Of a stretch of DNA of 64,000 bases, positions 1-64,000 are shown piece by piece; position 1 is the first letter of the stretch, and the number at the start of each line of letters is the position of its first letter. The notes under the pieces are model-generated. The model worked only from the letters and a program-made list of their open reading frames with translations, ran no database searches and was not told the DNA's origin. The translations under genes were made by a program, and so were the position numbers. Source of the DNA: the human T2T-CHM13v2.0 reference genome, Homo sapiens; assembly GCA_009914755.4 (NCBI GenBank), contig CP068257.2, forward strand, positions 23,136,001-23,200,000, given 5' to 3'.

Positions 1-14739: not shown

Positions 14740-17700
14740 AATGTAGTAAAACATTCGTAACATAAAATTTGCTATCTTAACCATTTTTAACCTTCTTAAC
14801 CATTTTTAACTGTACAGTTCAATAGTATTAATTCATTCACATTGTTGAGAAACAGATCACTAGAACGTCTGTGTCTTGCAAATCTGAAACTCTATACCAA
14901 TGAAACAACTCCCCATTGCCCCTCCCTTGCTCCTGGTAACCATTATTGTACTTTCTGCTTCTAAGAATTTGACTACTTTAGTTGCTAATTGTAATTAAGA
15001 ATTTGAATACTTCAGTTTCTAATTGTAATTTTAATGTATAATTGCAATTAAACATTATCTTTTATAAAAGACTTTATTTTAGAGCAGTTTTAGGTTTACA
15101 GAAAAATTGAACAGAAGTTAGGAAAATTTTTCATGTACTCCCTGCCTCCACACATACATAGATTTCTCCATTATAACATTCTCAACCAGAATAGAACAAT
15201 AATTACAATGCTGAGCCTACACTGACACATCATTAACACTTAAAGTCCATAGTTTACATTGGAGTTCACTCTTGGTGTTTTACATTCGGTGGGTTTGGAC
15301 CAAAGTATAATGACATGCATTCACTATTCTAGTTTCAGAGTATAGTGTCACTACTCCAAAATTCCTATGTGCTCTGCCTACTCGTAACATGCTTCCCACT
15401 AACCTCTAGAAACCATGATATTTTTATTGTCTTTATAGTTTTGCCTTGGCCAGAATATCATTTAGTTAGAATCTTAGCATCATAGAACATTTAGTCTTTC
15501 AGATTGCCTTCTTTCACTTAGCACTCATTTAAGTTTCTCCATATCTTTTCAGGACTTGATAGCTCATTTCTTTTTAACACTGAATAGTGTTCAGTTTTCT
15601 AGATGCACCCTAGTTTATCTGTCCATTTACCTCACTGAAAGACACCTTGGAAGCTTCTAGATTCTGCAGTATGAATAAAGCTGCTATAAACATCTGTATG
15701 CAGGTTTTTGAGTGGACATAACTTTTCAATTTCCTTCAGGAAATGGCACAACTGCTGGATTATATGGTAGGTGTATGTTCAGATTTTTAAGAACCCCAAG
15801 GCTGTCTTCCAAAGTGGCTGTACAATTTGCTTTCCCAACATAAATGAATGATAGTACTTGTTGCTTGACATTTTTGTCAGCATTTATTGTTGTCAATGTT
15901 CTAAATTTCATCCACTCTACAGATGATTAGTGGTATCTCATTGTTGTTTTAATTTGCATTTCCCTGATGATATAAGATGTAGTGTATCTTTTCAGATACT
16001 AATTTACCATCTGTTCATGTTCTTTGAGGAAGTGTCCATAATGATCTTTGGCCCATTTTTTTTTTAATTGGGTTGTTTGTCCTCTTATTGGTTAGTCTTA
16101 AGAGTTCTTTGCATCTTTTGGATAACAGTATTTTATCAGATATGTCTTTTGTGAACATTTTCTACCAGTATGTGACTAGCCTTTTCATTCTTTTGATGAT
16201 GTCTTTCTCAAAGCAGAAGTTTTAAGAATTTTAATGAAGCCTAGCTTATCAGTTATTTCTTTTATGGATCCCATCTTAGTGTTACATCTACAAAGTCATT
16301 GCCAAGCCCTAGCTCATTCTAGATTTCTCCTATGTTATCGTCTATTATTTTTATAGTTTTGGGTTTTAGATTTAGGTCTGTGATACATAATGGATGAACT
16401 TTGGTGAGGGATGTAAAGTCAGTGTCTATATTCATACTTTGCATGTGGATGACCAGTTGTTTCAGCACCATTTGTCTAAAGATTATCCTTTTACTATTTT
16501 TATTGTCTTTGCTCCATTGTCAAAGATGAGTTGACTATATCTGTCTGGATCTATTTCTGGGATTTCCATTCTGTTTCATTTGTCTATGTGTCCATTCTTT
16601 CACCAGTACAGCACTATCTTGATTATGGTAGCTTTATGGTAAAACTTGAAGTTGAGTAATATCAGTCCTTCAACTTGTCCTTCTCCTTCAATATTGTGTT
16701 AGCTATTTTAGGTCTTTTGCCTCATTATATAAACATTAAAGTTAGTTTGTCAATATTTGCAAAATAACGTCTTGAGATTTTGCTTGAGATTGCATTGTAT
16801 CTATCAATTGAGTAGGAAAGAACAGGTATCTTCACAATATTGAGTCTTTCTATCTGTGAATGTGGAATACCTTTCCATTTACTATGTTCTTTGACTTCTC
16901 TCATTAGAATGTTGTAGTTTTTCTCATATAGATTTTGTATAGTTTTATTAGATTTATGCAAAAGTATTCCCTTTTGGGGGTTGCCAATATAAGAAGTATT
17001 TTTTTAAACTGTCAGATTCTATTTGTTCACTGCTAGTACGTGGGAATCAATTGACTTTTGCACATTAATCTTGTATCCTGCAAACTTGCTCAAATCTTTT
17101 ATTAATTCCAGGAACACTTTTATCCAGTCTTTTAGGTTTTCTACATAGACTATCATGTTATCTGCAAACAAGGACAATTTATTTTTTTCCTTCCCAATCA
17201 GTGTAACTTTTACTGCTTTTTCTTGTCTTATTGCATTAATAGGGCTTGTAGTACAGTGCTGAAAAGCTTTGGTCAGAGAGAACATTCTCACCTTGCTTCT
17301 GATCTTAGTAGGAAAGATCCAAATTTCTCTCTATTAAGTATGATGTTTGCTGTAATTTTTTTTTGTAGATCTTATTTTTCAAGTTAAGGATGCTCTTTTC
17401 TTTTTTGTTTATGTATTTATTTTTTATTTTAATTTTTGTGGGTACATAGTAGATGTATATATTTATGGGGTACATGAGATATTTTGATACAGGCATGCAA
17501 TGTGAAATAGACGCATCATGAAGAATGGGGTATCCATCCCCTCAAGCATTTATCCTTTGAATTACAAGCAATCTATTGCACCCTTTACGTTATTTTAAAG
17601 TGTGTAATTATTATTGACTAAAGTCACCTTATTGTGCTATCAAATAATAAGACTTATTCATTCTTTCCACTTTTGTACCCCTTAACCATCCCCATCCCCC

Positions 17701-18135
17701 CAAGCTCCCAATACCCTTCCCAGTCTCTGGTACACATCCTTTTACTTCTATATTGATGAGTTCAATTGTTTTGATTTTTAGATCCCCTTCTATTTCTAGT
17801 TTACTGAAAGTTTTTTATCATGGATGAGTGTAAGATTTTGTCAAATGCTATTTCTTCATCTATTTATATGATTTTATAATTTTTCTTTCTTAGCCTGTTA
17901 ATATGATTGACTACATTAATTAACTTTTTTGAATGTTGAGTAACTAGCCTTGTATATATGGAATAAATCACACTGGGGTCATGGCACATAATTATTTTCA
18001 TACATTGCTGGATTCTATTTGCTAATATTTTGTCAAAAATTTTTGCATCTATGCTCATAAAAGTCATCACCTATACTTTTATTTTATTTTAATATCAGTC
18101 TGGTTTTGGTATTAGGGTGATGCTGGCCTCATAAG
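14740..18135 (-). mobile_element. Antisense L1 (L1M/L1PB-class) carrying degenerate ORF2 (RT domain) remnants. The element's 3'UTR lies at ~14740-15560 and ORF2 at ~15560-18135.
   Basis: Minus-strand ORFs translate to L1 ORF2: 17864-18070 '[30 protein letters not shown]...INVVNHINRLRKKNYKII' (compare L1 '[61 protein letters not shown]'); 17019-17291 '...[18 protein letters not shown]...[14 protein letters not shown]' (L1 'KLSLFADDMIVYLENP...[13 protein letters not shown]'); 16725-16961 '...HSKWKGIPHSQIERLNIVKIPVL' (L1 '[24 protein letters not shown]'). DNA at 15840 'ccaaagtggctgtacaatttgctttcccaac' and 15390-15700 antisense 3'UTR. Confidence 0.85.
17383..17774 (-). mobile_element. 5'-truncated L1PB-like 3'-end fragment nested inside the older antisense L1 ORF2
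   Basis: Poly-T then 'tattttaatttttgtgggtacatagtagatgtatatatttatggggtacatgagatattttgatacaggcatgcaatgtg...ggggtatccatcccctcaagcatttatcc...aaccatccccatcccccaagctcccaatacccttcccagtctctggtac...gttcaattgttttgatttttagatcc' (antisense of an L1PB-type 3' end). The host antisense ORF2 sequence stops at ~17400 and resumes at 17775 ('cccttctatttctagtttactgaaagttttttatcatggatgag'). Confidence 0.6.
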
Positions 18136-18646
18136 ATGACTTAGGAAGTTTTCCCTGTGAAGCAATTCATTGTGCATTGATGGCCAACATGTCTGAGTCT
18201 GGTGAGATAAAACATCCACCCACACAACAAATTACATGAAGAGGATTTATTATTTACAGATAAGCAGCAAAGGACAATAGAACTTTTTGAAAATATTAGA
18301 TTTGTTTGACAGATGCTTAAAGCTCTGCTCGGCAAGAATTTGAACAATTCACTCATATTTGCTCCCCACAAACTTGTAACTAGAAGTTGGTACTGTCTGC
18401 CCATTTCCCTAAAACAGAAGCAAACACTTTCCTGTCACAATAAAATTACGTTTTTATCCAACTGTTTTTCTTTAGAAACAGCTTTACTTTTGCTCAACTT
18501 ATTTATTTCCATTTTAGTACATGGGAGCATAAGTTTATTCCATGTATTCTAAAAAAAAAATGTAGAGAAAAGGAAGAAGCTACATAAATTTTTCATGCGA
18601 ATTTCTCAAAGATTACATACATGTTTAAATGAAAATGTAGAAAATA

Positions 18647-18930
18647 GGCCGGAGGTGGTGGTTCACGGCTGAAATCCCAGCACTTTGGGAGGTGGAGGCA
18701 GGCAGATCACCTGAGGTCAGGAATTCAAAACCAGCCTAGCCAACATGGTGCAACTCTGCTTAATGCAAATACAAAAATTAGCCGGGTATGGTAGCACACA
18801 CCTGTAATCCCAGCTACTTGGGAGGCTGAGGCAGGAGAATCGCTTGAACAGGGAGGCAGAGGTTGCAGTGAGCCAAGATCGTGCCACAGCACTCCAGCCT
18901 GGGTGACAGAGTGAGACGTTGTCACAAAAG
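18647..18930 (+). mobile_element. Alu SINE whose 3' tail expanded into the adjacent tetranucleotide array. The 17-bp TSD 'gaaaatgtagaaaatag' brackets Alu plus array.
   Basis: 'ggccggaggtggtggttcacggctgaaatcccagcactttgggaggtggaggcaggcagatcacctgaggtcaggaattcaaaaccagcc...cctgggtgacagagtgagacgttgtcacaaaag'. TSD copies at 18630-18646 and 19106-19122. Confidence 0.9.
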
Positions 18931-19039
18931 AGAAAGAGAAAGAAAGAAGGAAAGAAGAAAGAAAGAAAGAAAGAAAAGAAAGAAAGAAGGAAGGAAGGAA
19001 GGAAGGAAGGAAGGAAGGAAGGAAGGAAGGAAGGAAGGA

Positions 19040-19107
<68 letters not shown>

Positions 19108-19110
19108 AAA
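18931..19110. repeat. Compound tetranucleotide microsatellite: (GAAA)n, then (GGAA)13, then (GAAA)~19, about 180 bp
   Basis: 'agaaagagaaagaaagaaggaaagaagaaagaaag...aaggaaggaaggaaggaaggaaggaaggaaggaaggaaggaaggaaggaaagaaagaaag...(gaaa)n...gaaaatg'. The 'K/E/R-rich' ORFs 18881-19126 and 18919-19122 are just its translation. Confidence 0.95.
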
Positions 19111-19427
19111 TGTAGAAAATAGATAAATTACATAAATGTTAGTAAATGGAAATTTTGGTTAGGCACAGATAAACTTCAACAATAAGGCCAGGGGCATATT
19201 GCCATTTAAAAAAAATAAAGTTGAGATATGATTATGTTTAGTGGTGAAGTTATTACTGAATCCAACAGCACTCAGTGATTAAACTCAACTTGTTTATGAA
19301 AACAAAGGAATTTTAATCTTTCTTTGATTTATTGAGAAATACTCATTGGCAAACATCCTTTCTGAATCACCCCAGTGTACCCACTCACACACACACAAAA
19401 TTACTATTATATCATCTAATTGAGCAA

Positions 19428-19726
<299 letters not shown>

Positions 19727-22700
19727 AAATTGAGCAATCTTAAAGAGAACTCACCAGGGAGTTTCACAGCAGCTTTTAGTCAAGTATTGGCAGAGAGCTT
19801 TGCTGAGGCCTGTTTCAGGATGGCCATTTTTGCATGAGGTTTTAGTTGTTTTTTTTTTAGACCTCTCTAATCTTAGATTGTTTTGGATGTTAATTCAGTA
19901 CAAATTTTTTCTCATCAGAGATAGTCACTTTTTTGACAACATAGAATTTGACACAGTAATATTATAATATGAAATATTTTCCTCTTCTTGTTCTATTCCA
20001 AAAGTATCATCTTGTCAAAGACTGCATAAAGCCTCTCTATTATGTTAAAAATACTTTTCCCATGAAGTTTAAAGAAATTTTCTCCCTTTTGAAAATGTGT
20101 TGGGATTTTTGGTCCTCAGGGATTTGAGGCCTTTCTATCTGCCTTTGTTAAATGACTTTTTACTCTGAAAATGACTTGTAATGTAAAAGTTAAAAATTGG
20201 GAAAGAGTTACCACATAGTTTTATGCACCCAGGAAAATTTTAAAGACAATAAGAAAAGCTTTTGCTGTAGCATAGTGTCTATTACATGTACAGGGCATAA
20301 GAGCTTGAGGTGTTTGTTCAAAATTTGGACATACTGTCAGAATGAAGAGGATTATTTGTTAACATATAATAGTTTGACATCTGGTATAAAAATAATAGTG
20401 TCTTATTTCTTTAGATGAATGTACTAAATTGTAAATTAAGAGTATAAGGAGAAAAAAATAATAACAATTATATGTTCATGCAAATTAGCATAGAAATTAA
20501 TGAAAAGGATAGAAGATACAGACTCATTTCAAAGCATGCTCTCACTGGTAAAAACGTTGATGGTGCCTATGTAAAACAAAATTTCCTCTGTATTGTCAAG
20601 TTTACTAAGAAATACAAAACAGTGATGAGAAATTTGTAAAAGCATAAAATACAAAATCATGAAAAGAATAATGATGGGAGATAAATAAATATTCTCTCCC
20701 TTCTCAAGAGAATGGATGGTTTACAAAGAAAAGTTTAATAGCTTGCTCTTGCAAAACTTTTTAATTCTAATGCTGGGATGATCTTATGTTCAGCTAAGAT
20801 AATTGAATGAATATTGGACTGAGCATAAAGAAGTTTTGGAAAAATTCCAAAGGAAAGGTATTAGGAGCAAAAAAAAAAAAAAAAAAAAGCTACACCATCC
20901 TCACTTTATCTTATCAAAATTTTTGCAATTTTTTTCTCTGACATACTTGTTTTTATTCATTGTATTTGGTTATAACTAAGAAAACCCTTAAAAATGTAAT
21001 TTCAAGCACATTATTTCTTAGTACATGCTCTTTTTGTCAACATTATCAAAATTATTTTTTCTTTATTACAGGAAATAAGTTTTTTACCGTGTGTAGTTAC
21101 CAAAAACAACAAAACTATATGACTTTGAAGAATTAATAAAAGCCAGTTTTATGTTTTAATAATTTAACATTTTTATGGACAGAGTTTTATGATAGAGACT
21201 AAATTAAGAAAAGTCAATGTCATCTTGAAGATAACCCATAAAAAATGTGTCTGAAATTTACATGTTTAGTGTAATTATTAGGTTTTGTTAAGACTATTTT
21301 TTAATACCAGAGAGAGACAAATGGTTTAGTGAAGAATTAGACTTACAGTTTAATAGAAATACGATTCTCAGAAAGTTATTTATAATTTCTGAGCTTAAAA
21401 ATGTTATTTTAAAAAATTATTATATGAATCACATTTATCCCCTCAGATATTCTGGGGTTATATGATATTTTTTAAAACGATACTTTGAAATATGTTTAAA
21501 ACTTTTAAGGTGCTAATATTTGTTTAAAAAACTTTAATATGAATTGGAGTTAAGAATTTTACTTCAACCTGAGTTGAATTTGTTAGACCTTGAGATTTCT
21601 ATGACTACTATTACAATCATGCAAAGAAGGCATTAATTAAACAAAAATAATATTTTATGCTCTTGGTATGGGATAATCATTTCCAGTACTAACACCTTCT
21701 CTCTGTGAAATTCAAATAATCGTAAGAAATTTATCCATATTTTTTACAATGTAGGAACTCCTCTCTTTAACATACATGAGTTAAATGATTTTTAAAAACA
21801 GCTTTATTGAGCTATAGCAGATATACAAAAAACTATGCATATTTAAAATATAAAATTTGATGAGTTTGAACATATATATCTACCACATCAAGGTAACAGA
21901 AATATCCATCAAGGTTTAATTTATACCATAATATTCATATTTAATGAGTAAGGAAAATATTGGCTTACAATATTTTTAAGCCAGTATTACATGTAATAGT
22001 CAGTAACAGGTAATATTTAGATGTTAACTATAATATACATAAATCTGGAGACCTTTTTATTGCCTACATGTGTTTGGATATTTCAGGTGCTATTGATAGA
22101 GATATAATATTTAATTCATTGGCTCCATATAATTCAAAAATGAAAAGACATGGAGTGCAGAGTGTTGGTTTTTTTACTAAATAACAGTTACAATCAATGT
22201 TTTATTTATATGAAATGGAGTCAAATAAGTTGAAGGCCATTGTAATTAATAAGTAGGAAATGAAGTGTGAACACATTTCAACGTCCCACTGGGAAATCTA
22301 GGTGACCAGGAGCAGTTAAACTGGACACCGGTTGTCATCTTCCCAGGAGAGCTCTTTGTCATCATCTTTAAATGAAGAATGCAAAACATCATTTTTAGAT
22401 ATTTTTGAATCCTTACAAGTCTGAAAGCCTTTAAACATCATAACTGAAATAATGAGAGACTATTAATAAATGTGATTGACTAAAAGAGTTGCCAGGTGGG
22501 TTTGATTCCCAAGTAAGCCAAAAAAAGGCAACAGAAGCTTATGAAATGTCACAACAATTTATGACAACTTTTGTTATCACAAAGAGAGTCATTCAATTTC
22601 CAAAATAATGTAATTTTAGAAACATGTTATTTCATTTGATCATAGACGCAAGTTCTATATTTTATTATTAAAATATTTTATTTTTCTTCTTTCTAAATAA

Positions 22701-23695
22701 AATAAAATTAATTAGAAACCTGAATAATCAACAGCAAAAATGTGGACTAAAGTTTTACAGTTGTGACACAATACTCCATTTGATGAACAAAGAGAAAACT
22801 ATTATATGGTTTAAATTGTTTCCTGAATTAAAAGTAATTAAATCTTTGGATTTGTAAAACTAAATACATACATTAATATGGTAGATGTAAAAGTAAAAGC
22901 CGAAATAATTTATCTGTTTCCACAGAAGAAAGAAAGGGGTAGGGAGAGAGGGTGAAAGAAGAAAGAAAAGCAATGAGCAAATATTCTTAGGCTTCAGTTC
23001 TGAACTCTAATTGCTGATTTATCTAACAAGTTGTGCCTTGTTTCAGAACCTTGGGGGTTATTTTAAATATAAGCGTTAGAAAAGTATGTTAGAAAAAACT
23101 GCTCACTTTTTATGTGAGAATGCCAAACTTGGCCAAAATGCAATATATTTATATATGTCCTAAGGTCAAGGTTTTCATCAATAAAAATACTAAACCTGCG
23201 TCCTAGACTCAATATAAAAACCATAAAAAGTGACTTTTATAATCCGAATATTTTTACCCAGTTCAGTTCTCAAATTATTTTTATTCTTCTGTCAAAGCCA
23301 CGTATATACAAGTCTTAGTGTCTCCCAATATCAACCAGGTTCTACTGCTTAAAATAGTCCTAAAGTGCTTTATTGTTTTAAAGATGAGGCAATAATGAAT
23401 AATTTCAATGTGCTTCTACACAACACACCTTACCCCTACAATTCAGAGATTCCAAATTGCCGATCTGGGATGATGTTGGGACATTGGTATTTTTGAAAAT
23501 ACTTGCCAAGTGTCTAATGAGTAGGCAAGATGTGAAGCACTTTATGAGGTAATTTCAAGTAAAGGTTCTTTGCTTAAAATGAAGCTAATGCTTCTGCTCA
23601 TTTATGTAACAAATATTATTGAGAAATAACTTCAGCACAAAGATTAATAAAACACTATCCTGTTCCATAATATACTTAAATTTTAATGGAACGTG

Positions 23696-23721
23696 TTTGT
23701 GTGTGTGTGTGTGTGTGTGTA
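23696..23721. repeat. (GT)n microsatellite
   Basis: tgtgtgtgtgtgtgtgtgtgtgtgt. Confidence 0.9.
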
Positions 23722-25027
23722 AAACATAGACAACCAAAAAGGTGTAATTGAATGACTCTCAAGTCCACATTCCCAGAACAAAAGCTGCTTCTCAAATACC
23801 TAAATGTTCTTCCATTCCTAAAATTCATCATGACCTAAACCAAACTCAGGATCATGTGTCATAAATTAGTTTATCCACCTGACGTTCTTATTTCTTAAAG
23901 TTTCAGCATTGTTCCTGTTGACCCAGTTTTATTCCTTAATTCAACTTTTAGACATTCCCAGACATTCTGAGTCAATTTTAAAAATCACTTTTAAATATTA
24001 CTTCAAAACTATATATTATATAAATCTGACTTTTCTCTTCCTACCACCAATATGCAGATTCTTGTCCTCATTACTTCTCAGTATAATTATTCTACCCACG
24101 GTCTCTAAGGGTTAAGCTTGGCATTGCCAATTATTACACTCTCAGAAAAATGTTTTGTACTCCCTCTGCCTTTGTATGGCAGAGAACACCAGCTATTTCT
24201 CAGGATTCGTTCTCCCCTCTTCTACAGTAACACACACACTGGTTTTCAGTAGGAATAGAGATAGTTTCTACCATCCTTGTTGTATGTATGAGGTGGAAAA
24301 AAAAATCCTGGTCAAAAGTATATGAGAAACTTCCAGGAAGTCTCCTTAGACAGACACAATGCAAATTTCTTCCTTTCCTTTTTTGGTTTCCCTTTTATTT
24401 TTTCTTTTAGGCTGGAATGTTTATGTTATTGATGGAACTTGGGGAGACACATTTGGTGACCTTGGGAATGAAGATCTATCTGTAGGGGATATAGAACACA
24501 CTTGGCTATGAGAAACTGTATACCACGATACCAGGCATAGAGCATTATATTTACATGAAAAATAAATAAACTGCTATGTACTTACCCACCGTTATGATGA
24601 GCTTTTGGTTACTCTTAAGTAAATATAATCCACTTTAAATTTCCCTCTTTCTATATCTGATGTAATATTATATTTCTCCTAGAAGTATCTTCTTGACTAT
24701 ATAACTACTCCATTCCTTGTTTTTAGATTACATCTTATCATTTGGTCTTTCAACTAGTGTTCAATGAGGACCTACTCTGTGCCAACCATATTTAAATTGC
24801 ATAGACGCCAGAGTTAAGTCAGATAAAACATTCAGCCCTCATGAACTCTATACTTAAGTTGAAGAAACAAGTAAACAAATGACTCAGGAAATTCATATTA
24901 TGTTATCTGGCAATAAGTGTATTGAAAAAAAAGTAAATTAAGAAAGAAGGATAGCAAACATCAGGGCTATGGGAGGATTGTGGAGGGGGAATTGTACTTT
25001 AAAATAAGCCAGGGAAGGCCTCAATTA

Positions 25028-25565
<538 letters not shown>

Positions 25566-28500
25566 GAAAAATGTGGGGGCAGACCCTCCCTGACTCCCAA
25601 CTTTTGTTCGTGGTAATTTCTCTACCTGAAGGACCCTTTAACATTATGTTAGGTTTTTGAAATTCAAGATTTCTTTTAAGATCTCAAATACACTTTCTTT
25701 AAAAAGCCTTTTCTACTACCCTTGTCCAGGTGATCACTCCTCAGTGACATGATAGCCTGACTGATTTTACTTTCTATCTCTTACTAAAGTCTGGCTGTAA
25801 TTAAGTAAGTCTTAACCCTCTTCTCTGATATACTGTGTCCTGAAGTTATGCCTTGAAAGATAACATTTATCATGCAATACCAATTAGCACACAACAAAAC
25901 TCATTATATACCCATATATGCATGTATGTATACTTCTAACTCAACAACATGCCATTTTAATATCATACATTTTAGCACAATCAATTTTACTAATTAAAAT
26001 GTTTGTTTCCTTATATCAGGTATGCTGGAATTCTAGTTAAGTATGCACAAAGTAGCTTAGCAAGTGAGGATTATCAAAGAGAGAAGTGTAATGATAACAA
26101 TACTTTTTAGGCTATAAATGAGGATTAATGAAACAATTCTACATCAGATTTCTCACCAAACATACTAATTATTGTTGTCTTTTACTTGACTGACTGGCCA
26201 AGAGAAAGACTGTCAGATCCCTGTTTTCTGAAACAGCACAGTTCTATTCTTTTGCAGTTGTGGAGGCCAGAATTCAGAAATGGGTTTTACAGAGTCAAAA
26301 TCAATGCCTCTGAAGGGCAATGCTCTCTCTGGAGGCTCTAGTGGAGAATCCTTTTGCTTGCTTTTTCCGGCTTCTAGGTCTGTAATTCTTGTTTACCTTG
26401 CCTTACGGCCCCTTCTTGCATAGCCAGTCAACAGCACAGCACCTTGCTTCAGTTATCACATTGCCTTCTTCTGTGTAAAATCTCCCTTAGTTCAATCTTA
26501 AAAGTACACTTGGGATTATATTTACCAACTATTTGAGAATCCAGAATAATCACTCCATTTTAAGATTCTTAATTTAATTACATCTGCAAAATCTTTTTGG
26601 CCATAAAAATGCTCACAGGTTCCAGGCATTAGGACATGGATATCTCCAGGGGCCATTATTCAGCCTACCTTCATGCCATATAATAAAACAATTTGGCTTG
26701 AGAAGACAAGCAGCGCTTTGTTCTGAGAAGAAAGTTCACCAGCACAAGCAGCACACACTGGAAAATTGAAAATATACTCCTTTTATATCTAGAATGCTTA
26801 AAATTTAAATTCCAATTCAAATATGCCACGCAAGTATTCCCTATAGCTGTGGCAGTAACATTCTATCTACGGCAGTCTCAAGTGGAATTCCTTCATGACT
26901 TCCTCAGGATTTTGCCCATGACAGGGAGGGAACTGACAAGTATACTGAACATATTCTGTCTCTTCCATCCTTACCATATTGCAAAGGGTCACTTCATACT
27001 GTAGATCGGATGGAGAAGAGATTCAAACCAAACATCCAAATTAATCCTTCCTTCTTGTATTTTCTTATAAAATAATTATTCTCACAAATTGAACTGGGAT
27101 GTTTGAGTTTAAAAGCCAAGAATTGGCCACCTCTCTTCTCTGGTGCTATCTGACAAATTCATTCTGGGGCAGATGGCAGTAGATGCCTTAATAGGGAAAC
27201 ATAATGTGGAAAAAAACCAGTTATCACCTAACATTATACACACACACAGAGTACATATTTTAAAACGTATTCATATTTCTTCCCCTTGAAGAGTGTCCTA
27301 AAATTTCAGCATGTGTCAGCATCACCTAGAGGCCTTTTTAAAAAAGATAGCCAAATCCTACTCCTAGAAAATCTGATCCAATTGGTCTGCAGTGGGGCCA
27401 AGAATTTCCATTTCTAGCAAGTTCCCAGATGATACTGGTCCTACATATTCAGGGACCACTGCTTTAAAATACAACTGATACTACGTCCTCAAGTTCTCAG
27501 TCCACAGTTGGTGACTAAAAAGCCGCTTTTATCATGGTTCTGAAATGAGATCAATTTCACCTATGATACACAGCCTACAAAAAAAAAAATGCCTTATAGT
27601 AGCTTTAATCTTGTATAAGGCATTTACAGAAGAGATTTTCACAGTGTCAGTGAACCTCAGATTTGTAGTGAATCTCAATCTCCTCCTACATGTAATTTTT
27701 CTCCTTATCATAAACCTCAACTAGAATTAGGGCAAGCCCCTCAGTGAGACTAAAATTCCATCAGCTTCAGGTAATTCCATTACCTACAGAAGTCTTTTCA
27801 GAAAGAGAACCTTTGATCAAGCTTCGAGGGTGTCATGATTTCTCTGAGAGATGGAAGGGAAAAAAATAAAATCCATTACCGCAAAATAACCAGCAGAGAA
27901 TCCTTCCTCACTCCCATCTCTAGTCCCCTTGCTGCATAATTGCTTTAAGGCTTATTATGGCCACATTAGGGTTTGAGCTCAAAGTCTTCTCTAAAACACA
28001 AAATGTAGAGAAGTAATTCTTTACGAATACCGAATAAAGCTTACATTTTTTGTACGTATTTTTATTAATGTGGAAATTCCATTTATTACCAATTCATGTG
28101 GCAGGAACATATTATCCTGTGAATTAAAATCTCTATGGTGACATGGCAAGACCCATCTAAGAAATTCTCAAATGAACATAAATTAAGATCACAAACCACA
28201 TAGATAAAGGGCAAGGAAATTTACCTTTTTCAAGATATTGTTAATTTTTAAAATGTTCTTTATTATGATTTTCCAGAATTTTAATCAAGCTCACATATGA
28301 GCTCTACTACTTTTTCTCCTACAAAACCAATTACTTAAAGCTCTACAAACATACGTTTACTGAAATGAGCAGCTTTGTCCTTTAGCCTTGCTGCGGGCAT
28401 CAAATACCATGGCAATTATGGAAAGACTATTCAATGTATACCAATTGGTGTCAAAAATCAATAAGACTTGGCATTGCCTCTTTATGTAAGGACGGTAGTT

Positions 28501-30160
28501 TACCTTCTAACATTATTATGATAGTTATTTTGTAATTCTTGCCCTGAACTCTGTTTTTAAAATCTGGATTATAAGGTAATTTATTGGGATTCTATTACTA
28601 GTTGGCATAAAAGAAATGAGTCTACTGGTGTGTTCCCTAGAGCTTACTTCAGATTTAATGCTACAGTAACAAACTTTTTGCCATCCCTGTGGAAAGCAAG
28701 AGACTCTCTTGAAAGGCTCTTAGATATCAATTATTGCCTTCATTTCCTGAAATTAAGCAGAACCATTGTGAATGTTACCAAATAAAGGACTACAGGACGT
28801 AAATCATATACACTTGAAAGAGGATATGGGAAGGGAAGGTCTGAAAAGGGCACCTGGAAGTTCAGAGAGAAGTCACCAGTAAGCCCTCTTGAAGCACTGA
28901 GGTCTGGAGACAAGTCTGAATTTTCAGGCTGGTCCAGACGCCACAGTGGAACCATGAAGGGAAGCTAATGGGAGCTGTTGCCTCTGTGCCTCTCAGTGGG
29001 CCTGAGATCACTGTGGGTCAGCAGAGAAGTAGGGAAGAAGAACTGGGTTAATTAGTGGGAGGGAACAAGGACAAGTTGGACCCCGCTGGCCTTTCTGCAG
29101 CTGGCTGTCACCTTGTGTAATCATGAAACCTTCAAAAGGCAATGGGTCTTCCTTCACCTCTAATTTCCAAATCTCATGAAATGCCTCCGTGGCCAACTCT
29201 AACTCAGAACCACACAGAGAAAGGGACTCAGGAAAACTTAGTTCCGGGTTAGATACATTGACACAGAGCAAAACTACCACTGTGGTTTTGTAATGGAAGC
29301 ATTACCTTTTGCTACTTCCTTATTAAAATCAAATAAATGTGTGTTTCAGTGTGTAAATGAGTACCTCGATGGCTAAATTCTGGTTTTGACTATATCCAAC
29401 AAATATTATATATATATATATGTAAATATATATATAGAGGGAGCATGCATAGATAGGTACAAATGCTATATATTTATATATGAATACGTGTGTATTTTAC
29501 ATATAAACATATGAATAAATATGTAAATATTTGGAGCTATTTTATGATACATACACATATAAGCACACACATATAGTCAAAGATCAGGGCTAGTTAGAGG
29601 TGTCTTCTGGCACTCAGCAATTCTTTTTCTCTTTGTAAGGAAATTTAATTAACATTATCATTGATCCCTCATATAATGAGGTTATATATTTTGCATGCTT
29701 AATTAAAAACTAGACCTGGAGAATAAACAAAATAAACAATGGTGGTAATAGTAAAACATGAGTTCCCAGGTGTTTTTTAGAAGTATCGGTATGTGATAAT
29801 TATCTATTTCTTGAAACATGTTTGAGGGTCAATTTTACTCTTTACAATTTTCCAGCATGATACAGTTGGTGTTAACTATGCTGATGATTCCAGTTAAAGA
29901 CACTTATAAATATCAGTGTATTCTACTGTGCAGATTCATAGGACAAAGTGATTTTAACTGGGACCAAAAACTGAAATGAAATGAGGTAAGCACACTGCCT
30001 TGGTGGGATTTGTTACTTAATCAGTTGCAGGACACACAGCAGTTGATGTATTCTGACAGGGAGAATGAGAAACCTGGATTATGCTAATCCTTTCATATGT
30101 TAATCCATAATCCTAATAAAAACAGATATGTTATTCTCTCATTTAGAAAGTTAAAGCAAA

Positions 30161-30467
30161 GGCCGGGCGCAGTGGCTCACACCTGTAATCCCAGCACTTT
30201 GGGAGGCCGAGGCAGGAGGATCAGAGGGTCAGGAGATCAAGACCATCCTGGCTAACATGGTGAAACCCTGTCTCTGCTAAAAATACAAAAAATTAGCCAG
30301 GTGTGGTGGCGGGCGCCTGTAGTCCCAGCTACTCCGGAGGCTGAGACAGGAGAATGGCGTGAACCCAGGAGGTGGAGCTTGCATTGAGCCTAGATTGCGC
30401 CACTGCACTCCAGCCTGGACAACAGAGCGAGACTCCATCTCAAAAAACAACAACAACAACAAAAAAG
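30161..30467 (+). mobile_element. Alu SINE (AluY-like) with an A-rich tail containing (CAA)5
   Basis: 'ggccgggcgcagtggctcacacctgtaatcccagcactttgggaggccgaggcaggaggatcagagggtcaggagatcaagaccatcctggctaacatggtgaaaccctgtctctgctaaaaatacaaaaaattagccaggtgtggtggcgggcgcctgtagtcccagctactccggaggctgagacaggagaatggcgtgaacccaggaggtggagcttgcattgagcc...ccatctcaaaaaacaacaacaacaacaaaaaag'. Confidence 0.9.
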
Positions 30468-32479
30468 AATCAGATCTCATGAGAACTCACTATCACAAGA
30501 ACAGCAAGAGGGTAACCACCGCCATGATTCAATTACTTTCCACAGGGTCCCTTCCACATCATATGGGGATTATGGGAACTACAATTCAAGATGAGATTTG
30601 GGTGGGGACATAACCAAACTATATCACAAGTTTAAACAAATTTAACCTCTATTTCATAAAGGAAATTATTAAGACTAAAAATATGCTCATATGTGGGCTT
30701 TGCTTTACAAATGTGACCAAACTATTTCATATTAACTGTGAAAATATTATTAGCTTTGAGAATTAATAATATGAGCAAGTAAAATGAGCTTCTTCTCCTT
30801 CCTTTAAAAATGTGCCAACCAAGATGAAAACATTAGCTCTGCTTGTAATCATCAATTTTCAATAACTCATCAAGTCCCAATGCTTGATGTCACTCAGATC
30901 ACCCTACTGGCAATCGGTTTTCTCTAACCTTGTGATATTCTGTGTCTCTGATCCAGGGCCACCACAGCAGTTAACTTATTCAATCATGCCTGCAGCAATT
31001 CACTTTATACTTTAGAAAAATTAACCAGGAATAATGTTTCCAAATCATGTGGCCAAAACTAACTGTGCAAGGGACTATCATAACCCTTGCCCAGAGGATG
31101 AGTCAAGTTTCTTAACAAGCCCGTATGTCCATATCATGAATTGCTATTTTATGTGTATGGTGATGACTATGGAAGAGGAGAGGATTTGGATCTCTGCTAG
31201 AAAGTGTTGGTACATTTCCTACTCCTTTTTTATACTTCATTCCAGAAACAATCTGCTAGGCGCATTAGGAAAATGCCAGTTCAGTCATAACTTTGATCTG
31301 AAAATTAAGAATTTAGGGATCAAAGGAGAGTTAGTACTACTCTTAACACCCTCATAGGTGCAGGATCAAGAGTCAAGAAATAACTGACTTCAAACACTTT
31401 GAAACTGTGATGTCCACAGTTGAAGGATTGATTTCAAAAAAACCCACAAAAAGTCCGGCCACCTCCAAAATTTAAAAAGCATTAACATGTAAAAGAGTAC
31501 ATTATTTCTCAATAACACTTTCTACTTGTGGATATAGCTTAAGACTGGAAAGAAAGATCAAAATACTTGTAATGATTACATCATTTTTATGTATTGATGA
31601 GTATATTTTATAAGTTCAGAAATGTCAAATAATGTACCAGATTGTATATTTCTGTGCACTCATACTGAATTATTTCTGACCTAAAAACAAAATAAAATTG
31701 ACAACTACTAATTTAATATAAATATTTTGTGAGAAAAAGGAAAAACAATTCCAAATGAGATCAATTCATTTCACATAATGCTTCTTTGAAGCAAACTGGT
31801 GTCTGAGTTTCTGTTGGAAATTTACTATCCTATAGAATTTCTGGTATGTGTACATAAATAAAATTGCTTATATTCCTGAGTATTATTTTGTTTTTCCAGT
31901 TCATCTCTGGGCACAAATGATTTTGAAGAGTGGGAAGAATTTAGTCTTTATAAATAAAGAATATCTAATGGACAAAAGTAAGATTTCTGGATTATCATTA
32001 GCAATCTAAGTTGCTTATTTTCTTTAATTATAATATCTCAACCTTAATGAAGCAAAAGTAATATGAAGCATCTGTGAAAATATATTATTGACTTCTAAGA
32101 TTTCTAAACTTGTTTAGTTTTAAAAATTTACTTCAAATATGACTTCTAGATTTTTCAAAGTTCAGAAGACTGACCTATACTTCTACATGCCTATATTAAG
32201 AAAGGATTAAGGGAAGAACACATCGGGAAAAGTAGAGCAAGAACTTCCAAAAATCCACTTTTCCATAAAAACAATGATAACACTGATGACATTGTCAAAA
32301 TCAATGTTTTTCAGAACTCTGGAAATTAAACAAATGCTTACAACCATCCAAGGAACGTTTATTCCACAAAAAAGAAAATTGGTGGAACTGGAAGTAGGAA
32401 CAGTGAGGTTTGTAGTATTTAAGTTTCCTTATTCCCATGCACATTCGCACACTGCCCTCTCCAACAGCTTCCCAAACAT

Positions 32480-33000
32480 GGTAGCTGTCAAAACCAGCAG
32501 GCTAGAAGCAACTTAAGGAAGCAGAACATGTTTGGATCTCCTCAAAAAGCTCTTCTCCTATTGTCCCTATTTGGCCCAACAGCTCCCTAAAAAATCTCCA
32601 TTTGCAGGACTTGTCTTTTCTTGACCTGACACAGAGCTCAGGTGATAAAAAGCCCTTGATTCAATTTTAATATCTTACTGCTGACGACGTTTAAGCCCCA
32701 CAACTACCTTGCTCTTTCCCTTCTGCTCCACTTCTGGAACTCTAATAAGAAAGTCTAGATGCCACTTCCTTTGGTGTCTTTGCAACTTTTAAACCATGCA
32801 ATTCTCTGTCCGTATGCAAGCGCCCTTGCACTGGCACCACCCCCTTATAACAATAAAAATCCCAAGCCTGTCTACTTCTAAGTTTTTAGTCAAGACATTT
32901 GGGACCAACTTGAGAGGCCTCTCCTGCTGTCCTCATAAAGCCTTAGTATGTAAATAATAAACTTTCCATATTTCCAAGTATTTGGTGTGTGCTTATGGCA
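32480..33000 (+). mobile_element. Possible LTR-like segment upstream of the ERV internal region (TATA-like and AATAAA signals). Unclassified and uncertain.
   Basis: '...cagagctcaggtgataaaaagcccttgattcaatttt...ccccttataacaataaaaatcccaagcctgtctacttctaag...gtatgtaaataataaactttcc'. I cannot match a consensus or find a partner LTR downstream. Confidence 0.2.
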
Positions 33001-33350
33001 TCATTTGCCTTGACATCTGAAACAAATTGTAGATGGGAATTGGTAATGTCTCTGCAGGATGGCCTGAACAATTGCTTCAGTGAGCTGGGTGTCTAGAGAA
33101 TGACCACTGTCACCATGGGTCTGTCTTCTCTTGCGTCAGCTTGTTAACTGACTCTGTTATCTGCAGGTAAGCATAGATTTTGAGCTGCTGCTTGCTGGTT
33201 AGCTTGCACTTTAAGCTGTGCTATGTCGTGCCTCATTTGCCGAATTACACCAAGCCTCTGTTAAAAAAAAACAAGATCTAAGTCAGAAATTTGGGTAATT
33301 GACATTTTGGGACAGGACTACAGGACTGGAAACTTCGTAAAGTCTCTCCT

Positions 33351-33610
33351 TTTTTTTTTTTTTTTTGAGACAGAGTCTCGCTCTCTTGTCTAGGCTGGAG
33401 TGGGCAGTTGCATGATCTGGGCTCATTGCAGCCTCTGCCTCCCAGGTTCAAGCAATTCTCCTGCCTCAGCCTCCCGAGTAGCTGAGACTACAGGCCCATG
33501 CCGCCACACCAGTTAATGTTTTTGTATTTTGAGCAGAGATGGGGTTTGACCATGTTGGCCAGGATGATCTTGATCTCCTGATCTCATGATCCACCCACCT
33601 TGGCCCTCAA
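33351..33610 (-). mobile_element. Alu SINE (reverse), 5'-truncated by about 30 bp
   Basis: Poly-T at 33351-33366, then 'gagacagagtctcgctctcttgtctaggctggagtgggcagttgcatgatctgggctcattgcagcctctgcctcccaggttcaagcaattctcctgcctcagcctcccgagtagctgagactacaggc...ccaggatgatcttgatctcctgatctcatgatccacccaccttggccctcaa'. Confidence 0.85.
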
Positions 33611-33619
33611 GGGTCTTTT

Positions 33620-36770
<3,151 letters not shown>

Positions 36771-38724
36771 TATATTTTTCTCCTGCAAAAGAAAAGAAAA
36801 TTTCTTTCTCCAGATGTCATATAGAGAGTCTCTTCACCAAGAACTATATTATTTTAATTTTAATAAAGATTTCCATATCATTTGGGTGATGCAACTTAAG
36901 GCAATAGGTCAGCACTTTAGAGCTCTTTAGTTTCTGGTTAATCTTTACCTTAGTCTTTTTTGGATAGAATGATGGTTTAATTACAATTTCTTCTTTTGCT
37001 GTTCCCTAATCTTGCACATAAATCTCCCTAGCCTCAGGAGGATGTCAAAAAGAGAGCTAATTTTTGCAGCATTTTTTTTTCTGGGATCAGAATATGTCTG
37101 CTCTCTTGGCAGAATCAGTTTTTAGTCTAGAATTTTCCCTGGTAATTGTGATGTATCTTATACGACTACCAAGATGCCTTATTTATTTTGTAAAGCCTTC
37201 TAATTATTCTCAGTGAAAAAAACAAATTAAACCACTCAATACTCTATTAACTGATGCAGAACCTTAGCTAATGTTATGTCCTATGAAAAAACTATCATGA
37301 ACTAGCAAAAACAGATTCATAAGTAGTCTTATTCAAGTGTAAGCTGTTAGGTTATTTTATGTATAAAATGACAAAATCATTACTCTAATTCTAATAACTT
37401 GACCTCATGATGGGGTTAGTGTCATCCTTTATGTGTGACTGTCACATTTAAGACACTCTCATCACACTATCAGCCCCAAAATACCTGGAAATTCAAATGC
37501 ATTTCACCTACCTATCTATTCTTGATGAAGATATAAATTCATGAGCATAGCTTTTATTTTAATGATACATCTTAGAAAGATGCTGTATTGCAGTGTCCAG
37601 TCTATCTTTAATCTACGTCTTATAATATTCTTCCATGAAAAACTGTGTAAGTAAACAGATGGTAAGTTTATGTAAATTGTTAAGGTTGTATCTATGTGTA
37701 TGAATACATGAATATTACATACATACAGTACATGTATATGTGTGTATATACGTATATGCATACTTATGCATGCCATTTTTGGCTAGATAACCAGACAACT
37801 TTAGAATCATTTAAGTGAAAATGCTGTATTTTATTTACATATATATTTATTTGTAAACTTCGTCCCCAAAAATGAATCAAAGCAGCAGAATGCACGGCCT
37901 AAATGAAGGAGCTTTCATATCACAGTGCTATGCACATTGTGTAGTATCTTTTTACCTTTCCTAACCAAGTGAAATTCAAAAGAAAAGAAAATGATTTTTC
38001 TTGTATTACAGCTTGATTAAGCTTCTTATTTAGAACACGACTAGATAAATTTACGGGATATTTTATGAAGGTCATCTAAATTCCACTAAGAAAATTAAAT
38101 TAATTCACAAGGGTTGGCTGGGTTTTTATGAAGTATTATGAAGAATTCCATTGTTATTACCTATTTTAAGATAATTGTTAAGAAGTAGATATCCCTTGTT
38201 AAATTAACAGATTAATTTGAAAAATCATAGCTAATATAATAGTTACCCACCCAGTTATATCCTTTAGTTACTCTATGGAAAAAATTACTAATATCAGGGC
38301 CACCAGCAACAAGAATTAATCAAAGTGCCCTCATTATGAAAAGAAAAACAATTTACTTTTTTTCAGTTTTTTACAGTGCACTCAGAAATACAATTATTAA
38401 GCTTTTAGCACTTGACTAATATTACAATTTTGTAATGAACAGATGTATACCATTTCAATTTTTCAATATGATATTATTAATATTAAACATATTATTCCCG
38501 GTGGTGGAAAACAAATTTTGAATATATTCATTCTTATAACTTTAAGAATATAGTTGTTATTGTTCTTGTCATTCTTTATGACTCATTGATTTCCCTCAAA
38601 AATTAAAAATAAAAAAGTCAACAGTTTTTATTACTGTTCAAGAAATGGCACAAACTGGATGCTAATTATTGAAGGCTTAAGAATGGGTTTCAGATATTTT
38701 TAATTCTAACTACATATTCTGAGC

Positions 38725-39084
38725 CAGGGGTTCTTAACGTCCAGTTCGCAGACTGGTACTAGTCCATGGCCTGTTAGGAAACAGGTGGCACATCAGGCAC
38801 ATCAGGAGGTGAGCCGCAGGTGAGTACGCATTACCCACTGAGCTCTGAGCTCCACCTCCTGTCAGATCAGCGGGGGCATTAGATTCTCATTGGAGGAGGA
38901 ACCCTATTGTGAGCTGCACATGTGAGGGATCCAGGTCGCATGCTCCTTATGAGAATCTAATTAATGCCTGATGATCTGAGGTGGAACAGTTTCATCCCAA
39001 AACCATCCCTCACCCACGTCTGTCTGTGGAAAAACTGCCTTCCATGAAACCAGTTCCTGGTACCAAAAAGGTTGGGGACCACTG
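38725..39084. mobile_element. Palindromic non-autonomous hAT DNA transposon (MER30-like) with an 8-bp TSD TTCTGAGC / TTCTAAGC
   Basis: Termini 'caggggttcttaacgtccag...' and '...ctggtaccaaaaaggttggggaccactg' (compare consensus 'CAGGGGTCCCCAACC...GGTTGGGGACCCCTG'). The interior is self-complementary: 'cattagattctcattggaggagg...cctccaatgagaatctaattaatg'. Flanks are 'ttctgagc' at 38717-38724 and 'ttctaagc' at 39085-39092. Confidence 0.7.
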
Positions 39085-39159
39085 TTCTAAGCAATCTGTG
39101 GTATAATACACTTTCTGAAGGCAAACATTTTAGGAGGCATTTGCTTTCCACTTGTAGAC

Positions 39160-39830
39160 TGAATGTTTATGTATCCCTGCCCCCACTTCCTATGTTGAAG
39201 CCCTAATCCCCAATGTGATGATATTTGGAGGTGGGGCCTTTGGGAGGTAATCACATTTATCTGAGGACATATGAGCAGGGGGCCTCATGATGGGATTAGT
39301 GTCCTTATAAAAGGAGGAAGAGAGATCAGGGCTCCCTCGCTTTAGCCACATGAGATCACAGGAGAAGACAGCCATCTGCAAGCCAGGAAGAGGACACTCA
39401 CCAGGAACCTGAGCATGCTGCACCCCAAACTTGGACTTCCTGCCTCCAGAACTATGAGAAAAAATTGTCTGTTGTTTGCAAACACCGCATGTTCTCACTC
39501 ATAAGTGGGAGTTGAACAATGAGAACACATGGACACAGGGAGGGGAACATCATACACGGGGGCCCGTCGTGGGGGTGGGGGGCTAGGGGAACAATAGCAT
39601 TAGGAGAAATACCTAATGTAGATGACAGGTTGATGGGTGCAGCAAACCACCATGGCACATGTACACCTATGTAACAAACTGGCACGTTTTGCACATGCAC
39701 CACAGAACTTAAAGTATAATAATAATAATAATAATAATAAAAATAAATGTTTGTTGTTTAAACCACCTTGTCTATGTTATTCTATGATAGCAACCTGGAC
39801 TAACATACCACTCATTCATAAACATCACAT
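39160..39830 (+). mobile_element. MaLR-type solo LTR (MLT1/MST-like) split by an L1 3'-end insertion
   Basis: 'ccctaatccccaatgtgatgatatttggaggtggggcctttgggaggtaatcac...gcctcatgatgggattagtgtccttataaaaggaggaag...gccatctgcaagccaggaagagg...ctgcctccagaactatgagaaaaaattgtctgttgtttg' [L1] 'aaataaatgtttgttgtttaaaccacc...'. Confidence 0.75.
39477..39752 (+). mobile_element. 5'-truncated L1PA-type 3'UTR fragment (~240 bp) with a (TAA)n/A tail and ~15-bp TSD, inserted into the MaLR LTR
   Basis: 'caaacaccgcatgttctcactcataagtgggagttgaacaatgagaacacatggacacagggaggggaacatcatacacgggggcc...ggagaaatacctaatgtagatgacaggttgatgggtgcagcaaaccaccatggcacatgtacacctatgtaacaaactggcacgttttgcacatgcaccacagaacttaaagtataataataataataataataaaaataaa'. 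TSD 'aaa(a)ttgtctgttgttt' (39462-39476) / 'aaataaatgtttgttgttt' (39753-39771). Confidence 0.85.
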
Positions 39831-40339
39831 TCAAGGCTAATTTGCAAACTTTTGTTCTTGATTGCTTGATACTCTAGCTTCTAATTTGCTAGAACTTATT
39901 TTGCATGTATAAACAACTTAAGCAACCCCAAAAGGATGGTTAAACAAAGAAATGTTTGCAAGTATAAAATACCATTTTCTTGAACTTTGGTCATATACTA
40001 TGGAAATGATAACAAATTTCAAGTTTTTGTTGCTGTGATTATCCTTGCAAATGTTAAAATAAAGAAAAGTGAAAAAATGAATAGACTTTAAAAATAAAAT
40101 AAACAGAAACAAATAATACAAAATTAATTATAGCAATTTATATTTGTTGGATGTTTTAATAATGCCCCTGAATAAAACATTTTTGCTATTGATTTATGCA
40201 GCACAAGCTATAACTATATGGGTTTTCCCTCAAATTCTTGGCCTTTTTAAAAATAGCTTATGCTAACCAGAGGAATAATTTTACTGTAATGTCTGAGAGA
40301 TTAGCTTTTCCCCCCACAGTATTTTTATGCTAGCGGTAA

Positions 40340-40835
40340 GCTGAATAGTGGCTCCAAAAACACCCAGATCCTAATGCCGGAGTCTGTGGTTCTTATAGCA
40401 CAGAGAAAGAGAAAAAGAGTCTTTGCCACTGTGATTAAATTATGGATATTGAGAGAGAGAGATTATCCTCAGGTTGAACTTAAATATAATCACAGTATTT
40501 GTACAAAAGAAAGTCACAGGGCCAGTTGACTACAAATAGAAGAAAAGTCAGCCATGTAATAGGAACAAAGACTGGCAGAGTCAGAGAGAGAAGATGCTAT
40601 ACCTCTGACTTTGAAGACAGATGGGCACCATGAGCCAAGAAATGTAGCTCTGCATGCAGGAAAAGGGAAGACATAGATTCTGCCCCAGAGCCCCTGAAGG
40701 GAGCACAGCCTTGCCAACAGCTTGATTTTAGTCCCACAGCACTGATTTCTGGTCATCAGAACTGTAAGAAAATTAATTTCTGTTGTCTGAAGTTGGCAAA
40801 TTTGTAGTAACTTGTTACAGTGGCCACAGGATAGT
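40340..40835 (+). mobile_element. MaLR solo LTR, MSTA-like
   Basis: '...cacccagatcctaatgccggagtctgtgg...gagagagagattatcctcaggttgaacttaaatataatcacag...gctatacctctgactttgaagacagatgggcaccatgagccaagaaatg...cagccttgccaacagcttgattttagtcccacagcactgatttctggtcatcagaactgtaagaaaattaatttctgttgtctgaagttggcaaatttgtagtaacttgttacag'. Compare MSTA '...GATTATCCTGGATTATC...CACCTTGATTTTAGCCCAGTGAGACCCATTTTGGACTTCTGACCTCCAGAACTGTAAGATAATAAATTTGTGTTGTTTTAAGCCACTAAGTTTGTGGTAATTTGTTACAGCAGC'. Confidence 0.8.
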
Positions 40836-41189
40836 GACGCAATATTGTGAATTTATTTTTTCCTCGTTAATATATATTGTTTTTAGTGCTACGCATTCTC
40901 CCCCACTCGCATAAACATCTGAAGGTACATGCAGCATGCTCTTTCCTTGTTTTCAAAATATCCTAATCAAAGTACAAAATTTTTCAATTGATAAATAAAT
41001 TTGACTAATACTCTAAGATCCACTTCTATAAAGGTTAAATTAAATGTGTATACTTTTTGAAGCCTATTGATCAGAATCAAAGGTACTTAAATATGCATCT
41101 ACTCTTCTGAATCCAATTTTGAAGGACATTTTGCATTGTAATGTTAGAAATACTTAGAACCTGAAACGGTGGTTATTTAGGTTAAAATA

Positions 41190-41340
41190 GCTATTTTTCC
41201 CAAGACAGAGGTTATTCTGATATGTGATAGGAAGAACCTAGGTGGTATTTAACAATCCATTTCTTTGAATTACTGCTTCACACCAAAACAGTCAATCTCT
41301 TTCCATTTAGCATGGAGTTTTAAGATACTGACAAGTTACT
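41190..41340. repeat. Copy A of an unclassified ~150-bp dispersed duplicate; partner at 43120-43265
   Basis: 'ggaagaacctaggtggtatttaacaatccatttctttgaattactgcttcacaccaaaacagtcaatctctttccatttagcatggagttttaagatac'. Confidence 0.5.
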
Positions 41341-43119
41341 ATTGATTCAAGAAAGTAAATTCATTTATGACTGGAAAAGTGCCCACTTTCTCATTTTAAA
41401 AACATTATCAGAGTACATATAAGACCGAAGTTCTTGTTCTGTGCTTCTCTAATCATAGCATTACATTCATTCCTAACATAATAACTAACTAACTGTATTG
41501 AGTGCTTACTATATGCCAGGCACTGGTTAAAAATTATTCCATGTAGATAGCAAGGTAAGTAATTTATTTTATCACATTAATCCTGTAATATCAATAGCGG
41601 TTATGCTACAATTACAATTTTACTGGTGGAAAAACTGAGAAACAGAGAGGTTACAAAAACTTGCCCAAGAGTGCACACATAATAAACAGAAGAGCGGTTT
41701 ATTTGCAAAAGCCGTATCCTTAACCGTAATGCCTACTGAGTTTCTGTAAGCAGGGGTTGCACGAGCAACTGCTGGCAAGCCACCTAAAGCTCCTGAAGGT
41801 AGCAAGATGGTAAAACATTTCTTAGTCGATGCTAAATATACAATGTATTGTTTACACAAACACACAAATTTTCAGTGTGCAATATAATATTCACCTAGGA
41901 TGGATTAGACTGGCCACACGTTAGCACCGTTCTCCCCAGAGCTGCATATGCTCTAACTATAAAACATTCAAAAGGTTGCTTTTATATGTAGGGTATATGA
42001 AATTTAGTAAGATACAATCTATAGATTCTACTTCTTAATAATTTTTAAACTTAATATGGAATCTAGATACATACATCTGTCTCTAGTACCTGTATAAACA
42101 GTGTAATCTGACCCATAAGTTCAGCATGAAAATCATTTTAAAATATATATATAAACATTTTTAAAGTTTTAAATTACACTTTTTACAACTTTAAAATTTA
42201 AATTTATTACTACAATAATGTTTTTACAGGCAGCAAATATTCCTCTCTTGGATTTTCTAAACACCTCTAGGTTTTCGTAGTTCATCTGCCCTGGAAACCA
42301 GTTACATCTCAAATGAAAGAGTTAAGCTAAGCTGGTTTAGGCAATGAGTGGGGATGCATCTTGCTTTTAATTATCCTGCTGAAAACTGGTCTACACAGTC
42401 TGATATATGATACATATTTTGTATATTTCATGATCTCCTCTTAGACTTCCCATAGGCATTAAACAAGGTGATTTTCTCCTTTCAAGTTAAGCCTGCCTGA
42501 GAGTGCCTGTTCTGGCTTAGGGCAGGAGATGGAGGATTGGGAGGTGGCTACTTATTCACCAGCCCTAATGTTTTCTTCTAGGTGTAAGCGTCTGTATTCA
42601 CTTGGCACTCTTGTTCTTTTTTCACTCCCTTATTTACTCTCCCCATATCCATTTTTCTTCTCTTTTTCCTTTCTTATTTGTCTGCTCAAAAATGACATGT
42701 TTTCAATGGCTCCTGGATGTGCAGTACGCTGAACAGTAAAAGTTCCGTCCCTGTAGGGCATGGTTTTCCAAGATCCTGTGCCTACCAGGGGGTCACACTA
42801 ATACTGACATGCTCTGTTATAAAGCGCATTTCGGACATACCAGATCAAGTCCTTTAGTTCAGCTTTTCGTTTTTAGATAAAAGTATTATTTGATTTTTAT
42901 CTACCTTTCATTGAATATTTCTCATCCTGTTACTTGCTGTAATTCTTACTTTCTAAAAATCTTTTAGATGTTCTTTTTCATTTTAAATGTTCTTTTTCCA
43001 TAATTGCCATCTTATGTTTTTTCATCCTATTCTTGTATTATTAGGTATCCATCTATCTTTTTAATTCTATCGCAGATGAATTATTTGAAACCCTTCCCAC
43101 TTACTCTGTACTACAGTTA

Positions 43120-43265
43120 AAGAGTTGGGCACAGTCTATTCTGTATCTTGAGAGGAGGGTAAGTAAGGAAGAACCCAGAAAGTATTTAACAGCTCATTTC
43201 CTTGAATTATTGTTTCGCCCCAAAACAGTAGATCTCTTTTTATTTAGAATGGAGTTTCCAGAGAG
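43120..43265. repeat. Copy B of the ~150-bp duplicate (about 80% identical to 41190-41340)
   Basis: 'ggaagaacccagaaagtatttaacagctcatttccttgaattattgtttcgccccaaaacagtagatctctttttatttagaatggagtttccagagag'. Confidence 0.5.
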
Positions 43266-44074
43266 TAATTTCTTTCGGATGAGTAGTGTCTTACATGGAA
43301 GACTTGAGCTCAGCTCTCTGTTAAGAAATTTTGTGGCCTGACTGTTTTTAGGGCCCAAATATCCTCTGTTTCAGCCCTTAGAAAAATGATTTAAAAGCAT
43401 TGAGGTTTAAATTGGAATTAGATTTTACATTTCATAACATTTCCTTTATGTGGTTGCTGTTTGTCTGAATTTAACTATCCCTTTAATAAGCTATTGATGT
43501 TGGAATACTCTGGAATTTTGCTAGGTAGTCAATGGAATCTCTTCTGAATACCATCCCTCAAGGTTATAACCACAGGCTACATAACTTTCAGACAGTAGCT
43601 ATAAAATTCACCATGATCCATTCCAAGATTGGAATATCAGAGTGTAACTGAAATAAATTATATCTAAAACCTCAAAATGTCAAATTATGCACTTAGTTTT
43701 TGTTGTTGTTTGCTTGTTTGTTTTTTTCTGGGAGACGCCCCCTCCCCATCACGGCTCGTGATCTCTGAAAGGGATTCCCCAAAGGGAGAAGACTGAACTG
43801 ACCTCCAGGCTCTAGTTGGGTAGATGCTGAAGTACGATCAGCCTGTGTTTACCATTGCTTCACTTTGCCACATAGTGTATATTCTGAAAACTGGTCTAGT
43901 GCTGGCCCGGATCCCTGTGCTGGTCCCTATGAATATTTGAGGGATACTGCCATAGTTCCTTCACTGCTTACCCTGTTAAACGTGTTTCCTGGGACACAAC
44001 TGACTCCTAGTGCCCTGAGTGTTCTGGGTCCTGTGTATTCATGAGCTAAATCATGAATCACTACCAAAAATCTT

Positions 44075-44323
44075 GTGCCAAAATTGGTTTAAACCAATGG
44101 TTCTCAACCATGAACAATTTAGCTCCCCCAGGAGACATTTGATTATGTTTGGAAACTTTTTGGTTGTCAAAGCAGGGACAGGAGGTTACAACTGGCGTCT
44201 AGTGTGTAGAGGCCAAGGATGCTGCTAAACATGTTACAATGCACGGTGCCGCACCTCAAAACAAAGAATTACATGGTCCCAAGTGTCAACAGGGCTGCAG
44301 TTGAGAAACCCCAATTTAAACCC
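44075..44323 (+). mobile_element. MER5A (hAT-Charlie non-autonomous DNA transposon)
   Basis: 'caatggttctcaaccatgaacaatttagctcccccaggagacatttgattatgtttggaaactttttggttgtcaaagcagggacaggaggttacaactggcgtctagtgtgtagaggccaaggatgctgctaaacatgttacaatgcacggtgccgcacctcaaaacaaagaattacatggtcccaagtgtcaacagggctgcagttgagaaacccc'. Compare MER5A 'CAGTGGTTCTCAACC...GGGGACATTTGGCAATGTCTGGAGACATTTTTGGTTGTCACAACTGGG...CTACTGGCATCTAGTGGGTAGAGGCCAGGGATGCTGCTAAACATCCTACAATGCACAGGACAGCCCCCACAACAAAGAATTATCCGGCCCAAAATGTCAATAGTGCCGAGGTTGAGAAACCCTG'. Confidence 0.85.
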
Positions 44324-44336
44324 TTAGAAACTTAAG

Positions 44337-44480
44337 CCAAACTTTCAGTATGTGGTATTTGGTTTTCTGTTCCTGAGTTAGTTTGCTAAGGATAATGGCC
44401 TTCGGCTCCATCCATGTCCCTGCAAAGTACGCAATCTCATTCTTCTTTATGGCTGCATCCTCCCACAGCCAGGGACCATC
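44337..44480 (-). mobile_element. Short antisense L1PA-type fragment
   Basis: 'gtggtatttggttttctgttcctgagttagtttgctaaggataatggccttcggctccatccatgtccctgcaaagtacgcaatctcattcttctttatggctgcat'. Compare antisense L1 'gcggtatttggttttctgttcctgtgttagtttgcttaggataatggcctccagctccatccatgttgctgcaaaggacatgatttcattctttttatggctgcat'. Confidence 0.8.
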
Positions 44481-47480
44481 TTAAGTGTAGGTCATTATTC
44501 TGAGAGCATTGTAGTTGTGCCTACTGAGGATAAAGAAAATTGTGAAGAGCACCAGACAATGCAGATTAGGCCTTCACCTCAGAATTCTGTTTGCTTAGAA
44601 TTGAGGTTTGGAGTCATGTTCTCATGTCTGATTAGTTTCTAAAGATTTAACATTCCTGTTGTCTTCTGTGTTCTAGAGTTGTCTGATGAAGAAGGGAGAA
44701 TTCGATGTTCCTCTCATAGATGCATTTTGGTTCATAGAAGATTTTGTTCTCTCAGGTGGGACAGTGCTAGGAAGGACAGTGCCACAGCTGTGCCCACCTC
44801 CTTCCTTGCGGTTTCCCATGGGAGGAATGAAGCTAATATGAACAGTTCGATATTGGAGTATCTATTGGGTGACTTTCAACACCTGGCAGCCTTAGAATGA
44901 CCAAAACACAATCAAGTGCTAATCACTCATCCTCTTTCACTTTCTGTTTCAAAGAGCATTAAGGTCTTTTAAATTGATGCTTTCTATAGAATAAATGACT
45001 ATGAAGAGGGCTGCTCTGTTTCCCTGTGTCTTCTTCCAGCTCTCTCTGTACCTGCCAATCTCAGCACTTTCTCTATCCCTGTTTGTGACTGGGTGGAGTT
45101 ATCCTTCCTCAGGAGATAACTTCCATCATGTCACTGGTTGAATGGCCACAAAATTATGGCCAGCTTTGCAGTCTGCTTTGCTATATATACAAAGATTAAA
45201 TTGAATTATAAAATAAATCTAATTACTAGTATTTCCTAAGGCTAAATATATTTGACTTGCTACTCTTATGTAGTCTACGCTCGCACCATTCATTGAATAA
45301 TTAATAACATTGATTTTATCACAAATTCCATATGCTGTATGTGAAAATTAATTACTTTTATGAGAAAGCTATTATTGAACAGAAATGGTTCTTGGCTGTG
45401 GTGTCAGCCACCATGTGTCATTTAGGACCTCTGCAACTGAACCTAGGTCACTACTCCTGTGTACAGTTTTGCAATCTGATCAGCTACAGTGAGGTGGCTT
45501 CATACTGGTAGGCTGGGCTCATTCCTGCTGATCAATGGAATAATCGCTCCTAGAACAGTTTTAATGAATTATGCAAAATGTTCATCTTAATTCTGTCTCA
45601 AGTAGCTCTATGATTTTGTCCATGCCTCTGATTTGCCATTTCTCCATGGTTCAAATGAAAGCATGGCAACAATAAGAGTTCGCCGCCTAATCTGTCAGTT
45701 ATCAAATTTCCAGTGAGGGTCGGGGTAGGGTTCCTGTCATTGTCTGACACTGCTCTTAGTTGAATTAGCAAGTAACCTAATACTTCAATTTCACAGTCAA
45801 TGTAAGTACAGAGGACTACATTTAACTTTCTTTTCCTTTCAGAAGCTAGGCCTTCCAGCTTTCTGTTTTGCTCCTAGACATGAAAATAAGGCTGCAGGTG
45901 GTGACTCTCATTAGCCTAGGTAGTTCATTTTCTATCTGGCAGTGAATAATCATAGTTGTGATCTAGGTAGGCTCTGACAGGAGGTCAGTTTGGTAATCTT
46001 CTATGTTTTTCAGTTCTACTTTTCCACTAAAATTACAAATACATGACTTAATTTCGCATTCACAAATTAAGTACCTCTCAGAGCACTTTTCTTGAAAGAT
46101 GGTTGGTCAGAATCTCTGAACTCTTTGGGATGTCTACAGTGATCTTTATAAGAATTTTGCAGCCTATGATACCTTTCTCTATCCACTGCCTTCATGTCAC
46201 CAAACACACGTAGGCAGATTAGGAGGGATTCTCCTATTGTGAGGTCAAATTTGCACCAATTTTATGGGGGTAGTCACACCTCATCAATATGACTAGATGA
46301 GTTATATTCTGTTAAAAATTTAGGTCTGGGAGGCTCTTTCCTCTAACGTAAATTTGGAAAATGTAAAATAGGAGACAGACTCTTAAAATCAGGTAATATA
46401 AGGAGATTAATATGTCATGTAACTACTGATCCCTCTGCAGTTTTGAATGGAGTATATCAATTTATTACGTATAGAAAAACACCAAAATATTCCCACCTGA
46501 CAGAATATAGCAGACCTAAGTTTCCATTAAATAGTTTTCTGAGCAGAAGGAAAAATGACTCAAATGACTCAATGTTCTCCTAATTCTGGAGGTCCCAAAG
46601 TCTATAAAGAAGCAATTTCCATGTCTCAGTCCCGGTGTCCTCTTACTGATGATGAACTTATTGTAGGAAATCTCTAGCAATATAATGATGCTCAAAATAC
46701 TGAAACAATAATGAATTTCCTATTCATTGTATCTGGAACAAAGCCTTGTATCTTGCAGTTGGGAATATATTTGTGTACATGAGTGTGTGTGTATGAATGT
46801 ATTTACACATATGTTTTGACCTTACTGTTAGAAACATGAATATATTTCTGTACGTAAATATATTTTCATACATATGTTTTGATCACACCATTATCTAAGT
46901 CTGCATACATTTCGTAGATAAATGTTTTTCTAGTTATCTAAGGGATAGGCCATTGTCAGATGTAGTTAGAAGCTTCTTAACTACCCTTTTACACATCTGA
47001 GGTGATGTACAGTCATGTTCTGAGTGACGTCATGCCAATGGCTTTTAGAAATGTCACTTAAACACCACTAAAGGCTTATAATCTCTGTTTAAACGTCTTC
47101 AAAATGTTTTTCTCAGGCAGAAAGTACATTTCTGTTCTTTTCCTTGAAAAGTTTATTGTTTTTGAATTTTTATTTTTTAAGAATAAAATTATTATATTTC
47201 TTGCAATAATTAAAAGCAATTTTCTTCTTCATAATTATAATCTCACTGAATTAAATGAATGCCTGGAAGACATGTGATTTTACATTTCTTCTTGACTGAA
47301 CACTCAATTACAAGGATCCTCATGACAGAAGCACTCAGACTGAGGTAGAAGCACACAACCTGCCAGAAACCTGGTAATGGAGCAAGACACAGAGGGCTCC
47401 CTGCAAACACACATCTTCACAGTCACAGACCATTCAATATTTAGTGTGATTTGTTTTTAAATTTAAAAATGCATATTAAT

Positions 47481-47530
47481 TATATATTGTGTGTATGTGT
47501 GCATGTGTGTGTGTAAGCATGTGTGTGCAT
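47481..47530. repeat. Imperfect (GT)n/(GCAT) tract
   Basis: tgtgtgtatgtgtgcatgtgtgtgtgtaagcatgtgtgtgcatgtatg. Confidence 0.8.
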
Positions 47531-48515
47531 GTATGCCTAAATGCAAGCTGGAGATAAACTTATTCTGAGGCATAGACATGCTATGTAAGTATTTCATATT
47601 TGTTCAGAAGGTCTATGCTTTCATACAGGTATAGATACGTACATATCTATCAGCCATCTATCTATCTTTCTCTATTCTGAGTGAGAAAGAGATCTACCCC
47701 CTTTATTTAAGCATAGTAGACACACACACACATATATGTAAAGAAACAGAGAGAGAAAGAGAAATTCATTCCAGAAAATGGTTCATCTCAAGAAAAGTGA
47801 CTGAGTACTAAAATAAAATATTCTTTGAGGATAAAGAAACAGCTGAGGGTTGGGGAGTAACACTGAATACAGTGCACTTTACTCAAATTTTACCTTATAC
47901 CAAGCGTACTCCTCCTGGACCCTTAGAGTACTGGGTTTGCACTTAATGAACAAGAAAACTCATTAAAAAATATATTAACATTATAATGGGACTTTGAGAG
48001 TACATGGTGAAATGTACAAAGTCAGTCACTGACCCTGGCAGGATCCGGAAGTCACGCTAGTGCTTTAAGCACTTCCAGGAAGAGAGTCCTTAGCACAGAC
48101 AGCAGTCTCAGGTTCAGGCATTACTGTCAGGGGCACAGATGGCAGCCCAGGCCCCATCACAGTGAGGCCAATGCCTTTGCCAGGTATGAGTGCCTTAGTA
48201 GTTTCTCCAGGCACAAAAGCACAGGTGGAATAGAAGAGAAAACTGCCAGTTGCCAGGAAATGCCCAAGGAGACTAATTTATAGAGAAGATTCAAAACAAT
48301 CCCTGAACTTCCCAGATTTTTTTGAGAAGTGTTTGGCTGGAATCCCAATACAGCGATTGGAAGCAGAACTAGAGAAAATTATTTTCTTGTGTTTATAATT
48401 AGCTACATAGTTTTGTATAGAGTTTGATGGTTTGGTTTCCTAGTCATACATTGTTATTTTCTCCATAGTATAGGAACCTAAGAGACCACAGCAACTGGTA
48501 TCAGTATCATTCTGT

Positions 48516-48560
48516 ATGTGTGACTGTGTGTGGGTGTATGTGTGTGCATGTATGTTTGTG
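48516..48560. repeat. Imperfect (TG)n tract
   Basis: gtgtgactgtgtgtgggtgtatgtgtgtgcatgtatgtttgtg. Confidence 0.8.
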
Positions 48561-49115
48561 ACTACATAACATCAATGTCTTATCACAAAGTATCTCTGTA
48601 AAAATCTTATCACATTTTTGTGCATACATGCTGTCAATTTATTTTAAAAGGGACTTTCATTGGATGTAAACATAGAATACCAGCCACTACATTAACACTA
48701 AGGAAATGTTTTGTTTTCATTTTGGATAGATTAGAAAATAAGCATCTATTTTAAAATGCATTTGCATTACAAATGAAATACTACATATTTCAGAGGTTCC
48801 TACATTTTCTCTGTTCATGGAATCCTTTCATATTTTTATTTTTTACTTTTTTGTCAAAGGAACCCTAAACTAAAAGAAATATCTAATAGTTTCATGTATA
48901 GTAGTTAAGCCCAACAACTGACTAAGTATTATTTATTAACAACTTAACACCTACGGCATACAACAACGTCTCACACTTCCAAATCGGATTGCATTCTATC
49001 ACCCTCATTTTCTGCTCTCCACTGTTTTTTCTCAAAGTACTTGCCTTTTATGTTAGCTGTCTCTGAAAGCCCAGGTTCACAATAATAAGACACCACTATA
49101 AGGAGAGTCAGTGAT

Positions 49116-49286
49116 CTAATGCTTAACTACGAACTACTTCAAGCGAGTAGTTTTGGAGAAGCTGCTGTGTTCCCTTGAAAATTTAAAATGACTCCTAATC
49201 TCAGTATGAAAATTTTAAAATTTTCAAGGCAACACAGCAGCTTCTCAAAAACTACTAGCTTGAAATAGTTCATAGTTAAGCATTAG
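49116..49286. repeat. 171-bp near-perfect inverted repeat (~74-bp arms, 22-nt loop): MITE-like element or hairpin-RNA candidate, unclassified
   Basis: Arm 1 (49116-49189) 'ctaatgcttaactacgaactacttcaagcgagtagttttggagaagctgctgtgttcccttgaaaatttaaaat'; loop 'gactcctaatctcagtatgaaa'; arm 2 (49212-49286) 'attttaaaattttcaaggcaacacagcagcttctcaaaaactactagcttgaaatagttcatagttaagcattag', which is the reverse complement of arm 1 at about 90% identity. Confidence 0.8.
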
Positions 49287-49614
49287 TTAATATGATGAGT
49301 TGTATTCCAGGTTCTCTCAGTTAGGAATATGAACTTACTGACAGACAATAGTCCTTTTAGGCAGTTGATGAATTCAGAAAAATTACAGATGAAAAATCTG
49401 GGAGAGGTATCTGAAACTCATACATCATCAGTGAAAGTTACTAGTACCCCTTACCTATGTGTGCTTGCTAATACAGCATCCCACTGAAAAGAACCTTATA
49501 TCATCAGGATTTTTTTGCTGTAGATATATTGAGTATGCCCACTTACAACTTTTCACGTGATTATTTAATGGCTCAGCGTTCTTAAGAAATGACTTTCTTC
49601 TTTTATTAAAAAAT

Positions 49615-49877
49615 TGAGGCTGAGGCGGGCAGATCATGAGGTGAGGAGATCGAGACCATCCTGGCTAACATGGTGAAACCCCATCTCTACTAAAAATACA
49701 AAAACAAAATTAGGTAGGCATGGTGGTGGGCACCTGTAGTCCCAGCTACTCAGTAGGCTGAAGCAGGAGAATGGCGCGAACCCGGGAGACGGAGGTTGCA
49801 GTGAGCCGAGATCTTGCCACTGCACTCCAGGCTGGGCGACAGAGCGAAACTCCATCTCAAAAAAAAAAAAAAAAAAA
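49615..49877 (+). mobile_element. Alu SINE, 5'-truncated by about 41 bp, with a 27-nt poly-A
   Basis: 'gaggctgaggcgggcagatcatgaggtgaggagatcgagaccatcctggctaacatggtgaaaccccatctctactaaaaatacaaaaacaaaattaggtaggcatggtggtgggcacctgtagtcccagctactcagtaggctgaagcaggagaatggcgcgaacccgggagacggaggttgcagtgagccgagatcttgccactgcactccaggctgggcgacagagcgaaactccatctcaaaaaaaaaaaaaaaaaaag'. Confidence 0.9.
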
Positions 49878-52438
49878 GTTTTCCTCTTCATTATCCTCAG
49901 AGAAAAGGAAATGACTTTATCTTATTCAAAAGATGAATGTGAGTTATGTCATGTGATAGTATGTTTAAACTGGCTGATTAGAACCTAAAAAATAATATTT
50001 GAAAAATTTATGACATATAAATAAGATTCAAAAATTAAGTTGCTTTGTTTTTATATTTTAAAAATGACTCATAATCTAATATGACCCTTTAAAAAGTTAA
50101 AACAACCCTGTGAATTCACTGTGCTATACTGGATGGGCCTTAATGCATAATGTAGGAAGAGCAGATGTACTCAAAAGTCAGTGGTAAATATCAGAGTAAT
50201 AAGTACAGTAGTTCTAGACATACATGTTAAAATGTTTACCCTAAGGGAGCACTCAGCAATACTTGTCATTATAGACAAAGGCAAATAAAATTTGATCTTA
50301 TCAAGGTAAATTAAATGTCTAGTGAATAGGGACCTTAGAATTGTATGTATGTTTCTAGGCTAATATTTGCAAGACATGTCTAAGGTTTAAAGTTTTTCCT
50401 ATTCCCAGACAATAGTAATATATTATCTGTAACTGTTTATACAGTGAAAGTGAATAAAAACCAGATAAAGTCATTATTTCATTTTAGTATGAAGGAAATA
50501 GTTTGTCTAAGAATTACTTCTCCACAGACGATTGAGATTTTATTGGCATTAAACTAAGCCATATTAATGATTTGCTGTTTGTATGAAACAATAATAAAAA
50601 TTTTAATTAAAAATTCTAGCACATGAAAGTTTAGTACAAGCAAGAAGCTGTTGCTTTGTTCACTTGTAAGCAGGTGAGATATCAAAAAACAAATAAAAAA
50701 TAAGATTCATTTTTGTCTGAATGAGAATTAATTTATTAAATGCATTATTTTATCTAATATCCCCTTATATGTTCCTAAGGTATTTCCAAATACCATTATG
50801 AAGCTCCACCTTTTTATAGGACTTCCTTTTAAATAATGTAAAGCTAAAATCAAATTTGAATAAAATCATAAATACATAGAATGCATTATTGCAGTGCTAA
50901 AAATGCATAGCAGTTTTGTGTATGTATGTGTGTGTGTGAGTATGTTTTCCTTCCTCTATAATTATCCTTGTCTGTCAGCTTAGTCTATCTGAACACACAA
51001 GCTCCCTGTTGCAGCACGAAATCTTAATCTGGTGTCTTGGGGCTCTTATCACTGGCAATTCTGCAGATCATGTTCCCAGACCCAGCCTTGGGTCACTGTT
51101 CCCTCCAGTGTCTCCAGAAGCAGCTCAGTGGATGAAACAGCCTCTCAGTAGTCACAAGATTCTAGCTTAATTTTTTCAAGGTTTAGAATTTATACTATAC
51201 TAGGTCCAGCAGAATGAACACCATGAAAGCTCTGAACAAAAAATTGGAAGCCTTGGTTATATTTCCTAGTTTCTGTCCTGGAACCCAACAGGCCTGCGGG
51301 CTCAGCCTCAAACATAACTAATTTTTTTACTCTGATTCGGATCCATGGTGATTCACAACTTGTTTTTAAACACAGTTAACTACTTTTTCCTATTTTATCA
51401 AAGTTTTCCATAATTTGGCAAGTGAAGGAATGAAAGATTGTCTAACACGTGAAATAACAGCACCAACTTGACAAGATATTTGCAGGCCAGGAAAAAAAAA
51501 AGCATAAGCAGAGTATGAATCAAATGTGAAGAGGAAATGGAGAAAATAGAGGAAAGTGATTAACATTGTTTAAATATAAAGGTGTAAGAAAAGGGAATTT
51601 CATATTCAGAAATAACTCTCCCTTAGGGTAATGGATTTCAATAGAAAGCAAGTGCAGAGAAATTGAAAGCAGCTCCGTGAAAATTCAGGAAAATATCCTT
51701 AATTCAATTAGGAACTGACTGTCATTACAGCTTTCTATCAGCTCTGGACAGAGCCTGATGGGCACATGCATCAGCCTAATAGTTTAGTTCTTAGTTAAAA
51801 CAAAGTTAAAAAAATAAATATTTAGTTGGAAAGGAAACCTTTTTCTATAAATTTGTTCCATAAACGTTCATATTCCTTTAAATTTGAAATAACTGAAATA
51901 AAAGGTGAATAGTCTACATAAAATGCAACATTATAATTTACCTTCACAGATACTGTTTTGTTTTGGATATTTTTGCAACAACACAACTAAGTTGAAAGGA
52001 TAATTTCCAGCTTTACTGAGGTACAATTAACAAATAAAAATCATATATTTTAAGGAGTACTATGTGATAATTTGGTGTGCATATGCATTGTGTAAAGATT
52101 ACAACAATTAAATTAACACGTTCATCACCACACATCGTTACTCTTGTGTGTGTGGAGGGTGAGGACACTTAAGATCTACTCTTTTTGCAGATTTCAAGTA
52201 AAGAGTACAGTATTGTTACCTATAAAAATTAGATCCCCAGAACTGATTCATCTTATAACTGAAAGTTCCTACTTTTTGAGCAACATGTGAGATCATGTAG
52301 TATTTGTTTTTCTGCATCTGGCTTTTCCATTTAGCACAGTGTTCTCCAGGTTCATCCAAGTTGTCACAAATGGCAGGATTTCCTTCTTTTAAATGTCCGA
52401 ATAATATTAAATTATATATGTATATCTGTACAGTATAT

Positions 52439-52480
52439 ATTAGTTTGGTGAAAATGTAATTGCTGTTTTTGCCATTACTT
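52439..52480. mobile_element. MADE1 (mariner MITE) 5' half
   Basis: 'ttagtttggtgaaaatgtaattgctgtttttgccattactt'. Compare MADE1 'TTAGGTTGGTGCAAAAGTAATTGCGGTTTTTGCCATTAAAAG'. Confidence 0.6.
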
Positions 52481-54096
52481 TAATATATGTGTATATGTAT
52501 TGTATATATGTGTATATTTGTGCATATGTACATATATATGTATACACACACCATATTTTCTTCATCCATCAATGAACACTTAGGTTGTTTCCGTATCTTA
52601 GCTACTGTGAATAGATCATTCTTTTCTGTTTAGATGACACTTGCCCTTCTACTCACTAATTCAGTAACCTTTTTTGGGAGGTAACTTAACAATTTGCCCT
52701 GCTTGCATCATATGTAAAATAGGGGTGGTAAAAATAGTTCGCTTACAGCATTGTTGTAGTAATTAAGTAACTTACTATGTGGAAATGTTCAGAGCTACAC
52801 ATAATGATGAATAAGTATCTTCTTTTGTTAACCTTTGATTGCAAAGTTTGATCTAACATGTTTTGTTTGATGGTCAGGACCACAAAACCCCCTCACACCT
52901 TACACATATTTATTACAAAAGTACTCAGGAGAGATCAGTCAACTCCGATGACAAGTGATTTTTGTTTCTATTCTGAGGTTTTGTTGCCTGTTGAAAGAAT
53001 GTGACCAGGTGTATTTCCTAAGATATATAAGGAGTCACATATAAAATTCCGAGATTCCAGGTACCATAATTCAAATTTAGACCAATGTCATAGCATTGCT
53101 TCTACTCTGGTGCCAAATAAGCTTCCCAGATGGCCCATCCATGAACCTGGCTCTGATTTTTAATAGAGTTAGTGTGATATTTTGGAAAGAAAATTGGATT
53201 TGGAGTTAAGCAACCAAGTTTGAACCCTAACTCAGAAATTACTTAGCTGTCTAAATTTGGGACAAGTTACTTAACTTGGCTGAGTTTCCATCAGGATAAA
53301 GGTGATAAAACAAGAATCTTGTAATGATTCTGAAACTTACAGGGAACATAAGTAGGGCAAATAACTCAGTGCTTGGTCTTTCTATTTACCATACTTATGT
53401 TTCTCTCTCTTCTTTTTGATATCAGTGACTTGGTTTTTCTTGAAGAAGCCACATCTTCCTCACTCCCTGTTTAGGCAGTGCAAGGGATCTATAGCAATCT
53501 TGAGCAATGCCACATGCCTAGGCCACCAGCTTTATGAGCACTCTCCCTGTGACTTTTGCAAGAACTAGCGGAGGAGACATTCTGTATGCCATGGAGTGGC
53601 CCAGCTAGTGGGGAGGCCCTATTTTCCACCACTCTGAAAATTTGTCTGAAAATGAAATCAACTCAAAGAATAAAACATATCTGAGCTGCAAGAGCAAGAG
53701 TGATGCCAATCATTCCAGAAGACAAGTTTACCACATGGTTGGAATTAGTCAATAAATTCCTTTTTGTTAGTTAAAAAAAAGTTTCTATATTTTGTAATCA
53801 GTTTTAGTTGCCTCTTACTTTTTGCAAACTGAAATATTCCTGGAAAATATAGTAGCTAATCAATAGTGGAGGGATATATTTATTATTAGTCTATCTCTCA
53901 AATATTAGAGCCCCAAAAAGCAGAAGCCAATATCAATGACCTGGACCATCAGCTTTTTCAGGGTCTCAAGCCTGCTGCCTTTAGACTGGAACAGCACCAT
54001 AAGCCCTTGTGGGTCTCCAGCCTGCTAGTTCACTCTGCAGCCTTATCAGGCTCCATAATCAAGTGAGCCAATTCCTTGTAATAAAAATTTGTGTGT

Positions 54097-54116
54097 GTAC
54101 ACACACACACACACAC
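54097..54116. repeat. (CA)n microsatellite
   Basis: tacacacacacacacacacc. Confidence 0.85.
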
Positions 54117-54419
54117 CCCCTATTAGCTCTGTTTGGTTCTATTTATCTGGAGAACATTGACTACGCAAAGCCCTACTTCTCAAGGTACACGTTTCATTGC
54201 AACAGAATGAGTTTCCAAAAAATCAGGCTCTTCAATTTTGCATGCCAATATAGGCCTCCTAAAAATGAATTTTTATTCCATTCGTTTCAACAACTATTAA
54301 AATCATTAATGGCTTTTTATTGTTAATGAAACTGCAGCATGGCTAATAAAAACTTAGTAGAAGAAATTTACAATCTCTAGAGAAAAGACATTTACTACTT
54401 ATTATGGATATTATACTCC

Positions 54420-54860
54420 CCAAAGAAATAGGTTGAACCCCTAACTCCCAGCAGCTCGGAATGAGATGCTGTTTAGGAATACAGCCATTGCAGTTAAATT
54501 AATATGAGGTCATATTGGAGTAGGGTGATCTCTTGATCCAATATGACAAGTGTTTTTATAAGAAAAGTGAAAACAATGTAAAGACAAACACAGGAGGAGA
54601 GATCTCCATTGGCAATGGAGGCAGAAAATGAGGTGTTAACAGCTGTAAGCCAAGGAACTACAAGGATTGCCAGCAAACCACCACAATTTAGGAAACAGCA
54701 AGGAAGAATTCTCCCCTACAGGTTTCAGAGGAAGAATGGCCCTGCAGACATCTTGATTTTGGACTCTGATGCTTCAGAACTATAAAAGAGCAATTTTCTA
54801 TTGTGTTAAGCCATGTAGTTTACTGTGCATTGTTATGGCAGCTCTGGGAAACTAATCACT
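54420..54860 (+). mobile_element. MaLR solo LTR (MST-like)
   Basis: '...cccctaactcccagcagctcggaatgagatgctgtttaggaatacagccattgcagttaaattaatatgaggtcatattggagtagggtgatctcttgatccaatatgacaagtgtttttataagaaaag...ccctgcagacatcttgattttggactctgatgcttcagaactataaaagagcaattttctattgtgttaagccatgtagtttactgtgcattgttatggcagctc'. Compare MSTA 'GATTATCCTGGATTATC...GGGTCCTTATAAGAGG...CACCTTGATTTTAGCCC...CCAGAACTGTAAGATAATAAATTTGTGTTGTTTTAAGCCACTAAGTTTGTGGTAATTTGTTACAGCAGC'. Confidence 0.8.
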
Positions 54861-55182
54861 GCCCAAGTAATATTTGTTCATTTCATTTTTTTAGATTTTA
54901 CATCTAAAGTTACTCTATTTATAAGAACAGGATTTGGATGAATTTCTATAAGTTGTGGTATATTTTTTAAATAAATCTTAATTTTTACTACTATGGGGCA
55001 AAGAATAATTTTATATGAAACCAAAGTGAAGGTAGCTGAAAGTAATAGTAGCAATCTAAATTATCATGTCATTTTGTATATTATCTCCCAAAGAAAAATA
55101 CATGGATGCCATTTTGAGAGTATAGAAGTAGCCAATATAGTTACCTACTGACTGTCATTTCAGTCAAAAGTACCGGGTACTA

Positions 55183-55307
55183 GGCTTATTACCTGAGTGA
55201 CAAAATAATCTGTACACCAGACCCCCATGACACAAAATTTACCCATATGACAAACCTGCACGTGTGTTCCCAAACCTAAAATGAAAGTTTTAAAAAAAGT
55301 GTTCTTT
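55183..55307 (+). mobile_element. Very short 5'-truncated L1 3'-terminal fragment with an A-tail
   Basis: 'ttattacctgagtgacaaaataatctgtacaccagacccccatgacacaaaatttacccatatgacaaacctgcacgtgtgttcccaaacctaaaatgaaagttttaaaaaaa'. Compare the L1 3' end '...aatacctaatgtaaatgacgagttaatgggtgcagcacaccaacatggcacatgtatacatatgtaacaaacctgcacgttgtgcacatgtaccctagaacttaaagtataataaaaaa'. Confidence 0.7.
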
Positions 55308-57153
55308 GTGATAAAGACTATAACCAACTCAATTCAATTTATTTTGATATTGAGAGCTTTATACAAAGTATCAAAATATCTAACAGAGAAATAAAACAAT
55401 GAGAACTATGTTATTTTATTTTGAAGTACCTTACAAGGACCAAGAGAAGATCCTTGTAAGATAAGAAAGAAAATCAGTATCAAAAATTGCTTTTAAATTA
55501 AATAAATATCCTTAACATTCTTTCTTTGCAGAAGGGGCATTCGGGGGAAAGTGAACACATTTGTACCTGTAATTAATATATTTGAAAGGTATTAAAGAAT
55601 AGTTAAATAAAATATTCTGCAAGAGAGAAATTCTGTTTCAAAAATCTGACACATCTTTGTTTCCTCTTTTTATTTCAAGCCCCACATTTAATTGAAGAGT
55701 ATATACTATTGATTTCAAAATATATCAAAATTAAGCCACCTCTCTCTGCACTCCACTTCTGTGCCAAGCCACTATTGTCTCTTATATGAGACAACAACCT
55801 TCTGGTGTTTAAGCCATCCAGTTTGTAGTAGTTGGTTACACCAGCTTCTTAATGAGTTTTAACCTGACCTTCCTATTTTAAAATTTCTACATCTAGTACC
55901 CCAACCCCACACTGACCCTGTTTACCCTGCTCTATTTTTCCATAGCATTCAATATAATTTGCTTTTTAAATGTTAATTGCTTAATATCTTCTTTCTTCAA
56001 CTAGAATACAAGTTGTACAAAGTCAGATGTTTTTGGTGCTTTCACAGTTGTACAGCAAGCGCTTTGCCTAAAGCTTTATATGAAGTAAGTGCTTTGCTTA
56101 AAGCTTGGTATGAAGTAACTAAGTACTCAATATACTTGCTAAATGAATGAATTAATTACTACAATGTAATATATTCTACATTTCAGTTTGAATAAAGAAT
56201 ACTGTGAGATATTTCAGTGTCACAGTATGGTATACTGGAGTGACTTGTGAATTTGTTATCGTAACAGTTGGAAATGACCATGCGATGCCATTGTGCAGGC
56301 ATATATAAAATTAAATAGATTAAGGAACAATTTGGTTACAATATTTTAGTAACAAACTATCATTTCTAGATAATAAAAGAAGGTAGAATTTCTGACAGGT
56401 TATGAAGCAGCTCTATAGTATTATCCATCAAGGACTAACAAGTAATAACTCCTCCTAGTGTTAGTCAATGCTGTTCTAGGATCTGAAGCGATAATTATAA
56501 CATGAAATACTGGTCCCTGGGTCCACATGTCTCTTGATCTGTCTAAGTGAAAAACAATTAACAATAAAGCAAATTACAAAGCAAATAACTGTGTGATAAG
56601 AACCAAGAGAACTAAAACAAATACATTATTACAGTTCAAAAGCTGGAAAGGATGAAAAGAAGTTGATGGATGGGTACAAATATACACTTAGAAGAAATAA
56701 GACTTGATGTTTGATAGATCAGTAGGGTGACTATAGCTATCATTAATCAATTAACCATTACAAAATAGCAAGAAGAGAAAAATATAAATATTCCTAGCCT
56801 AAAGAAAAGATAAATTTTTAAGATGATGGATATATCAATTGTCCTGTTCTGGTAATATGCATGTATAAAGTCATCACATGTACACTGGAAATATGTCCCT
56901 GTAATATGTATTAATTTAAAAAATACAATTATAAAAGCTGTAAAAAGTCATTATTGAAGAAGTGAAATGAAATGGATCCTGAAAAAAATTCCTAAAAGCT
57001 ATATTCAAGATACACCAGAAGGACTGGTTCATAATTCTGTTTCATCCATTGTATAGACTTAGAATCATTCACAGAAGCAAAGGTATACAAGTCAGAAATG
57101 GCACTATAAATTTTATATGTACAGAAAAAGATTAAAATTGGAGAAATGTAAAT

Positions 57154-57448
57154 TTTTTTTTTTTTTTTTGAGACAGAGTCTCACTGTCGCCCAGGTTGGA
57201 GTGCAGTGGCACGACCTCGGCTCACTGCAAGCTCCGCCCCCAGGGGTTCACGCCATTCTCCTGTCTCAGCCTCCAGAGTAGCTGGGACTGCAGGCGCCCG
57301 CCACCTCGCCCGGCTAATTTTTTGTATTTTTAGTAGAGACGGGGTTTCACTGTGTTAGCCAGGATGGTCTCGATCTCCTGACCTCGTGATCCTCCCGCCT
57401 CGGCCTCCCAAAGTGCTGGGATTACAGGCATGAGCCACCGCGCCCGGC
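57154..57448 (-). mobile_element. AluY-like SINE (reverse) with a 16-nt poly-T and perfect 17-bp TSD 'tggagaaatgtaaattt'
   Basis: 'ttttttttttttttttgagacagagtctcactgtcgcccaggttggagtgcagtggcacgacctcggctcactgcaagctccgcccccaggggttcacgccattctcctg...ggcgcccgccacctcgcccggctaattttttgtatttttagtagagacggggtttcactgtgttagccaggatggtctcgatctcctgacctcgtgatcctcccgcctcggcctcccaaagtgctgggattacaggcatgagccaccgcgcccggc'. TSD at 57137-57153 and 57449-57465. Confidence 0.95.
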
Positions 57449-57560
57449 TGGAGAAATGTAAATTTTGAAAGCATAATGTATAGCTGTAGCTTAACAAATA
57501 GTGGCACATTTATATTGACCAGATGAAATTGAGGTAATATAAAAATATACACATGAGATA

Positions 57561-57949
<389 letters not shown>

Positions 57950-64000: not shown

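What the first reader, a model, noticed from the sequence alone, without database searches (positions are those of the whole stretch)
18647..19122. An Alu A-tail has grown into a ~180-bp (GAAA)n-(GGAA)13-(GAAA)19 compound STR still bracketed by the Alu's 17-bp TSD
Seen in sequence: the forward Alu body ends at ~18930. The TSD 'gaaaatgtagaaaatag' reappears only at 19106-19122. Everything between them is the original poly-A tail, now a pure tetranucleotide array with 13 uninterrupted GGAA units flanked by long GAAA runs. Established knowledge: (GAAA)n arrays derived from Alu tails are among the most mutable and polymorphic human STRs. Uninterrupted GGAA microsatellites of roughly 9 or more units are the sequence class bound by EWS-FLI1 as de novo enhancers in Ewing sarcoma. 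Inference: this is a likely highly length-polymorphic site, and germline length could influence whether it functions as a GGAA-microsatellite enhancer.
Basis: partly seen in the sequence, partly recalled or inferred. Interest (0 to 1): 0.5.

Follow-up and report, generated by a model that had tools for sequence, protein, structure and literature searches.

The report
Alu tail grown into GGAA/GAAA microsatellite
This is an old human Alu element whose poly-A tail has turned into a roughly 180-base AAAG/AAGG short tandem repeat, a real but ordinary and well-documented kind of repeat that sequence alone marks as probably length-variable and a possible EWS-FLI1 binding site in Ewing sarcoma.

Summary
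A full-length AluS body lies at 18647-18925 (+). It is bracketed by a perfect 17-bp direct repeat, GAAAATGTAGAAAATAG, at 18631-18647 and 19106-19122, and these are the only two copies in the 64-kb window. Everything between the Alu body and the 3' copy is purine. Its exact structure is AAAAG AG AAAG AG (AAAG)2 AAGG AAAG AAG (AAAG)4 AAAAG (AAAG)2 (AAGG)13 (AAAG)17.

- The 3' GAAA run has 17 in-phase units (18 if an overlapping unit is counted), not 19.
- The 5' part is short and interrupted, not a long pure GAAA run.

The origin reading is well supported: an Alu A-tail converted by A-to-G changes and replication slippage. The two functional inferences could not be tested here. I found no second allele or orthologue and could not map the locus. 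Both inferences agree with published genome-wide data. Thirteen consecutive GGAA units exceed the >9 and 11-repeat thresholds for EWS-FLI1 binding. About 71% of hg19 regions with at least 6 consecutive GGAA motifs overlap EWS/FLI peaks.

This locus is one of thousands of its kind. It is already known in kind, and interest is low.

The parts
18631..18647 (+). 5' copy of the target-site duplication, GAAAATGTAGAAAATAG. The last G is shared with Alu position 1.
   Evidence: Exact 17-mer with only two copies in the window; family D2.
18647..18925 (+). Full-length, old AluS body (consensus positions 1-282).
   Evidence: Best match is AluSx, with 241 matches and 38 mismatches. Non-CpG divergence is 18/234 (7.7%), and 18 of 24 CpGs are lost. 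Left and right monomer homology appears as repeat D1.
18926..18986 (+). Degenerate proximal part of the former A-tail: AAAAG AG AAAG AG (AAAG)2 AAGG AAAG AAG (AAAG)4 AAAAG (AAAG)2.
   Evidence: Tokenisation.
18987..19038 (+). (AAGG)13, which is the uninterrupted (GGAA)13 at 18989-19040. It is a run of ETS core motifs.
   Evidence: It is the only run of 3 or more GGAA/TTCC units in the 64-kb window.
19039..19106 (+). Pure (AAAG)17 block. The last G is shared with the 3' target-site duplication.
19106..19122 (+). 3' copy of the target-site duplication, GAAAATGTAGAAAATAG.
   Evidence: family D2.

Best explanation
An AluS element inserted by L1-mediated target-primed reverse transcription into an A-rich site, duplicating 16-17 bp of the target. 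This probably happened tens of millions of years ago.

Inferred steps, none observed directly:
- A-to-G substitutions in the poly-A tail created AAAG seeds.
- Replication slippage amplified the seeds.
- A further A-to-G change in one AAAG unit made AAGG, in the same phase, and slippage amplified that variant to 13 copies.
- The tail grew from a few tens of bases to about 180.
- The Alu-proximal end has decayed into interrupted units. The distal (AAGG)13(AAAG)17 part is still pure and therefore still prone to slippage.

The tract is most likely a selectively neutral, length-variable short tandem repeat in normal cells. By sequence alone, its 13 consecutive GGAA units also place it among the several thousand human GGAA microsatellites that EWS-FLI1 can occupy and open in Ewing sarcoma cells. 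That is a latent, context-dependent property, not a demonstrated function of this locus.
For: Shown by the sequence:
- A perfect 17-bp direct repeat brackets the Alu plus array, with only two copies in the window and P about 3e-10 per fixed position.
- The Alu is full length and of AluS type.
- It is old: 7.7% non-CpG divergence and 18 of 24 CpGs lost.
- The 180 nt between the Alu body and the 3' duplication contain only A and G, so no foreign sequence is present.
- The AAGG and AAAG blocks are in the same phase and differ by one transition per unit.

Comparison within the window:
- The other 17 Alus have tails that end within about 45 nt.
- Several of those tails carry small (GAAA)3-5 seeds, for example 2436-2455, which look like earlier stages of the same process.

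Literature:
- Alu poly-A tails average about 35 bp, and about 15% of the oldest Alu tails have spawned new repeat motifs (PMC7027126).
- AGAA is the commonest interruption of GGAA arrays and AG the commonest in AAAG arrays (PMC13082088 Table 1). Both are seen here.
- AAAG and GGAA account for 98% of loci with more than 18 consecutive units, and their heterozygosity rises most strongly with run length.
- 4,172 of 5,833 hg19 regions (71.5%) with at least 6 consecutive GGAA motifs overlap EWS/FLI peaks, and binding and activation peak at 10-11 and 13-14 consecutive motifs (PMC5665490).
- Accessibility rises steeply above 11 consecutive GGAA (PMC13082088).
Against: - I could obtain no second allele and no orthologue, so in-situ growth, current polymorphism and the age of the array are inferred rather than observed.
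- The L1 endonuclease site at the duplication boundary (top strand AT/GAAAA) only approximates the TT/AAAA consensus, and the boundary is ambiguous by up to 5 nt.
- The window could not be mapped, so no EWS-FLI1 occupancy, chromatin or target-gene data could be consulted.
- Neither total nor consecutive GGAA length predicts nearby gene expression overall (PMC13082088).
Confidence: 0.88

Rival explanations
1. The array is a functionally consequential EWS-FLI1 neo-enhancer. In Ewing sarcoma cells the fusion protein binds the (GGAA)13 block as a multimer, opens chromatin and activates a nearby gene, and the inherited repeat length tunes that output or disease risk.
For: - Thirteen consecutive GGAA units on one strand exceed the >9 threshold (PMC2654724) and the 11-repeat hinge (PMC13082088).
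- They fall in the 13-14 peak for binding and activation (PMC5665490).
- 71.5% of regions with at least 6 consecutive motifs are bound in A673 cells.
- Allele-specific binding favours longer alleles (abstract of PMC13082088).
Against: - No locus-specific data exist here, because the window could not be mapped.
- No coding gene or promoter was recognised near the array. Ten of the 25 ORFs of 90 aa or more were scanned against Pfam, and the only hit was a decayed reverse-transcriptase fragment. The region is AT-rich at about 35% GC.
- Binding does not equal regulation: repeat length is not associated with nearby gene expression overall.
- Thousands of such sites exist, and only a subset drive genes.
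Confidence: 0.1
2. The array did not grow in place. Either it was inherited from a source Alu whose tail was already patterned, or it was a microsatellite that already existed at the target site.
For: Alu tails are copied from the source element, so a short AAAG pattern could have been inherited. Three other Alu tails in the window carry short GAAA or AAAG patterns.
Against: - A pre-existing target-site repeat would lie outside the duplications, not between the Alu and the 3' duplication.
- The reconstructed empty site contains no repeat.
- A 180-nt tail far exceeds typical tail lengths, which average about 35 bp, and retrotransposition efficacy rises with tail length only up to about 50 bp (PMC7027126).
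- A pure (AAGG)13(AAAG)17 next to a 7.7%-diverged Alu body implies ongoing homogenisation by slippage, not a relic as old as the Alu.
Confidence: 0.04
3. The array length or structure in this sequence is an assembly artefact, either collapsed or mis-sized.
For: - Long short tandem repeats are error-prone in assemblies.
- The one independent contig recovered for this locus (L001, a short-read metagenome assembly) became chimeric inside the Alu before reaching the array.
Against: - The array sits in a coherent structure: Alu, then tail, then an exact target-site duplication.
- Its block structure and interruptions are of the types typical of real alleles.
- The 981 bp of unique 5' flank is identical in the independent human contig.
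- An artefact could change unit counts but not the existence of the repeat.
Confidence: 0.04
4. The 185-nt homopurine/homopyrimidine mirror-repeat tract matters in normal cells. It might act as a triplex (H-DNA) former or replication and transcription impediment, or as a binding platform for native ETS factors or A/T-rich-repeat binders.
For: - It is an uninterrupted purine run of 185 nt.
- (AAAG)n and (AAGG)n are each mirror-symmetric, as can be seen by inspection.
- AAAG repeats of 19-26 units are somatically unstable in blood, under control of mismatch-repair genes (PMC12935551).
- ZNF384 is reported to prefer A/T-rich repeats, including (AAAG)n (bioRxiv 10.1101/2025.04.10.648102).
Against: - Nothing was tested here.
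- There is no evidence that the region is transcribed or lies near a gene.
- The reference (AAAG)17 is below the 19-26 range studied.
- Such tracts are common, and most have no known effect.
Confidence: 0.05

Closest known systems
Microsatellites derived from Alu poly-A tails (Arcot et al. 1995, cited in PMC7027126; 'spawned' repeats in old Alu tails, PMC7027126)
   Same: The array lies exactly between the Alu 3' end and the 3' target-site duplication. Its A-rich motifs derive from poly-A by A-to-G changes. The Alu-proximal end is degenerate and the core is pure. The element is old (AluS).
   Different: Nothing differs in kind. It is longer than the typical Alu tail (about 180 nt against a mean near 35 bp) and is a two-motif compound array.
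EWS-FLI1-responsive GGAA microsatellites, such as the NR0B1 promoter repeat and the genome-wide bound set (PMC2654724, PMC5665490, PMC13082088)
   Same: It has 13 consecutive GGAA units on one strand, within the range best bound and most activating. AGAA units flank the block, and AGAA is the commonest interruption type at such loci.
   Different: Occupancy, chromatin opening and a target gene are not shown for this locus. No recognisable gene or promoter was seen near it in the window.
Highly mutable or somatically unstable AAAG repeats, such as the ADGRE2 intron repeat, chr2:232.4 Mb (PMC12935551) and chr7:2.5 Mb (AAAG)n (PMC11326147)
   Same: It contains a pure AAAG block of comparable motif and purity.
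   Different: The 17 units in this sequence fall below the 19-26-unit 'mid-length' and the long alleles for which instability was measured. No instability data exist for this locus.

Membership tests
Alu SINE insertion (AluS) made by L1 target-primed reverse transcription | A dimeric, 7SL-derived body of about 282 bp with an A-rich linker | tested here: met
   Aligns to AluSx consensus positions 1-282 with 241 matches and 38 mismatches, better than AluY or AluJo (consensus from memory). Left and right monomer homology is 72% over 74 nt (D1). No Rfam family reached its gathering score in the window, so this gave no independent check.
Alu SINE insertion (AluS) made by L1 target-primed reverse transcription | Flanking target-site duplication of roughly 7-20 bp | tested here: met
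   A perfect 17-bp repeat at 18631-18647 and 19106-19122, unique to these two sites.
Alu SINE insertion (AluS) made by L1 target-primed reverse transcription | L1 endonuclease-type target (top strand TT/AAAA) at the 5' edge of the duplication | tested here: inconclusive
   The junction reads AAAT/GAAAATG. It is A-rich and close to the consensus but not exact, and the edge is ambiguous by up to 5 nt.
Alu SINE insertion (AluS) made by L1 target-primed reverse transcription | A 3' A-rich tail directly after the body | tested here: met
   18926-19105 is 100% purine and A-rich, and starts with AAAAG.
Microsatellite derived from an Alu tail | The repeat occupies the interval between the Alu 3' end and the 3' target-site duplication, with no other sequence | tested here: met
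   Tokenisation shows only A(n)G(n) units from 18926 to 19106.
Microsatellite derived from an Alu tail | Length polymorphism among individuals or differences among species | not testable with these tools
   No spanning contig was found. The one human contig recovered is chimeric inside the Alu.
EWS-FLI1-responsive GGAA microsatellite | At least 3-4 consecutive GGAA on one strand for binding, and more than 9-11 for strong in vivo binding or activation | tested here: met
   (GGAA)13 at 18989-19040. Thresholds come from PMC2654724, PMC5665490 and PMC13082088.
EWS-FLI1-responsive GGAA microsatellite | EWS-FLI1 occupancy and EWS-FLI1-dependent accessibility or H3K27ac in Ewing sarcoma cells | not testable with these tools
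   The window could not be mapped to genome coordinates, and no ChIP or ATAC data are available here.
EWS-FLI1-responsive GGAA microsatellite | A linked gene whose expression depends on the repeat | not tested
   No gene was identified in the window. Ten of the 25 ORFs of 90 aa or more were scanned against Pfam, and the only hit was a reverse-transcriptase remnant.
Homopurine/homopyrimidine mirror repeat able to form H-DNA | A long uninterrupted purine/pyrimidine tract with mirror symmetry | tested here: met
   A 185-nt purine run. The (AAAG)17 and (AAGG)13 blocks read the same in both directions, as seen by inspection.
Homopurine/homopyrimidine mirror repeat able to form H-DNA | Triplex formation under superhelical stress or an effect on replication | not testable with these tools
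   This requires an experiment.

The most novel reading that the evidence does not exclude
This particular Alu-tail array could be a germline length-dependent EWS-FLI1 neo-enhancer. Its (GGAA)n allele size, possibly together with expansion or conversion of the adjacent pure (AAAG)17 block into more GGAA units, would measurably alter expression of an oncogenic target gene or Ewing sarcoma susceptibility. That would tie an ancient Alu insertion directly to cancer risk variation.
Probability: 0.04. Interest if true: 0.4.

Novelty: already known. Interest (0 to 1): 0.1.

Why it matters
The locus is a clean example of how a retrotransposon tail becomes a compound short tandem repeat, and of how such repeats supply GGAA arrays that an oncogenic fusion protein can use as enhancers. 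The example itself adds nothing new. Tetranucleotide repeats of this type are catalogued genome-wide: 176,778 tetramer loci in T2T-CHM13, and 5,833 hg19 regions with at least 6 consecutive GGAA motifs. Their origin, mutability and EWS-FLI1 responsiveness are established. The locus would matter only if it proved to control a relevant gene.

Tried and rejected
1. Looking for other alleles or orthologues in public collections.
- Exact-pattern scans of metagenome contigs and genome contigs with a 38-mer from the 3' flank found nothing.
- Scans with a 30-mer spanning the locus-specific Alu end and tail junction also found nothing.

2. Fetching contigs through ORFs next to or across the array.
- Only the 79-aa ORF at 18313-18552 was on record, on a human lung metagenome contig (L001).
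- L001 is 100% identical to the window over 981 bp of unique 5' flank. This shows the window is human.
- L001 then switches to a different Alu copy from about 18693 onward, so it is a chimeric assembly and says nothing about the array.
- The GTF2I-domain ORF on L001 belongs to the foreign half and was disregarded.

3. An Rfam scan of the window at gathering thresholds gave no hits, so it provided no independent Alu or 7SL call and no RNA gene that might have helped map the locus.

4. Mapping the window through coding exons.
- The 25 ORFs of 90 aa or more look like repeat-derived or random reading frames.
- Ten of them were scanned against Pfam and gave only a sub-threshold RVT_1 hit.
- A six-frame scan of all 548 stop-free segments (30,814 residues) was prepared but not run. 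The chance of mapping the locus was low, and mapping would not change the verdict.

5. I ran no further search on the low-complexity translation of the array. Hits would come from every AAAG/AAGG repeat in every genome.

Full report
**What is in the sequence**

Reading 18400-19400 and parsing it shows three parts in order on the + strand.
- A 17-mer, GAAAATGTAGAAAATAG, lies at 18631-18647.
- A full-length Alu runs from 18647 to 18925.
- A 180-nt tract made only of A and G follows (18926-19105), and then the same 17-mer again at 19106-19122.

The 17-mer occurs only at these two places in the 64-kb window on either strand, and the match cannot be extended by one base on either side. The repeat finder reports the same pair (family D2). 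Given the window's base composition, the chance of this 17-mer at one fixed position is 3.4e-10. TRF scores the tract 232 (period 4, 43.2 copies, 95% matches), the highest in the window.

**Exact anatomy of the array**

The structure is AAAAG AG AAAG AG (AAAG)2 AAGG AAAG AAG (AAAG)4 AAAAG (AAAG)2 (AAGG)13 (AAAG)17, followed by AAAA-TGTAG of the duplication.
- In GGAA phase, the uninterrupted block is (GGAA)13 at 18989-19040.
- The count of 19 GAAA units is too high. There are 17 in-phase units, or 18 if a unit overlapping the last GGAA is counted.
- The 5' side is not a long pure GAAA run. It is a short, interrupted segment whose longest run is 4-5 units.
- The purine run is 185 nt (18926-19110), the only purine or pyrimidine run of 40 nt or more in the window. 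The GGAA block is the only run of 3 or more GGAA/TTCC units in the window.

**The Alu**

It fits AluSx best, over consensus positions 1-282, with 241 matches and 38 mismatches. The matches were 228 for AluY and 224 for AluJo.
- Twenty of the 38 mismatches are at consensus CpG positions, and 17 of those are C>T or G>A.
- Only 6 of 24 CpGs survive.
- Non-CpG divergence is 18/234, or 7.7%.

This is an old AluS. I infer an age of tens of millions of years from that divergence and from general knowledge of when AluS elements amplified. The inference was not tested against other species.

**Is the array the former A-tail?**

Anything lying between an Alu body and its 3' target-site duplication must have arrived with the Alu or arisen there afterwards. 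A repeat already present at the target would lie outside the duplications. The interval contains no base other than A and G, so there is no sign of a second insertion.

The other 17 Alus in the window have tails that end within about 45 nt. Three of them carry small AAAG/GAAA seeds, such as (GAAA)5 at 2436-2455, and look like earlier stages of the same process.

Published work puts the mean Alu tail at about 35 bp and reports that about 15% of the oldest Alu tails have spawned new repeat motifs (PMC7027126). A tail of 180 nt therefore has to reflect growth after insertion. The AAGG and AAAG blocks are in phase and differ by one transition per unit, as expected if one AAAG unit mutated to AAGG and slippage then amplified the variant.

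A pure distal core next to a 7.7%-diverged Alu implies that slippage has kept homogenising the array long after insertion. The interrupted proximal part is the decayed end. The interruption types seen here (AG within AAAG, AGAA next to GGAA) are the commonest ones genome-wide (PMC13082088 Table 1). All of these steps are inference from one sequence.

**Attempts to bring in other copies of the locus**

- Exact-pattern scans of the metagenome and prokaryote-genome collections, looking for human contaminant contigs, found nothing with either a 3'-flank 38-mer or an Alu-end/tail 30-mer.
- ORF look-ups found one contig, from a human lung metagenome (L001).
- L001 is identical to the window over all 981 bp of unique 5' flank, which establishes that the window is human.
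- From about 18693, inside the Alu, L001 follows a different Alu copy and never reaches the array.
- ORFs spanning the array or lying 3' of it are not on record.

Polymorphism, orthology and assembly correctness therefore could not be tested here.

**Surroundings**

- The region is AT-rich, at about 29-44% GC per 4 kb.
- It holds 18 Alus.
- It contains a decayed reverse-transcriptase ORF at 17019-17291 (RVT_1, E = 1.2e-4, below Pfam's cut-off).
- The 25 ORFs of 90 aa or more look like repeat-derived or random frames. Nine of the ten scanned against Pfam had no hit.
- No Rfam family reaches threshold in the window.

I could not map the window to a chromosome or gene. The published lists of EWS-FLI1-bound microsatellites therefore could not be consulted for this locus.

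- Johnson et al. counted 5,833 hg19 regions with at least 6 consecutive GGAA motifs. Of these, 4,172 (71.5%) overlap EWS/FLI peaks in A673 cells, and binding and activation peak at 10-11 and 13-14 consecutive motifs (PMC5665490).
- A 2026 long-read preprint found accessibility rising steeply above 11 consecutive GGAA. It found maximum consecutive length more informative than total length, and no overall association of repeat length with nearby gene expression (PMC13082088).
- The same preprint reports that heterozygosity rises with run length most strongly for GGAA, AAAG and AGAT, and that AAAG and GGAA make up 98% of loci with more than 18 consecutive units.
- AAAG repeats of 19-26 units expand somatically in blood (PMC12935551).
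- An (AAAG)n locus is among the most recurrently mutating repeats in a four-generation pedigree (PMC11326147).

The inferences 'probably length-polymorphic' and 'sequence-competent for EWS-FLI1' are therefore reasonable priors. I would put occupancy in a Ewing sarcoma line at roughly 0.6-0.7, based on Johnson's table. They are priors for a class of thousands of loci, not findings about this one.

**Verdict**

Mechanistically it is an Alu A-tail converted by point mutation and slippage into a compound AAAG/AAGG repeat. It is most likely neutral and variable in normal cells, and a latent EWS-FLI1 site in Ewing sarcoma. The kind is fully known, and loci like it are catalogued genome-wide. A specialist would not be surprised by it, and it opens no new question. 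Interest is 0.1.

Noticed in passing
window 19445-19726 (-), with its T-run at 19428-19444: A second AluS lies in inverted orientation, tail to tail with the Alu of the finding. Its body is 519 bp away, and the two align at 217/283 identity as reverse complements. If the region is transcribed, such an inverted pair could form double-stranded RNA, a typical substrate for A-to-I editing.
   Followed up: partly
window 2427-2465, 4750-4797 (- strand tail) and 63290-63335 (- strand tail): Three other Alu tails carry short AAAG/GAAA seeds, for example (GAAA)5 at 2436-2455. They look like early stages of the process that produced the large array.
   Followed up: partly
L001 (ENA ERZ940582, human lung metagenome contig) 1-3087: This public metagenome contig is host (human) DNA and is a chimeric assembly. 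Positions 1-981 are identical to window 17666-18646. Inside the Alu it switches to another locus, which carries an ORF with a Pfam GTF2I hit.
   Followed up: yes
window 13448-13492 and 59736-59771: Two long dinucleotide repeats, (GT)22.5 at 95% matches and a perfect (GT)18. They are also likely to be length-polymorphic.
   Followed up: no
window 61558-61682 and 61770-62210: Tandem units of 24 and 41 bp (GCTGATCGGTCCATTTTGACAGAGA...) sit next to a GC-rich stretch with long overlapping ORFs on both strands. From memory this resembles an LTR12 (HERV9 LTR). It was not verified, because no repeat library is available here.
   Followed up: no
window 17019-17291 (-): A 90-aa ORF has a sub-threshold RVT_1 match (E = 1.2e-4, 22.3 bits against a cut-off of 29.6). 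It is probably a decayed L1 ORF2 fragment about 1.3 kb upstream of the Alu.
   Followed up: partly
window 18537-18573 vs 18612-18648: A weak direct repeat (73% over 37 nt, spaced 75 bp apart) in the pre-insertion target region includes an AAAATGTAGAGAAAAG motif resembling the target-site duplication. It may be chance or an old local duplication.
   Followed up: no
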